A stretch of 64,000 bases of DNA, taken from Acidobacteriota bacterium (GTDB taxonomy: Bacteria > Acidobacteriota > CAIWXX01). Below the pieces are notes generated by a model. It made no database searches and was not told the DNA's origin. It worked only from the letters and a program-made list of their open reading frames with translations. The DNA is taken from the NCBI GenBank assembly GCA_040755995.1, contig JBFMAF010000035.1, positions 192,001-256,000 on the forward strand, in the 5' to 3' direction. Below are positions 1-64,000 of the stretch, piece after piece (the first letter of the stretch is position 1; every line of letters starts with the position of its first letter). The translations under genes were made by a program, and so were the position numbers.

Positions 1-1
1 C

Positions 2-409
2 ATCTCGATCGCCTCGATCATCGGTTTCATCACGCTTTTCGGAATTGCCACGCGCAACGGGCTGATGATGATCTCACACATCCACCATTTGATCGCGCAC
101 GAGGGCGTGCGCGACGCGAAGACGGCCGTGACGCGCGGCGCCATGGAGCGCCTTTCGCCGATACTCATGACGGCTCTGGCCGCCGGGCTCGCGCTCATCC
201 CTCTTGCACTGCGCGGCGGTGAACCCGGAAGCGAAATTCAGACTCCCATGGCCGTCGTCATCCTGTGCGGCCTCCTTTCCTCTACCGCCTTGAACATGGT
301 CGTCGTCCCCACGCTCTATCTTCGCTTCGGCTCGATACACGCTCGTATGCGGCACCTGCGCCATGCCGAGGGGGAAACACAGTATGCTGCATCGAGCTAT
401 ATTGCTTGA
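2..409 (+). CDS. CusA/CzcA-family heavy-metal RND efflux permease, C-terminal part (runs off window start)
   Basis: Open frame from window start: [16 protein letters not shown]...[56 protein letters not shown], matching the last TM helices of HME-RND pumps. Confidence 0.9.
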
Positions 410-461
410 GGCGAAAAACATATTGCGATCGAGTCGAGTACTCCCCGCGGTGCGTCATCGC

Positions 462-519
462 GTACCCGTACCCGTTCCCGTTCCCGATTCCGACGGTGTC
501 CGGCTACGGGAACGGGTGC
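462..519. repeat. Hexamer-based imperfect palindrome (REP-like), copy A
   Basis: gTACCCG TACCCG TTCCCG TTCCCG ... taCGGGAA CGGGTGc; arms are reverse-complementary; intergenic. Confidence 0.7.
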
Positions 520-631
520 CGGCCTTCGGTCTGCGTACGGCATGTGACACGCCAGTCGGTCTGAGGTTCCGCCCCGCGAGAAACGATAGAGTTGGCGGAT
601 CGAGACCCGGTGCAACCCCGTGACCAACCAT

Positions 632-1366
632 ATGGCTCCTCGTCCTGCTGCGATGGTGGGGGCCTTGTGTGGTCTCGTTGCCGCAACATTCTTCGGCGCG
701 AGCACCCCTCTCGCCAAGATCCTTCTCCCCGCCGCAGGCCCCGTGGTACTGGCGGGGCTGCTCTACCTCGGCGCCGGCACAGCGATGGTCCTGGCTGGGT
801 TCCTGCCCGGCCGGCCGGGAATTCGGGCGGCGCGCCTCCGCAAATCCGACCTGGGCTGGTTGACCGGAATCGTGATCCTCGGCGGGATCATCGGACCTGT
901 GCTCATGCTGTACGGTCTGGCACGAGTCGGGGCGGTCGTCGCGTCACTTCTACTCAACCTGGAAGCCCCCTTCACGATGCTACTGGCTGTTTTCCTGTTT
1001 GGTGAACACATGGGACGAGCCGCGGCAGGGGCCGCATCAATCATCGTGGCGGGCGCAACGCTCCTGAGCTACAGACCCGGTGAGCTGAGCGCTGACTGGC
1101 TCGGCGTGCTGGCGATTGCCGGAGCCTGCCTGTGCTGGGCGGCCGATAACAACTTCTCTCAGCGCCTGTCACTCCGCGACCCGATTGCCGTCGTCCGAAC
1201 AAAGGCGCTGACAGCGGCCGCTGGCACGCTTTCGATCGCACTGGCCGCGGGTGAAGTGTTACCCGGTCCCTCCGTCATCATGCCCGCCCTCGTCGTCGGT
1301 GCAATTGGCTACGGGATCAGTATCCTTGCGGCGCGTCGCCAGCGGCGAGCGGGAGCGAGAAGGTGA
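632..1366 (+). pseudogene. DMT/EamA-family transporter, apparently 3'-truncated
   Basis: EamA-like text (ATFFGASTPLAK, LAGLLYLGAG, SLLLNLEAPFT, CWAADNNFSQRLS, GAIGYGISI) breaks off inside the second repeat and runs into the convergent kinase gene; start uncertain (620 GTG or 632 ATG). Confidence 0.7.
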
Positions 1367-4300
1367 AGGTGGAGCCCTGGCCGGGTGTGCTGTCGGCCCA
1401 GATCCGGCCTCCGTGGGACTCGATGATCCAGCGAGAAATGTAGAGACCCAGCCCGCTGCCTTGTATCGAGCTGCTTCGCGCCGAGCCGAGTCTCCGGAAC
1501 CTCTGGAACAGGTTCCCCATCTCCTCCGGCGGTATTCCCGACCCGTTGTCCTTGACTGACACATGCACCTCGGCATCCGAGGTTCTGAGCGATACGTGGA
1601 TGACTGGGGTCACGGGCGAGTACTTGACTGCGTTGCTGATGAGGTTGTCAATGATCTGGCGGAGACGAAGTGCGTCGGCGCGAACGCTGATCAGTCGATC
1701 GGCGGGTCCATCGTACGTGACATCGGCGTTTGTGCGGTGTTCTTCCACGGCCGACCGCACGAGCTCGTTGATATCTACCGACGTCATCTGAAGAGGCATG
1801 TTCCCAGACTCGATGCGGGACATAGTCAGCGTATCCGATGCCAGGGTCGCAAGGTGCTTGACCTGCTGCCGGATGATCGACAGTTTGTGCATTTCGTCAT
1901 CGTCGGCGCCGTGCTCGAGCAGCTCGGCATAGCCTTCGATCACCGTCAGCGGCGTGCGGAAGTCGTGCGAGACGATCGATACGACCTCGTCCTTGAAATC
2001 GATCGCATCGCGAAGGCTCTTGGTGCGTGCCTCGACCAGTTGCACCAGCTCGCGTTCCCTGATCTTCAGACGCCGTATTCGCAGAAGGTAGAGCCCCGCG
2101 CCGGCGAGAAGCGCTGAGACAAGGACCACCGCCGTGAACCAGTGCGTCTGATAGAAATGTGGTCTGAGCGTGAAGGACAGGGCGTCGCCGGCCTGATTCC
2201 AGATTCCGTCGTTGTTGCAAGCAATGACGTGGAAAGTGTAGTAGCCCGGGGAGAGGTTCGTGTAGTACGCGCTGCGGCGGTTTCCCGCATCCACCCATGA
2301 ACGATCCAGGCCGTCGAGACGATACTTGAAGCGCACCTTCTCCGGCGCGAGGAAGCTGAGCCCGGCGTAATGGAATTCGAGCCTCTGTCGGCCCGGGGGC
2401 AGCTCCATGTCGACGCCCAGACAGGCAGGTTCTGAATCAACGATCATCGCCTCGATCACGACGGGAGGAGGTGTGGAGTTGGTCTTCAGGCGCGCCGGGT
2501 CGACCACGACTGCGCCCTCAAGCGTTGCGAACCAGAGTTTCCCGTCCGGGGTTCGCAGTCCGGCCGGGCCGCCGCCGTTGCACCCGCTGCTGGCCATCCC
2601 GTCTGAGGGCCCATAGGCTGTGCAGGGAATCGAGGTAATGGCCCTCGTTGCGAAAGAATCGAGATCGGCCTTGCTGACGCGGTAGACGCCCTTGTTGCAT
2701 CCGATCCACAAGTTTCCCAGGGCGTCTTCCAGGATCTGGAAGATCACGTCGCTGAGGAGCCCGTCGCGGCTGGTGAAGGCAGAGAACTTGCCGTCCCTGT
2801 ATCGCGCGAGCCCGCCGCCGTAGGTGCCGATCCAGAGCGTGCCTTCGGCGTCTTCGTGGAGGCAGCGCACGAGGTTGACCGGCAGCCCTTCACCCACTCC
2901 ATAATGACTGAACCTGCCGTCCGCAAAGCGGTCCAGGCCGCCGTATGTGCCGATCCACAGTCGGCCGGCCCTGTCTTCGAGCAGGGCCCTGACCCGGTTG
3001 TCAGCCAGCCCCTGTTGCACGGAGTACCTCATCCACGTTCTTCCGTCGTACCTGCACAACCCGCTGGTCTCCGTACCGAACCAGAGCGCCCCTGAGCGCG
3101 TTTCGCAGATGGTCCTGACTCCGGCCGGGGCGCCGCCCGCGGCGCCGCCGGCGGCATAGCTTACGAAGCGACCCCCGGCGAGGCCGTACAGTGCCTGTCG
3201 CGTGCCCACCCAGAGATGCCCCTTGGAATCCTCCAGAAGCGCCATCACCTCGGCCTGATGCAACGCCTCCCCGGATCGCATCGACACGAAGGCCCCGCCT
3301 TCAAACCGCGCGACCTCCCCGTGCCAGCCGGCCGCCCAGAAACCACCGTCGCGCGATCCCGCGATAGAGTTGATCTGTTCCACCGGCAGTCCCTGCTTCA
3401 AACCGAAAGTCGTGAATACCGAGTCCTTGAGCCGATTCAGACCGCCGGACCCGGTCCCAATCCAGAGACTCCCTTCGCTGTCCTCCGCGATCGCCGTGAT
3501 GAGGTCGCTGGACAGCCCATCCGAGGCACGAATCGAAGAGAAAGCCCCGTCCTTGAGCCTGTTCAGCCCGCCGTTTGTACCGACCCAGAGGCATCCGTGC
3601 CTGTCGCACAACAGGGTGCGGACATAGTCATCGGACAGGCCATCGCGCCTCGTGTACGTCTGGAAGCCCTCGGGCCTCATTCTCGCGAGCCCACGCGTGG
3701 TGCCAGCCCACAGGTCTCCCGGCCCGTCCTCGGCCATGCATAACACGGTATTGCTACCTAGCCCATCCTCCCGTGTGTACCTCCTCGACTTCCCGCCCTG
3801 GACACGCAGCAACCCGGATCCGGTCCCGATCCACAGGACGCCGGCCCTGTCGACGTAGAGACATCCAATCGGTTCAAGGGGGACACCTGACTCTGGTCCG
3901 CACGTTTCGAACGATCCTTCTCGATAGCGGCTCAGACCGGCGGGAGTGCCAACCCAGAGTGCGCCGTCTGGATCCTGCGAGAGCGCCGTGACCGAATTGC
4001 TCAGCAGCTCCCGCGGGCTCACTTCGACGAAGTGATACTTCGCCTGCGCAAGAAGGCCGCCGCCGTAAAGCCCCAGATATAGCGTGCCATCGCGGCCTTC
4101 CAGCAGAGCCTGCACGTTGCTCGTCCTCATCGCATCGGTGTTCGCTCTGTCGAACACCGTGAAGCGCGCGCCGTCGAATCGGGCGAGCCCCTCTTCGGTG
4201 CCGATCCAAAGGTACCCGTCGCGACTCTGAATCAGCGTTTGAACCGAGTTCTGCGGCAGGCCGTCGGCGGTCTGCCAGACATCGAGTGCATACTGAGTGA

Positions 4301-4400
4301 GCTCCTTGGACGGATCGAGCGCGAGCAGAGGCGCAGCAGAGGCGAGGGCGAGAATCGACACAAAGAAGACGCTTTTCGCAGCACACCCGCTCACGAGCAT
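1317..4400 (-). CDS. Sensor histidine kinase with two-component regulator beta-propeller and Y_Y_Y domains, HisKA + HATPase
   Basis: Signal peptide, repeated GLxxNxV/D..G.LWIGT blades, YTNLSPGYYTFHV, TM, SHDFRTPL, NLISNAVKY, DNGSGI, GSGLGL; GGGGAG RBS before ATG at 4400. Confidence 0.93.
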   Translation of the reverse strand: MLVSGCAAKSVFFVSILALASAAPLLALDPSKELTQYALDVWQTADGLPQNSVQTLIQSRDGYLWIGTEEGLARFDGARFTVFDRANTDAMRTSNVQALLEGRDGTLYLGLYGGGLLAQAKYHFVEVSPRELLSNSVTALSQDPDGALWVGTPAGLSRYREGSFETCGPESGVPLEPIGCLYVDRAGVLWIGTGSGLLRVQGGKSRRYTREDGLGSNTVLCMAEDGPGDLWAGTTRGLARMRPEGFQTYTRRDGLSDDYVRTLLCDRHGCLWVGTNGGLNRLKDGAFSSIRASDGLSSDLITAIAEDSEGSLWIGTGSGGLNRLKDSVFTTFGLKQGLPVEQINSIAGSRDGGFWAAGWHGEVARFEGGAFVSMRSGEALHQAEVMALLEDSKGHLWVGTRQALYGLAGGRFVSYAAGGAAGGAPAGVRTICETRSGALWFGTETSGLCRYDGRTWMRYSVQQGLADNRVRALLEDRAGRLWIGTYGGLDRFADGRFSHYGVGEGLPVNLVRCLHEDAEGTLWIGTYGGGLARYRDGKFSAFTSRDGLLSDVIFQILEDALGNLWIGCNKGVYRVSKADLDSFATRAITSIPCTAYGPSDGMASSGCNGGGPAGLRTPDGKLWFATLEGAVVVDPARLKTNSTPPPVVIEAMIVDSEPACLGVDMELPPGRQRLEFHYAGLSFLAPEKVRFKYRLDGLDRSWVDAGNRRSAYYTNLSPGYYTFHVIACNNDGIWNQAGDALSFTLRPHFYQTHWFTAVVLVSALLAGAGLYLLRIRRLKIRERELVQLVEARTKSLRDAIDFKDEVVSIVSHDFRTPLTVIEGYAELLEHGADDDEMHKLSIIRQQVKHLATLASDTLTMSRIESGNMPLQMTSVDINELVRSAVEEHRTNADVTYDGPADRLISVRADALRLRQIIDNLISNAVKYSPVTPVIHVSLRTSDAEVHVSVKDNGSGIPPEEMGNLFQRFRRLGSARSSSIQGSGLGLYISRWIIESHGGRIWADSTPGQGSTFTFSLPLAAGDAPQGY

Positions 4401-4587
4401 CCTGTGCTCCCCGTCTGTCAACAGAGATCACCGCACATTGGGGGCGCGCCGCGATCCGGGCACCCCTTTCACCTGTCCAGCGCATCCGAGCCTACTCAGG
4501 TGAAACAATGATGTCAAACTCCGGGAAGTGGGGGAATGGGGGGTGCTTAGCGGATCTGTGCGAGGGCTTGGTCGCCGCTCCCAAGCA

Positions 4588-4662
4588 GTACCCGTACCGC
4601 TTCCCGTACCCGTTCCCGGGCCATCCCTCTCTGGGACGCGAACGGGTACGCATACGGGCACG
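4588..4662. repeat. Hexamer-based imperfect palindrome (REP-like), copy B
   Basis: gTACCCG TACCGC TTCCCG TACCCG TTCCCG ... gcgaaCGGGTA cgcataCGGGCAcg. Confidence 0.7.
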
Positions 4663-4868
4663 CTCCGTGTTGCTTATCGACAGGGCACCTGCATGCTCCC
4701 GAGCGCCTCGAAACCCGCGGCGCACTGATGGGTCAGAGCTGCGCCCCCCGCCCCCAGAACCGTTGCGCGCACGAAATGCAGTGGCGGCCTGTTGGAGCAG
4801 TCTGCGGTGTGTTCGGTCTTGGGATTCAGCTGTTCGGCATCGAAGCTCTCGCCGTCCTCGTTCTCGGC

Positions 4869-5435
4869 TTATTGCTCTGACTCCAACCGTCGGCGCTCCA
4901 GTTGGTCCAGGATTTCCGGCGCACCCTTCAGCTCGGCCAGTGGGCGCAACTGTTCGTGGATATAAGCCCAATCGAGTCTGCCGGTCTGTCGGACGATGAC
5001 CCGCTCGATGTCCACCCAATCCTGCCCACGGCCGGCAAACGCCTTCAGCACGATCAGGTCTTCAGCCGAACAGGTGCGCAGGAAGACCTTCGGCGGATAG
5101 TCGAAGCAGGAGGATCGTTGCACGACCAATTCCTCGAACGGCAGCGCGCCTAGCGCCACATCCAGGCCGACCCCGTTGCGCGAGCGGAGCAGCAGCACCC
5201 GCCGATCGAGGGCGAACCGCGCAGCGTCGGGAATTCTACCGTCGAAATGTTGGAGCAGAACTTGGATGAATCGCTCCTCCCCGCCGAAGCCGGTCAGCAG
5301 CGTCAGATCGGCGTCCACGGTCTCCCGTGGCTCACCCCAACGCTGGAGCGCGAGTCCGCCGATGAAACAGAATCGCCAACCCTGCGCCTCGCAGACCGCC
5401 TGCAGTTCGGCCGCCGCTTGGATGACTTCAGTCAC
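4869..5435 (-). CDS. Nucleotidyltransferase-fold protein (AbiEii/DUF6036-like), putative toxin
   Basis: FIGGLAL..WGEPRETVDAD and SAEDLIVLKAFAGRGQDWVDI motifs typical of pol-beta-like NTases in TA pairs. Confidence 0.75.
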   Translation of the reverse strand: MTEVIQAAAELQAVCEAQGWRFCFIGGLALQRWGEPRETVDADLTLLTGFGGEERFIQVLLQHFDGRIPDAARFALDRRVLLLRSRNGVGLDVALGALPFEELVVQRSSCFDYPPKVFLRTCSAEDLIVLKAFAGRGQDWVDIERVIVRQTGRLDWAYIHEQLRPLAELKGAPEILDQLERRRLESEQ

Positions 5436-5688
5436 GGCGTATTGCTTTCATGAACCAGCGCTGTTGTTCGACGAGGCCCGACGACGGCTTCGGCGCGCGG
5501 GGCGGCCTCGTATAATCAGCGGGGCCGCAGAGCCGCGCGATGGCCTGGTACGTATCGAGTGCGCGAAGCTCCTTGCGTCGAATACGCTCCAGGTCCGCAC
5601 CGGCCAGCTTCCAGGTCTCGACCCATCGTTTGCCGAGCGCGACCTGCTCCGGCGTCCAATCGGCAAGGGCCGATGGTTCATGCTTCAC
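5428..5688 (-). CDS. Small hypothetical protein (86 aa), putative partner/antitoxin of the downstream NTase
   Basis: In-frame GTG at 5688; WKLAGADLERIRRKELR...SSGLVEQQRWF; stop overlaps NTase start by 8 nt. Confidence 0.65.
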   Translation of the reverse strand: MKHEPSALADWTPEQVALGKRWVETWKLAGADLERIRRKELRALDTYQAIARLCGPADYTRPPRAPKPSSGLVEQQRWFMKAIRRD

Positions 5689-5770
5689 GGGATAAGGGTA
5701 ATCGAATCTGCTCCGGAAAGAAAGCGCAGAGCATACTATTCGGATGGCCGCGAAGAGGCACAAGAACACG

Positions 5771-6202
5771 TCAACGCCGGCCGATTCTGCTGAAACCCGC
5801 GTAGCGCCGGAGAAACTCCTCGACACCTTCCCTGCGAAAGACCCCGATATCCCACCGCGTACGTGTGATCCTGTGGCGTTCGCCGTCGCGAAGCAGGTAG
5901 GCGTCGGCCTCCATCGGCTCGCCAGTTCCGGTCTCCACGCGTATCGACGTTCGCACATACCATTCGCCCTCGAACTGATCCAGTACGCGGACGGTTGCCT
6001 CGCCGATACCCAGGTAGACAACACCGCGTGTCTCAGCGCCTTCTTCGGGGATCAGTCCCGGATAGAGCTCTCCCTCGATCGCATACCGTGCGTACCCGCG
6101 CGCAATCGCCGGAGTCCAGGCGAATGCGCGTCCTGTGACGGTTCCCATGATCTCGGGCAACATCAGCGTCCCGTACGTGAAAACGTTGATGGAGTCTGCC
6201 AC
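5771..6202 (-). CDS. Gamma-glutamylcyclotransferase (AIG2-like) family protein
   Basis: VFTYGTLM, YPGL, LDQFEG..Y.R motifs. Confidence 0.85.
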   Translation of the reverse strand: MADSINVFTYGTLMLPEIMGTVTGRAFAWTPAIARGYARYAIEGELYPGLIPEEGAETRGVVYLGIGEATVRVLDQFEGEWYVRTSIRVETGTGEPMEADAYLLRDGERHRITRTRWDIGVFRREGVEEFLRRYAGFSRIGRR

Positions 6203-6465
6203 AGCGTCCCTCGCCTGAGACGACCTTATCCCCGCCGCCCGCGCACGTCAACCGCGCCATGGACCAATCTGCCCGTTGCGGCCGGCCGCCCGGCCGCCGG
6301 CGATCCTCGTCGATCTCGACGCGATCTGCTATGCTTAGTACAGCTGCCGGATCGGGGCAGCTGGGATCTCCGAGCCGCACGCCGCTACGGCTGGATGCTA
6401 TGCGGGGCGGTCGATAGGGTATGGCTGGAAACGGCCATCACCTCCCGCGTTTGGAAAGGAGAGAA

Positions 6466-8103
6466 ATGATGAACGCGATCTACCATGTTCCCCAGCCCAA
6501 GAACGAACCCATCAAGCCCTACGCTCCCGGTTCTCCGGAGCGCGCCGAGCTGAAGGCGAAGCTCAAGGAGATGAGGAGCACCGAGATCGAGATTCCTCTC
6601 ATCATCGGCGGCAAGGAAGTCCGTACGGGCAATTTCGGAACATGCGTGATCCCCCACGAGCACGGCCATGTGCTGGCGCGATATCACAAGGCGGGCCCGG
6701 AGGAGCTCAAGCTCGCCATCCTGTCGGCCATGGACATGTGGACCTGCTGGTCACGCACCAACTACCAGGAGCGGGTGGCGATCGTGTGGAAGGCGGCCGA
6801 GATCATCGCCAACCGGATGCGCTCCACGTTGAACGCTGCGACGATGCTCGGCCAGAGCAAGACGGCGCACCAGGCGGAGATCGACGCGGCATGCGAGCTC
6901 ATCGACTTCCTCCGCATGAACACCTACTTCATGCAGCTCATCTACCAGATCCAGCCCGAGAATTTCGAAGCCACGTGGAACCGGCTCGAGTACCGGCCCC
7001 TGGAAGGTTTCGTCTTTGCGATTTCGCCTTTCAACTTCACCGCGATCACAGGCAACCTGTCCATGGCGCCCGCCCTGGCGGGCAACGTCGTGCTCTTGAA
7101 ACCCGCGTCGACCGCCGTCTACTCTGCGTACTACATCATGCAGGCATTCCGCGAGGCCGGACTGCCGGACGGCGTCATCAATTTTGTGCCCGGAGACTCG
7201 ATGGTCATGACGCAGCACGTCCTGACGCATCGTGATCTGGCCGGCGTGCACTTCACGGGCTCCAACAGTTCCTTCAACCAGATCTGGAAAACGATCTCGG
7301 ACAACCTCACAAGCTACAAGTCGTACCCGCGGATCGTAGGCGAGACCGGAGGCAAGGACTTCGCTGTTGTTCATGCATCGGCCGACGTCAAGGGCGCGGC
7401 CACGGGGCTCGTTCGCGGCGCATTCGAGTACCAGGGCCAGAAGTGCTCGGCCACCTCCCGCGCATACATTTCCAAAAGCATCTGGCCGGCGCTCGAACGG
7501 CAGCTGAAGGAGTTCCTGGCGCGGGTGAAGGTGGGCCCGGTGGAAGACTTCACCAACTTCATGGGCGCCGTGATCGACAAGAAGGCGTTCGACGACATCG
7601 TCTCCTACATCGAATACGCGCGCCATCACAGGGATGCCGAGATTGTGCACGGCGGGACATACGACGATAGGACCGGCTACTTCATCGACCCGACGATCGT
7701 CGTCACTCGCGACCCGCACTTCAAGCTCATGGAGGAAGAGATATTCGGCCCGGTGCTCACCGTGTACACATACGATGACAACGACTACGAGCGGGTGCTT
7801 CGCCTCTGCGACACAACCTCGCCTTACGCCTTGACCGGTGCAGTGTTCGCGCAGGATCGCATCGCCATCGCGCTCGCAGACGATCGACTACGCCACGCCG
7901 CCGGCAACTTCTACATCAATGACAAGACGACCGGCGCCGTCGTAGGTCACCAGCCGTTCGGCGGTGCGCGCGCATCCGGCACCAACGATAAGGCCGGCTC
8001 GATCTACAACCTGCTCCGCTGGATTTCCGTCCGGACCATCAAGGAGTGCTTCGCCTCACCCCAGGACATCGGCTACCCGTTCCTCGCCCGCGATTCCGAG
8101 TGA
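6466..8103 (+). CDS. pruA: L-glutamate gamma-semialdehyde (delta-1-pyrroline-5-carboxylate) dehydrogenase
   Basis: QAEIDAACELIDF, SPFNFTAI, HFTGS, GETGGKDF, FEYQGQKCSA, EEIFGPV, ASGTNDKAG; AGGAGA RBS before ATG 6466. Confidence 0.95.
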   Translation: MMNAIYHVPQPKNEPIKPYAPGSPERAELKAKLKEMRSTEIEIPLIIGGKEVRTGNFGTCVIPHEHGHVLARYHKAGPEELKLAILSAMDMWTCWSRTNYQERVAIVWKAAEIIANRMRSTLNAATMLGQSKTAHQAEIDAACELIDFLRMNTYFMQLIYQIQPENFEATWNRLEYRPLEGFVFAISPFNFTAITGNLSMAPALAGNVVLLKPASTAVYSAYYIMQAFREAGLPDGVINFVPGDSMVMTQHVLTHRDLAGVHFTGSNSSFNQIWKTISDNLTSYKSYPRIVGETGGKDFAVVHASADVKGAATGLVRGAFEYQGQKCSATSRAYISKSIWPALERQLKEFLARVKVGPVEDFTNFMGAVIDKKAFDDIVSYIEYARHHRDAEIVHGGTYDDRTGYFIDPTIVVTRDPHFKLMEEEIFGPVLTVYTYDDNDYERVLRLCDTTSPYALTGAVFAQDRIAIALADDRLRHAAGNFYINDKTTGAVVGHQPFGGARASGTNDKAGSIYNLLRWISVRTIKECFASPQDIGYPFLARDSE

Positions 8104-8109
8104 GCGGGC

Positions 8110-9486
8110 TCAGGAACTGCGGCTCGGGCCTTTCCCGCGGGCCGTGCCGATGTCGATACCCAGCTGGCGGCACTTCTTGTAGAGGTGGCTGCGTTCCAGG
8201 CCCAGCGCCGCTGCCGTGTCGGTCATGTTGTGGTCGCGACGTCCGAGCTCCGCCAGGATCATCTCGCGCTCGATCGCGGCCAACCTCTCGGCGAGCGTGC
8301 CTGCGGCAGGCGCAGCCGGACGCCCCGCGGCCGCCGGCGGCAGCACGGCCCTGACATCTTCGACCCGCACCTCGGTCTCGGCCAGCAGCAGGAGCCGCTC
8401 GACCACGTTGCGAAGCTCGCGAACATTGCCGGGCCAGGCGTATCGTCTCAGCTCGTCGAGTGAATCCGCGTGGAAGCCCTTCGTCTTCCACCCGTTCTGC
8501 TCGCTCACCTGTCGCGCGAAGTGCTCCACCAGCACCGGGATGTCGTCCTGCCGATCCCTGAGCGGAGGCAGCTGCAGGGGAAATACGAAAACGCGGTGGT
8601 ACAGGTCCTCGCGAAAGGAGCCCCGAGCGACCAGCTCACGCAGGTCGCGATGCGTTGAGACCAGAACTCTGGTGTCGGCACGGATCGGCCTGTCACCACC
8701 TACGCGCTCGACCTCGCCCTCCTCCAGCACCCTCAACAGCTTGGCCTGCATGTCGGCGGGCATGTCGCCGATCTCGTCCAGCAGCAGCGTGCCGCGGTGC
8801 GCCTGTTCGAACTTGCCGGCGTGCCTGTTGGCCGCGCCCGTGAAGGCTCCCTTCTCATACCCGAACAGCTCCGCCTCGATCAACTCCGCCGGCACCGCAG
8901 CGCAATTGACGGCGACGAACGGCCCGTCCCGCCGCGGGCTCGATTCGTGGATCGTCCTCGCCACCAGTTCCTTGCCCGTCCCCGTCTCCCCCAGGATGCA
9001 TACGCGCGACTCGCTCGCCGCGACCCGCTTCACCTGCGCCATGACGCGCTGCATCGCATCGCTTCGCCAGACCAGCTCGTGGCGGCCGAGGCGCTGGCGG
9101 AGCTGCCTGTTCTCCTCGTCGAGGCGGCTCATGCGGAGCGTGTTTTCGACCGTGAGCAACAGCTTGTCGCTCGACAGCGGCTTTTCCAGAAAATCGGCGG
9201 CTCCAAGGCGCGTGGCGCGCACCGCCATGTCGACCGTGGCCTGGCCCGAGATCATGATCACCGGTGTCGTCACGCCGAGCTTCTTGATCTCGTCGAGCAT
9301 CGCGATGCCGTCTTTCCCGGGCATCACGACGTCGGACAGGATCAGGTCGAAACGCTGCGTCCCGATCAGCTCGACCGCGCGGTCCGCGCTCTCGCACACG
9401 GTCGCCTCGTAGCCGGCGAGGCGGAACATCCGCGCGAGCGACGATAGCGTGTTTGGATCGTCGTCGACAACCAGCACGTGGCTCAT
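8110..9486 (-). CDS. Sigma54-dependent response regulator (NtrC/NtrX family: REC-AAA+-HTH)
   Basis: LVVDDD receiver, GETGTGKE, intact GAFTGA, LLDEIG, WPGNVRELRN, Fis-type HTH. Confidence 0.95.
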   Translation of the reverse strand: MSHVLVVDDDPNTLSSLARMFRLAGYEATVCESADRAVELIGTQRFDLILSDVVMPGKDGIAMLDEIKKLGVTTPVIMISGQATVDMAVRATRLGAADFLEKPLSSDKLLLTVENTLRMSRLDEENRQLRQRLGRHELVWRSDAMQRVMAQVKRVAASESRVCILGETGTGKELVARTIHESSPRRDGPFVAVNCAAVPAELIEAELFGYEKGAFTGAANRHAGKFEQAHRGTLLLDEIGDMPADMQAKLLRVLEEGEVERVGGDRPIRADTRVLVSTHRDLRELVARGSFREDLYHRVFVFPLQLPPLRDRQDDIPVLVEHFARQVSEQNGWKTKGFHADSLDELRRYAWPGNVRELRNVVERLLLLAETEVRVEDVRAVLPPAAAGRPAAPAAGTLAERLAAIEREMILAELGRRDHNMTDTAAALGLERSHLYKKCRQLGIDIGTARGKGPSRSS

Positions 9487-11255
9487 GGCGAGTCATTCCT
9501 TTCGGCGGTCCCCTCCTGTGGCGGCCCCTGGACCGGGAGCTCGATTCTGAAGGTAGTGCCCGCGCCCGGCGCGCTCTCGACGGACACTCGCCCTCCGTGG
9601 TCGCTCACCACTGATTGGACGATTGCCAGGCCGAGACCCGTGCCGTGCGGCTTGCTCGTATAGTACGGAGTGAACAGCCTCGCGCACTCCTCTTTCGACA
9701 GCCCGGCTCCGGTGTCGGCTACATCGAGACGCACGACCTCCCCTTCCCTGCGCGTGCGGACAGTCAACGTTCCTCCCGAAGGCATCGCATCGATGGCGTT
9801 GAGTATCAGGTTCTGCAGGGCGCGCCCAATCAGCCCGGTGTCGCAGCGCATAGTCCTGAGGCTCGGATCGAAGTCGGTCACGGCGTTGATTCGACCGCCC
9901 GCCATTTGCGCCTCGAAGAGCTTCAGCGTCTTCCCGGCGAGCTCGTGGAGATCTGTCGTTTCCGGTCGAGGATGCGGCATCTTGGCAAAGTCGCTGAAGC
10001 GTGCGATGACGGCCTTCAAGTCCGAGAGCTCTGCCAGCAGAGTGCGTGCGCCCTCGTCGAACACCTCATCGAATTCTGCCGGCGCCGATTCCTTGGCGCG
10101 ACGCATGTTCTCGACTGTGATCTGCAGCGGGAAAAGCGGGTTCTTCAGCTCGTGCGCAAGGCGGCGTGCCAGCTCGCGCCACGCCGCCACGCGCTCGGCC
10201 TGCACCAGCCTGTCACGCTGATCGCGGAGCCGCGCGGTCATCTTGTTGAAGGCGTCCGCCAGCTCGCCGATCTCGTCCTTTCGCGAGATATCGACCTTTG
10301 CGTCCCACTGCCCATGGCCGATCTCACGCGCCCCGACCGCAAGCCGCTCGACCGGCCGCGTCACCCAAGCAGCCATCCATGCGCTCAGCAGGGCTCCGAG
10401 CAGCACCCCGATGCCGCCGACGACTGCGCCTGCGAGTCCAATGTCACGCACTAGTCGGGCCAGTTCATGGTGAGCGCTCGTGACGAGGAACACAGCCAGC
10501 ATCTTCCCGTCGCGACCGAACAGCGGAATCGCGTGGACCGTCTCGTCCACGTCGCCCGACCTGATCCGATCCGTCGCTTCCACACCGTCGCTGCGGACGC
10601 GCTCGATCAGGGGATCGAGCTCCGGGAGGCGCGGAGACGCGCCTTCCGGCGTGACCAGCGATGTGAAATCGCTGTAGAGCAGCACGTGGAGATCCGGGGG
10701 AAGCGTGAGCGAGGCCAGGAAGCTCGAACCGAGCGATCGCCCGCCGGTGATGTACAACCGCTTTCCTCCGACGGACATCTCGCGGATGGCGACCAGAGCC
10801 AGAACTGTCTGTTCCGGCAGCTCCTTCTCAGTCAGGAATGCGCGCGCGGTACCGGCGCCTGGCGTTGCCGCTTTGTACCCGAAGCGTGCGGGCCATTCGG
10901 CCGATGAAATGAGCCTGCCGTCCTGGTCCATCAGCTCCAACAGCTCCAGACCGTGAGATCGCGCGAGCATGCCCGCCTCGTGGAGGTAGGTCGAGTAGTC
11001 CGGCTGCGGACGACTCAGCTCGACCGCGATTCGCGTGACAATGTCTTCCTGCGAGACACTTTCGACGCGGCGGGCCACGTCCTCCGCGGATCTCTCGAAC
11101 TCGCGCCGGAACTGCGCCATGGATGTGGCAGTGCGCTGCTCGTCCAGCCGCTCGAACGTGCGGCGCGCCAATGTGGAAACCGCCAGCGTGACCAGGGTCA
11201 CGGTGACGGACACAGCGAGCGCGACAAGCGCGGCCAGTCGAGTGCGGAACCTCAA
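9483..11255 (-). CDS. HAMP-domain sensor histidine kinase (NtrY-like)
   Basis: Two TM segments, HAMP, AWRELARRLAHELKNPLFP, NLILNAIDA, GTGLGLA; TTG start at 11255 with GAGGAG RBS overlapping the upstream stop. Confidence 0.9.
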   Translation of the reverse strand: MRFRTRLAALVALAVSVTVTLVTLAVSTLARRTFERLDEQRTATSMAQFRREFERSAEDVARRVESVSQEDIVTRIAVELSRPQPDYSTYLHEAGMLARSHGLELLELMDQDGRLISSAEWPARFGYKAATPGAGTARAFLTEKELPEQTVLALVAIREMSVGGKRLYITGGRSLGSSFLASLTLPPDLHVLLYSDFTSLVTPEGASPRLPELDPLIERVRSDGVEATDRIRSGDVDETVHAIPLFGRDGKMLAVFLVTSAHHELARLVRDIGLAGAVVGGIGVLLGALLSAWMAAWVTRPVERLAVGAREIGHGQWDAKVDISRKDEIGELADAFNKMTARLRDQRDRLVQAERVAAWRELARRLAHELKNPLFPLQITVENMRRAKESAPAEFDEVFDEGARTLLAELSDLKAVIARFSDFAKMPHPRPETTDLHELAGKTLKLFEAQMAGGRINAVTDFDPSLRTMRCDTGLIGRALQNLILNAIDAMPSGGTLTVRTRREGEVVRLDVADTGAGLSKEECARLFTPYYTSKPHGTGLGLAIVQSVVSDHGGRVSVESAPGAGTTFRIELPVQGPPQEGTAERNDSP

Positions 11256-12643
11256 TTCTCCTCGCTCTCCAACCAGAGGTCCTCGAATCGCCAGGTGCCA
11301 TCCACGGCGAGCCCTCGCGTGTTCCAGCTTCTCACGCGTGTGCTCGAAGCGTAAAGTGCCGGCAGATGGAACAGCGGGATGATCCGGTAGTCCCCCAGCA
11401 GCAGGCTCTCGGCAGCCTGGACGGCCCGGAGCCCGGCAGGCGGCGCCGGGAGTTTTTCGTCGTTCAGCCCCAAGGCTCGAACCATCTCGACGAGCGCCAC
11501 ATCCGGCCGCGGCCCGGGCGTAGGCAGTTGTACGAGGCTCACGTCCGCGCCGGACCGCAGGGTCGATGTGTGGATCGTGATCCCGACCTCGTGCGCATCC
11601 AGGGCGATGCGATCCGCGATGAGCTGCGCGAGCGGATCCGAGCTGTCGCAGGCCAGCGTCAGTGGTGGAACGGGGCTCGCCAGCGACGCGACGAGCTGTC
11701 TGGCTCGATCCAGGTTCTGCGCGGGCGGGTGCAGGAAGGCGAAACCGCTCATCCACTGTGGTAGCACGGCGCACGTAATTTCGCCCTGATTTTGCAACAG
11801 CACGTTGTGGACGGATGACCGGTCCATGGCCAGCGCAACTGCTTCGCGCAGCCGGCGATCCTGAGTCGAAGGCCGCGCGGCATCGAGCAGCAAAGCGACG
11901 AGAACATTCGGCATCGAGCGCCAGATCCTCGCTCCACGCTGGGCAGCAAGACGAACCGCATCGGGCGCGACTTCGACGATCTCCGCCTTGCCTAATTCCA
12001 GGTCCAGCATCTGATCTCGAAGGGACCGCCCCATCTGGATCGAGACCCCGTCGAGGAAAGGCCGGCCGCGCCAGCAGTCGGCGTTGGCGACCAGCTGAAG
12101 ACATGGGCCCGATGAACACCCCGATGTCCGAAAGGGGCCCGTTCCGGCGAGGCGTCCGTCAGGGGCGCGCCGCCAGATCGAGTGCCGGGTGGAGGCCAGC
12201 TCCAGGGGCAAGTCCGGGCGGGGCTGCGGAGTCCGGATCAACACGCTGCCATCGCCAGCCATCACTTCGCAACCTCGTAGAGTGCCGGCGAGCGACTCGA
12301 CGCCGGACGCGGGCGTCAGCTCCGATCCGTCATGGAAACGCACATTGGGGCGAAGGTAGAAGCGCCATCCAAGGCCGTCAGGGTCCTGGGTCCAGGTGAA
12401 CGCCAGGCCAGGCTGCGGCGTTCCGGCATCGTCCAGCTCGACGAGCCTCTCGAAGACGAGCTTCATCAGGCGGTCCTTCGATGCCGATTCCACCGGTGCC
12501 GCGGGCCAGTCCGCCGGGCTCAGGTCGCGGATGATCGTTCGCATCTCCACCCGCAGCGTCCCGCCGTAATGGGGCCGGCACTCGACGATGCCGGCGGCTA
12601 GCGAGCTAGCGACCACAATCAACCGAAAGCATGTATGCTTCAT
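11252..12643 (-). CDS. ABC-type substrate-binding protein, family 5-like (no permease genes adjacent)
   Basis: RPHYGGTLRV, PQPGLAFTW...WRFYLRPNVRFHDGSELT, GTGPF, RLREAVALAMDR, IIPLFH. Confidence 0.8.
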   Translation of the reverse strand: MKHTCFRLIVVASSLAAGIVECRPHYGGTLRVEMRTIIRDLSPADWPAAPVESASKDRLMKLVFERLVELDDAGTPQPGLAFTWTQDPDGLGWRFYLRPNVRFHDGSELTPASGVESLAGTLRGCEVMAGDGSVLIRTPQPRPDLPLELASTRHSIWRRAPDGRLAGTGPFRTSGCSSGPCLQLVANADCWRGRPFLDGVSIQMGRSLRDQMLDLELGKAEIVEVAPDAVRLAAQRGARIWRSMPNVLVALLLDAARPSTQDRRLREAVALAMDRSSVHNVLLQNQGEITCAVLPQWMSGFAFLHPPAQNLDRARQLVASLASPVPPLTLACDSSDPLAQLIADRIALDAHEVGITIHTSTLRSGADVSLVQLPTPGPRPDVALVEMVRALGLNDEKLPAPPAGLRAVQAAESLLLGDYRIIPLFHLPALYASSTRVRSWNTRGLAVDGTWRFEDLWLESEEN

Positions 12644-13781
12644 ATGTGCCTGTGTCAACATCGAAGACCACAACGACGGCGTTGTCGCGTGTCGTCGTCG
12701 ACCACAGTGCCGTGACGACGCCTGGCAGCTTAATCGGCGAAGTGACTGCTACGGCCCGCAGGTCTGGTATCTCGAACGCCTGAACGGTGTCGTAGTCACT
12801 CGCTCCGCGCGGCAGCGTGACGACCACCTGCTCCCCGCACGACGTCTTGATGCCCGCGACGTCGTCTCCCCATGCATGGAACGCGGCCACCCGCTTGAGC
12901 GTCCTGTCCAAGATGTGGGCGGTGCCCTCCTGCCCCGCCAGGATCAAGAAGGATTGGCCGGCGGAGCTCGTCCGAGCCCCGGAATAGAACGGCGGCAGAT
13001 TCTCACGTTCGAAGAAATTCCGCCCGGGTGCCAGCCCGGCGCCGTCGATATCGAGCGGCCAATCCGCGTCGCCTGCGATGCAGTCCATTCCAAGCGACGG
13101 ATCGACCGTGCCGGCGCAATGCTGCCCGGGAAGATAGACACGGAAAGAGCTGCCTTCAATGATCAGGCGCCCGCGAGGATCGCGGATCAGGGCGGCGCTC
13201 TGCGGCAGAGGAAGGAGTTGTCCGATTTCCCACCGGTCTTCTTTCCGTTTGTAGAGAGACACGTTCGCAGGGTCCAGGACCAACAGCCTCTCGCCGATGG
13301 GGACGACGTCGAGAATGGGATAGCTTTGGCGAAAAAGAGGGTGCAGATTGAGCGCGAGCCGGAGTGGTGCAGCCGGTGAGCTTTCGCGCTGAGTCCGTGG
13401 CCACTCGGACACGTATGTGCGGCCGGCCTCGTCAGTCTGTGTCTGGGCTATCAGGACGAAGCCCATCATGTTCTCGCTGATGGCGAGGCGCAAGGCCGAT
13501 GGCAGAGCCGATTCGCCATCGTGCGTCGTGAGCCGCCCTCGCAGCTCTGCTTCGAACGCTTCCCGGACGACTCGGACATCGGCCTCACCGAGCGAAGACA
13601 TGTTCGTCACAGTCAGCGTCCAGCGTTCAGTCTCGGCCGCCTGCTGTAGGATCTGGCGGGCTAGCTCCATGGCACACCGCTGGAGAGCCGATTCCTCAGC
13701 CATCAGCGTGCCTGCGACGGATAGCGCGATCGCCAGGGTGAGGGCCCATCGAGGCCGGGAAGTGCGCTGTCCGATCATCAC
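12606..13781 (-). CDS. Secreted hypothetical protein, first gene of the SBP-HK-RR operon
   Basis: 391-aa ORF with signal peptide; 3' end overlaps the SBP start. Confidence 0.7.
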   Translation of the reverse strand: MMIGQRTSRPRWALTLAIALSVAGTLMAEESALQRCAMELARQILQQAAETERWTLTVTNMSSLGEADVRVVREAFEAELRGRLTTHDGESALPSALRLAISENMMGFVLIAQTQTDEAGRTYVSEWPRTQRESSPAAPLRLALNLHPLFRQSYPILDVVPIGERLLVLDPANVSLYKRKEDRWEIGQLLPLPQSAALIRDPRGRLIIEGSSFRVYLPGQHCAGTVDPSLGMDCIAGDADWPLDIDGAGLAPGRNFFERENLPPFYSGARTSSAGQSFLILAGQEGTAHILDRTLKRVAAFHAWGDDVAGIKTSCGEQVVVTLPRGASDYDTVQAFEIPDLRAVAVTSPIKLPGVVTALWSTTTRDNAVVVVFDVDTGTYEAYMLSVDCGR

Positions 13782-13910
13782 AACGCTTCATGATAGCACA
13801 GCGGATTGCATCGCCGGCGCCGGACTGGAGTCCTGTTGCCAGCGAGGTAGACTCGACTGCCGGGTCGGTCGCCGTCCACCGGATTTTCGTGAAAAAGAAC
13901 CCCGTACCGC

Positions 13911-13939
13911 TTGACCCTGGCCCAGCACGCGCTTATATC
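13911..13939 (+). promoter_or_regulatory. Possible sigma70 promoter for the 14007 gene
   Basis: TTGACC-N17-TATATC about 70 nt upstream of the start. Confidence 0.35.
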
Positions 13940-14006
13940 TTGTGCAGGAGGCGTACTCATTGCTGCGTGCAGTCAGGAGCACGTGCGCTCCGAGAGGAGG
14001 GAGATC

Positions 14007-14609
14007 ATGATAGGTCATCGTCGGGCTCCATCGTTCGTCGTCGCGGTCCTGGTCGTCGCCTTCGTGATGGTTGCCGCGGGGTGGCTGGGCGCCGAGACAT
14101 ATCCCGTCAGGCTCCGAAACGTCTCAGGCCTCTCCGTGGATTTCGCGCTGGGCGACGGCCCGGTGTTCACCGGCACCTCCTGGGTCGTGCTCGGGGATTG
14201 GCACACCACGGTGTTGCATGTGAAGCCTGAGCAGTATCTCTTCTATCGCTACCATGGCAGAACCACCGGGTGGCGTCACTTCCAGCTCGGCAAGCAAGCC
14301 GGCAACAACCCGAGCTGGCGATTCACGTCCGGAAGCTACTACTTCCCGACGCTTCAGAAAGACCCGGCCAATGTCATCAACATCAACGGCGCCTGGAAGA
14401 TGGGCGGTCCGTACAATGTAGGCATGCCGTGCAAGATCATCCAGAAGGGCACTGTCCTCACCTTCATCAACGAGAACGGAAACAAGGCCCGCGGCTATTA
14501 CAAGGACGCAAACACGGTCATCGCGATCGAATGGAACAACCTGTACGGAGACATAACCGCCGACGGCAAGCGCATCAACTGGCGTAACAAGACCTGGTGG
14601 ATTCGATAG
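14007..14609 (+). CDS. Secreted hypothetical protein (beta-rich, Trp/Gly/Asn-rich)
   Basis: GGAGGG RBS, signal peptide, GC3-biased codons. Confidence 0.75.
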   Translation: MIGHRRAPSFVVAVLVVAFVMVAAGWLGAETYPVRLRNVSGLSVDFALGDGPVFTGTSWVVLGDWHTTVLHVKPEQYLFYRYHGRTTGWRHFQLGKQAGNNPSWRFTSGSYYFPTLQKDPANVININGAWKMGGPYNVGMPCKIIQKGTVLTFINENGNKARGYYKDANTVIAIEWNNLYGDITADGKRINWRNKTWWIR

Positions 14610-14766
14610 CGCGGTGGAGCCGCGGGCTGAGTTCGTCTTGGGGTCCATGCCGCCTCGATCTTCGGCCGTTGGCGCCGCTGCCAGCACGTCGAACTGCGCC
14701 GACTGACGAGCGCGCCGGAGGCGCCAGCAGGACCCGCTGTCGCCTCCGGGCGCGCTGCCGTCCGGG

Positions 14767-16071
14767 TCAGCGGCGGCGATTGTCGTCGTCCGAGCTCGAG
14801 CCGAACCCCAGCGGGGTGGCGCGGAGCACGTCGTTGGCGAAGAAGAACTTGCCGTCGGACGGGACCATCATGATCTGGACCTTGTCGGAGAGCCTCTCGG
14901 CGATGATCTTCTGAATCAGCAGCGGGTTCTGCTTCAGCACCTCGGCCTCCGAACGCATCCGCTCGGCATCGGCCGCGGCGATCGTGCGAATGCGGACCCC
15001 TTCGACCTCGGCCATGATCTTCGCCTTCTCGGCCTCGGCCTTGCTGTCGATGAGCTTGGCCTGGGCGGCGGCTTCGGCATTCTTGATCGTCGATTCCTTC
15101 TTGGCCTCGGCTTCGAGTCGTGTCTGCTGGATTTGCTTCTCCTTGAGCGGCAGGGTGTATTGCATCGCATCAGACTGCGACTTGGCCTGCAGCACGGCCA
15201 CTTGCGCTGCGGCCTCGGCCTTCTTCACCTCGCGCGCTTTGGCCGCCTCGGCCTCCAGCTCGGCCGTTCGCACCTGCTTCTGCTTCACCTCGATCTCGAG
15301 TCCGATCCGGTCGTTCTCCTGCTCCATCACGAGCAGCGCCTCCATGCCCTGCGCGTACTGATGTGGGAGCACGATGTCGCGCAGCATGACCTCCTTGACC
15401 ACGATCCCGTCGGCCGCCAGCTTCTTCACGATCATGGAGGCAGCGGTCTTGCGTACCTCCTCTCTCTTCACCGCGAACACATCGCGCACCAGGTAGTTCG
15501 GAACGACTTCGCGAAACGCCGTCGTCACCACGGGCAGCACAATTTCCTGCTCGACCGGCTGCGGCAGGCTTGCATGAACGTAGTCCAGGCGCCCCGGATC
15601 GAGCCGGTATCGAACGGTGATCCCCAGGCCGACAGCCAGGCCCTCGCGTGTCTGCACCTGCAAAGCATCGGGCAGCTTCTGGCCTGGACCTCCGGTCGAG
15701 TAGACCTGATCACGGATGTTGAACAGCTCGACTCGATGGACCAGCGGCCACACGAGGTGAGTGCCTGGATGGAGGGTGCCAGGGAGAGTTCCCGAGACCT
15801 CGCTGACGCGGACCCCTGCCATTCCGCTCGGCACAACCACGATGCTCGATGCGGCAAGGAAGCAGAGGCAGGCCAGAGCCACGAGGACAGCCGGCGACTT
15901 CCAGCGAATGCATCTCGCGGGAGTGGCCTCGCCTGCTACCACCTCCGCGTGCTTCAGCCGGGCGACGAAGCCCGACATGAACTTCCAGTAGACATCCCAG
16001 GCGACGAGCCCTATGGCCGTCGCGATGAGCACGAAACCACCATAGACCAGCAGGTTCACGAGCAGTGACAT
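14767..16071 (-). CDS. SPFH/Band-7/prohibitin-domain membrane protein with coiled-coil tail
   Basis: Two N-terminal TMs, VVPSGMAGVRV..PGTHLVWP, VQTREGL.VGL.ITVRY, long AEA/KA-rich coil; GGAGGGAGG RBS. Confidence 0.9.
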   Translation of the reverse strand: MSLLVNLLVYGGFVLIATAIGLVAWDVYWKFMSGFVARLKHAEVVAGEATPARCIRWKSPAVLVALACLCFLAASSIVVVPSGMAGVRVSEVSGTLPGTLHPGTHLVWPLVHRVELFNIRDQVYSTGGPGQKLPDALQVQTREGLAVGLGITVRYRLDPGRLDYVHASLPQPVEQEIVLPVVTTAFREVVPNYLVRDVFAVKREEVRKTAASMIVKKLAADGIVVKEVMLRDIVLPHQYAQGMEALLVMEQENDRIGLEIEVKQKQVRTAELEAEAAKAREVKKAEAAAQVAVLQAKSQSDAMQYTLPLKEKQIQQTRLEAEAKKESTIKNAEAAAQAKLIDSKAEAEKAKIMAEVEGVRIRTIAAADAERMRSEAEVLKQNPLLIQKIIAERLSDKVQIMMVPSDGKFFFANDVLRATPLGFGSSSDDDNRRR

Positions 16072-16114
16072 GACCTCCCTCCTTTCTTTCTCAAACGGAC
16101 AGCGCGTCCCTGGA

Positions 16115-16273
16115 TCAGTGTTTGGAAGCGGCTCGCCGCGAGGCGTCTCGGGACGCCGGATGGAGCACGCCCTTCGACAAGCCGCTCAGAAGCACAATCG
16201 AGATCGGCAGCGCCACCAGCAGAGACATCAGCACCGCCGTACATGCCAGGACCAGGCCGGGTAGTTCTTCCAT
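16115..16273 (-). CDS. Small (52 aa) single-TM protein, below the ORF-track cutoff
   Basis: AAAGGAGG RBS then MEELPGLVLACTAVLMSLLVALPISIVLLSGLSKGVLHPASRDASRRAASKH*; lies between the sigma54 site and the SPFH gene. Confidence 0.65.
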   Translation of the reverse strand: MEELPGLVLACTAVLMSLLVALPISIVLLSGLSKGVLHPASRDASRRAASKH

Positions 16274-16344
16274 CGGGGCCTCCTTTCACTCTGTCGCTCA
16301 GCCTTGCCATTCGAACTCCCTCCGATCGCTCTCGATGACATGGG

Positions 16345-16361
16345 ATGCAACAGCGATGCCA
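16345..16361 (-). promoter_or_regulatory. Sigma54 (-24/-12) promoter
   Basis: Minus strand TGGCATCGCTGTTGCAT = GG-N10-GC, close to the TGGCAC-N5-TTGCW consensus, about 70 nt before the small ORF. Confidence 0.7.
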
Positions 16362-16606
16362 CCGTCATCCCGGCGCGCAGTCAGTGAGTTAGGGGCCTGA
16401 TGTGTGCGCCCGGCCACGCGGCTGTGTCAGGCTTGACTCGGACGCGTTGGCCCACATCGGGGCGTACGGTGTGCGCCCCATGGCCGAGAGAGGTGCACCG
16501 CCCCGGGCCAACGAGCGGGGCAAACCGAATGAACAAACCGACCGCCGGAGGCGTATAGGTGTTTGAGCGGCAGATGGACGCGAGTTTCTGGCAGGAGGTT
16601 GTGCAA

Positions 16607-17689
16607 GTGATCAAGAGACATCGCCTGATGGTCGGTTTGATTGTGCTGCTGATAGCAGCTGTGGGAGTGTTCTTCGCTCTGAGGTACTCACAGGCCGCAT
16701 CGGCATCTACCAAGGGGAACTCAGAGAAGGGCGCAGCGCAGGAGAAGAGGCTGCCGGTGGAGGTCGTCAATGCAAAGCGGGGCACGATCAGCAGCTCCAT
16801 CGTGACTACGGCGAGCCTCGAGGCGTACCGCCAGGTAACGATGATTGCGGAGGCCCAAGGGGTGGTCGAGGAATTCCTTGTGGACGAAGGCAACGCAGTC
16901 AGAGAGGGGCAGGTGCTGGCCCGGTTGCGCAATGCGGACAAGCAGGCGGCTCTGCAGAAGGCCGAGATCCATGTGCGGAATGCGAAGATCGAGCTCGATC
17001 GCAAGCAGCGCTCGTACGATCAGAGCCTCATCACGGCGGCGGAATTTGACGCTGCCAGGTACGCCATGGACACGGCCGAGGCAGAGCTGAAGGCGGCGCA
17101 GGTGGAAGTCGACCACTGCATGATCCGGGCGCCGTTCTCGGGCACGATCACTGAGCGCTACATCGAGAAGGGACAGAACGTGAATCCCGGCCAGAACCTC
17201 TTCACGCTCGTCGATCGCACTCCCTTGCGGGCCAGAATCTACCTGCCGGAGAAGGAAGTGTTCGCCCTCAAGCTCGACCAGCCCGTGGACCTGTCGCTGA
17301 ATTCGCAGAAAGATGTCGCCTTCAAGGGCGTGATCCGGCAGATAAACCCGGCCGTGGATCCCAGGACCGGAACCGTGAAGGTGACGGTGGAGATCGCGCA
17401 GGCTCCGGAGCAGATTCGCCCCGGCTCGTTCGTGGATGTGCAGCTCGTCACGCAGCAGCACACCGATTCGCTGCTCGTGCCGAAGAAAGCCATTCTGGAA
17501 GAGGCAGGCGAGCAGTACCTGTTCTTGATCAACAAGGGAGTCGCGACGCGGAAGACGGTCGAGATCGGCTTTGTCAATGGCCAGTATGCCGAGGTGCTCT
17601 CGGGGGTGAACGCCGGCGACACGGTCGTGATCGCCGGGCAGGGCTCGCTGCGCGACGGCAGCAAGACCGAGACCGTGGCGACCCGTTGA
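16607..17689 (+). CDS. RND efflux periplasmic adaptor (membrane fusion protein)
   Basis: N-terminal TM, VDEGNAVREGQVLARL, IRAPFSGTI, INPAVDPRTGT, IRPGSFV; AGGAGG RBS. Confidence 0.93.
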   Translation: MIKRHRLMVGLIVLLIAAVGVFFALRYSQAASASTKGNSEKGAAQEKRLPVEVVNAKRGTISSSIVTTASLEAYRQVTMIAEAQGVVEEFLVDEGNAVREGQVLARLRNADKQAALQKAEIHVRNAKIELDRKQRSYDQSLITAAEFDAARYAMDTAEAELKAAQVEVDHCMIRAPFSGTITERYIEKGQNVNPGQNLFTLVDRTPLRARIYLPEKEVFALKLDQPVDLSLNSQKDVAFKGVIRQINPAVDPRTGTVKVTVEIAQAPEQIRPGSFVDVQLVTQQHTDSLLVPKKAILEEAGEQYLFLINKGVATRKTVEIGFVNGQYAEVLSGVNAGDTVVIAGQGSLRDGSKTETVATR

Positions 17690-17699
17690 GGCGCCTCCC

Positions 17700-20600
17700 A
17701 TGAAGATTGCCGAGATCTCCATCCGGCGCCCGGTCACGGTCGGGATGATCACAGTCGCCGTCCTGATGTTCGGGCTGGTCGCCTTCGGGCGCCTGCCCCT
17801 CAACCTACTCCCCGACATCTCCTACCCGAGCCTCACGGTCGAAACCAAGTACTCGCAGGCCGCGCCCAACGAGGTCGAGAACCTGGTGACGAAGCCGATC
17901 GAAGAGGCGGTTGCCGTAGTGTCCGGGGTGCAGCGCATTACCAGCCGCTCGCGCGCCGGCGTTTCTGAAGTGATCATGGAGTTCGGCTGGGGCACCAACA
18001 TGGACTTCGCCTCCCTGGACGTCCGCGAGAAGATCGACCTGGTCCAGCTGCCGCGCGACTCCGAGAAGCCCAACGTGCTCCGCTTCGACCCGTCCAACGA
18101 CCCGATACTGCGGGTGATCTTGAGCGGCGGGTCGAACCTGGTCGAGCTGCGCCTGTTTGCGGACAAGACGATCAAGAAGGACCTCGAGTCGCTCGACGGC
18201 ATCGCAGCCGTGAAGATCAACGGAGGTCTCGAAGAGGAGATCCAGGTACACCTCGACGAGACCAGGGTCGCCCAGCTCGGACTTACCGTCGACGACGTCT
18301 CCAACACCCTGGCGCGCAACAACATCAACATCGCCGGCGGCAGCCTGTACGAGAACGAAGCCCGGTATCTTGTCCGCACGCTCAACGAGTTCCAGACCGT
18401 CGCCGAGCTCAACGACCTCATCGTCAGGGAAGACGGCGGCAAGCGAATACTCTTGAAGGACGTGGCATCGATCGAGCGCGGCACGAAGGAGCGCGAGGTT
18501 GTTACGCGGATCAACGGCCAGGAGGGGGTGGAGCTCGCGATCTTCAAGGAGGGCGATGCCAACACCGTGCAGGTGGCCAGGGCGGCCAAGGAGCGGTTGA
18601 ACGCCATCGAAAAGAGCACCGAGTCCTCCCAGAACAAGATCAACATGGACGTGATGTTCGATCAGTCAAAGTTCATCGAACAGGCGATCGGCGAGGTCCG
18701 CAGCAACGCGATCCTCGGCGGCTTCATCGCGGTGTTCATCCTGTTCTTCTTCCTGAAGGAGTTCCGATCGACCGTCATCATCGGCTTTTCAATCCCTCTC
18801 TCTATCATTGCCACCTTCTTCGTGATGTACCAGCTCGGCATCAAGCTCAACATCATGTCTCTCGGCGGGCTGGCCCTCGGCGTCGGGATGCTTGTCGACG
18901 ACGCGATCGTCGTGCTGGAGTCCGTCGTGCGCCACTACAAGATGGGGAAACCTCTGGCGATCGCCGCCTACGACGGCACCAAGGAAGTGGGCCTGGCCGT
19001 GACCGCCAGCACACTTACTACAGTCGTAGTGTTCTTGCCCATCTCCTTCATCGAAGGGATCGGCGGGCAGCTCTTCAAGGACCTGGCGGTGACCGTCACC
19101 GTCTCGCTGCTCGTGTCGATGATTTCAGCGTTCGCACTGATTCCGATGCTTTTTTCGCGCGGTGTCGAGCAGGCGCAGGCGAACCCGCGGCAATACCGCA
19201 ATCGGTGGAGTCGCGGCTTCTTCCAGACTGGGCCGGTAGCGGCGATGGGATTCATCCGGAGAGCGTCTGCCGGCGCAGGGGGTGTTTTCCAGAAGGTGAT
19301 ATCGCCCGTCGTGCGGCTGATCGATTCGGGGCTGGGTATGTTCTACCGGAGGTATCCGGCTGTGCTGAGGAGCGCGCTGCGCCACCGGCTGACGGTGCTG
19401 GGGGCGGCCCTGGCGCTGGTGGTGCTCTCGGTGGCGCTCCTCGGGAGGCTCGGTGTCGAGCTGATCCCGCCGATCAGCCAGGGGGAGTTCAGCTTCGAGG
19501 TCAGCCTGCCGGAGGGAACGCCGCTCCCCCGGACCGAGGCCACGATGAAGAGCATCGAGGCCAAGGTGCGCGCTCTGCCCGAGGTGGATACCTGCATGAT
19601 CCTGGTCGGCCGGAACGCCAACGTGAGCTGGACGTCGGCCGAGTCCTACGAGAACTCGGCGGTCGTCAACATCAAGGTGAAGGGCGCGAAGGACATGAAG
19701 GTTGCCGAGAACCAGGCGGCAGACGATATCCGCGGGATTCTGGAACGGTATCCCGATCTGCAGTACAAGCTGCAGCGTCCGAGCCTCTTCAGCTTCCGCA
19801 CGCCGATCGAGGTCGAAGTGTACGGCGACGAGCTGGGAGCGACGAGCGCTGCCGCGCGGACGCTGGAAGGCAAGCTGAAGAACATCGCGGGGCTGACCGA
19901 CCTGAAGTCGAGCTGGGAAGAGGGCTCGCCCGAGGCGCACGTGGTTTTCAACCGCGACCAGCTTTCGCGGTACAACCTCAACCTCGAAGACGTGGCCACC
20001 ACGCTCAAGAACAAGGTGATGGGGGCGGTGGCGAGCGCGTTCCGCCAGGGGGATGACCAGATCGACATCCGTGTTTGGAACGCCGCTCAGTACCGGAGCT
20101 CGATCGAGGACCTGCAGAACATGACCATCGCGGAGATCAACGGACGGCCGGTGCCGCTCAGCGCGGTGGCATCGGTCCAGAGCGGGCGGGGACCGAACGA
20201 GATCCGGCGCATCAATCAGAAGCGCGCGATCGTGGTGTCGGCCAACCTGAGCGGGGCGAGCCTGGGCAGGGTCTCGCGCGAGATCGAGCAGGTCATACAG
20301 TCTGCCGACATGCCGTCGAAGGTGACAGCGGTGCTGGGCGGGCAGAACGAGGAACTGCAGCGCTCGTTCCGCTCGCTCTATCTGGTAGCCGGGCTCTCGA
20401 TATTTCTCGTCTACTTCGTCATGGCCGCTCAATTCGAGTCGCTCAAACAGCCGTTCATCCTGATGTTCACGGTGCCGCTCGCGGTGATCGGAATCGCGTG
20501 GATCTTGTGGGTAACGCGAGTTGACATCAGCGTCATCGTCTTCATGGGATTCATCGTCCTGGCGGGGATCGTCGTCAAGAACGGGATCATCCTCGTGGAC

Positions 20601-20927
20601 TACATCAACCGAGGTCGCAGGCAGGGGCTGTCGATGCTGGACGCGATGATCGAAGCCGGCAAGGTGCGTATCCGGCCGATTCTGATGACCACGGCCACCA
20701 CGCTTCTGGGGCTGCTGCCTATGGCGTTCAGCTCCGGAGAGGGCTCGGAGATCCGGGCGCCGCTGGCTATCACTGTCATCGGCGGCCTGACCGTCTCCAC
20801 CATCCTCACTATGATCATCATTCCGATTCTCTACAGCCTCACCGAACGTGAGGTTCCCGTGCCGGCGGCTGAGGTGGAGCAGGCATTGGAGAAGACCAGT
20901 CCTGTGATCCGGGCGCAGGAGGTGTAG
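17700..20927 (+). CDS. RND efflux permease subunit (AcrB/AcrD/AcrF family) 1
   Basis: 1075 aa; GMLVDDAIVVLE, KNGIILVD, RIRPILMTT. Confidence 0.95.
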   Translation: MKIAEISIRRPVTVGMITVAVLMFGLVAFGRLPLNLLPDISYPSLTVETKYSQAAPNEVENLVTKPIEEAVAVVSGVQRITSRSRAGVSEVIMEFGWGTNMDFASLDVREKIDLVQLPRDSEKPNVLRFDPSNDPILRVILSGGSNLVELRLFADKTIKKDLESLDGIAAVKINGGLEEEIQVHLDETRVAQLGLTVDDVSNTLARNNINIAGGSLYENEARYLVRTLNEFQTVAELNDLIVREDGGKRILLKDVASIERGTKEREVVTRINGQEGVELAIFKEGDANTVQVARAAKERLNAIEKSTESSQNKINMDVMFDQSKFIEQAIGEVRSNAILGGFIAVFILFFFLKEFRSTVIIGFSIPLSIIATFFVMYQLGIKLNIMSLGGLALGVGMLVDDAIVVLESVVRHYKMGKPLAIAAYDGTKEVGLAVTASTLTTVVVFLPISFIEGIGGQLFKDLAVTVTVSLLVSMISAFALIPMLFSRGVEQAQANPRQYRNRWSRGFFQTGPVAAMGFIRRASAGAGGVFQKVISPVVRLIDSGLGMFYRRYPAVLRSALRHRLTVLGAALALVVLSVALLGRLGVELIPPISQGEFSFEVSLPEGTPLPRTEATMKSIEAKVRALPEVDTCMILVGRNANVSWTSAESYENSAVVNIKVKGAKDMKVAENQAADDIRGILERYPDLQYKLQRPSLFSFRTPIEVEVYGDELGATSAAARTLEGKLKNIAGLTDLKSSWEEGSPEAHVVFNRDQLSRYNLNLEDVATTLKNKVMGAVASAFRQGDDQIDIRVWNAAQYRSSIEDLQNMTIAEINGRPVPLSAVASVQSGRGPNEIRRINQKRAIVVSANLSGASLGRVSREIEQVIQSADMPSKVTAVLGGQNEELQRSFRSLYLVAGLSIFLVYFVMAAQFESLKQPFILMFTVPLAVIGIAWILWVTRVDISVIVFMGFIVLAGIVVKNGIILVDYINRGRRQGLSMLDAMIEAGKVRIRPILMTTATTLLGLLPMAFSSGEGSEIRAPLAITVIGGLTVSTILTMIIIPILYSLTEREVPVPAAEVEQALEKTSPVIRAQEV

Positions 20928-20929
20928 TC

Positions 20930-23900
20930 GTGAGCCTCTCGAAGATAGCGATCCACCGCCCGATCACGACGCTGGTGTTTCTGACCAGCATAATGGTGAT
21001 CGGCGCGATTGCCGCCACCCGGATGAAGCTGGCGTACTTCCCGGACCTGGAGGCCCCGTTCATCCAGATCTTCGTCCCATACCCCAACTCGAGTCCCTCC
21101 CAGATCGAGAAGAACATCATCAAGCCGATCGAGGAGACGCTGGCGACGCTGTCCGGCATCAAGACCATGAATTCGACCGCGACTGCCGATGGGGCGTCGA
21201 TCAACCTGGAGTTCGATTGGGGGAAGAAGCTGGACTATATCCGCACAGAGGTGGACCAGAAGATCGAGCTTGTCAGAAAGGACCTCCCGGCCGACGTCGA
21301 ACGGATCAACGTCTTCAATTTCAGTACCAGCGACATCCCGGTGGTGCAGGCGCGCATCTCGGCACCGGGCGTCGATCTGGCCGGCAACTACGATCTGTTG
21401 GAGAAGCACGTGAAGGTGCCGATTCAGCGGATTCCGGGCGTGGCGAAGGTGGAGCTCGACGGCGTGCTTCCGAAAGCCGTGTATGTCGATCTGATCCTGG
21501 ACAAGCTGCGCGAGCACAATGTGGATGTCGGCCGTCTCGTCGACCGCCTGCAGAGAAACAACATCAACGTCAGCGTCGGGAAGGTGCGCAACGAGGACAG
21601 CGTCATCACCGTGCGCGCCCTCGGCTCGTTCTCAGACCTGCGGGCCATCGAAGCGATGCCGATCAATGACCAGGGGCTTCGCCTCCAGGACATCGCCGAG
21701 GTCACCTACCAGGAGCCCGCGATCGAGTACGGCCGCCATCTGAACCATTCATATGCGGTTGCCGTCCAGGTATTCAAGGAACCGACTGCGAACACCGTGG
21801 AAGTGGCTACGCAGGTGACCCACCTGATCAAGAACGTCTTCCCGAATGATCCGTACCTGCGGGGCATCAGCATGTTCGTCTTCGAGGATCAGGCGGCGGA
21901 GATCAAGAACGGGCTGAGCGGCATCACGGACGGCGGGCTATGGGGCGGGCTGTTCGCGATAATCATCCTGTTCGTCTTTCTCCGGCGGGTCGACATGACG
22001 CTGGTCGTCAGCACCGCCATCCCGATATCGATTTTGTGCGGCACGGCGTTCCTGTACTACTTCGGCTACACGCTCAACGTGATGTCCATGATGGGTCTGA
22101 TGCTCTCGGTGGGCATGCTCGTGGATGACGCGATCGTGGTGCTGGAGTCCATCTACAAGTGCCGCCAGGAAGGGCTCAACCGGATCGAGTCGGCCGAGAG
22201 AGGCACGAGGACCGTGGGACTTGCGGTGACGACTTCGACACTGACAACCATCATCGTCTTCCTCCCCCTCATCGTAGGGAAGAAGACGAACATCACCATC
22301 TTCCTGGCCGAGATCGGCGTCTCCATCACGATCACGATCCTCTGCTCGCTCGTTGTGTCTCTGACGCTGATCCCGCTGGTGACATCACGGTACCTGAAGG
22401 AGCACAAGGTCGAAGACGCGGGCTGGATCAGGTGGCTGAAGCGCTACTACCAGGCGGCACTCCGTTGGACGTTCCGGCATCGCTGGGCGACCGCCGGACT
22501 GGGGTGCCTGTTGGTGGTGAGCGCGATCCTGCCGAACATGCTCGGCCTGCAGACCGGAGTCTTTGCCGGCACCAACAACAAGCGCCAGCAGCTCATCTAC
22601 GATTTCTCGGATTTCACGTACAAGAGCGATGTCGAGAAGGTGGTGTCGAAGGCCGAGTCCTTCCTGGACACGCAGAACACGAAGGAGCTGCCGTTCGAAT
22701 CCGTGTATAGCTACTTCACAGACAGCGAGGCGTTCACAATCGTCACCTTCGCCAGGGACGATGTATCGGACGACGAGGCCAAGGCGTTCCGCAAGCGCAT
22801 TCGCGACACTATGCCCAAGTTCGGCGGCGTGAAGACCTACTTCGAGGATGAGAGCCAGGAGTCCGGAGGAGGCTCGACGTTCTTCTCGTTGTACCTGTAC
22901 GGCGAGGACCTGGAGCACCTCAAGAAGGTGGCGCGCGAGGCGGAGGTGCCCGTGGCGAGGGTCAAGGGTGTGGAGGACGTGCGGGTCGATGCGAACACCG
23001 GGCGCAAGGAAGTGCAGATGGTGCTGAATCGCGAGAAGGCCATGAAGGCGGGCATCACGCCCCAGGAGCTCGCGCAGATCATGATGTTCTGCCTCGGCGG
23101 CCAGCGCCTCCACCGGTACGTCACCCCGGAGAAAGAGATCGACATGATCCTGGGGCTGAGGGTCGAGGACCGCGAGAACATCGAGGACCTGAAGAACCTC
23201 CAGATCGGCACGCCGAGCGGACCGATCCAGCTCAGGTCCATCGTCGACTTTAACACGGTGGCCGGACAAAACCAGATCCAGCGGCAGAATCGCAAGAACT
23301 TCCTCTCGGTTCGAGCGGTTTACGAGGGGAAGGACTGGGACAAGGCCCGGGAAGAGATTGCCGGGGTCATGAATGCAGTCAATCTTCCACCGGGCTACTC
23401 CTGGAGCTTCGACAGGCGAGTGCAGAGGAGCGACGAGGACAACAAGATCATGATGGTCAATTTCGCGCTGGCGCTGGCGCTCGTCTACATCGTCATGGCC
23501 GCGCTGTTCGAATCGCTGGTCCACCCGGTGGCGATCATCATCTCGATTCCATTTGCCCTCATCGGCGTGCTCTGGCTGCTGCTTCTGACCGGCGCCCCGT
23601 TCAATCTGATGGCGCAGATCGGGCTGCTGATCCTGATGGGGGTCGTGGTGCGCAACGGAATCGTGCTGGTCGAACGGGTGCATCAGCTGCGTGAGGCCGG
23701 CCTGACGCGCGAACAGGCGCTGTTGCAGGCGGGCGACGACCGGCTGCGGCCGATCATCATGACCGCCGCCACCACGATCCTCGGCCTGGTGCCGTTGGCG
23801 CTCGGGCGCAGCGCACTGCTAGGGCTGAGCTACTACCCGCTGGCGCGCGCCGTAATCGGCGGCCTCACTGCGTCCACCGTGCTGACGCTCATCGTGCTGC

Positions 23901-24016
23901 CGTTCGTCTACACGCTCTTCGACGATGCCGCCGCCTGGGCCCGCCGCGTCTGGCTGCTCTCGCGCCCGGCGCAACCCGCGGCGGTTGCGGCGGAGCTGCC
24001 CATCGACAGGCCGTAA
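20930..24016 (+). CDS. RND efflux permease subunit (AcrB/AcrD/AcrF family) 2
   Basis: 1028 aa; GMLVDDAIVVLE, RNGIVLVE, RLRPIIMT. Confidence 0.95.
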   Translation: MSLSKIAIHRPITTLVFLTSIMVIGAIAATRMKLAYFPDLEAPFIQIFVPYPNSSPSQIEKNIIKPIEETLATLSGIKTMNSTATADGASINLEFDWGKKLDYIRTEVDQKIELVRKDLPADVERINVFNFSTSDIPVVQARISAPGVDLAGNYDLLEKHVKVPIQRIPGVAKVELDGVLPKAVYVDLILDKLREHNVDVGRLVDRLQRNNINVSVGKVRNEDSVITVRALGSFSDLRAIEAMPINDQGLRLQDIAEVTYQEPAIEYGRHLNHSYAVAVQVFKEPTANTVEVATQVTHLIKNVFPNDPYLRGISMFVFEDQAAEIKNGLSGITDGGLWGGLFAIIILFVFLRRVDMTLVVSTAIPISILCGTAFLYYFGYTLNVMSMMGLMLSVGMLVDDAIVVLESIYKCRQEGLNRIESAERGTRTVGLAVTTSTLTTIIVFLPLIVGKKTNITIFLAEIGVSITITILCSLVVSLTLIPLVTSRYLKEHKVEDAGWIRWLKRYYQAALRWTFRHRWATAGLGCLLVVSAILPNMLGLQTGVFAGTNNKRQQLIYDFSDFTYKSDVEKVVSKAESFLDTQNTKELPFESVYSYFTDSEAFTIVTFARDDVSDDEAKAFRKRIRDTMPKFGGVKTYFEDESQESGGGSTFFSLYLYGEDLEHLKKVAREAEVPVARVKGVEDVRVDANTGRKEVQMVLNREKAMKAGITPQELAQIMMFCLGGQRLHRYVTPEKEIDMILGLRVEDRENIEDLKNLQIGTPSGPIQLRSIVDFNTVAGQNQIQRQNRKNFLSVRAVYEGKDWDKAREEIAGVMNAVNLPPGYSWSFDRRVQRSDEDNKIMMVNFALALALVYIVMAALFESLVHPVAIIISIPFALIGVLWLLLLTGAPFNLMAQIGLLILMGVVVRNGIVLVERVHQLREAGLTREQALLQAGDDRLRPIIMTAATTILGLVPLALGRSALLGLSYYPLARAVIGGLTASTVLTLIVLPFVYTLFDDAAAWARRVWLLSRPAQPAAVAAELPIDRP

Positions 24017-24166
24017 CGGCGTAGGCGTTGGGTGGTGCCAGGGCGCGTGTGCCCGGGCCGTAGCGGTTTGCTGCGTGCACTCTGTGATGGCCGCCAGTCT
24101 AGATCTGGCCGAGCCGTAGGAATGTGTGCTATGTTTGGCATGAGGGAAAGGACGAGGAGCACCAGG

Positions 24167-24397
24167 ATGAACGCGCACATTGTCGAAGTCACGCAGGCCC
24201 AGGGACACCTCGACGACTTGGTTGACGAGGCCGTCAAGGGGATTGAGGTTGTCATCAGCCGGGCAGGACTCCCAGTGGCCAAGCTTGTTCCGTTCGTGAG
24301 TGCGGCCAAGGCACGACAGTTTGGGAGCGCGCGGGGTCTGCTAACCATCAGCGAGGATTTCGGAGCTCCGATCGAGGATTTTCGCGGCTACGTCTGA
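24167..24397 (+). CDS. Type II TA antitoxin, Phd/YefM family
   Basis: QAQGHLDDLVDEAVKGIEVVISRAGLPVAKLVP...FGSARG....EDFGAP; GAGGAG RBS; directly upstream of a PIN toxin. Confidence 0.85.
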   Translation: MNAHIVEVTQAQGHLDDLVDEAVKGIEVVISRAGLPVAKLVPFVSAAKARQFGSARGLLTISEDFGAPIEDFRGYV

Positions 24398-24409
24398 TCG
24401 AGGCCCTCC

Positions 24410-24796
24410 TTGAAAGCGCTACTGGACACCGAGGCATTCCTCTGGTTTCTGAGTGGGGATCCCCGCCTCAGCGCCTCTGCGCGCGGGATAATCGAGAAGC
24501 CAGAGAACGATATTCTGCTCAGCATAGCCAGCATCTGGGAGATTGCCATCAAGATGAGCATCGGCAAGCTGAATCTCTCCAGTCCTATCGACGAGTTCAT
24601 CCCTCAGCAACTCGCTCTCCAACACATCGGAGTGCTGAATCTCGAACTGCCACACGTCCTCCGCGTCGCGACACTACCGTTCCATCACCGCGACCCCTTC
24701 GACAGGATCCTGGTCGCTCAGGCACTCACCGAGAACCTGTCGATCGTATGCTCGGATGCAGCGTTCGACGCATATGGTGTCGGCAGGCTGTGGTGA
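24410..24796 (+). CDS. vapC: Type II TA toxin, VapC/PIN domain
   Basis: LLDTEAFLW, SIASIWEIAIK, LPFHHRDPFDRILVAQA. Confidence 0.92.
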   Translation: MKALLDTEAFLWFLSGDPRLSASARGIIEKPENDILLSIASIWEIAIKMSIGKLNLSSPIDEFIPQQLALQHIGVLNLELPHVLRVATLPFHHRDPFDRILVAQALTENLSIVCSDAAFDAYGVGRLW

Positions 24797-24960
24797 TTCT
24801 CGCTGTTCGACCGACTGGGCGACTTCAGCTTCCGCAGGCCGACGGAGGTCATTGCTCTCCCCGGAGCCCCTGCCGGGCTTGTCTGATTCCTATTACCTGT
24901 AGCCCCACTCACAGGTTCTGACGGGAGAGCTCTGCCCGCCTTCCCGCCTTCCAGGGACAC

Positions 24961-24989
24961 TTGACATCAAGGCACGTCAGCCCTACAGT
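24961..24989 (+). promoter_or_regulatory. Possible sigma70 promoter with no intact gene downstream
   Basis: TTGACA-N17-TACAGT. Confidence 0.4.
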
Positions 24990-25184
24990 CGAGCCGTGAT
25001 CCACTGCCAATCACAGCAGGTTCGTGGTCAAGCGGGGACACGATTCTCATGCCGCGTAAACGACCTGAGACGGCGGGTCGGGCACCACGGCTCACTCGCC
25101 GGCAGGGGGTGATCCGTGTCTAGACGTGCCAGATGGCACCGGGCTTTTCGACCGAGCCGAAATGACCGCCGCGATGGACGGAAT

Positions 25185-25800
25185 CAGAACGACTTGTTCC
25201 TCTGGGATGAGGCGCTGTACGCCGGGAGGATCATCGAACGCAAAACACTCGACCGTGCCTTCACACCGTTCAAGTTCAACGACGGCACGGAAGGGGGCGC
25301 CGCATGCGGGTGGGGTGTTAGCCAGCTGCGCGGCCACCGCGCGCTGATCCATGTCGGCGGAATGCCGGGCTTCTGGTGCTATGGGCTGACGATGCCTGAG
25401 GAGCGCGTGTTCGTGGTGATCCTCTCGAATGGGCCGGGTCGACCCCCAGGGCCGTCGAACCTCGCCGCTCAGCTTGCTGCGAACGCGTTGGGTGAGCCGT
25501 ATGAGGCGCCCCACCCGGTGGAGTTGAGCGAAAGCCTGCTGGGAGCGTTGGCCGGCAAGTACCAGGTGGAGTCGGAACACGACCAGCAGGAGTTGGAGAT
25601 ACGGCTGGAAGGCCCCCGTGTGATACTCCTGGGGCTGGGACCGAAAACGATGGAACTCCTGCCGCTGTCGGAGACTGAACTCTACGTGAAGGAACGCTTC
25701 CCGACGCGAATCCTGGTCGTGAACTACGGGCGTGGCGGAGTTCACGCTGGACAGGCCGCTGGGACATCCCCTGACATTCACGAAGATCGGACAGAGGAAC
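25185..25800 (+). pseudogene. C-terminal remnant of a serine hydrolase (beta-lactamase family, DUF3471-like tail)
   Basis: DLFLWDEALYAGRII...GWGV..LRGHRALIHVGGMPGF......PEERVFVVILSN...LAGKY; no N-terminal SxxK region and no credible start; boundaries approximate. Confidence 0.7.
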
Positions 25801-26505
25801 GAGTAGACGGCACCTGCCCTGTCCGTCGCGCGGGACGGAACTGGTCGATCGCCTGGATCTCGGCCCCATGCCGCGCTCCTCACCTCCTCCCTCTACGGCT
25901 GCGCCATGCAGATATTCGGTCACGAGCGCGGAGTGCTAGCTGCCGATGCCCGCCAGATCCTGTTCGAAGATCCCGAAGCCACGCTCGTCAGCAAGGACAA
26001 CTGCCGGCCCAAGTCACCTCCGCGGCCCTATGATTCGACAATGACTTGCTCGCTCGCGCCCAGCCAACAACTTCCCGAGCCCCATCGGGTATGTGCGCAT
26101 GTACCCGACGGGGCTCGGGTTCGTTCTGGCGGTGACCTCTTACTACGTTCGTGGTATTCCTCTGGTAGAGGCCAAGAAGCAGAGTCTCATATCCTGGCGT
26201 CCATCGGGTCCGATGCGGCCCGTCCCGCCTGCGGCGTCAGCGATAGGTGAAAGTCCAGAGTGTCGTCGATGTGACGCTGCTCGTGACCTCCACATCGGCA
26301 GTGCCAGTGCCGGCAGGGCTGCGGGGCGCGGCCCCGGGTCACGGCTGGCCAAGCTGCCGGCTTCGACGTCCGCCACGTCCGCCGGGTCCTTCAAGCCGGG
26401 AGAAGACGTCCTGATCGAGCCGGGTCCCTGATCCGATGGGATTCTTGCCGTGCTGCGGCGGGGCGGGGTCCCGACGCGGAAGGTGCCCAGACATGTGGGA
26501 CGCGT

Positions 26506-26815
26506 TCACTCATCCCCTTTCTTGTAGCCCGCCAGCTTCCTCCAGAGTGTGGTCCTCGGGACGCCCAGGATCTGCGCCGTCAGGCCCTTGTTGTATCCGG
26601 TCTTCTCCAACACACGAATGATGTGTCGCTTCTCCGTCTCCACCAGCGTCGAACCCCTCCCTCCTTCGACCGTGTCGAACTCGAGCTGTTGGAGGTCATC
26701 CGGCAGGTCCTGCTGGCGGATCTGCTCGGCATCGGTCAGCGCCACGGCGTGCTGGATGATGTTCTCCAACTCCCGGATGTTCCCCGGGAAGTGGCATACG
26801 CTCAGGATCCGAAAG
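26506..26815 (-). pseudogene. 3' remnant of a sigma54-dependent activator (end of AAA+ plus HTH)
   Basis: FPGNIRELENIIQHAV...EKRHIIRVLEKTGYNKGLTAQILGVPRTTLWRKL; no Walker A or GAFTGA upstream. Confidence 0.8.
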
Positions 26816-26829
26816 ACCCGATCCGCGAC

Positions 26830-27273
26830 CGAGTCCGATGCCTTGTCATTGAATCGTGGGAACACCTTACGGACGATGGCGAGGAGGTCCCCGACGAGGT
26901 GATTCAGCGAACACTCGAGTGGCGTGCCAGCGGCGATCAATATGTGGTCGATACTGCAGCGCTGGCGCTCACTGGGTACGGAATCCCAGGGCACCAGGAC
27001 CGTGCGATCGAGGCCTTGCGGCGCTGTCCCGCACTGCCGGCTGTCGTCGAACGAACGACCAAGCAGGCTGACACATGTGAATACCACGAAATGTACTTCC
27101 TGCAAATCAACGACCACCTCGTGTAACAGCTCCGACAAATGCTCCTGGCCGAGAAGGACCTCGCCCGTATACTCGAGGAGAACCACTCAGAGGAGGCGAG
27201 GCGAGCGCTGGAGGAGTTGAGGGTCGCACATCGGAACCCCGACATCCGCCAGGCACTCCAGAAGAACAGGTGA
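26830..27273 (+). pseudogene. Remnant of a helical hypothetical protein with an internal TAA
   Basis: Protein-like frame ...QINDHLV*QLRQMLLAEKDLARILEENHSEEARRALEEL...QKNR*; TAA at 27124-27126; 5' limit approximate. Confidence 0.45.
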
Positions 27274-27284
27274 GGGAGTCTTGC

Positions 27285-27890
27285 CTATCGCAGGCCGTCC
27301 TCCCGCGGACTTGAGCACTCTTTTAAGCCGGCCAGCTCTCGGTACCGGAAGCAGTCGGTGGTGTGGTCGTTCACCATGCCCGTTGCCTGCATGTGCGCGT
27401 AGCAGATGGTAGGGCCAACGAAACGAAAGCCGCGGCGCATGAGGTCCTTGCTCAGGGCCCGCGACTCCTGCGTCTCCGAGGGGATCTCAGCGAGCGTCTT
27501 CCACGCGTTGATCTTCGGCCTGCCACCCACAAATTGCCAGACATATGCATCGAAGCTGCCGAATTCCTCCTGAACCTTGAGGAAGCACTTCGCATTTCCA
27601 ATCGCAGCCGCGATCTTTCCCCGGTTCCGTATGATGCCGGCGTCTCCCAGCAGTTTCGCGACCTTTGCCTGGCCGTACCGGGCGACCTTGCACGGGTCGA
27701 AGTTGTCGAACGCGCGCCTGTAGGTTTCGCGCCTCCTGAGGATAGTTGCCCAACTCAGTCCAGCCTGTGCTCCTTCCAGCACCAGGAACTCGAACAAGAG
27801 GCGGTCGTCGTGGACCGGCACGCCCCATTCGGTGTCGTGGTAGGCGATGTACATTGGATCGGACGTGCCCCATGCGCACCGTACGAGCAT
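27285..27890 (-). CDS. tag: DNA-3-methyladenine glycosylase I
   Basis: RCAW, YHDTEWGVP, LEGAQAGLSWATIL, IIRNRGKI, FRFVGPTICYAHMQATGMVNDHTTDC. Confidence 0.95.
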   Translation of the reverse strand: MLVRCAWGTSDPMYIAYHDTEWGVPVHDDRLLFEFLVLEGAQAGLSWATILRRRETYRRAFDNFDPCKVARYGQAKVAKLLGDAGIIRNRGKIAAAIGNAKCFLKVQEEFGSFDAYVWQFVGGRPKINAWKTLAEIPSETQESRALSKDLMRRGFRFVGPTICYAHMQATGMVNDHTTDCFRYRELAGLKECSSPREDGLR

Positions 27891-28131
27891 GCTACCTCCT
27901 CTCGGAATCCCCGGGCATGCTAGCGGCCGCCTTGGAAGCTTGTCAACCTCAGGCGGTGGGAAGTGGGAGTGGAGGCGTTCTCGAAGGGCCCGTCAGCGCG
28001 CCGGCGAGAGGGCGCGCGACGCGCACCCCTACATCTCGGGGTGTCGCTTACGGGCTCGGTGGTGTGGCCGTGACTGCGAACGCTCGGCCGGCGGGCATCG
28101 GGAGACGGGCGATCCTTGCTGGCGCCAGCTT

Positions 28132-29673
28132 TTAGTGCGCGAAAACTTCGCCGAAATTGTCACCGGGTTCGGCCGCGCCCAGTATCTCGTGGATCGTCCG
28201 GGGATAGTTACCCTCGAAGAAATCCAGCAGAGCAGTCCATTGGATGATCGGTGTCTCCGACATGGGGTCCGGATGTTCGACGATCGCAATATTTCTAACG
28301 ACGGCGACGGCGCCCGCGTCGGTGACTTGCAATAGATTGTGCTTGTACGGGATGTCATAGAACGGCACGCCCACTGCCAGGTCGAAGACGCCTCGTCCCT
28401 CGAAGTCGTCCGTCGCCAGCGCACAGCCCGGCCTGGCCGTTGGAAACTGCCAATCATCACTCAGATTGAGCCCCGGCAGCAGATACTCCACGATCTCTTT
28501 CGGTGTATCTTGAAGCCCGTCCGAGCTGCCGGAGTACACCTGCACGCCGCTCAGGTACCAGTGCTGGAACCTCAATACAAGGTCGTCCGCCCCGTTATTG
28601 TCGAAATCCGCGCCGGCGATATCCGGCATCGGCGCATAGAATTCCTGCGTGCTCTCCGAGATCAGTCCATCGGTCCTGCCGTAGATGACGTGGACGCTGC
28701 CGTCGCCCGGGGCTCCCACCACCAGTTCGTCGCAGCCGTCCCCATCGAAGTCTCCGCTTCCCAGGACACTGCCGTACCGGTCCCCTGCACTGGCCGTGTT
28801 TCCCGCCCCGTCCGTGATCTGGGTCCAGACCTGGTTACCATCTCCAACGAGACCTGTGCCGGATCTGCCGAAAATCACGCTGACTGCGCCGAACGCCACC
28901 CAGTCGACGCCCTCTTCACCGGGGGCTCCCACCGCGAGATCGGCTGTCCCATCGCCGTTGAAGTCGCCGGTGGCGAGCGCAGACCCGAATTGATCACGGT
29001 ACTCGCTTGTCTCACGAAGCCCGTTCACACCTTGCTGCCACAGTTCAATTCTCGTCATCCCGCGACGCGACCCGTACCAGGCAACCACGACACCTCGTCC
29101 GGAGCCGACGGCGTTCTCGGGCCATCTGATCGCATCGGGTGCGCCCACGGCGATGTCTTCGAAGCCGTCTGAGTCGAAATCCCCCGCGGCGAGGGCCGCC
29201 CCGAAGAGGCTGCCTGTGCGCAGCGAGTTGAACCAGTAGAGAAAGCTGCACCGCGATCCGGAGAGACCCCTTCGGCCGCCGTAGAATATCACCAGGTCCC
29301 CGGCGTCCCGCTGTCGAGGTTGGTCGAAATACGGCGCGCCGACCGCCAGGTCCGTGAAACCGTCGCCGTTGAAGTCGCCGGCCGCGAGTGCCTTGCCGAA
29401 CTGCGCCCCCTTCTGCGCAATCCCAGCTACGCCCCTGGTGTTATGGGTGAAGAACACATTGCCGTGTGCGGACAGGCCATCCGCCGAACCGTAGATGACG
29501 TTGACGGCTCCCGCGTCTGTTGCCCTTCCCTCGTCCTCGTGGGGAACCCCCACAGCGAGATCGGCGTAGCCGTCGCCGTTGAAATCGATGCGGGGCGCGG
29601 CTCCCAGCTGACCTGCCACACAAAGGGCGATGGCCGCGAGTATCACGCTTCCTTTCCTACGCGACTTGTCCAT
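28132..29673 (-). CDS. Secreted FG-GAP (integrin-alpha-like) repeat protein
   Basis: Signal peptide; repeated FGxALAAGDFNGDGxxDLAVGAP. Confidence 0.9.
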   Translation of the reverse strand: MDKSRRKGSVILAAIALCVAGQLGAAPRIDFNGDGYADLAVGVPHEDEGRATDAGAVNVIYGSADGLSAHGNVFFTHNTRGVAGIAQKGAQFGKALAAGDFNGDGFTDLAVGAPYFDQPRQRDAGDLVIFYGGRRGLSGSRCSFLYWFNSLRTGSLFGAALAAGDFDSDGFEDIAVGAPDAIRWPENAVGSGRGVVVAWYGSRRGMTRIELWQQGVNGLRETSEYRDQFGSALATGDFNGDGTADLAVGAPGEEGVDWVAFGAVSVIFGRSGTGLVGDGNQVWTQITDGAGNTASAGDRYGSVLGSGDFDGDGCDELVVGAPGDGSVHVIYGRTDGLISESTQEFYAPMPDIAGADFDNNGADDLVLRFQHWYLSGVQVYSGSSDGLQDTPKEIVEYLLPGLNLSDDWQFPTARPGCALATDDFEGRGVFDLAVGVPFYDIPYKHNLLQVTDAGAVAVVRNIAIVEHPDPMSETPIIQWTALLDFFEGNYPRTIHEILGAAEPGDNFGEVFAH

Positions 29674-30015
29674 TCGCTTCCGTCCTTTCTCACCCTGTCA
29701 GACCGCTGGGCTGCGGGAACGTACTAGGCATGGGGGAGCGGGACGCCAATCATTGTGATCCCCGTCACCCGGCGAAGTGCCTTGGCGATGCTCCTGCCAG
29801 TTAGCAAAAGCTGACGCAGGCGCGGGGCGGGAGCAGAGAAAGCTAACGTGGGAAGGGCCGGAGCGGGGAGCAGCTGCAGATGGCAGGCGCGGGCGACTGC
29901 CTGATCTGGCCTACGCTTCCGTCTGCGTCACGGTGCGGACGAGATGGTTGCTCGGTCCGGGCACATTTCTTGCTCCGGACTTGGTAGGCTAGACGCGGGA
30001 ACAAAGAGGTTGCGC

Positions 30016-30672
30016 ATGAGAACTCAGGTCTCATTCGTGATGGCGCTTCTGTTGAGCAGCGCGTTGGCAACCGCCAGCACGGCGGGCTGGATGAGCCAGC
30101 AGATCGTTGTGAGCGAGGGGGGTCTGGCCATCATCCTCACTCAGACCTGCGATTTCAAGGACCCGGACCAGACGACGATCCACCATTCGGCCAGGTGCAT
30201 CGACCTGATGGGCGGCGTCGTCTGGGAGAAGAAGCTCGAGGATCTGAACGACTATTCAGTCTACTCCGCCCATATCGACGGGAACCAGCTCGTGATTGCC
30301 TCCGGGTCCGGGGTCGTATGGCCCACGCTCAGCCGTGACGATCGGGATCCCAATACGGATTTCAAGGTCGTCGGCCTGAACAGTCTAACGGGGGAGCCCC
30401 TTAGGTCTGTGACTATTCAGGGGTATCTCATTGATGCGAAACCGAGCTCGATAGGGGTGGAATACGTTCAGTACGGCGAGATGAAATCCGACAAGACGTT
30501 ATACCATCTTGCGGCAATCCTTCGGACAGGCGAAGTCCTCTGGGATATGGTGACCGGTGAGCAAGGCTTGGGCGCGCCGCCGGGGAGGCGCGGAGCAGCC
30601 GCCCTTGGTTCGGACGCTCGGCCGGGGACTCAATCGAACTCCGATAGCGGTCCCACATCCGGATCGAGGTAG
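30016..30672 (+). CDS. Secreted hypothetical protein
   Basis: AGAGG RBS, signal peptide MRTQVSFVMALLLSSALATA. Confidence 0.6.
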   Translation: MRTQVSFVMALLLSSALATASTAGWMSQQIVVSEGGLAIILTQTCDFKDPDQTTIHHSARCIDLMGGVVWEKKLEDLNDYSVYSAHIDGNQLVIASGSGVVWPTLSRDDRDPNTDFKVVGLNSLTGEPLRSVTIQGYLIDAKPSSIGVEYVQYGEMKSDKTLYHLAAILRTGEVLWDMVTGEQGLGAPPGRRGAAALGSDARPGTQSNSDSGPTSGSR

Positions 30673-30681
30673 GCCGCAGCG

Positions 30682-32679
30682 ATGGTGAGTCCACCGCCCC
30701 GCCTCCTATGGGCACTCGCTGCCCTTTGCGCGTGCCTGCCGGCGGCCGGAGCCGAGCCTGACGTTGTGGGGTTCCCGAGCAACGTGTGCGCTGTCCGCGT
30801 GGTCGGCGACTATGCTTACTGTGCTGCCGACCCTGGCCTTCTGATCTACGATCTGTCGACACCGGCGAGACCGCGGCTGTGCTCGCAGCTTCTGCTGGGC
30901 GACAGCGGCAGTTTCAGAATCGCGGTCTCCGGCGACCACGTGTATGTTCTTGCCGGGGCCGTCTATCTCGAGCGGTCGTACATCCACGTGATCGACATAC
31001 AGGATCCGAACAGACCGCGGAGGGTGTCGACTTACTCGGACTTGGGGCCCGCGCACCCCCGCGACATCGCTGCCGGCGCAACACATCTGTTCGTTGCGAA
31101 TGCCAATCACGTAGATGTCCTCGACGCGACGAGACCGGAGAATCTCGTCAGGTTGTATCGAGTCGACGTCACCGATCGCCCGCTTGCCGTCACCTCACTG
31201 GTGCTTCGCGGCACCATGTTGTTCGCGAGCTGGACAGGGATCGCCGAGGGCGGCGTGGTGTCACTGGATGTCGCGCGCCCAGGCGGGCCGCTGCGCGTCG
31301 GGGAATTCGCGACCGACGGCGCGGTTGACATGATGGTCGGGCAAACGGACACGCTATATCTCGGCTCTTCTCCGCAAGGGCTCTCGATTCTGGACGCCGG
31401 CGATCCGAAGAGCATCACCCTAGTCAAGAGGATCTCGTACGGAAACCGAATCGTGCAGGCGCTCTTCGCAGGCGATGGGTATCTGTTCGTCGAAGCGGCT
31501 GATCTGGCCAACGCCGTGAAGACGCTCTGTGTCTACGACGTCAAGTCTTCTCAGTCCCCGATCGTCCTGGGGCGTTCCCGATGTTCGGGCAGCGTTCGAG
31601 GCATGGATTTCGACAGCGCACGGTTGAGGGCAATCATGCCGTGGTACACCGTCTCGGGCAATGGGCTGGCGGTGGCGGAGCTGGGCGAGGACGGATCGCT
31701 CCAGCCGATAGGCCAGACGCTCGAGCCTTCGATCGCGGACGTGGTGATATCGAATGGGACAACCTTCCTTGCAGCTTCGAACTCGTTGGTTGCCGCCAGG
31801 GTCGATCCGGCCGGGAATGTGGATGTGCTGGGAAGCCTCACGTTCTCCCAAGGAGCTGTTCGAATCAAGATTGTCGGCAGCAGTGCCTACGTGACGACCC
31901 ACCGCGGGGAGCAACCCCTGCGGCCGCAACTCCAGATCGTTGACATCGCCGATCCAGGCCGCATGCGCCTCCTGAGATCTGTGCCGCTCGACTCACTGGC
32001 CGGGGATGACTCTTCGTGGTACTCCGGCATGTTCGATGTCGACGGCGAACTGCTCTACTTCCCGCACGCCCGTGGGCTGTCGATCTTCGATGTCTCTGAT
32101 CCGTCGAGTATCGAGCCGCTGGGCCTGCTGCCGACGCAGGACCCAGCAGAACATGTCTCCGTCGAAGGCGATCGTGCTTACGTCGCCGCGGTGCACCTCA
32201 ACCCGGACTCGCTGATCAAGAGAATCGACCTCTATGTCGTCAACGTGAGTCATCCAGGCAGCCCGGCGCTGGTCGGGAAGCTGCTCGGTCTCACCCGCGC
32301 AGACTTCACCAACGACATCGAAGTCGAGAGCGGTTACGTGTACCAGCTCGTGGCGGGCCCGGGCTATGGGCTGGGCGTCGTGGGGGACGGACGCATGCTG
32401 ATCACCGACGTTCGCGAGCCGGGCACACCGGTGCTCGCCTCGGAGGTCCCGACGAGCCCCACCAGAAACGGATATGCGATGAGGCTCTGCGTGCGAGGCC
32501 ATTTGGTCTATGTGGCCGACGGACTGGAGGGAGTGAGCGTCTGGTCGGTTGGCGACCGGTCTCACCCGCAGTTTCTGCGAAGCCAGCAGACTCCGGGTTT
32601 TGCCATGGCTGTGTGGGTCGACCAGAACAGACGGGTCCATGCAGCGGATTCGAGCAGCTACCTGAGATGGAAACGGTGA
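30682..32679 (+). CDS. Secreted LVIVD-repeat beta-propeller protein
   Basis: Repeated V.GD.AY.A...GL.I.D.S.P..P units. Confidence 0.85.
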   Translation: MVSPPPRLLWALAALCACLPAAGAEPDVVGFPSNVCAVRVVGDYAYCAADPGLLIYDLSTPARPRLCSQLLLGDSGSFRIAVSGDHVYVLAGAVYLERSYIHVIDIQDPNRPRRVSTYSDLGPAHPRDIAAGATHLFVANANHVDVLDATRPENLVRLYRVDVTDRPLAVTSLVLRGTMLFASWTGIAEGGVVSLDVARPGGPLRVGEFATDGAVDMMVGQTDTLYLGSSPQGLSILDAGDPKSITLVKRISYGNRIVQALFAGDGYLFVEAADLANAVKTLCVYDVKSSQSPIVLGRSRCSGSVRGMDFDSARLRAIMPWYTVSGNGLAVAELGEDGSLQPIGQTLEPSIADVVISNGTTFLAASNSLVAARVDPAGNVDVLGSLTFSQGAVRIKIVGSSAYVTTHRGEQPLRPQLQIVDIADPGRMRLLRSVPLDSLAGDDSSWYSGMFDVDGELLYFPHARGLSIFDVSDPSSIEPLGLLPTQDPAEHVSVEGDRAYVAAVHLNPDSLIKRIDLYVVNVSHPGSPALVGKLLGLTRADFTNDIEVESGYVYQLVAGPGYGLGVVGDGRMLITDVREPGTPVLASEVPTSPTRNGYAMRLCVRGHLVYVADGLEGVSVWSVGDRSHPQFLRSQQTPGFAMAVWVDQNRRVHAADSSSYLRWKR

Positions 32680-32694
32680 GCTTCGTCGCCGCCC

Positions 32695-33306
32695 GTGCCG
32701 GCGGCCATCCAGGGCGACGCTAGCTCATCGACGAACCCCCATGTTGCAGATGCGGGAGTCTGCTCGGACCCATTGTACGACCTGGCTGCTCCTGCTGCTC
32801 CGGAAGACCGCATCTATGCCGCCTATGAGGACATCGGGCTTTGGCGCAGCAACAATGGGGGAGGCAGCTGGAAGCAGCTCTTCTGGTACATAGATGGAAG
32901 CCCCGGTTTCAGCGACGGCTGTTCGGGAATCCACGTGAATCCGGCCGATGGGAACGAATTGTATGGAGTCGCTTCCAGTTGGTCCGAGGGCCTGAGGGAA
33001 GATGACTCGGGGTCCGCGTTGCTGCATTCCACCGATGGCGGTTTGAGCTGGGTGGATCTTACTCGGGCTATCGCAGGCGGCGGCGGAAGGGGCACTGCCG
33101 CTGTGGACTTTTCACGGCCGGAGTCCTCGCGACTGATTCTGTTCGCGCAGCACGGCGGGACTTTGCACCGAAACACGTGGAATCGACTACCTCTCAGTCT
33201 GCCGCACACGGGGATCTATTCGCTGTCGATTCCACCCTGGGGTGCAAGCCGCATTCTCATTGGGACGCGCGGGGGCGGAATCACAACCTCCAGAATTCCA
33301 GACTGA
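32695..33306 (+). pseudogene. BNR/Asp-box repeat protein fragment
   Basis: LWRSNNGGGSW, LHSTDGGLSW; no signal peptide or RBS; too short for a full propeller. Confidence 0.5.
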
Positions 33307-33347
33307 GACTTCTAACAAGCCTGGGCCTCAGACCCACGAGGTTCTCT

Positions 33348-33438
33348 CGTACCCGTACCCAGGCCGGGGCCGGTGCCCGCACCCGTGCCCGTACCCGATT
33401 GGGACGAGCATCGGGAAGGGGTACGGGAGCGGGTACGC
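33348..33438. repeat. Hexamer-based imperfect palindrome (REP-like), copy C
   Basis: cgTACCCG TACCC...TGCCCG CACCCG TGCCCG TACCCGat ... atCGGGAA GGGGTA CGGGAG CGGGTAcg. Confidence 0.75.
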
Positions 33439-33715
33439 GCCCCCGTTGCGCGGCCCATGACGTGACACGCGGATTCGATGCCAGGCGTAAGCTGCTTATT
33501 TTGCGACATCTCGTGGGTGGCTGCGTCGTCAAACGCAGCAGCGTTCGGCAGTAAGCGGGTGACGCGGAGGTGCGAAAGGAGTAGAATACCTGCGGCATGG
33601 AAGACATCGGCTCGGCGATCCGTCTTCGGCCTCATTGATGCTACTAGCCGCCGGATCGCAACAGTGGATCACACACCTCTCTGGTAGCGGAGCCGGCGCA
33701 CGACTGCGCACAGCG

Positions 33716-36682
33716 ATGTGTGGTGCGGATCACGCCGCAGATCGTGGCGCAAGAGCCGGCGTCTCCTCGTTGTTGTGCGCGCTCATGCTGTACGCAACGC
33801 CACTCGCCGCACTCGATCCTCAGAAGGCCATCACACAGTACGGCCTCGATCGGTGGACTCGATCCGACGGCCTGCCCTCGAACACAGTCAATGCCATTCT
33901 GCAGGCAAGCGATGGCTACCTCTGGATCGGAACTGAAGAAGGCCTGGCCCGCTTCGACGGCGTGCGGTTCCAGGTCTTTGATTCGAGGAACACAGAAGCG
34001 CTGACTGAACATTACGCAAGGAGTCTCTTCGAGGATCGAGACCGCACACTTTGGATCGCGACTCCCAACTACCTGGTGTCCTGGCGAGACGGACGATGGA
34101 GCCGTCAGCCGCTGCCGGAGGCCTACTCGGGCCTGAAGAGACTCACTTTCTACCAGTCGCACGACGGACGCATTTGGGTCGGGGGCAGCAGTAGCGTCGG
34201 CACGCTTGCCGGTGGCGCCATCACCGAGCTCAGGGACACGAAAGGTGCGTCTCTGCGTGGGTCGAGGGCGATCTTCGAGACGACAGATGGCATTTGGTTT
34301 GGGTCGGCGGGCCTTTCGCTGATGAAGGCCGGGGTGCTTTCGACCGTCTGCCCTTCCGTCGCCGGAGTTCGGCTGCAGTGCGCGGTGGCTGACCGGACCG
34401 GCACGATCTGGTTCGGCACCTCCGGCGGTGGGTTGGGACGCTACATCGACGGCCAGTGCTCATACCTGACTGCTCGCGACGGCCTCTCCGGCAGTGCGAT
34501 CACTACGCTTCACCTCGATCGCGACGGAAGCCTGTGGATCGGTCCGATCAACGGCAGCTTGCAGCGATACCGCGACGGCCGGCTGGAGGCTCTCGGCGAG
34601 GACGAGTTGCATAGCAACCAGATCATGAGTCTGTGCGAGGACGGCGAGGGAAACATCTGGATCGGCACTAACGGAGGCGGCCTCGGCCGTCTGCGCGACG
34701 GGAAGTGCACGACGTTCTCGAATCGGGAAGGATTGGGGGGTGCGTATGTGCAGGCCATCGCTGAGGGGGCCGATGGAACCTTGTGGGTTGGCACCGCGGA
34801 TGGAGGTCTCAGCCGGATCAACGACCGGACCGTGACGGCCCGTTACACGGTGAAGGACGGCCTTGCGAGCAACTACGTGACGTGTCTCTGGAGAGACCAC
34901 GACGGAACGCTCTGGATAGGTACCGACGGAGGACTGAATCGCATGTCCGAAGGCCGGATCCGGACGGGTCCGGCCGGAGCCGGCGCAGCAGGCTCGATCT
35001 TCCTATCGATCTTCGAAGACCGCGAGGGCGTGCTGTGGATGGGTACGACCAAGGGCCTGTTCGAGTACCGAGACGGAGTGGCGACGCTGTCGCACGGGAT
35101 CACCGACATCCCGGGCTGTATCGCCCAGGACCGCAGTGGGCGACTCTGGGTCGGCACGGCCGGCGGCGGCTTGAGGTGCATTTCCGGAGGGGCACTCCAC
35201 TCCTACGCTACGAAAGACGGGCTGGGCAGCAATATCGTCACGTGCCTGTATGAGGACGAAGCAGGCGCGATCTGGATCGGGACAGGGGGCGGGGGACTCA
35301 CACGCTTTCGCGCCGGCCGGCTTGCGAGTGTCACGACGCGCCAAGGGCTGTTCGCCGACATGATTCTCAGCATCCTGCCGGACGCCCATGGGAACCTCTG
35401 GATGAGCACCAACAACGGGATCTTCTGCGCGCGCAAGAGCGATCTGGATCGATGCGCCGACGGTGGAGCTGAGCGTTTGTCTTGCATGTCGTTCGATGAG
35501 TCGGACGGGATGAGGAATCGGGAGTGCTTCGGGCTCGTGCAGACGCCTGCTGTGAGAGCCCGCGATGGCGTCTTATGGTTTGCCACTGTAGACGGCGCCG
35601 TCCGGATCGACCCCGAGCGGCTCCCATCAGAGTCGTCACCGCTTCCCATTCACATAGAGCAGATGATCGTCAACGACAAGCTCGTGGGCGACAGCATGGG
35701 CGGCAGCAGCGGGTTCCCCTCCGCGCTTTCCCCCGGGAGCAGCCGTGTCGAGATCGCCTACACGGGACTCCTGTTTGCTGATCCGGCGGGAGTACGGTTC
35801 CGCTACAGACTGGAAGGTCTCGATGACGGTTGGGTTGAGGGAAAGAATCGGCGCCAGGCCTTCTACACGAATGTGCCCCCGGGGCGGTACACTTTTCGAG
35901 TGACCGCCGCACGCCGGGACGGCGCTTGGACCGACTCGGGCGACTCGATCAGTTTTCGCATCCTCCCCCATTTCTACGAAACGACCTGGTTCTACGCCCT
36001 GGTGGCGATGATGATGCTGGGGGCGGCGTATGGAGGATACCGCTATCGGCTGCAGACGCTGCTGGAGCTCGAGCGTGTGCGAACGCGCATCGCCGCCGAT
36101 CTGCATGACGATATCGGGATCGGCTTGACGCACATCACCATCATCAGCGAGCTCATCCACACGCAGCTCCGGAACACGCAGCGCGAAGCAGCGGAGCTCG
36201 CCTCGCAGACAGCCGATACCGCGCGCGGCCTCGTGGATTCCCTAACAGATGTGGTCTGGGCCATTGATCCGAAGATGGACCGTGTCGAGAACCTGCTCAT
36301 CAGAATCCGTCAATTCGCTTCGACGGTCCTGGAAGCCAAGGGCATCCGCTTCCAGATGCGGGCGCCCGAGACCCTGGCAGGGACAAGGCTCCGGGCCGAC
36401 GTCCGGCGTCAGGTCCTGCTCACCTGCAAGGAAGCCGTCAACAACATCGTCAGGCATGCAGCATGTTCCTCCGTCACGTTGGACCTGGCTGTCCGCGACG
36501 GGCACATCACGGGCGAGATCGTCGACGATGGGCAGGGATTCGACACAGAAAACTACGTCCCAAAAGGTAGCGGCCGAGGCCTGACAAGCATGCGCGAGCG
36601 AGTGGCGCGACTGGGTGGCTCCCTCACCTTCGCTTCGCAGCCAGGACGCGGAACACGAGTGGTCTTTTCGATCCCGCTTTAG
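33716..36682 (+). CDS. Sensor histidine kinase with regulator propeller and Y_Y_Y domains, HisKA_3 type
   Basis: LDPQKAITQY, propeller blades, YTNVPPGRYTFRV, RIAADLHDDIG, KEAVNNIVRHA, DDGQGF, GRGLTSMRER; start uncertain (33635-33785). Confidence 0.92.
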   Translation: MCGADHAADRGARAGVSSLLCALMLYATPLAALDPQKAITQYGLDRWTRSDGLPSNTVNAILQASDGYLWIGTEEGLARFDGVRFQVFDSRNTEALTEHYARSLFEDRDRTLWIATPNYLVSWRDGRWSRQPLPEAYSGLKRLTFYQSHDGRIWVGGSSSVGTLAGGAITELRDTKGASLRGSRAIFETTDGIWFGSAGLSLMKAGVLSTVCPSVAGVRLQCAVADRTGTIWFGTSGGGLGRYIDGQCSYLTARDGLSGSAITTLHLDRDGSLWIGPINGSLQRYRDGRLEALGEDELHSNQIMSLCEDGEGNIWIGTNGGGLGRLRDGKCTTFSNREGLGGAYVQAIAEGADGTLWVGTADGGLSRINDRTVTARYTVKDGLASNYVTCLWRDHDGTLWIGTDGGLNRMSEGRIRTGPAGAGAAGSIFLSIFEDREGVLWMGTTKGLFEYRDGVATLSHGITDIPGCIAQDRSGRLWVGTAGGGLRCISGGALHSYATKDGLGSNIVTCLYEDEAGAIWIGTGGGGLTRFRAGRLASVTTRQGLFADMILSILPDAHGNLWMSTNNGIFCARKSDLDRCADGGAERLSCMSFDESDGMRNRECFGLVQTPAVRARDGVLWFATVDGAVRIDPERLPSESSPLPIHIEQMIVNDKLVGDSMGGSSGFPSALSPGSSRVEIAYTGLLFADPAGVRFRYRLEGLDDGWVEGKNRRQAFYTNVPPGRYTFRVTAARRDGAWTDSGDSISFRILPHFYETTWFYALVAMMMLGAAYGGYRYRLQTLLELERVRTRIAADLHDDIGIGLTHITIISELIHTQLRNTQREAAELASQTADTARGLVDSLTDVVWAIDPKMDRVENLLIRIRQFASTVLEAKGIRFQMRAPETLAGTRLRADVRRQVLLTCKEAVNNIVRHAACSSVTLDLAVRDGHITGEIVDDGQGFDTENYVPKGSGRGLTSMRERVARLGGSLTFASQPGRGTRVVFSIPL

Positions 36683-36928
36683 CTACTCAGCCTGAGACCC
36701 CCCACCCTCCTCTGGTATCCACGCAAACGACGGTGGCCCCGAAATTGCCCCCACGACCCAATCGTGGTCACTTCGCTCCCGGCTGCGGGAATTTGACTCA
36801 ATCGCAACACTTTTTTCGCCTCAAGCCATTCTAGCGGCGTGCTGCGACTGCACCGGCGAATCCCCTGCCGAAACGATCATGAGAGAATCGCGAAAGGAGC
36901 AAGAAGGAGGTAGTCGCAGAAGAGAGTA

Positions 36929-37330
36929 TTGCTCGGAGGCATTCTCGGAGGCATCGCAATGTTTGTCTGGGGCGCCGTGTCACACAATGGTGCTCCCTGG
37001 TGGGGCGTCGGCGGCGGCGCCCGCTCAGCCGTCACCCGCGCGAGCACTCTCAGACCCGGCCCAGTCGTCGTTCCAAACCCGGTCACCGAACTTCCCCTGC
37101 AGACCAAGGGCGCCTTCACCGACACGTATGTCGCTGGCAATGTGGGCGCCGGGATTCTCAACCGATTTTCAGTCACGTTCGACTACAGCCGCCAACTGAT
37201 GATCCTCGAACCGAATGCCCACCACGACGTCGCGGACGATTTTGACCGCGCAGGCATGTGGATCAATCTGGACGGTAGTTTCTTCAGTGTCGTGGACATC
37301 ACCGCCGGCAGCCCCGCGGCTGAGGCTTGA
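36929..37330 (+). pseudogene. Chimeric remnant: N-terminus of a membrane protein joined to an aspartyl-protease/PDZ fragment
   Basis: LGGILGGIAMFVWGAVSH joined to GVGGG...AGNVGAGILNRFSVTFDYSRQLMILEPN...DRAGMWI...VVDITAGSPAAEA*; lacks catalytic DTG and most of the PDZ. Confidence 0.6.
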
Positions 37331-37394
37331 CCACATGCTGAGTCGCACACTCGAGGAGAACAGGTGAAACCTCCGGATGCTGGTTGGTGTATCA

Positions 37395-37587
37395 AGAGGT
37401 TGCACTCCCACCTGCCTCCAGCGTCAGTGCTCTTCCACACGCACGCGCTGTCGCTGCTACCGATGTAGAGGATGTCCGGCATGCTCGGGTCAGCCTCGAT
37501 ATCCAGGATCGTCCCATGCTCCACTGGTTCCGGGAGTCTGCGCCAGCTTGCCCCGCCATCCGTGCTTCTCAGGATCGACGACGACAT
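37395..37587 (-). pseudogene. BNR/Asp-box repeat fragment
   Basis: ILRSTDGGASW...DPSMPDILYIG....VWKSTDAGGRW; only two boxes; boundaries approximate. Confidence 0.55.
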
Positions 37588-37627
37588 CCTTGACTTATCG
37601 TTGCTCGGCCACTAGATTCAGCGGTAC

Positions 37628-38992
37628 ATGAGAGATAGCACTGAGCTGCAAGGCCCCACGTGCAGGCCCGCATGTCGCAGTTGCACCAGCTACCGTCCCG
37701 CCGCTTCACGGGCTACCGTGCTTCGCGCCGTGCGCGCCGTGCGCGCCGGCACGCTTGTCCTCATCGTTCTTTCGGCTGCTGCCGCCGCGGCAGACGACGA
37801 CTCCAAGCGTCTCAGACTCCGCGGGCTCCTGGACTTCCGGATCGGCGCCACCGACAAGACCGAGAGCTGGCTCGACGGTGGGCTCGGGAAGCTGCGCTAC
37901 GGCGGCGATGGGCGCGCCAGTGGGGCGCTGGCACGGCTCTCACAGTGCTCCATCCTGTTCTCGTTGCGTGCGAATGACTCCACATCCGTCCGCGCTCAGG
38001 TCAACATCGACGCCGACCCACGGAGCTACGATCTCGGGAGCCGCATCCAGCCCATTGAGGCGTACCTGAGTTACAGACCGGTGCTCTCGCCGTACCTCCG
38101 CCTGAAGACCCGCGCCGGTCTCTTCTTCCCTGAGATCTCGCTGGAGAACACCGGGCCGGGCTGGACGACTCCGTACACGATCACGCCGTCGGCCGCCAAC
38201 AGCTGGATCGGCGAGGAGGTAAGGACGATCGGGGCGGAGGCCTCTCTCGTGGGCGGATACCTCAGCAACGAATTCACATTCACGTTCGCCGCATACGGCT
38301 ACAACGATCCGGCGGGCGTCCTGCTGGCCTGGCGCGGGTGGGCGATCCATGATCGGCAGACCGGCGCCTGGGAACGCCTCCCGCTCATACGCCCCGCACT
38401 CTACTCGCGCCGAGGCCACCTGCCTGCCTACGCCACGCCGTTCGACCCCTTCAGAGAGATCGACGGGAGAGTTGGATGGTACTCTTCGGCACGCTGGAAG
38501 AGCGGCGGATGGCTCGACACAAACTACTTCTACTACGACAATCGAGCCGATCCTCTCGCATTCGACGGCTCGCAGTATGCGTGGCACACGCGATTCTCGA
38601 ACCTGGGCGTTCACCTCTCGACGCCAGGCAACCTCGATCTCCTCGGGCAGAGCATGTGGGGATGGACCATGATGGGAGGGCCGACGCCTCGTGTCTATAC
38701 TGGATTCTATGCTAACTACGTCATGCTCAGCCAGACCTGGGGCCCATCCCGTTTTTCCATACGCTTCGACCGCTTCTGGAACACAGACCTGGATCATCGG
38801 GGTCCTTCAGACGATAACGGCGAGTCCGGAACGGGCTGGACCGGAGCGATGATCGTCAACACTACCGAGCACAACAGAATCGCCGTCGAGCTGATCCATC
38901 TGCGCAGCCGCAGGCCGGAACGCGATTCGCAAGATCTTCCCGTGGAGGCAGCCGAGGTACTGGTCCAGCTCAGCTTTCGTATTCTGATATAG
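37628..38992 (+). CDS. Probable outer-membrane beta-barrel protein (hypothetical)
   Basis: Signal peptide, SWLDGGLGKLRY, FFPEISLEN.GPGWTTPYTITPSAANSWIGEE, amphipathic strands, C-terminal VQLSFRILI; start uncertain. Confidence 0.75.
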   Translation: MRDSTELQGPTCRPACRSCTSYRPAASRATVLRAVRAVRAGTLVLIVLSAAAAAADDDSKRLRLRGLLDFRIGATDKTESWLDGGLGKLRYGGDGRASGALARLSQCSILFSLRANDSTSVRAQVNIDADPRSYDLGSRIQPIEAYLSYRPVLSPYLRLKTRAGLFFPEISLENTGPGWTTPYTITPSAANSWIGEEVRTIGAEASLVGGYLSNEFTFTFAAYGYNDPAGVLLAWRGWAIHDRQTGAWERLPLIRPALYSRRGHLPAYATPFDPFREIDGRVGWYSSARWKSGGWLDTNYFYYDNRADPLAFDGSQYAWHTRFSNLGVHLSTPGNLDLLGQSMWGWTMMGGPTPRVYTGFYANYVMLSQTWGPSRFSIRFDRFWNTDLDHRGPSDDNGESGTGWTGAMIVNTTEHNRIAVELIHLRSRRPERDSQDLPVEAAEVLVQLSFRILI

Positions 38993-39023
38993 CGAGACCG
39001 CCCTCAGAGTGACAGGCTCCTGA

Positions 39024-39096
39024 CGTACCCGTACGCAGGCTCAAGGCCGGTACGCGCACCCGTACGGGCCGGGGCCGCGTTCGGGAACGGGTACGG
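39024..39096. repeat. Hexamer-based imperfect palindrome (REP-like), copy D, between convergent genes
   Basis: cgTACCCG TACGCA ... TACGCG CACCCG tacg ... ttCGGGAA CGGGTAcgg. Confidence 0.65.
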
Positions 39097-39105
39097 TTTC
39101 CGTTC

Positions 39106-41256
39106 TTATTCGGCGAGATGTATGCGGAGCAACGCGGCGTAAAGATCCTGCGCCGATGCGGGGCGGCGGTCGGGGCGCTTTGACATGCTGCCGACGATGA
39201 GCCGGTCGAGCGTGTCGGGCAAGTCCGGCCTCAGACTCGCCGGCGCCGGCGGGTCCTGATGCAGGTGCGCGTCGAGCACGTCGCGCGGCGTCCCCGAGAA
39301 CGGCGGGCTCCCGGTGAACATCTCGAACATAACCGCGCCGACCGCATAGAGATCGCTTCGGGCGTCCAGCGGCTCGCATCGCACCTGCTCGGGGCTCATG
39401 TAGCTCGGCGTTCCGACGAGCGCCCCCTCCCGCAACAGCGGATCCGCTATCCTCTCCGACTTGGCGATGCCGAAATCCATGAGCTTCACCGTGCCGTTCG
39501 GCAGCACCATGATGTTCTGCGGCTTGATGTCGCGATGGATGATGCCTGCGTCGTGTACAGCGGCGAGGCCGCGGCAGAGCTGCTTGGCGATCTGCAAGCC
39601 CGGCCCCAGGGCCAGGGCTCCTCGCTTCTCGATCACGTCACGGAGGGTCATGCCCGGCACGTATTCCATCGTGAGGAAGTACACTCCTTGTGCCTCGCCG
39701 AGGTCGTGCACGCGGACCACGTTCGGGTGGCTGATCTTGCGAGCCGTGCGAATCTCGATCTTGACGCTCTGCATGGAGGATGTGCCTGGTCCGAGGGCGT
39801 GCGAGCTCAGCACCTTCAACGCCACCTCCTCTTCCAGCTCCAGGTCGTCCGCCAGGAAGACGGTGCCCATGGCTCCGGCGCCGAGCACGGACCTCACTCG
39901 ATAGCGATTAGCCACGGTCGCGTCCTGCTGAAACACCGGCCTGCCGGCATGCTCGGAGAGCGGAACCTGGGTGGCGGCGTTCGTGGTGCTGGCCCGGCCC
40001 AACGGTACCAGCATCCTCTCGAGGGCGCGCTTCTCTTTCAGCTCGGTCACCATCCCGCGGAAAGCACGCGCGAGCGCGCCGATCTCGCCGCCGGCTCTCT
40101 CGGGCAGCGGGAACTCCAACTCGCCTTCACGGATCCGGCCGGCACCGATCGCGAGCTGCTGCAGCGGTCGCGCCAGCCTGCGGCCGAGCAGAAACGACAC
40201 CGGCGCCGCGACGAGAATCGCCAGACCTCCCACGACGAACAACGTCCGCCGGATCTGCCGGAACGCAGCCAGTTCCTGAGCCATCGATCGCGCCACCACG
40301 AAGGCTCCGTAGGGCTCGCCCGCTGCGCTCTGGATGGGCACTGCCATGCCGATCAGCCGGTCTCCAGCATGGGTCACCTCGAACGGCCCGAAAGACTCGG
40401 CGTTCTCGAACACGCCCTCTACGGCCCCGTCCACCGAGGCGAACGTGCGTGCAAAGTCCTGCGCCTCGAGAAGCCCGGTGGCGACCGACACTGCCACTTC
40501 GGGGCTCGAGCCGCGCCGAGCCCTGTTTACGAGGAAGGCGATGTCGCCGCGCGTCAATCCCTGCAAGGCAGCGGCCTGCCGCTTCTCCAGAGCGAACGAC
40601 GCTGCCAGCACACCGTCGAGATGTGCCATCTCCCCGGCGCCAGATACTACCGGCGTGGCGGCTACCACTGACAGTACATTCCCCTCGAGAATGACGGCGG
40701 TAGATTCATGCCAGGTTCGCAACGGTTCGCTGACCCAGGCCACGCCGCCGAACTGCTGCCCGACTCCCTCGCCTTCCGCACGGTCGCTCCGCGCCAACGA
40801 CGCGGCATCGGGTCCGAACAAGAACACCGTCTTGGCTCCTGCAAGCACCTGCACGGAGTCGAGCGCGAACTCGTGGCGCGTGCTCACGTTGACGCTCGGG
40901 TCGAATATCGCCTTCGTCCCGGGTTCGCCGGCAAGGGAATGGACCTGGTCGGCCAGGCGCATCTCCAGGTCTGAAAGGTAGCTCCGGAAAATCGGGGCAG
41001 CGCGGTCGAGATCGCCGCGAATTGTCTGCTGTGCGATGATCGCCGAACGCCAGTCGATGATGGCGACCGCGATCCCGAGAGCCGCAAGCAGTAGGATTGT
41101 CGCGGCCAGAGAGAAGCGCGTGCCGAGCCCGATCGATCGCAGCCGGTTGGTGCCCGTCGCGCTCACCCACCCTTCGATGCGCCCGGGGACACGTCGCGCG
41201 GGCGACGTCGGAATTACCGCCGGATCGTTTTCGCTAGTAGCGCGTTTCGTCGTCAT
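39106..41256 (-). CDS. Membrane Hanks-type Ser/Thr protein kinase with periplasmic (Cache-like) sensor and HAMP domain
   Basis: TM-periplasmic-TM-HAMP then LGAGAMGTV, VALKVL, HRDIKPQN, DFG, GTPSYMSPE; start estimated. Confidence 0.92.
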   Translation of the reverse strand: MTTKRATSENDPAVIPTSPARRVPGRIEGWVSATGTNRLRSIGLGTRFSLAATILLLAALGIAVAIIDWRSAIIAQQTIRGDLDRAAPIFRSYLSDLEMRLADQVHSLAGEPGTKAIFDPSVNVSTRHEFALDSVQVLAGAKTVFLFGPDAASLARSDRAEGEGVGQQFGGVAWVSEPLRTWHESTAVILEGNVLSVVAATPVVSGAGEMAHLDGVLAASFALEKRQAAALQGLTRGDIAFLVNRARRGSSPEVAVSVATGLLEAQDFARTFASVDGAVEGVFENAESFGPFEVTHAGDRLIGMAVPIQSAAGEPYGAFVVARSMAQELAAFRQIRRTLFVVGGLAILVAAPVSFLLGRRLARPLQQLAIGAGRIREGELEFPLPERAGGEIGALARAFRGMVTELKEKRALERMLVPLGRASTTNAATQVPLSEHAGRPVFQQDATVANRYRVRSVLGAGAMGTVFLADDLELEEEVALKVLSSHALGPGTSSMQSVKIEIRTARKISHPNVVRVHDLGEAQGVYFLTMEYVPGMTLRDVIEKRGALALGPGLQIAKQLCRGLAAVHDAGIIHRDIKPQNIMVLPNGTVKLMDFGIAKSERIADPLLREGALVGTPSYMSPEQVRCEPLDARSDLYAVGAVMFEMFTGSPPFSGTPRDVLDAHLHQDPPAPASLRPDLPDTLDRLIVGSMSKRPDRRPASAQDLYAALLRIHLAE

Positions 41257-42013
41257 CTGGTGGCGGGTAGTCTTTTCCGAACTTGTTCTTGTGAGGCTGC
41301 GGCGTCCATCTCGACACATCGAGCTCGACCCGCGTGTCGGTCAGCACTCCAGGCTGGATCACGATCCTCCGTTCATTCTCGCCGCCCTGCTCGTGCCATG
41401 TCTTCAGCAGCCACGTACCAGCCGGCACGTCCTTCAGCTCAGCGTCACCCGAGGCCGTTGTCTGGGCGAAGAAGTCGCTGTCGACAACCACGAGAACAGC
41501 GCTCATGGTCGGATGGATATTGCAGTAGATCCGGACGATTCCGGGTCTGGCGAATCGAAAAGCGCGCGTTGTTCCGTTGCGATACAGACCGAGGTCGAAA
41601 CGGGCCGCCTCCGAGAGGCTGAAGATGTTGTGATAGATCCGGTCGTAATTGGGGAAGGCGACCGTCGTGCCAACTTTCACCATTTCGACGTGAGGCTCGA
41701 AGCGCTTCTCCCTCTGCGCGATCTCTGCGGCGAGCCGACCGGGCTGTTCTTGCTGGAAAACCCCGGGCAGCCAGACGACGGCGTCGACGCCGGGCTTCTC
41801 CACCGAGTTGCCAGCGAGCAGGACCACGTGCACGCGCAGGCTCCCGGTGCCCTGCGCCGGCGCCTCTTGAGCGCAGAGCAGCAACGATACGATCAGAGCT
41901 GCGACGATGGGCACCAGGGCGGCCACGCTGCGTGCGCTGGCGCTTCCAGCTGCAGGGCAACGGCCGCGCGCCTCAGCCGGCCACGCAAGGTCCTGACCGG
42001 GTTCTTCGAACAT
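41234..42013 (-). CDS. Secreted cupredoxin-like (MauL/plastocyanin-like) protein with carboxypeptidase-regulatory-like flanks
   Basis: IAQREKRFEPHV, FPNYDRIYHNIFS, FDLGLY, YCNIHPTM; true start may be the GTG at 41926. Confidence 0.8.
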   Translation of the reverse strand: MFEEPGQDLAWPAEARGRCPAAGSASARSVAALVPIVAALIVSLLLCAQEAPAQGTGSLRVHVVLLAGNSVEKPGVDAVVWLPGVFQQEQPGRLAAEIAQREKRFEPHVEMVKVGTTVAFPNYDRIYHNIFSLSEAARFDLGLYRNGTTRAFRFARPGIVRIYCNIHPTMSAVLVVVDSDFFAQTTASGDAELKDVPAGTWLLKTWHEQGGENERRIVIQPGVLTDTRVELDVSRWTPQPHKNKFGKDYPPPDDDETRY

Positions 42014-42134
42014 ACGCGACTGAGTCTAAGCGGCAGATCGACGCCTGTCAACGAAGGACCATGCATGCATGTGGCCGGGCCCAGGCAGCAGCGAGGGTTG
42101 CGCATCGCGCGCGGGAGTGTTATGACCATCAGCG

Positions 42135-42872
42135 ATGGAGACGATGAACCACGCCATCCTCTACGAAGATGCCGCCGTCGTCGTTGCGGACAAGCCGGCT
42201 GGAGTAGGTGTGATACCGAGCAGGCAGCCCGGATCGGACGAGACATGCTTTCGTGATGCAGTCAGTCTTCAGCTCGGAATCCGCCTGTTCGTCGTCCATC
42301 GTCTCGACGCGCTGACCAGCGGAGCAGTGCTCTTCGCCAAGAACGCGGATGCACATCGATTCCTCTGCGGATGCTTCGAGGCGGGGCGGATCCGGAAGCG
42401 CTACATCGCGGTGGTGACCGGCCGCCCGCCCGCCAGGACGCGCATCGATGTGCCGTGGCACGCGGCTCGTCGAGGCAAAGCGCGGCCGGCAGAGCGCGGA
42501 GAAGCCGGCGCGCGCCGCTGCGTGACCGATATCATGACGCTGTGCCAATCGCCCGAGGGGGCGCTCGTCGCGGCCTTCCCGCTCACCGGACGCCTGCACC
42601 AGATCCGGATGCACCTGCGCGCTATCGGCTGCCCGATCATCGGCGATCCGCTGTACGGAGTCGGCGCAGCGCGTTCGCACCCTCGACTTCTGCTCCATCA
42701 TCAGGCGATTCGCGTTCCGGCTCCGAGTGGCGACTCGGCCGTGCTAGTGACTTCTCCGCTGTCCCCTGAGATCGTGGCCGCGATCGACTCGTTCGGCCTG
42801 GACGCCGCCACCGCACAGATTACGGGTGATCCCTTCGCGTGCCCGGCTACCTCGCCACGAATAGCAGGGTAA
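42135..42872 (+). CDS. RluA-family RNA pseudouridine synthase
   Basis: DKPAG, VHRLDALTSG, TGRLHQIRMHL, PIIGDPLYG. Confidence 0.92.
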   Translation: METMNHAILYEDAAVVVADKPAGVGVIPSRQPGSDETCFRDAVSLQLGIRLFVVHRLDALTSGAVLFAKNADAHRFLCGCFEAGRIRKRYIAVVTGRPPARTRIDVPWHAARRGKARPAERGEAGARRCVTDIMTLCQSPEGALVAAFPLTGRLHQIRMHLRAIGCPIIGDPLYGVGAARSHPRLLLHHQAIRVPAPSGDSAVLVTSPLSPEIVAAIDSFGLDAATAQITGDPFACPATSPRIAG

Positions 42873-43737
42873 CTCCCGCCACCGACACCAAGGTGCCAAG
42901 CACGGCCCGGAACGTGACTCGCTCATGCAACGCGAAGTGGGAGACCGGCAGCAGGATGATCGGGGCAAGGGACATCAAGGTGGATGCGATGCCTATGTGG
43001 GTATGCGCCACGGCATAGAGTGAGAGGACCACGCCGAAGACGGGCCCCGCAAGTGTGCCGAGAGAGGTGGCCGCGAGCGCACGCGGGTCTCGCATCTTGC
43101 GGAAGTCCGACGCCGCCTGCCTGCGCATCGCGGCGACGGCCCCGATGATCAGGGTGGCAGCGGCCAGGCGGATGAGGTTCGCGGAGAAAGGCGAGAGGCC
43201 GCCAGCCATGCCGACCTTGGAGAGCAGCAGCCCGCCCGCCTGTCCGGCGGCTCCTCCGACTCCCATCAGGATGCCGGCCAGGCGGTAGCGTGTGCCGCTC
43301 CGCTGCTCCTCGTTGGTCTCCGCAACAACCACCGCGATCCCGGCCAACGTCACTCCGATTGCGATGATCTGCAAGACGCTCAGAGTCTCGCCCAGAAAGA
43401 CCCAACCGAGCAATGCGCCCATGATCGGCGCAAGCGTCATGATGAGCATCGACAGTCGGGCTCCGATGTGGACAAAGGACTCGAACAACAGGCTGTCGCC
43501 GATGGCGAAGCCCACCAACCCCGAGAGCGCCATCCAGAAGAGCTCGGTTCGCCGGGCGCCGAATGGGAACGGCGTGCCGAGAAGCAGCAGATGGATCACG
43601 GAGAGGAGGAGCAGGGCCAACCACAGACGGACGTGATTAACCGTAGGCGAGCCGGCCCGCTCGCCTGCCTTGCCGAACGCAACCGAGCTACACGACCAGC
43701 AAACCGATGTCAGCAACGCCGCCGTCTCACCGATCAT
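42847..43737 (-). CDS. DMT/EamA-family transporter
   Basis: 10 TM in two EamA repeats; SGLVGFAIGD, GIASTLMSLAPI. Confidence 0.9.
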   Translation of the reverse strand: MIGETAALLTSVCWSCSSVAFGKAGERAGSPTVNHVRLWLALLLLSVIHLLLLGTPFPFGARRTELFWMALSGLVGFAIGDSLLFESFVHIGARLSMLIMTLAPIMGALLGWVFLGETLSVLQIIAIGVTLAGIAVVVAETNEEQRSGTRYRLAGILMGVGGAAGQAGGLLLSKVGMAGGLSPFSANLIRLAAATLIIGAVAAMRRQAASDFRKMRDPRALAATSLGTLAGPVFGVVLSLYAVAHTHIGIASTLMSLAPIILLPVSHFALHERVTFRAVLGTLVSVAGVTLLFVAR

Positions 43738-43905
43738 GTCTCACCTGCTAGGCGCCGCATGATATCACCGGCCGGGCGTTCCCCGAAGCCCCGGCCGGAT
43801 GCACATGCAGCGCGATCCGATTGGCGGCGAATTCCCGCGCCGAGGTTTCGACGTGGGTATTGAGCAGTGAGCAGGACTGGCCGTGGCCGACCGGCTAGCC
43901 CCAGC

Positions 43906-45570
43906 TCACCGGAACTTGTTCGAAATCTTGTTGTTCGTCTCGTCGTCCTCTGCGACCGTCTTGCCGCTGTCGACATCGGCGATCACGTACTTGTCTTTGG
44001 CTCCCGGCGTCGCGCGCAATTTGAACGAGTATGTCGCGAAGGCTGCCAGTCCGGGGACGTTCACGGTCTTGACGAGCGTCGCTTTGCGCCCGGTGGCGTT
44101 CTTCTTCGAGAAGTAGACCTTGATGGTGAAGGGGCCGGCGGCGGCAGCTCCGTTGTTCACGCACTTGAAGGTTCCCTTCAGCTTCGATCTCTTGAATCCG
44201 ACGCTGCTCCAGGAACCGGTCAGATCGGGTGCGGCCGGCGAGCTGCAGAACGACGTGACCGCGGCCGGTGTCGCGTAGGGAACGGCCGCGGAATCGACTC
44301 CCACAGCGGCGGTATTGACCGTCGTTGCGGTGGTCGCAGTCGCAGCTATCGAGGGCTGAGTCGGGGTGATCGCGGTGTTCTGAATGTTGCAGGAAGGATC
44401 GATGTCCCCGTTGGAGTCTGTTCGGCTTATCAGAACGGCCTGTTTGGACGCGAGAGTAGTTCCTCCGGCAAATGCGAAGCCTCCATCAGGCAGCAATCTC
44501 ACTCGGGTGTAGCTGTCGTTCGCAGAGGGGCTGCCTGCCTGTTCTTGCCAAGTGACCGCGCCGCCGGCGCCAAGCTTCACGGCCCACGCATTGTAGCCCA
44601 TCGCCCCCACGTTCAGCTCTCCGGCGGCGATGTAGCCGCCGTCGCTCGCCTGCCGGACATCGCTCAGAAACGGATACTCCGGTGCCGATTGCGCAACGAA
44701 CGTGTGCCATGCAACGGCTCCGGTGGGCGTCAGCTTCAGGATACTGCTATCGAGCATCGCTCCGCCCAGCGCGGCGCTCAGGATGTAGCCGCCGTCGGAG
44801 GTTTGCTGGATGCTGTTCACCCACCCCATGATGCCGTTTCCATAGCCCATCTGCCACTTGATGTTGCCGGACAAGTCGATCTTGAGGCACCAGATCTGGG
44901 TATTCGGGCTGGCAAAGGAGCTGCTGGTACCTCCCACGATGAAGCAGTTGTCCGACGTCAGCTCCATCCAATCGCCTCCGTCGCGACCGGCGCCACCGAA
45001 CGCTTTCTGCCAGGTGAGGTTTCCGGATGCGTCGAGTCTCAGGCACCACAAGTCCTGATCGCCTGTGCCGAAGGATCCTGTGGAGCCCACGACGATGTAG
45101 CCGCCTCCGGGAAGTACCGCGCAAGAGCTCCCGAAGTCAGGAGCCGTTCCGCCATACGTCTTCTGCCAGATGATGTTGCCGTACGCGCCGAGCAGGAGGC
45201 ACCAGAGGTTGGCGTCACCTGCGCCATACGACATCGTGTAGCCCGTCACAAAGTAGCTGCCGTCGTCGAGTGGACACACATCACGGAAGGTGTCGAACTT
45301 CCCCGTTGTCCCGTATCCCCATTGCCAGGAGACATTCCCCAGGGCATCGAGCTTCGCGCACCACGCATCGATCTCACCCAACAGGCTTCGGTACCCAACT
45401 GCAATGTAGCCGCCGTCACTGGTAGGCTCGATCGAAGTGACGTAGTAGTTCATGGTGGATTCCCCGATCCCTTCCGCCCACCGCGCGGCAGCATCTGACG
45501 TGCCCGCAGCTAGCAGCACGACCAAGCCGGTCAATGCGAAGACGCTCAGGCGGGATTTCATCTTGGTCAT
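43906..45570 (-). CDS. Secreted beta-propeller repeat protein with C-terminal CARDB domain
   Basis: Repeated TSDGGYI.VG / W.LKLD..GN..WQK.YGG; APDLTG...N.G...AGPF...VAEDDETNN; GGAGGAG RBS. Confidence 0.85.
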   Translation of the reverse strand: MTKMKSRLSVFALTGLVVLLAAGTSDAAARWAEGIGESTMNYYVTSIEPTSDGGYIAVGYRSLLGEIDAWCAKLDALGNVSWQWGYGTTGKFDTFRDVCPLDDGSYFVTGYTMSYGAGDANLWCLLLGAYGNIIWQKTYGGTAPDFGSSCAVLPGGGYIVVGSTGSFGTGDQDLWCLRLDASGNLTWQKAFGGAGRDGGDWMELTSDNCFIVGGTSSSFASPNTQIWCLKIDLSGNIKWQMGYGNGIMGWVNSIQQTSDGGYILSAALGGAMLDSSILKLTPTGAVAWHTFVAQSAPEYPFLSDVRQASDGGYIAAGELNVGAMGYNAWAVKLGAGGAVTWQEQAGSPSANDSYTRVRLLPDGGFAFAGGTTLASKQAVLISRTDSNGDIDPSCNIQNTAITPTQPSIAATATTATTVNTAAVGVDSAAVPYATPAAVTSFCSSPAAPDLTGSWSSVGFKRSKLKGTFKCVNNGAAAAGPFTIKVYFSKKNATGRKATLVKTVNVPGLAAFATYSFKLRATPGAKDKYVIADVDSGKTVAEDDETNNKISNKFR

Positions 45571-45658
45571 CACGACTCCTCCTTCGGTTCGGTCCTGGTC
45601 AACGTCCACGTGCATCGCGCCGCGCGCGATCTAGTGCCTGCCACACATGCTGGGAATT

Positions 45659-45674
45659 TGCACAATCTGTGCCA
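45659..45674 (-). promoter_or_regulatory. Possible sigma54 promoter (or palindromic operator) for the CARDB gene
   Basis: Minus strand TGGCACAGATTGTGCA = GG-N10-GC; also contains the inverted repeat GCACA-N3-TGTGC. Confidence 0.45.
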
Positions 45675-45867
45675 CATCATACCACGGTCGCCGCGCATGG
45701 TTTCCAATGACTTCGTCAGACGTTGGGATGGGGGGGCCGTGTAGCTCCGTACACACCATAGAACCATCGGTCACGGCTGCAATCCGTGAAAAAGCGCATC
45801 CGCGCAGACGATTCGGCGTGTGTACTCCTGTCCGCACGGCCTGGGTACGGTCGTTCCCAGCACAGGT

Positions 45868-47283
45868 CTACTCCTTTTCAGTCTGAGGTTCCCGCACCGT
45901 GGGCTGGACGCGCCGCTCCGGCTCCACGCTCAGTGCGCCTTCTGCGACTGAAGACGCGATGCTCAGGGCTCCACCGGCGGCCGCACTATCAGCTAGCGAC
46001 AGCATCCCCTGACCCACCTTACCAGTCCTCTCCCGGATCGCAGCGATGGCCTGTCGAGCCCTCGGTCTCAGCTCAGGCTGCTCGCCATACTCAATGTCGA
46101 TCAGCGCCAGGATGTCGTCGACCGTGCCGCACTCGCCGAGGGCCGCTATGGCTGCGCATCTGACTTCGGTCTCGGTGTTTTCGAGCGCCTTGAGCAGGGA
46201 GCGCCGCGCAGCTGGGGTGCCGGTGCGTCCGAGGGCACACGCCGCGGCCAGTCTGACATCTGCATCTCGCGCGCCGAGCAGCAGGTCACTCAGTGCATCC
46301 ACGCTCCCCGTATCTCGCATCTTACCCAGGGCCTCGACCCCTGCTAAGACCACCTCATTCTCGGGCCGCACGAGAGCTGCACGAATAGCACTCGGTGCGG
46401 CTGCCCCGGAGGTCGCGCCGAGTGCACGCACGGCGCGCAAGCCGAGCGGGGTGGGCGCGGAGAGGGCGGCCTCGGCGAGCATCTGGATGCCCCATTCTCC
46501 CAGCGCCTCCCCTGCGCGAATCGTCATGTCCCACGATTGGAGGGACGGGACCTGCCCTAGAGCATCCCGGACTGCCTGCGTCTGCGGCAGGGTCAATAGC
46601 ATGTCGAGGTTCTTCGAGCGCACCGACTCCTTTGACTCCGCGAACAGATTCTCGATCAGGCGTCTCTCAGTGGTTCCTTCGCGAGTCAATCGATCGGTCA
46701 ATCCAGCGGCTCTGGATATGGACGCGGTGAGCTCGTCCAGCTCGCTCAGAGTCAGCAGATTCGCGTCGGAGTGCATGCCTGACTGATCTATGGTCCATCC
46801 TTGGGCCCCAACCAGCTCGATCATCAGCGAGCGAGTCTCCGCGTCGAGAAGGCCGACTATGCCGGGCACGTCCTCCCCGGCGACGACAACGAGCGCGTCG
46901 AAGGCGTCGTCACCCACGTTGATGTCCGCGTGCGAGACTGTCTTCCACAGTGTTGCTGCGAATCCCTCGGGGGCAACCCGCATGGGGACGGGGAATCCCC
47001 CTGGCGGACTGGTGTGTACCGCAACCGTTCCTTGCCGGCCGGGTCCTATTTCAACTCGCAGCTCCTGGCCCAACAACTTGCCGGAAGCCACCAGGGACCC
47101 GGCGTCGGGGAACCCAGCGCTGCGAGGCTGCGTGTGCAGCCCCATCTGCTTCACCCACTGCATCACTCGTTGGTCGACATCGTCGCCCTCCGATCTGACC
47201 TGCCTAATCACCCACACGCAGAAGGCTGCGCCAACCAGGCCGATCGGGACGAGGATCAGAAGCGGCAAGGATTCCGGGTCCAT
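45868..47283 (-). CDS. Membrane-anchored HEAT-repeat protein
   Basis: N-terminal TM; VRLAAACALG, VRCAAIAALG repeats; start estimated. Confidence 0.8.
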   Translation of the reverse strand: MDPESLPLLILVPIGLVGAAFCVWVIRQVRSEGDDVDQRVMQWVKQMGLHTQPRSAGFPDAGSLVASGKLLGQELRVEIGPGRQGTVAVHTSPPGGFPVPMRVAPEGFAATLWKTVSHADINVGDDAFDALVVVAGEDVPGIVGLLDAETRSLMIELVGAQGWTIDQSGMHSDANLLTLSELDELTASISRAAGLTDRLTREGTTERRLIENLFAESKESVRSKNLDMLLTLPQTQAVRDALGQVPSLQSWDMTIRAGEALGEWGIQMLAEAALSAPTPLGLRAVRALGATSGAAAPSAIRAALVRPENEVVLAGVEALGKMRDTGSVDALSDLLLGARDADVRLAAACALGRTGTPAARRSLLKALENTETEVRCAAIAALGECGTVDDILALIDIEYGEQPELRPRARQAIAAIRERTGKVGQGMLSLADSAAAGGALSIASSVAEGALSVEPERRVQPTVREPQTEKE

Positions 47284-47324
47284 CCAGGTGCAACTCCTCG
47301 TGCGTACGAGTATGACGATCGGTG

Positions 47325-48428
47325 TCAGTTGCGAACGCGGGGTGGTCTCGCGGCCGGCGGCCGGCTCTCCAGAGAATCGCTCCATTCCGGCGCACTCGCC
47401 GTGGATGCGTCGTCGCGGTTGACCTCTTCGAGCGAGCTCGCCACTGCATCCATTTCATGGTCGAGCTTTTCGAGGCCGCGGCGGAGGCCTGCGCCCGCAA
47501 CATCGGCGGATGCGGAGTCGGCCGAGCGGGCGCGCAGGACCTGGGTGTGAAGGCTCTCGAGCGCGTACAGTATGCGCGTGCCTTCGGCCTCCAGGCGCGC
47601 CGCCGCCGTGAGCAGGTCGGCTCGCTGGGAGATCTGCGCGTCCAGGGCTCGGAGCGCATCCGAGAGGCGCCTGCGCACCACCTCGTCCTGCTCCGCTGCG
47701 ATCCGCCGATCGAGCTCGTCGTGTTCCCGGCGCAAGCGGTTGTCGTCCTCGGCCTTGACCGCGGAACGCAACTCGAGCTCACGCTTCGCAAGATCTCTAC
47801 ATGCCTGTCGCAGCGACTCGACCGTCTTCTCCGGGGTGCCGATGACGTCGCTGACCGTTCGCGGCGCGGTCTTGAGATCGGCCAGGATTCTTCCGCACAC
47901 TGCTTCCGCGCGAGCCAGACGCGCACCGATCGCCTCCGCAACGGCTTTATCAGCGGGCGAAACCGAAGGGACCTGCGGTCGAGCCGTCTCGGCTTCCGGC
48001 GCCGGAAGCGCCGCCTGCCGGCGACGATGGAGGCCGCGGGCGATGAGCGAGGTCGAGGCCATGGCGAATCCGAAGGCCGGGAACAACAGCCACCAGAGTC
48101 CCGGTTGAGTCAATGCGACGAACACCATCGCGGCCGCGGCGCCGCCGAATACGATCCCCTGCGGCAGGCTCGCCGCCCGGTGCTCCTCGCGCCGACGCCT
48201 TCGTTCCGCCTCGCGACGTGCGTGCCGATCGAGCCGGCTCTCCATCCGCTCGGCGGCCCTGTCTATGATGTGAGCGCTCGCCGCGGCTGCGATTGTTTCG
48301 ACCAGCCGCGCGTGCGAATGGTGGCCCTTGGCAAGGGCTTCGTTGATGCGCTGCGCCGACGCCTCGAATCGCCTCGCCCAGTCCTCCACCTGTCTGGCCC
48401 ACGGCGGACTTTGTCTATCCTCAGCCAT
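47325..48428 (-). CDS. Hypothetical membrane protein with two TMs and long coiled coils
   Basis: 367-aa ORF; hydrophobic hairpin followed by heptad-rich region. Confidence 0.75.
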   Translation of the reverse strand: MAEDRQSPPWARQVEDWARRFEASAQRINEALAKGHHSHARLVETIAAAASAHIIDRAAERMESRLDRHARREAERRRRREEHRAASLPQGIVFGGAAAAMVFVALTQPGLWWLLFPAFGFAMASTSLIARGLHRRRQAALPAPEAETARPQVPSVSPADKAVAEAIGARLARAEAVCGRILADLKTAPRTVSDVIGTPEKTVESLRQACRDLAKRELELRSAVKAEDDNRLRREHDELDRRIAAEQDEVVRRRLSDALRALDAQISQRADLLTAAARLEAEGTRILYALESLHTQVLRARSADSASADVAGAGLRRGLEKLDHEMDAVASSLEEVNRDDASTASAPEWSDSLESRPPAARPPRVRN

Positions 48429-48579
48429 GGACGCCTGCTCGAGAGAATAGCCGATCTCTCACGGGGCAATGATGAGCGGCCGTGGCGCGGATGTCAAGCA
48501 TCGAGCGACAAATCCGGCGGTTGCCAATCTGCGTTCTTGTGGTGAGAGAGAGAGGTGATGCTGCGTGCGATCGATAGAG

Positions 48580-49428
48580 ATGGTTGCCCTGCTGCTCATT
48601 TGCGTCTTCGGCCACGCGGGATGTCCCGGGGAGATTGGGTTCAACACGCAAGCTCCACCTGCGCCGGCCGCAAATGCCCCGTACACGGGCACGCTGGAGT
48701 CACGCATTCCACCGCCACCTGGATTCCGGAGGGTACCGGTGGAGCCCGAGAGTTTCGCGGCCGCTCTGCGCCGGCTGCCCCTCAAGCCCCTGGGTTCTCC
48801 CGTTCTGCTCTATGACGGCCGGCCGACGTCTCGACAGGATGTCCACGCCGCAGTCGTCGACATGCCGATCGGCAATCGCGACATCCACCAGTGCGCCGAT
48901 GCGGTGATACACCTCAGAGCCGAGTATCTCCGGTCTGCTGGCAGGCAGGACGAGATCTCCTTCAGATTCGTGTCAGGCTTCCGAGCGTCGTGGCCTCGCT
49001 GGAAAGAGGGTTGGCGGCCGATCGTTCACGGCAATCGCGTCAACGAACGCGAGACCGAGGCGCCGGACGCATCGGAACGGGCTTTTCGGGCCTACATGGA
49101 GACTGTGTTCCAATATGCCAACACATACTCGCTTGCGAACGAGATGCAGGCAGTCCAGAGCGTCCGCGACATGAGGATCGGCGACGTCTTCGTCCGCGGA
49201 GGTTTCCCCGGTCACGCGGCGATCGTAGCCGACATGGCAGAGAGCTCGGACGATTCGCGCGTCTTCCTGCTGCTCCAGAGCTACATGCCGGCTCAGGAGA
49301 TCCACGTGCTCAAGAACCCGGCGGACGGCGGTGCCTGGTATCCTGTCGATTTCGACCGGGTCCTCAACACGCCTGAGTGGACGTTCGTCGCAGCAGACCT
49401 TCATCGATTCGCGCAAGAGCGGTCGTGA
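48580..49428 (+). CDS. DUF4846 family protein
   Basis: RIPPPPGFRR, HQCADAVIHLRAEYL, GDVFVRGGFPGHA, QSYMPAQEIHVLKNP. Confidence 0.85.
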   Translation: MVALLLICVFGHAGCPGEIGFNTQAPPAPAANAPYTGTLESRIPPPPGFRRVPVEPESFAAALRRLPLKPLGSPVLLYDGRPTSRQDVHAAVVDMPIGNRDIHQCADAVIHLRAEYLRSAGRQDEISFRFVSGFRASWPRWKEGWRPIVHGNRVNERETEAPDASERAFRAYMETVFQYANTYSLANEMQAVQSVRDMRIGDVFVRGGFPGHAAIVADMAESSDDSRVFLLLQSYMPAQEIHVLKNPADGGAWYPVDFDRVLNTPEWTFVAADLHRFAQERS

Positions 49429-49470
49429 GGAGGCGGTGTTTCGGACGGAGCCTGACGACGAAGGTGATTC

Positions 49471-50979
49471 TCAGAACCGGATCACAGCTTCGACGCGCAC
49501 GCCTCCGAACGCCGGAACGTACTTGCAAACCCCGCCCGAGCACTTGGTGCCGCCGCGGGTCTCTCCCGCGAAGATGCTCAGCAGATGCCGCTTCATCAGC
49601 TTGATCTCAGCCTGAGCATAGTAGAAGTTCTCCTTCCCATTCTCGAAGAGCTCGCTTGGAAGGTTGGAGCTTTCCCAGACACCCGCCAGCGAGAACAACT
49701 GGGATTTGGCGATGGAGACCGCGAGCTTGTTCCGCTGGTACTGGACGTAGTCGCCGTCGAGCTGCGCCCGCCGGTATTCGACCGTGCTGCTGAAGGCCCA
49801 CGGGAGCGGCACCTCCAGGAAGGCACGACCGTAGGTCGTCGGCCCTGAGAATTGGAAGTAGTAGCCGCCCCCGTCCTCTTGTCGCCTTCCGAGAGAGGCT
49901 TCGATGTGAAACCCGCTCTCGAACGACCGCTCGTAGCCGAGCGCGTAGGCGTCGATCTGTCGTGCATATGCCGGATACGGCGGGCGGCGCGACGCGCGTT
50001 GCGCATAATGCGCGTAATAGCCGGAGAAAATGTCAGGACCTCGCGTGTAGTCAGCCCGGATTCTGGCCGCCTGCAGGTTCTCGCGATCGACGGCGAAGAA
50101 GTCGGCCAGAAGCTCTTCGCTCTGCACCTCCAGGATGGGTGGCGTACTGTACTGGAAGAAGTAGTCTTTCAGCGACTCGTACTCCGTCGTGATCGACAGA
50201 TCGCCCGTGTGCACCGCGGCCTCTACATATGCTGCCTGTCCGTTGGTTGCGCCATTCGGGTAAGGGCGCGAGAAGGATGACCCGGCCAACTCGATGTAGA
50301 TTTCCACCGCGCCATCAGGATCCTGCAGCGTCACATTCAGGCCAGCCGTGTCGACGTCGCGATCCTCGTCCTTCATCCTGGCCTTCACGGCGCTCGCGCC
50401 TGTGCCCAGCCACCGGGCGAGCCTCAGCGACACTGTTCCACCGTAGATGTCATCGCCTGCCGCGGTGCTCCCGCGCACGCGCCCGCCGACAGCCTCCGCC
50501 TGGATTCTCTCGCCGAGGTACCTCAGGCGCCCCCCTCGGATCGTGTCGTCAACCTGGTTCTCCATGCCGTAGCTCTCGTGGGTCTTTACTACACTGAGGG
50601 CGGTGCCGCGGCCAAACGCGGCAAAGAAGTCACCCGCCGTTGCCGTGAGCGCGCTGCCCCTGTACTCCAGGTACCACTTGTGCACCTCGGCATCCGAGTC
50701 ACTCCGGTCAAATGCGTTGATGTCCAGCTGAATCCCGCCGATCACGGGGCCGCGCGACAGATCAAGAATAGTCCTCGAATAGAATTCCCACCGGTCGTGA
50801 TCCGGTGCGTGCGTGCGTTCGAGAAACGAGTCGCTGAACGAGCGGTACAACAGCGTCGTGCTCCCCTGGATCGAGAAAGGTATCCCGGCCAATTCCGTTG
50901 CGAATGAGATGTTCTGGGTAAGAAGGGTGCCGGCGACGAATGCGCAGGATGCGCCGAACAGGGCGGCCGGTTGCTTCAT
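49471..50979 (-). CDS. DUF6029-like outer-membrane protein
   Basis: AGDFFAAFGRG, C-terminal GETRGGTKCSGGVCKYVPAFGGVRVEAVIRF with terminal Phe. Confidence 0.75.
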   Translation of the reverse strand: MKQPAALFGASCAFVAGTLLTQNISFATELAGIPFSIQGSTTLLYRSFSDSFLERTHAPDHDRWEFYSRTILDLSRGPVIGGIQLDINAFDRSDSDAEVHKWYLEYRGSALTATAGDFFAAFGRGTALSVVKTHESYGMENQVDDTIRGGRLRYLGERIQAEAVGGRVRGSTAAGDDIYGGTVSLRLARWLGTGASAVKARMKDEDRDVDTAGLNVTLQDPDGAVEIYIELAGSSFSRPYPNGATNGQAAYVEAAVHTGDLSITTEYESLKDYFFQYSTPPILEVQSEELLADFFAVDRENLQAARIRADYTRGPDIFSGYYAHYAQRASRRPPYPAYARQIDAYALGYERSFESGFHIEASLGRRQEDGGGYYFQFSGPTTYGRAFLEVPLPWAFSSTVEYRRAQLDGDYVQYQRNKLAVSIAKSQLFSLAGVWESSNLPSELFENGKENFYYAQAEIKLMKRHLLSIFAGETRGGTKCSGGVCKYVPAFGGVRVEAVIRF

Positions 50980-51006
50980 GGCAGCCAGGTGAGGCAGGCC
51001 CGCGGG

Positions 51007-51507
51007 CTACGGCCCGAGCAGCTCCATGACGTCCTTCTCGACCTGCTTTTCGTCCCCGGCCGAGTACCCCTGGTACATTCGTCGTATCCTGCCTTCACGG
51101 TCGACGAGCATTGTGAGGGGAAGGGACTTCTCCGGCGCATACAGTCTCGCGACCTCGGCCTTGCTGTCGAGCAGGATCGGGAACGTCAGCTTGTAGCGCC
51201 GCACGTGAGCTCGGATCTTGGCGACGTCCCCGGGCTCATCGATGCTGATCCCGGCTACGAGCAGCCCACGCTCGCCCAGCCGCTCGTAGAGCCGCTGCAG
51301 ATGAGGGTGCTCGCGCGCGCACGGCTCGCACCACGTCGCGAAGAACGTGATCAGGAGAACGCCCTTGCCGAGATGCTCGTTCAGCACGAACTTCCGGCCG
51401 TCGAGGGTTGGGAGCGTGAAGTTGGGCATCCGGTCGGCCGCCTGTGCCACAGCCGCGAAGAGGCCGAGCAGTGTCAGCAGAAGAGTCACTCTGCCCGGCA
51501 CGGTCAT
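51007..51507 (-). CDS. TlpA-family thiol-disulfide oxidoreductase
   Basis: Signal peptide, PNFTLPTLDG, FFATWCEPC, LP.T.LVDREG. Confidence 0.9.
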   Translation of the reverse strand: MTVPGRVTLLLTLLGLFAAVAQAADRMPNFTLPTLDGRKFVLNEHLGKGVLLITFFATWCEPCAREHPHLQRLYERLGERGLLVAGISIDEPGDVAKIRAHVRRYKLTFPILLDSKAEVARLYAPEKSLPLTMLVDREGRIRRMYQGYSAGDEKQVEKDVMELLGP

Positions 51508-51539
51508 TTGCCACCCGCACGGGGTGCGCAGTCCGGCGT

Positions 51540-52409
51540 TCACTTGCTGAGCGCCTGAACGATCGCCGGCTCGATCTTGCTGTCCGGGAAGCCGACGTCT
51601 TTGTACACGATCGTCTGCTTCCGGTCGATCACCACGTTCAGCGGGATGTAGCCATCGTCGTTGTAGAGGTCCCACGCGAGCTCGTTCGTGTCGGCGAGGA
51701 CCGGGAACTGGAGTCCGTAGCTCTTCGCCCACGTCGAGCAGTCCGCTTGATCCGGCGGGTTGCCGTTGTAGTCCTCTATCAGCACGCTGAGAATGACGAA
51801 TCCGCGATCCCGGTATTTCTCAAAAAGCGCCTCTGCTTCGCTCGCCTCATCCTGGCAGGGGCCGCACCACATCGCGGACAGATCGAGCAGCACCACCTTC
51901 CCGGCGTAGTCCCTAAGCGACCTCGCAGCTCCATCCTGGTCCGTCAGCGTGAAATTGATCGCCTGCTGTCCGACCTGAGTGCCCGGCGTCGGAAGTACGA
52001 TCTGCTTCGTGCCGCTGAAGTTGCCCGCCGCATCGCGCAGCTTCACGTTCAGCTTGACATACCTGCTCTGGTCGCAGGCTACCTGGATCTTGACGGTGTC
52101 CGTTCCGGTGGCGAGCTGGTACTTCGGCTTGGTGAGCTGCACGCTGACTTCGCTCGTGGACCCCGAGGACCGCACTATGACGACCTTCAGGAACCCATTC
52201 CGGAGATTCAGCCCCATGTCCGAGAACGTGAACTTCAAGGCGACGGTGGTCGTCTTGCCCTGAGAGATCACGGTGGGCGCGGCCGTGATGGTCTTGATCA
52301 CCGGGATGTCACCGGCGACCGGCGCTTCCGAGGCCCGGGCCGCCGGGACCAAAGCGAGCGCAATCAGCGTTCCCAGAGAGGCCAACCTCCGAAGTGTGCA
52401 TACGACCAT
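51540..52409 (-). CDS. Secreted redoxin (TlpA-like) with extra N-terminal beta domain
   Basis: Signal peptide, basic beta-rich domain, NFTLTDQDG, SAMWCGPC, YIPLNVVID; AAGGAG RBS. Confidence 0.85.
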   Translation of the reverse strand: MVVCTLRRLASLGTLIALALVPAARASEAPVAGDIPVIKTITAAPTVISQGKTTTVALKFTFSDMGLNLRNGFLKVVIVRSSGSTSEVSVQLTKPKYQLATGTDTVKIQVACDQSRYVKLNVKLRDAAGNFSGTKQIVLPTPGTQVGQQAINFTLTDQDGAARSLRDYAGKVVLLDLSAMWCGPCQDEASEAEALFEKYRDRGFVILSVLIEDYNGNPPDQADCSTWAKSYGLQFPVLADTNELAWDLYNDDGYIPLNVVIDRKQTIVYKDVGFPDSKIEPAIVQALSK

Positions 52410-52605
52410 CACGGTTGCTCCTTTCCGCAAATGCTCTGCCCGACGCAGGCCAGTATAGCGAAACGGTGCGCCATCCCTCAAGCGAAATGAAGCGCCTGGG
52501 CCCTCCGCTGCAAGAACTGTGACACGCGTCACAGCGGCATGTAACTTAAACCAAACTGGGAACCACACGGTCTATATAGACAAGGCCGTTGCGAGGAGGA
52601 ATGAC

Positions 52606-53466
52606 ATGATCTTGAAAGCGCTGCACGCGATCGCTCTCCTGGGAGTCCTGACAAGCGCAGTGTCAGCAAGACCCGCGGATCTCTCGCCGTGGGAATCCGA
52701 CCAGGTGGCTGCCCAGGTCCGGTCGCTGAACATCGTCAATCAACTCAATCTCACGCCAGCCCAGCTGGACCAGATCATCCCGCTCGCTCAGCAGGACGTG
52801 ACCGAGCGAAGCGCGCTCGTGCAGAGACGCGAGGCGGCTGAGCCGCAGCTGCTGGCCGCCGCTTCACGCCTGCGCGAGGAGCTCAAGGACGGGTTCAACA
52901 CGACACCCGCGGCCGAGCAGGAATGGCACCGCGTCCACGGCCCGCTGCTCGACATGTTCCTGGACTACAGGCAGCATCGCGACGAGCGAATCACCGCCGC
53001 GATGCAGGTCCTGACTCCCAACCAGCTCGCCCTGATCTCGCGTTTCAAGCCCTGCGTAGTGCCGATCAAGGACTACCGTGACCCGGCCCGCATCGGGCAG
53101 GCGTCAGCCGGGTCGAGGATCGAGGAGGGGCTCGAGCGTCTGCGGGAGATCCCCGAGCCACTGTTCCAGAGAATCCGGCCTCGCTTGCACGAGCGTCTCT
53201 CCGAGAAGTTGCGCCTCCACTATGACCCTGCCGAGCTGACTCAGAAGGTGCGCGCGTTCGAGCGCGCGGTGAACGAGGTGCGCGCAATGTCAGACCTCGA
53301 TTTCGAGGCCAAGAAGTCGATGATCGCGGAGGAGCTGGCTCCGGCCGAGCACGCTGCGGAGGGGCAGGAGCTGCGCGGGCGCACAGGCGAGTTCCTGTTG
53401 TCCCCAGAGGGGCTCGATGTCCTGGAAACGAAGCGCGCACTCGTGAAATCGGGCGAGTCACGATGA
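52606..53466 (+). CDS. Secreted helical protein with LTxxQ (Spy/CpxP-like) motifs
   Basis: GAGGAG RBS, signal peptide, LNLTPAQ and VLTPNQ; stop overlaps next start (ATGA). Confidence 0.7.
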   Translation: MILKALHAIALLGVLTSAVSARPADLSPWESDQVAAQVRSLNIVNQLNLTPAQLDQIIPLAQQDVTERSALVQRREAAEPQLLAAASRLREELKDGFNTTPAAEQEWHRVHGPLLDMFLDYRQHRDERITAAMQVLTPNQLALISRFKPCVVPIKDYRDPARIGQASAGSRIEEGLERLREIPEPLFQRIRPRLHERLSEKLRLHYDPAELTQKVRAFERAVNEVRAMSDLDFEAKKSMIAEELAPAEHAAEGQELRGRTGEFLLSPEGLDVLETKRALVKSGESR

Positions 53467-54635
53467 TCCGGCCCATGCCGCTGCGGCGCCGCGAGTTCAT
53501 CCGGCGCGCCTGCGCCGCCGGAGCAGGCATCTGCCTCGCTTGCGCGCGGCCGTTCGCGAGGCCGGCGGTGGCCGAGGCCGCCGGTCGCGAAGCGCGCTAC
53601 TACAGGCGCTTGTCAGGAGGAAGGGTCCACTGCTACCTGTGCCCGTGCAACCCATCGATGCAGGCATGTGGGGTCCTGGAAGACGGCGAGACCTGCTGGT
53701 GCCACGTGAGGACGAATCGTGCCGGCCGGCTCTACGTCACCAACTACGCGCGCCTCGCCGCGATCCACATCGACCCTGTGGAGAAGAGCCCTCTGTATCA
53801 CGTAATGCCGGGGGCGAAGGTCATGGCCGTGGCAGCGCCCGGTTGCAGCCTCGCTTGCATCTGCTGTCAGAATTGGGAGATGTCGCAGGTCGGGGTCGAC
53901 GATCTGGAGACGATCGAGGCGTCTCCGAGTGAGATCGTCGATCGAGCCGTCCAGACGCGATCCACCGGCATCGCGTTCACGTACACGGAGCCCGTGGTGT
54001 ATTTCGAGTATGTGGTCGACACCGCCGCCATCGCGCGCAAACGCGGCCTGCGGGTTCTCGTCTCCACGGGCGGTTACATCACCACCGAGCCGTTGCGCGA
54101 ACTCTGCCGGTATGTGGACGCATTCTCGGTGAGCGTGAAGGGGTTCAGTGAGAAGTTCTACCTGGACAACTGCCGCGGGAGTTTCAAGGTGGTGCTGGAG
54201 AGTCTGAGGACGATCCGGGAGGAAGGGGTGTGGCTCGAGATCCCGGTTCTGATTATCCCCGGCCTCAGCGACAGGATCCAGGATGTGTCGTGGTTCTGTG
54301 GTTGGGTGAGGGACAATCTGGGCACGGAGGTACCGGTCCACTTCATTCGATTCTCGCCGGCGTACCGTCTGCAGAACCTGTCGCCGACCCCTGTGCGTGT
54401 TCTGGAGGCGGCGCGGACGGCGGCGACCAGGGCAGGCCTTCGGTACGCGTACATTGGCAACGTCCCCGGCCACGACGCGAACAACACCAACTGCCCGTCC
54501 TGCGGCCGGCTGCTGATCCAGCGTCTGGGCTTTCAGACCATCGGCAACGCGCTGGTTCCGGCGCGCAATGCTGGATCGCCGCAGCACGACTCGTGCCCGG
54601 CGTGCGGGCAGCAGATCCCGGGCCTCTGGCGCTGA
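53463..54635 (+). CDS. amrS: AmmeMemoRadiSam system radical SAM enzyme with Tat-like signal
   Basis: RRREFIRRACAAG; CYLCP..C...C.CHVR, DPVEKSPLYH, GCSLACICCQNWEMSQ, AFTYTEP, YIGNVPGH, CPSCG. Confidence 0.9.
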   Translation: MIRPMPLRRREFIRRACAAGAGICLACARPFARPAVAEAAGREARYYRRLSGGRVHCYLCPCNPSMQACGVLEDGETCWCHVRTNRAGRLYVTNYARLAAIHIDPVEKSPLYHVMPGAKVMAVAAPGCSLACICCQNWEMSQVGVDDLETIEASPSEIVDRAVQTRSTGIAFTYTEPVVYFEYVVDTAAIARKRGLRVLVSTGGYITTEPLRELCRYVDAFSVSVKGFSEKFYLDNCRGSFKVVLESLRTIREEGVWLEIPVLIIPGLSDRIQDVSWFCGWVRDNLGTEVPVHFIRFSPAYRLQNLSPTPVRVLEAARTAATRAGLRYAYIGNVPGHDANNTNCPSCGRLLIQRLGFQTIGNALVPARNAGSPQHDSCPACGQQIPGLWR

Positions 54636-54971
54636 GCACTTTGCCGCTTCAGCGCCGGAACTCTTGCGAAGTACACGTCATCCACGGAAGCCGCTGGAAG
54701 CGAAGAGTGGCCACGCAACGTAATTTCGGGCGACCGGGTGAGCCACAACATGACTCCCTTCTGGGGGTCAGCTAGCCGCGAATCGAACTGAAGGATTTCC
54801 CTCGGCACGCGCTCGCGGTCGATCTCGGAGGAAGATTCGATATCGACTTCTCCAGACATGCTCGCAGGATCTTGGATTGCCGGTTTGGTGTCAATTGCTG
54901 CCGCCCTCCAGTTGCTGAAGCCGCTGAGGAGGACGTGTAACGTGGTAGAATTGGTTCTGTGAGGTGGTGAG

Positions 54972-55208
54972 ATGACGACAGCGGTCAAGGCAGTCTACGA
55001 GGACGGTGTGTTCAAGCCTAAGGAACCCGTGCAGCTGGAGGAGCACGCCGAGGTGGAGGTGATGATCCCTGCCCATGTGCCTGTGGACGACGACGATCCC
55101 ACGGGCTGGAGGGCGGCCGAGGAGATGGTCGGCTGCATTACTGAGGAACTGGTCGGCGAAGACGTCGCCGTCAACCACGACCGATACATCTACCGCCGCG
55201 ACCCGTGA
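54972..55208 (+). CDS. Antitoxin, AF2212/DUF104-like
   Basis: VKAVYEDGVFKP.EPV.L; C-terminal DVAVNHDRYIY; overlaps toxin start (GTGA). Confidence 0.8.
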   Translation: MTTAVKAVYEDGVFKPKEPVQLEEHAEVEVMIPAHVPVDDDDPTGWRAAEEMVGCITEELVGEDVAVNHDRYIYRRDP

Positions 55209-55636
55209 TCTTCGTCGACACCGGGTTCTTCTTCGCGCTGTTCGCAATCGAGGAGCGCGCCAGGCACACGCAGGCCCGGCAGCTTCTCTCAACCATGCGG
55301 GGACGCAAACTCTCCGATATGTTGATCACGACAGACCACATTGTGCTTGAGACCCTCACGCTCATTCAGACGACGGTGAAGCGGAACGCTCATGCGCGCG
55401 CGGTCTTCGTGGGTGAGAAGCTGTATGCCGAGCGGCTTGCCCGAATCTACCGAACCAACTTCGAGGAGCAGGTGGAGGCCTTCGCCTATCTCAAGCAGCA
55501 TCGGGACAAGCCCTTTAGCGCGGTCGACTGTTTGAGTTTCGTGGTGATGCTCAAACTCGGCATCCAGGAAGCATGGACTTTCGATGGGCACTTCACGCAC
55601 CGCTTCGTCGCGCGCCCTGGCCCGAAGCAGAAGTAG
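55205..55636 (+). CDS. vapC: Type II TA toxin, VapC/PIN domain
   Basis: MIFVDTG, TTDHIVLET, FSAVDCLSFVVM, AWTFDGHF. Confidence 0.9.
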   Translation: MIFVDTGFFFALFAIEERARHTQARQLLSTMRGRKLSDMLITTDHIVLETLTLIQTTVKRNAHARAVFVGEKLYAERLARIYRTNFEEQVEAFAYLKQHRDKPFSAVDCLSFVVMLKLGIQEAWTFDGHFTHRFVARPGPKQK

Positions 55637-55745
55637 TCTCCCGGACACCCCCACATTCGCCCAGGATAGCCGCTGGATTGGTCTAACCAGCAATCTACCG
55701 CCCTCGTCCTTGCATCATGCGATCATGACCGCACGACGGCCCTTC

Positions 55746-55763
55746 AATCTGCAATCTGAAATC
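55746..55763. repeat. Short heptamer tandem repeat
   Basis: AATCTGC AATCTGA AATC directly after the comM stop. Confidence 0.4.
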
Positions 55764-55764
55764 C

Positions 55765-57276
55765 TCACAGGTACCGGTCGATGCTGCGCATTTGGATCGC
55801 CTCGGCCACGTGATGGTGCGAGATGTGGTCGGCATTCTCCAGGTCGGCGATCGTCCGGCTGACGCGCAGGATGCGGTTGTAGGCTCTGGCGCTTATGCCG
55901 ACCTGCCTGGAGGCCGCATCGAGCAGCGACATGATTCGGTCGTCCACCACGCAGTGTTTCTTGATGCCGCGGCTGTCCAGCCGGGCGTTGACGCGAGCGG
56001 TCCGGGATCGCTTCGCCTGAACGTCCCGAGCGGTACGGACCCGCTGCCGGATAGCGGTGGACGCCTCGCCCGAGCGCTCCGCGCGGAGCTCCTTCAGGTT
56101 CACAGCGGGCACTTCCAGCTGGATGTCGATGCGGTCGAGTATCGGGCCGCTGATGCGGCCGAAGTATTTCTGCCGCTGCAGCGGCGTGCAGGCGCACGTT
56201 CGCGTAGGGTCTCCGAAATAGCCGCACGGGCAGGGATTCACGGCAGCCACGAGCATGAACCGGCATGGGAACGTGAGCGATTGCTGCGCGCGCGAGATCG
56301 TGACGATGCCGTCTTCGAGCGGCTGCCTGAGCCCCTCAAGCGCAGCCCTCGAGAACTCGACGAATTCGTCCAGGAAAAGAACCCCGTTGTGGGCCAGGCT
56401 GACCTCGCCCGGCTTCGGATGTCCGCCTCCGCCGATGAGTCCGGCGTCTGAGACGGTGTGATGCGGAGCTCTGAACGGGCGCGTTCGGACGGCGCCCCTG
56501 CCGTCGGTTAGACCTGCGGCAGAGTAGATCTTCGTGCACTCGATGATTTCATCGAGGCACATCGGTGGCATGATCGAAGGCAGGCGGCGGGCGAGCATCG
56601 TCTTGCCTGCGCCCGGAGGTCCGACCAGCAGGACGTTGTGACCGCCGGCCGCGGCTATCTCCATGGCTCGCTTGGCCGTCTCCTGGCCCTTCACATCCTG
56701 GAAGTCCTCGACCGGAGAATCTTCTGCCGCCGGAGCCGGGTCGGGTCGCGAGATCTCGGCAGCCTGCCCCGACAGCACGGCAATGACCTCGGAGAGGTGC
56801 CTGGCGGCGAGCACCGCGACACCGTCCACCAGAAGCGCTTCGGCTGCGTTCTCGGCCGGAAGGATGATGCCCCGGAGCCCGCGGTCGCGCGCCAGCACCG
56901 CGGAAGCGAGAGCGCCGCGCACTGGGCGGAGGCAGCCGTCGAGAGCGAGCTCGCCCGAGAGCAGGTAGTCGCCGACGCGTGGGAGGTCGGCCACACCGGA
57001 GGCCAGCAGAATTCCGATGGCGATCGGGAGGTCGAACGAGCCGCCTTCCTTGCGCAGCTCCGCCGGCGCGAGATTCACCGTGATTCGGGATGAAGCCAGT
57101 TTCAGCCCCGAGTTCTTGCAGGCGCTGATGATCCGCTCGCGGCTCTCACGCACCGTCGCATCGGGCAGGCCGACGACGGTGTAGTAGGGAAAGCCGGAGC
57201 TTGTCGAATCCACCTCGACCTCGACCAGCACGGCGTCGATGCCGACGAGCGTCGATGTTATCGTCTTGGCCAGCAT
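55765..57276 (-). CDS. comM: YifB/ComM Mg-chelatase-like AAA+ ATPase
   Basis: VGLPDATVRES, NLAPAELRKEG, GPPGAGKT, FRAPHHT, LAHNGVLFLDE, NPCPCG. Confidence 0.93.
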   Translation of the reverse strand: MLAKTITSTLVGIDAVLVEVEVDSTSSGFPYYTVVGLPDATVRESRERIISACKNSGLKLASSRITVNLAPAELRKEGGSFDLPIAIGILLASGVADLPRVGDYLLSGELALDGCLRPVRGALASAVLARDRGLRGIILPAENAAEALLVDGVAVLAARHLSEVIAVLSGQAAEISRPDPAPAAEDSPVEDFQDVKGQETAKRAMEIAAAGGHNVLLVGPPGAGKTMLARRLPSIMPPMCLDEIIECTKIYSAAGLTDGRGAVRTRPFRAPHHTVSDAGLIGGGGHPKPGEVSLAHNGVLFLDEFVEFSRAALEGLRQPLEDGIVTISRAQQSLTFPCRFMLVAAVNPCPCGYFGDPTRTCACTPLQRQKYFGRISGPILDRIDIQLEVPAVNLKELRAERSGEASTAIRQRVRTARDVQAKRSRTARVNARLDSRGIKKHCVVDDRIMSLLDAASRQVGISARAYNRILRVSRTIADLENADHISHHHVAEAIQMRSIDRYL

Positions 57277-57347
57277 GCCATCCCGTCCTTGCCTTCACGA
57301 GGCGCCGGCCAAGCTGCACCAAATGGCGAGGCACGGCCTCGCCGAAA

Positions 57348-59201
57348 CTACTTCTTGCCCCGATAGATGGTCAGTCTGTCCCCCGGGTAGATCGCCCGGC
57401 TGCTCGATAGCCCGTTGAGGCTCATGATGGACTCGACGGTCGTCCGGTAGTTGCTGGCAATCCGGCCGAGCGTGTCGCCCTTCCTCACTAGATAGGTTAC
57501 CTTTTCATAGGAGGACGTACCGGACGAGGCAGTAGACCCTGACGTCGACGCGCTGCCGACGACGAGCCTGTCTCCGGGGTGGATCAGCGTGGACCTGAGC
57601 CCGTTCTTCGCCATGAGTGCCGCAGGTGACAGATCGAATGCGCGGGCGATGGTGTAGATCGTGTCTCCGCTCCGCACGATGTAGACCTTGCCGGTTGCGG
57701 TGGTGCTGGCGGTCCGTGTGGAGGTATAAGAGCTGCTGGAGCCTCCGGCTTGGGCTATGAGCTTTGCGCCCATTGGGATGATTATCCTGCTGCCTGCTGC
57801 GACCTCCGGCTTCTCCAGCGAGTTGGCCTGTAATATGGCCGTGACGCTCGTGCCGTACTGGCTAGCCAACTTCGTCAGCGTGTCGCCCGCCTCGATCGTC
57901 CTCAGCCTCCAGGTGACGCGCTTATCCGCCGGGATCATGGCGAAGTTTGCGGCGAAGGTCTCGCTGCAATGAACGGGCAGTCGCAACGGGTAGTTGGTCA
58001 CCCCCTTGGGCGTCGTCAGACGCCGAAGCTCCGGGTTCAGCGCCTGCACCTCGGACAGGGTCGTATCGGCGCACTCCGCCACAAGCCGCAGATCGGTAGT
58101 CGTCGGCACGGTGATCGTCTCGAACTCGACCGGCCTGTCAGGGGCGATGGCAAAGCCGTATTTCTCCTGGTTCTTCGCGATGAGCATTCCGGCAAGGATT
58201 GCCGGCACATAGTTCTTGGTCTCTATCCTGAGGTACTTGCTCTCGGCCAGCTCCCAGAATGTGGTCTTGCCCGTCTTGTTCAGGGCGTACTCGACCTTCT
58301 TCTCGCCTGCGTTGTACGCGGCCATCGCCAGGTACCAGTCGCCGAACATGGCGTAGAGGTCGCGGAGATAGGCGGCGGCGGCACGCGTCGCCTTCTCGGG
58401 ATCCGACCGTTCATCGACCCACCAATCGCTCTTCAGCCCGTACCGCTTGCCTGTACCGGAGATGAACTGCCACATGCCCATGGCCTTTGCGCGGCTGTAT
58501 GCGTGAGGCTTGAACGAGCTTTCGATCAGCACCATGTAGGCGAGATCCTGCGGCATTCCTTCCTCTTTCAGAATCCCGCGGATGAGGTCCAAATAGCGGC
58601 CGCTTCTCCAGAGCCCGCCCTCGATCTCGTCGCGCCGCCGGTTCTGGAATGAGCTGATGAAAGCCAGCACCTTCGAGTTGACGGTCACCGGGATATCGTA
58701 ATCGGCCGGGTCGATCTCCCCCTCGATCCTCTGAATGAGCTCGCTGGTCTCCGGCGCGCTCGGCGGCTCTTCGACTGGAGCGTCAAGCTCGTCGATCGAC
58801 GCCGGCTCCAGCGGCACCTCCGTGAATCCGTCGCCCTCCTTGAACGCCGCCAGCTCGCGGTTCCGTATCTCGGTGACATACTCTTCAAACGCGGCGTTCA
58901 GCCGCGGATCTTCCGTCGGGCTCACGCTGGAGGTCAGGAACGCGTCGATACAGAGATCAAAGTCGCGCCTGGCCTTGTCCAGATGACCGTTCACGAACTC
59001 CTCGTCCCCCATCTCGAAGTAGTACTTGGCGGTGTCCAGGATATCCCTGATCCGCGCCTCGTCGGGGCTCATCAGGGTCTCCGGAGGGATCGCCGGAGCC
59101 GTAACGTCGGGGCCCTTCGTTCTCACGGCTCCCCCGCCGCAAGAGACCGTCACCGCGGCCCCGATCAGAAGAACAAGATACTGGCGTATCCGTCGCACCA
59201 T
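57348..59201 (-). CDS. mltD: Membrane-bound lytic murein transglycosylase D-like lipoprotein (SLT + 3 LysM)
   Basis: Lipobox TVSC, IESSF, AMGMWQF, AAYNAG, ETKNYVP, three GDT(L/I) LysM repeats. Confidence 0.9.
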   Translation of the reverse strand: MVRRIRQYLVLLIGAAVTVSCGGGAVRTKGPDVTAPAIPPETLMSPDEARIRDILDTAKYYFEMGDEEFVNGHLDKARRDFDLCIDAFLTSSVSPTEDPRLNAAFEEYVTEIRNRELAAFKEGDGFTEVPLEPASIDELDAPVEEPPSAPETSELIQRIEGEIDPADYDIPVTVNSKVLAFISSFQNRRRDEIEGGLWRSGRYLDLIRGILKEEGMPQDLAYMVLIESSFKPHAYSRAKAMGMWQFISGTGKRYGLKSDWWVDERSDPEKATRAAAAYLRDLYAMFGDWYLAMAAYNAGEKKVEYALNKTGKTTFWELAESKYLRIETKNYVPAILAGMLIAKNQEKYGFAIAPDRPVEFETITVPTTTDLRLVAECADTTLSEVQALNPELRRLTTPKGVTNYPLRLPVHCSETFAANFAMIPADKRVTWRLRTIEAGDTLTKLASQYGTSVTAILQANSLEKPEVAAGSRIIIPMGAKLIAQAGGSSSSYTSTRTASTTATGKVYIVRSGDTIYTIARAFDLSPAALMAKNGLRSTLIHPGDRLVVGSASTSGSTASSGTSSYEKVTYLVRKGDTLGRIASNYRTTVESIMSLNGLSSSRAIYPGDRLTIYRGKK

Positions 59202-59218
59202 CTCTTTCCTGCCGAAAG

Positions 59219-59248
59219 CTTATACCATGCAACAGTTCGATCGGTCAA
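59219..59248 (-). promoter_or_regulatory. Possible sigma70 promoter of mltD
   Basis: Minus strand TTGACC-N18-TATAAG with extended TG and an upstream A-tract. Confidence 0.5.
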
Positions 59249-59433
59249 AAGTTTTTTTCGGGTTTTCGGCGTGCGGCCTACGCCGAGTCAGATGCATCGG
59301 CCCCACGTGGGCCGGAATTCGGAAGGAGAAAAACGGCCAAGACCAGAAAGCCGCGCCTGGGCTGTATCACCCTTCACCTTGCACCATTCAGAGCCGGTGG
59401 CGCCGGCGGCCGCCGGCCGCGGAGACCCCGTGC

Positions 59434-62109
59434 CTACTCCTCCACCGGCGCGAAGCGGCCCTGGAAGAAGCGCAGGTGCGGCGGCTCGTAGACGAAGCGC
59501 AGGCCCTTGATCGTGTGGCGCCGCTCGTAGAGCCGGATGATCCCGTCGGCCGTCGCCCGCAAGTGATCCTCGCTGTAGACGCGCCGCGGGATCGTCAGGC
59601 GCACCAGCTCGAGCGACGGCCGGTAGTTCTTGCCGGTTTGCGCGTCACGGCCCTTTGAAACGTTGCCCCGCTCCATCACCCGCACGCCGGTCTCGATGTA
59701 GATCTCGGCCGCCAGTCGCTGCGCCGGGTACTCATCCTGGTCGATGTGCGGCAGGAAGCGCCTCGCATCGATGAAGATCGCGTGGCTGCCCGGAGGCATC
59801 ACGATGGGGACGCCCTCATGGAGGAGCCTCCCGCCGAGATACGCGGCCTGTTCGACGCGCGATCTGATGTATCGATCATCCAGCATCTCCTTGACACCCA
59901 GAGCCATCGCGGCGAGCTCCGAGGCCGACAGCCCGCCGTCTCTCACGTTGCCCTCGTAGACCCGCAGCATCTCTTCGGCCTTCGCCTTCAGCTCCTCGTT
60001 CTCCTTGAACGCCAGGAGGCCGCCCATGTTGATCAGGAAGTCCTTCTTGCCCGAGACGGTGCAGCCGTCCCCGTAGAGCATCATCTCGCGGAGAATGTCG
60101 CGTATGCGGGTCTTGCGATACCGGGGATCGCGCTTCTGAATGAAGTATGCGTTCTCCACAGCCCTTGTCGCATCGAACAGCACCGGGATCTCCTTCGAGC
60201 TGCAGTAGGTGTACACCTCTTTCATGTTGTCCATGCTGACCGGCTGGCCTCCGGCCATATTCACCGAGTGCTCGAAAGAGATGTAAGCCACCTTGCCGGC
60301 GCCATGCTTGTCCACGACGGCGCGCAGCTTGTCCATGTCGATGTTGCCCTTCCACGGGAAATCGTTCGTCGGATCGTGCGCCGCGTCCACGATGATGTCG
60401 ATGAAGACACCTCCGGCCATTTCCTGGTGGAGCTTCGTCGTGGTGAAGTACATGTTGCCTGGGACCAGCTGGCCGGGCTTGATCATGATCTGGCTAAGAA
60501 TGTGCTCGGCCGCCCGCCCCTGGTGCGTCGGAACGACGTGCTCGTAGCCGTAGATGTCCTTGATCGCGGCCACGAAGTGCTGGTAGGCGTCGCTTGTGGC
60601 GGGAGTTGTCCGGGCGGCATCGTGGGCGGCCCACTGGTCGGTGCTCATCGCCGAGGTTCCGGAATCCGTGAGCAGGTCGATGGATACATCGGCCGACCTC
60701 AGCAAGAACGTGTTGTAGCCCGCCTCGCGAACGGCCTTCTCCCGCTGGCTCCGATTGATCTGCGCGATCCTCTCGATCGTATGAATCAAGAACGGATTGC
60801 AGTCGAATTCGAACTCGTCCAGATCCGCGAAGATCGAGCGGAAACGGAGCTGGTCGTGCCACTTGCCGGTGCCCGCCGGATCGAGCCCGGCGACCTTGTC
60901 GCGCTGCCTGTAGACGTTGATCACCGCGCGGGCGATCTGGTCGAGCTGCGCGTTGGTCAGCGCGAGCCGCGGCACCTGTATGGGCACAAGGCTGTCGCGC
61001 CCCACCAGGCCGGCGACGAGCGCGCGCACGCCCGAGGTCTGGTATAGAGCGCAGGCAAAGGCGTGCTGTGCGTAAGACCTGATTTGCGGCAGCACTTCGT
61101 CGGCCTTCACGTAGGCTCCGTCGCACCCGCGCTCGAGCGGTACGCCCGCTTCCTTCAACTTCGCCGTGAACCTCTCGGCCTGGTGCATGATCCAGTGCAC
61201 CTCCGGCTCGATGCACATCTCGTCCAGCCCCCTGGCAAGCACCTCCATGGTCCTGCCCGACATGCCTCCGTAGGTGTGCAGCCCCTCGTATACGACCACC
61301 TCGTTGATGAACTTCTCGTGGTGGGCGGGATTGTCGGTGGCGATCAGCCCGCCGGTGCTGCACCTGGCATCCTGAGCGCCGTCGAACACAAGCACGTGCG
61401 CCGTCTTGGCGATCTGCTTGACTATCTCCGCTATCGTCCGATGACCGTACGCAGGCTCGTGGCGCTGGACATACCAGGCGTTCTCCACGATCCTCGAAGC
61501 GTCCATGACCAGGCGCAGCCCGTGCCGGTCGGCGGCCGCGCGCACGGCCATCAGGTTCGCCATGCTGAACGGGTGCTGCCCATCGGCAAATGTCTGCATC
61601 CCCACGAACGCAACCCCGCCCTTCGAGAGCGTCGATTCCAGCCTGCGGACATCCACGTTGCCCGTGAACAGACTCTCCTCGTGGTCGCGAACGTCGATCA
61701 CACTGATCCCACGAGGCGACAGGTGGTCGATGCGCGTGAGCGCGTTGCTGGTGATGGCGGATCCCTTCGGCAGCATGGTCGAGGCCACGAGCTTCACGCT
61801 GCCGGTCAGATTGTGCGTCGGGCAAACGTACGTGTGCCCGAACACCCTCGTGACTACGTGCTGCAGCGTCTCGAAGTTGCGCGCGCCCGCATACGCCTCG
61901 TCGCCGATCAACTGTCCCGCCAGCTGCTCCTGGCTGTAGGCGCCGGTGCCGGTCGAGCACATGTCGAAGCTGACCTGCGACGGCGTCAGGTTGAATACGT
62001 TGAAGTGCGCGCTCGCCAGGTGCTTCTTCCGCTCTTCGAGCGCAGGGAACGCGATCAGACGGACCGTCTTTATCTTGTGAGGTTCGTGCAGAGGGATCCT
62101 GTTGCTCAT
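59434..62109 (-). CDS. Tandem-duplicated tyrosine phenol-lyase/tryptophanase-family beta-eliminating lyase (891 aa)
   Basis: Two full lyase units. N-half: EPHKIK, GDEAYAG, YEGLHTYGG. C-half: DLLTDSGT, THQGRAAE, YFTTT, SGKKD, MERG, RLTIPRRVY, LRFF. Confidence 0.92.
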   Translation of the reverse strand: MSNRIPLHEPHKIKTVRLIAFPALEERKKHLASAHFNVFNLTPSQVSFDMCSTGTGAYSQEQLAGQLIGDEAYAGARNFETLQHVVTRVFGHTYVCPTHNLTGSVKLVASTMLPKGSAITSNALTRIDHLSPRGISVIDVRDHEESLFTGNVDVRRLESTLSKGGVAFVGMQTFADGQHPFSMANLMAVRAAADRHGLRLVMDASRIVENAWYVQRHEPAYGHRTIAEIVKQIAKTAHVLVFDGAQDARCSTGGLIATDNPAHHEKFINEVVVYEGLHTYGGMSGRTMEVLARGLDEMCIEPEVHWIMHQAERFTAKLKEAGVPLERGCDGAYVKADEVLPQIRSYAQHAFACALYQTSGVRALVAGLVGRDSLVPIQVPRLALTNAQLDQIARAVINVYRQRDKVAGLDPAGTGKWHDQLRFRSIFADLDEFEFDCNPFLIHTIERIAQINRSQREKAVREAGYNTFLLRSADVSIDLLTDSGTSAMSTDQWAAHDAARTTPATSDAYQHFVAAIKDIYGYEHVVPTHQGRAAEHILSQIMIKPGQLVPGNMYFTTTKLHQEMAGGVFIDIIVDAAHDPTNDFPWKGNIDMDKLRAVVDKHGAGKVAYISFEHSVNMAGGQPVSMDNMKEVYTYCSSKEIPVLFDATRAVENAYFIQKRDPRYRKTRIRDILREMMLYGDGCTVSGKKDFLINMGGLLAFKENEELKAKAEEMLRVYEGNVRDGGLSASELAAMALGVKEMLDDRYIRSRVEQAAYLGGRLLHEGVPIVMPPGSHAIFIDARRFLPHIDQDEYPAQRLAAEIYIETGVRVMERGNVSKGRDAQTGKNYRPSLELVRLTIPRRVYSEDHLRATADGIIRLYERRHTIKGLRFVYEPPHLRFFQGRFAPVEE

Positions 62110-62215
62110 TTCTGTCTCCCTTCCTGAGACTCAGGCGGAATACTATAGACCGGCGCAGCAAGGTGGTCAAACCCGGCGAGGCGCTCCTGTCGTAGTGAGT
62201 GCAGAGCGGGCGGGC

Positions 62216-62698
62216 CTACGCCCGGCGGCCGGGCCGGATGGTGCCGCCGGCGGGCTCGTCATCTGCCAGCTGCTTCCGAACTCCCGCCAGGAGCTTTCGA
62301 TCCGAGAGGTCGGCCAGAGAGAACTCGGCTAGGACATTCCTGATCCGCTTGTTGATCAGCGACCAGATAAGCCGGCATTCACACGAATCGCTCAACATAC
62401 AAAGATCCGGATCGCCCACGCACTCGACAATACTGATCTGGCCGATCGAGGCCTCGACGATCTCTCCGATCTTGATCTTCTGCGGCTCACGAGCGAGGAA
62501 ATACCCGCCGCCGCGCCCGCTTACTGCCCTGATGAGCCCCCTGTTCTTCAGGGCGATGACAAGCTGCTCGAGGTACTTGTTCGAAATCCTGGTACGTTCA
62601 GAGATCTCCTTCAGGCTGACTGGCAGGCCGTCCTCTTGGTGCCTGGACATGTCGAGCATCATTCTCAGGGCGTATCGCGCGCGGGTCGAGAGTTTCAT
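62216..62698 (-). CDS. Rrf2-family transcriptional regulator (Cys-rich, possible Fe-S)
   Basis: MKLSTRARYALR, KYLEQL, GRGGGYFLAR, CVGDPDLCMLSDSCEC. Confidence 0.92.
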   Translation of the reverse strand: MKLSTRARYALRMMLDMSRHQEDGLPVSLKEISERTRISNKYLEQLVIALKNRGLIRAVSGRGGGYFLAREPQKIKIGEIVEASIGQISIVECVGDPDLCMLSDSCECRLIWSLINKRIRNVLAEFSLADLSDRKLLAGVRKQLADDEPAGGTIRPGRRA

Positions 62699-62748
62699 AC
62701 GGACATATATTGGCCTGAGACGCCTTGCTAATCAAGTGAGAGTGAGAG

Positions 62749-63831
62749 TCAGACAGGGCGCCCGGCCTTCCGGCGTGCAGCTACCGCACGAACAACCTCG
62801 ATCAAGAGTGTAAGCATGGTCAACGGAAGCACCACCGAAGCGGTCAGGTCCGCGATGAGCCCCAGCCGAGCGTGCCCGGTGGCGTAGCGCACGACGTAAG
62901 CAGAATAGAGGAGGTAGTAGCCGAGAAAAAGCGCGCCTTCCCACCGCGCGAACAGGCGCCCGGTTATCATGAACGGCAGGCAGATGAGTGAAACGCCGAG
63001 CAGCACGGGAAGATCGAACTGCAGGAGCTGCGGGCCGATCCGCAGACCTCCAGGCACGACCGCCGCGGACAAGCCGAGGATGGCCAGGATGTTGCTGATG
63101 TTGCTTCCGATCACGTTCCCGATGGCGATGTCGCGCTGGCCGCGGATCGTCGCCACGACCGAGGTGGCGACCTCCGGGAGCGAAGTTCCCGCGGCCACCA
63201 CGGTAAGCCCTATGATCAGGTCGCTGACGCCGACGGCCCGCGCGATTTCAACGGCGCTTCCTACCAACCACCGGGCGCCCAGCACCATGAGCGCGAGGCC
63301 GGCCGCCACCAGCCCCGAGCCCAGAAGCCAGCCGGCCCCTCTCCGTAGACGACCGCTCTCTGCATCCTTCCCAGGTCCCTCGCGCCTTCGTCCGGCACGA
63401 ATGCAGAGCAGTGAGTATGCGCCGGCGCCGCAGGCCAGCAGCAAGCCTTCGAGGCGGCTGATACGGCCGTCGAGCGAGATGCATATCAGGAGTACTGTCG
63501 CCGCGATCATGATCGGAACGTCGCGCCGGAGAAGCTGTGGGGTCACAACGAGAGGCGAAATGGTCGCGCACAGTCCCAGGATCAGAAGCGTGTTGAAGAG
63601 GTTGCTCCCGACCACGTTCGCGACCGCGATGTCGGGGTTGCCGCGGATCGCGGCCAGGACGCTCACCAGCATCTCGGGAGCGCTTGTTCCGTAAGCGACC
63701 ACCGTCAGGCCGATCACGAGCGATGAGATGCCCAGGCGCACTGCCAGCCGCGAGGCGCCACGGACAAGCGCATCCGCGCCAGCCGCGAGCAGAGCGAGGC
63801 TGAGCGCGAGAATCAGCCCCTGCATCCACAT
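62749..63831 (-). CDS. Calcium/sodium antiporter (CaCA, YrbG-like)
   Basis: Alpha repeats GTSAPE/NVVGSN and GTSLPE/GNVIGSN. Confidence 0.93.
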   Translation of the reverse strand: MWMQGLILALSLALLAAGADALVRGASRLAVRLGISSLVIGLTVVAYGTSAPEMLVSVLAAIRGNPDIAVANVVGSNLFNTLLILGLCATISPLVVTPQLLRRDVPIMIAATVLLICISLDGRISRLEGLLLACGAGAYSLLCIRAGRRREGPGKDAESGRLRRGAGWLLGSGLVAAGLALMVLGARWLVGSAVEIARAVGVSDLIIGLTVVAAGTSLPEVATSVVATIRGQRDIAIGNVIGSNISNILAILGLSAAVVPGGLRIGPQLLQFDLPVLLGVSLICLPFMITGRLFARWEGALFLGYYLLYSAYVVRYATGHARLGLIADLTASVVLPLTMLTLLIEVVRAVAARRKAGRPV

Positions 63832-64000
63832 CGCTCACCCACCTGTGGTGGCACATGATACTACACCTCTCAGCGAGGCGCGGCCTCGAAGGCCAGTCCG
63901 GTCGCGCTTCGCCTGCAGAATTCCCAGCTCCCGTGTCTCTTGGAAATCGGCGGCAGGCCTGTGCTATCCTGCCGGAGGAGAAACTTTTCGCTGATGAAGA

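Follow-up and report, generated by a model that had tools for sequence, protein, structure and literature searches.

TPL (EC 4.1.99.2), known from Citrobacter freundii and Erwinia/Pantoea and represented by the family model TIGR02618, is a homotetramer of identical subunits of about 456 residues with four PLP sites (PMC10170061, in the part available), and each site receives Tyr71 and Tyr291 from the partner subunit (excerpts of PMC2770544 and PMC11301627). What kind of enzyme is encoded when two such units share one chain and the residues of the active site are divided between them? The question is raised by P0001, a tandem TPL-like open reading frame of 891 aa at positions 59434..62109 (minus strand) of the 64,000-nt stretch of DNA analyzed here (the window), recognized by the ORF call, Pfam, NCBIfam and motif reading. 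The best explanation as a whole, which we hold with moderate confidence, is a TPL-type PLP beta-eliminating lyase with reciprocal loss in its two units and an arm-linked assembly of two chains.

Two unequal units and a divided active site

Pfam Beta_elim_lyase and TIGR02618 each match two stretches of the 891-aa protein, and the two units align with each other at 26% identity across 433 columns (E = 2e-39), which bears out the initial annotation's reading of two lyase units in a single frame. The C-terminal unit sets in at residue 433 (TPL residue 1), at nucleotide 60813, and the junction had been correctly placed near 60800. By alignment and conservation, the N unit (residues 1-425; 60835..62109) appears to be a donor of partner-supplied active-site residues whose own PLP site is dead. 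It is followed by a linker of fixed length (residues 426-438; 60796..60834), the last six residues of which track TPL residues 1-6, and by the C unit (residues 439-891; 59437..60795), a PLP-bearing catalytic unit without donor residues; these and all features below lie on the minus strand. The linker span D419-P439 is 21 residues long in 185 of 187 close homologues and is modeled at a pLDDT of 96-97. The C unit is 52-53% identical to TPLs, with an rmsd of 1.0-1.7 A over 453-456 columns. The TIGR02618 score of 868.2 bits, a sum over the two stretches, lies above the curated cut-off of 720.7 bits, and the TIGR02617 and NF053783 scores of the 891-aa protein fall under theirs.

The motifs named for both halves in the initial annotation are present as described, and their conservation was read in a close set of 187 full-length homologues and in a smaller motif alignment of 121 sequences. 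In the N unit, an arm strand (residues 11-18, TPL 8-15; 62056..62079), assigned by DSSP and corresponding to a non-catalytic interface element of TPL (PMC2770544, in part), lies within a segment (8-18) with a conservation of 0.94 in the close set. GDEAYAG (residues 69-75; 61885..61905) supplies Glu71 and Tyr73, the equivalents of TPL Glu69 and of the general acid Tyr71 (both 187/187), while YEGLHTYGG (residues 274-282; 61264..61290) holds Tyr280, equivalent to TPL Tyr291 (187/187), and Leu277 at specificity position 288. The PLP-lysine motif of this unit is dead, reading DGAQD (residues 243-247; 61369..61383) with Gln for Lys (Lys in none of 187, Gln in 181); THNLT stands at residues 98-102, the phosphate cup is lost (Gly99, Arg100 and Lys256 are gone), and Asp occupies the Ser254 position. 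The losses listed earlier for this half hold overall, except that DSGT is remodeled rather than wholly lost, with S52, G54 and T55 kept in 120, 120 and 118 of 121 sequences.

The C unit has its own arm strand (residues 440-447, TPL 8-15; 60769..60792; DSSP) and keeps, on motif reading, DSGT (482-485), THQGRAAE (528-535), DATR (646-649) and R837. Its catalytic motifs are YFTTT (residues 554-558; 60436..60450), in which Thr556 corresponds to TPL Thr124; SGKKD (686-690; 60040..60054), with the PLP lysine Lys689 (TPL Lys257); MERG (812-815; 59665..59676), with Met379 and Arg381; and LRFF (879-882; 59464..59475), with Phe448 and Phe449. Thr556, Lys689, the MERG arginine and LRFF are each found in 187/187. 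The donor loops are lost: ARTTPAT (499-505, ARTT being 499-502; 60595..60615) takes the place of GDEAYAG, with Pro503 at the Tyr71 position (Tyr 0/187), and YEGNVRDGG (718-726, RDGG being 723-726; 59932..59958) places Asp724 at the Tyr291 position (Asp 185/187, Tyr 0/187), so that Asp would face the dead pocket.

The N unit thus carries every partner-donated residue (Tyr71, Glu69 and the Tyr291 loop) and the C unit every same-subunit residue (Lys257, Asp214, Asn185, Arg404, Thr124, Arg381 and Phe448/449). All 187 close full-length homologues keep the N-unit equivalents of Tyr71, Glu69 and Tyr291 without the PLP lysine, and all 187 keep Lys257, Thr124, Arg381 and Phe448 in a C unit without both tyrosines. 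The search for homologues of about 890 aa with the same reciprocal pattern was therefore successful, and random decay of the N half is not what was found. Among 95 tandem proteins of wider diversity, Tyr71 and Tyr291 of the N unit and Lys257 of the C unit are kept in all 95, whereas Tyr291 of the C unit is kept in none, its Tyr71 in 9 and Lys257 of the N unit in 18; reverse polarity occurs in 0/95. The degeneration proposed for this gene is thus reciprocal and shared in polarity by 187/187 and 95/95 proteins, and some of the 95 are, judging by these residues, half-decayed intermediates. With high confidence, the residue pattern points to one composite site per chain, as originally suggested: since only the N:C catalytic interface would be productive, each chain should have one working site and bind one PLP. 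It is scarcely credible that the C unit is self-sufficient and the N unit only a stabilizer or a passenger in decay, for all that N-unit branches are longer than C-unit ones and Tyr71 is dispensable for some substrates (PMC3870968, in part): conservation in the close set reaches at least 97% at 123 N-unit positions, which cluster around the arm and both donor loops, and the C unit keeps Tyr291 in 0/95.

The fused frame is not peculiar to this contig. The best 120 of 1368 database matches are all 885-934 aa long, 99-100% covered and 69-77% identical, and a single unbroken full-length ORF is present at 73 of 80 GTDB loci, several of the other seven lying at contig ends; together with the fixed linker, these matches rule out an assembly artefact or chance read-through. 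A split-gene form was sought among the best 120 N-unit matches of 234-746 aa, on proteins alone, and did not emerge there: among the matches listed, the close ones resembled cut-off fusions or fragments, the rest were intact single units, and no clear stand-alone N unit was among them. Only single-unit clusters appeared among the ESM Atlas matches listed, and a metagenome scan with P0248 gave no match. The host genomes are labeled Acidobacteriota, Myxococcota, Gemmatimonadota, Planctomycetota, Eisenbacteria, Bacteroidetes and Desulfobulbaceae, among others, and by this sampling the fused design is widespread and conserved in many uncultured bacteria.

Which interface the linker joins

The initial annotation had a single chain folding on itself as a catalytic dimer, a geometry that the more confident of two models does not favor. 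Model 2 (AlphaFold; pLDDT 95.6, pTM 0.94) has equal 8-residue arm strands at 11-18 and 440-447 (DSSP), a pair that in TPL forms a non-catalytic sheet at the tetramer center (PMC2770544, in part), and its C unit matches the whole TPL chain, arm included, with residues 433-486 canonical at a pLDDT of 95-98. This confident model is best read as arm-linked, the interface being taken indirectly from DSSP and alignment ranges; its input alignment, A2, in which single-unit homologues were aligned to the C unit only, may bias it. One of its structural matches, 6jy1_A (start 273, rmsd 7.0), points towards the opposite geometry. Model 1 places N-unit residues 56-73 and 259-283 beside the C core, and 20 of its top 50 structural-match rows start there as against 1 of 50 for model 2, a comparison incompletely controlled in that such matches can, in model 2, fall on the segment belonging to the C unit itself. 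To reach this arrangement, model 1 must tear off residues 433-486 (pLDDT 40-69, rmsd about 12-13 A), which hold the invariant site residues F468 and T481-T485. A fused GcvP chain that might serve as a geometry template was absent from the top 50 structural matches of either model.

Further evidence comes from two natural fusions, P0282 and P0262, in which the N unit is cut down to arm and small domain and fused to an intact unit (in P0282 it comprises TPL 4-67 and 310-441). Because N units without a large domain cannot form the catalytic interface, these proteins favor an arm-linked reading. We consider it likely, on the models, that the linker joins arm partners and that the sites lie between two chains in a two-site pseudo-tetramer. 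The linker would bridge the units across the non-catalytic arm interface, and two chains would have to pair because it joins non-catalytic partners; each N unit's Tyr73 would then reach the PLP bound by the C unit of the other chain, giving a TPL-like assembly in which two sites are live and two are dead. In TPL, Glu6 contacts Arg409/410 in arm pairing; co-loss of these residues was considered as a sign of such pairing and dropped, its pattern being mixed.

One chain might instead form the catalytic dimer by itself, its own Tyr73 serving its own Lys689 and any dimerization being secondary. In model 1 the N unit and the C core of a single chain do meet in a catalytic interface, GLDC offers a precedent, and the linker, about six residues beyond the natural termini here, is longer in other tandem lineages, where it might reach a same-chain partner. 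We regard this as unlikely given the displacement of 433-486 with its invariant F468 and T481-T485, the far more confident model 2 and the large-domain-less N units of P0282 and P0262. Very improbable is a segment-swapped obligate dimer, the literal geometry of model 1, in which N unit and C core meet within a chain and a second chain supplies 433-486 through a hinge near Met488, within the arm sheet at the tetramer center: that segment is of low confidence in model 1 and canonical in model 2.

Substrate and the dead pocket

Of the five positions listed in PMC5805759 as distinguishing TPL from tryptophanase, four are TPL-type (Thr124, Met379, Arg381 and Phe448), in agreement with the earlier reading of Thr, Arg and Phe as TPL-like rather than tryptophanase-like. 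The fifth, Met288, is not matched, being Leu277 in the N unit (121/121) and Asn721 in the C unit; positions 288-289 read Leu-His, where TPL has Met-Pro/Ser and tryptophanase Phe. Asp137, Ile396 and His463 of tryptophanase (E. coli numbering) are replaced by Thr556, Arg814 and Phe881. A second gene of the family occurs in 46 of 49 fusion genomes, and all 40 companion genes read, from 39 genomes, are tryptophanase-type and none TPL-type, in a set of related genomes hand-picked from the 80 loci; because of this the fusion's site is probably TPL-type. It is quite probable, then, that the substrate is L-tyrosine or a close ring analogue, beside a separate tryptophanase, and that C-unit PLP and N-unit donors would cleave it to phenol, pyruvate and ammonia. 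The proposal that neither half is active alone may fail with good-leaving-group substrates (PMC3870968, in part).

The same architecture might serve another substrate, selected by the N-donated Leu-His-Thr loop: a substituted tyrosine, a compound resembling DOPA or a cysteine substituted on sulfur. Leu-His at 288-289 is common to the fusion and 31/31 intact single-unit relatives, the known substrates of TPL include DOPA, Ser, Cys and S-methyl-Cys (PMC10170061, in part), the literature we searched contained no assay of the YEGLHTYGG-type subfamily, and no conserved neighbors point to a pathway. The residues that hold the phenol OH, Thr124 and Arg381, are however invariant or nearly so, as are Met379 and Phe448/449, and the fact that Tyr71 is kept suggests that the leaving group is a poor one; we think this possibility doubtful.

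The genomic surroundings are variable. A tblastn search of the 80 loci gave no match to the upstream Rrf2 gene, the Na/Ca exchanger or YifB, neighbor clusters reach at most 10 of 80 loci (overlapping-frame ORFs aside), and 76 adjacent ORFs belong to scattered Pfam families, of which RseP-like M50 is the commonest with five. The promoter-like site seen at 62170-62142 is within what chance would give (1 found, 0.7 expected).

The dead pocket could act allosterically or sense a ligand, and so tune the live site. In the close set of 187, H99, N100, D176, D203, S205, R206, D243 and D247 of the N unit show at least 97% conservation, as does C-unit Asp724, which is expected to face the pocket; these positions nevertheless vary in divergent members of the same lineage, as for a structural plug, and the gene context gives no ligand or regulator clue, which leaves such a role improbable.

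Relatives, origin and significance

Compared with TPL, the fusion retains the fold of the C unit with its Lys257, Thr124, Met379, Arg381 and Phe448, and the arm and central-sheet elements; it differs in having two unequal units per chain, donor and acceptor residues split between them, half of its sites dead and Leu at 288. The intact proteins that best match the N unit (35-38%) are single units known by database labels only (P0210-P0240), which share its YEGLHTYGG loop and have all catalytic residues in 31/31; unlike the fusion they have one unit with nothing lost, and they are likely kin of the pre-duplication gene. Tryptophanase (TnaA, EC 4.1.99.1) is of the same family and fold, and many fusions are labeled 'tryptophanase' at NCBI, but it needs Asp137, Ile396 and His463 where the fusion has Thr, Arg and Phe, and a separate tryptophanase-type gene is present in host genomes.

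The general design is known from dead-N/active-C GLDC/GcvP and from eukaryotic and viral SPT. In GcvP the catalytic interface and site are formed within one chain, whereas a between-chain site is favored for the fusion. GLDC/GcvP, a fold-type-I enzyme of one chain or an alpha-beta pair (PMC7259800, in part), likewise has two homologous units per chain with Gln for the PLP lysine in the N unit; unlike the fusion it is also known as split genes, and it belongs to another family and reaction, Pfam and NCBIfam giving only Beta_elim_lyase, TPL and TnaA for our protein. In the SPT1/SPT2 heterodimer one subunit lacks the lysine and there is presumably a single site, and Coccolithovirus SPT is a natural single-chain fusion (PMC6148460, in part), but these are AOS-family enzymes, and the lysine of the viral chain is in the N-terminal unit, the opposite order. 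The thiocysteine lyase (SH) domains of leinamycin-type PKS (9cen) share the Beta_elim_lyase fold at only 23-24% identity; they are PKS-embedded and described as without Tyr71 and Arg381 equivalents (PMC3870968), whereas the fusion gene is stand-alone and keeps both. A tandem TPL or TnaA was not found in titles or abstract openings of the literature, subscription papers being mostly outside that scope.

The fusion would have arisen from a TPL-like gene by tandem duplication and fusion followed by reciprocal loss. In the trees, N units lie on longer branches than C units, C units form two supported groups, a single clade of fusions is not rejected (AU test, p = 0.10), and the intact YEGLHTYGG single units are not resolved as sister to the fusion. 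As to the fixed polarity, the tethered C terminus of the N unit may hamper the small-domain closure needed in catalysis; in tryptophanase, closure shifts the C-terminal 439-467 segment by up to 8 A (PMC11301627, in part). The N-unit site might then die, freeing C-unit donor residues to decay. This argument requires independent origins, and the AU result leaves one origin standing. Tentatively, such fusions may have arisen at least twice, perhaps three times with the large-domain-less ones, and have followed a single path each time, with the tethered N unit giving up its own site to become a donor, the chain linking non-catalytic partners, sites being completed between two chains and decay intermediates persisting in databases; the main lineage may keep its dead pocket as a ligand sensor, and minor lineages may have new substrate pockets.

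Textbooks present TPL and tryptophanase as homotetramers, and industry uses them as catalysts (for L-DOPA and substituted tyrosines); many database entries named 'tryptophanase' are probably not tryptophanases. Since the fusion encodes the partner-donated and same-subunit halves of a site separately, single mutations can probe each, and the open/closed asymmetry between subunits is testable in the same way. The duplicates grade from almost intact to completely reciprocal, which offers a rare test of how a homomer becomes an obligate pseudo-heteromer, and of its fixed polarity.

Two-unit make-up and reciprocal loss of active-site residues

The open reading frame at 59434-62109 (-) encodes a tandem tyrosine phenol-lyase (TPL)-like protein of 891 residues, in which the Pfam Beta_elim_lyase, NCBIfam TPL and NCBIfam tryptophanase models each match two stretches. 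The Citrobacter and Erwinia TPLs match it from their residue 3 to 453 over its residues 435-886 with no large gap, its residues 1-432 share 26% identity with the remainder (E 2e-39), and the G+C content of the region (0.60-0.66) is similar to that of the flanking DNA. The best 120 of 1368 database matches are all 885-934 amino acids long, with 99-100% coverage and 69-77% identity. In GTDB genomes a relative is encoded at 328 of 343 pattern matches, possibly including single-unit genes, and a single unbroken full-length ORF occupies 73 of the 80 loci kept, whose record titles name Acidobacteriota, Myxococcota, Gemmatimonadota, Planctomycetota, Eisenbacteria, Bacteroidetes and Desulfobulbaceae. 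The tandem fusion is real, conserved and widespread; its distribution is patchy, since only two of 41 genomes of its own phylum carry it (the source genome and G001).

Every motif listed in the initial annotation was found as given in the translation. Conservation was assessed in a set of 194 full-length rows, reduced to 187 distinct sequences once duplicates were removed and numbered as in TPL from the Citrobacter/Erwinia alignment and a Pantoea TPL of equal length. In the N unit, Tyr71, Tyr291 and Glu69, a cation ligand supplied by the partner subunit in TPL, are each present in 187/187, and the PLP lysine is present in none, Gln taking its place in 181 sequences. All C units contain Lys257, Thr124, Asn185, Asp214, Arg381, Arg404, Phe448 and Phe449, and none has Tyr71 or Tyr291 (Asp at the latter position in 185). 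Decay of the N unit is non-random: conservation reaches 97% or more at 123 positions and is strongest in the arm (0.94) and in both donor loops (0.90 and 0.94). For the tyrosines of tryptophanase that correspond to Tyr71 and Tyr291, action on the PLP of the adjoining subunit is described (Tyr74 and Tyr307 in PMC2770544; Tyr72 from chain B in PMC11301627). A reciprocal half-site design is, on this residue pattern, close to certain. Since an N:N interface would have no lysine and a C:C interface no acid, each chain would hold one working site, in agreement with the earlier proposal.

Arrangement of the two units

The interface between the units was read from the secondary structure and alignment ranges of two predicted structures of the chain. 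Model 1, built from close homologues only (pLDDT 82.5, pTM 0.76), matches TPL at low rmsd over only about 403-412 residues, with the C unit beginning near residue 487; its Foldseek rmsd of about 12-13 Å arises because residues 433-486 are placed elsewhere. Of 50 structural alignments, 20 map the partner's N terminus to residues 56-73 or 259-283 of the N unit. This brings the donor loops up to the C core and favours a catalytic site within one chain, the geometry first proposed. Model 1 gets there only by tearing off residues 433-486, and we read it as gaining the catalytic interface at the cost of detaching the first 54 residues of the C unit, invariant site residues included. Model 2 (pLDDT 95.6, pTM 0.94) comes from an alignment of 138 diverse rows in which single-unit rows cover the C unit only, a feature that may bias it. 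It has a canonical C unit that superposes on complete TPL chains, including the arm, at 1.0-1.7 Å (455 residues at 1.4 Å), and a linker with pLDDT 96-97. Its two equal eight-residue strands, 11-18 and 440-447, are those that pair across the non-catalytic interface of the N-terminal arm. Alignments starting in the donor segments fall to 1 of 50 (rmsd 7.0) against the 20 of model 1, a partly controlled count, and the first residues of 4m2j_A, mapped on N-unit residue 259 in model 1, have no match in model 2.

Two shorter proteins bear on the same question. In P0282 (706 aa) the N unit corresponds to TPL 4-67 and 310-441 only and stands ahead of an intact unit, and P0262 (625 aa) is similar; each consists of a mini N unit (arm, first helix and small domain, the large domain being deleted) and an intact enzyme in which every donor and acceptor motif is present. 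They favour arm linkage, because a unit without the large domain can give the arm interface and not the catalytic one; the mini unit may cap that interface, turning a tetramer into a dimer. Taken together, the models and these proteins indicate that the chain probably joins arm partners, with active sites completed between two chains. A catalytic dimer folded from a single chain, towards which model 1 leans and from which model 2 and the mini units point away, is unlikely, and a segment-swapped form is very improbable. A comparison with a fused GcvP chain yielded nothing on the geometry, as no such chain stood among the best 50 matches of either model.

Substrate, companion genes and gene surroundings

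Five positions distinguish TPL from tryptophanase according to PMC5805759. Four are of TPL type in the fusion (Thr556, Met812, Arg814 and Phe881), bearing out the first reading. The remaining one, donor-loop position 288, is occupied by Leu277 and is of neither type. By its residues the fusion is not a tryptophanase, and its substrate assignment is putative: it is predicted to work in a TPL-like manner, although it departs from canonical TPL, which is a homotetramer and has Met288. Because changes at Tyr71 and Arg381 affect substrates differently (PMC3870968), some side activities might persist in a C unit on its own.

The same genome carries, outside the window, an intact single-unit gene with tryptophanase-type residues (G000:C5:7138-8472). 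An additional family gene is present in 46 of 49 fusion-bearing genomes, which we selected from the 80 loci and which are related to one another. The 40 companion genes read, from 39 genomes including G001 (eight genomes were left unread), have Asp124 and Ile/Val381 without exception and His448 in 39; none is of TPL type. Because the genomes are related and a family gene also occurs in about half of the relatives that lack the fusion (19 of 39), this pattern shows the slot occupied by the fusion, not a dependence.

No conserved operon was found around the fusion among the 80 loci. The gene next upstream, on the same strand, encodes an Rrf2-family regulator (62216-62698, (-)), IscR/CymR-like but under the cut-offs of both, for which no match was found in those loci. 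A sigma-70-like site with 10/12 matches, not above chance for the region, lies 33 nt ahead of the start codon (62142-62170, (-)). An RseP-like M50 protease gene immediately precedes the fusion in several Gemmatimonadota loci (L015, L016, L019, L020 and L041), which is more suggestive of lineage synteny than of a functional link. By eye, the window also contains (53463-54635 (+), 51007-52568 (-) and 55205-55636 (-)) what may be a radical-SAM-like ORF bearing Cys clusters, a pair of thioredoxin-like ORFs with CxxC motifs and a short ORF resembling a PIN domain.

Tandem diversity, origins and polarity

Profile and word searches brought in more tandem proteins (847-971 aa), and 95 were compared (the query, 11 from one search and 83 from another). 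N-unit Tyr71 and Tyr291 and C-unit Lys257 are present in 95/95 and C-unit Tyr291 in none; the N-unit lysine persists in 18 and C-unit Tyr71 in nine, and reversed polarity occurs in 0/95. In two minor lineages (17/95: P0248, P0249, P0251 and P0400-P0407; P0245, P0411-P0413, P0415 and P0416), exemplified by P0400 and P0245, decay is milder and the specificity residues are altered. They probably have a different substrate, since neither Arg381 nor Phe448/449 is present as such in their C units. A few of their members are labelled Pantanalinema, Stenomitos or Sericytochromatia in databases, and some carry the label of cyanobacterial or Sericytochromatia MAGs. Archaea, too, may have the fusion, because P0492, in the cluster of the divergent tandem protein P0408, is labelled Bathyarchaeia archaeon.

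In a tree that leaves out donor-loop columns, the C units form a main group (support 95/93) and another group (98/96), whose sister is the single-unit protein P0263 (100/97). Two origins are thereby suggested, and a single clade of fusions was not rejected by an AU test on 47 rows (p = 0.10). A large intact single-unit TPL-like subfamily (P0210-P0240), for which no characterisation was found, has the YEGLHTYGG loop, with Leu-His-Thr at 288-290, and all catalytic residues (31/31). It is the likely kin of the fusion's ancestor, although trees did not resolve its placement relative to the fusion.

The fixed polarity may reflect hampered closure of the N unit. Closure of the small domain is required for catalysis: in tryptophanase the C-terminal residues 439-467 shift by up to 8 Å (PMC11301627), and in TPL closure is coupled to C-C cleavage (PMC9262865). 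A further unit attached at the N unit's C terminus could impair the N-unit site first, and the C unit's donor residues would then be without a role. The intermediates fit this order, because even where the N lysine persists, C-unit Tyr291 has been lost and so has the N-unit Arg381/Phe448 region. Several polar residues of the dead pocket are kept in the close family (187 sequences) and not throughout the lineage, so that the pocket is more probably a structural plug than the regulatory or ligand site first suggested.

No description of a tandem TPL/TnaA was found in the titles and abstracts searched, mostly outside subscription journals. GLDC/GcvP, a single chain or an alpha-beta pair, resembles the fusion in an N unit that has Gln instead of the PLP lysine (PMC7259800). 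Eukaryotic SPT is a heterodimer with presumably one site, and the SPT of Coccolithovirus, naturally a single chain, has its lysine in the N unit, unlike the fusion, which has it in the C unit (PMC6148460). On these analogies the half-site design is already known in fold type I; for the TPL-like fusion we infer in addition assembly between chains, the substrate and a repeated origin.
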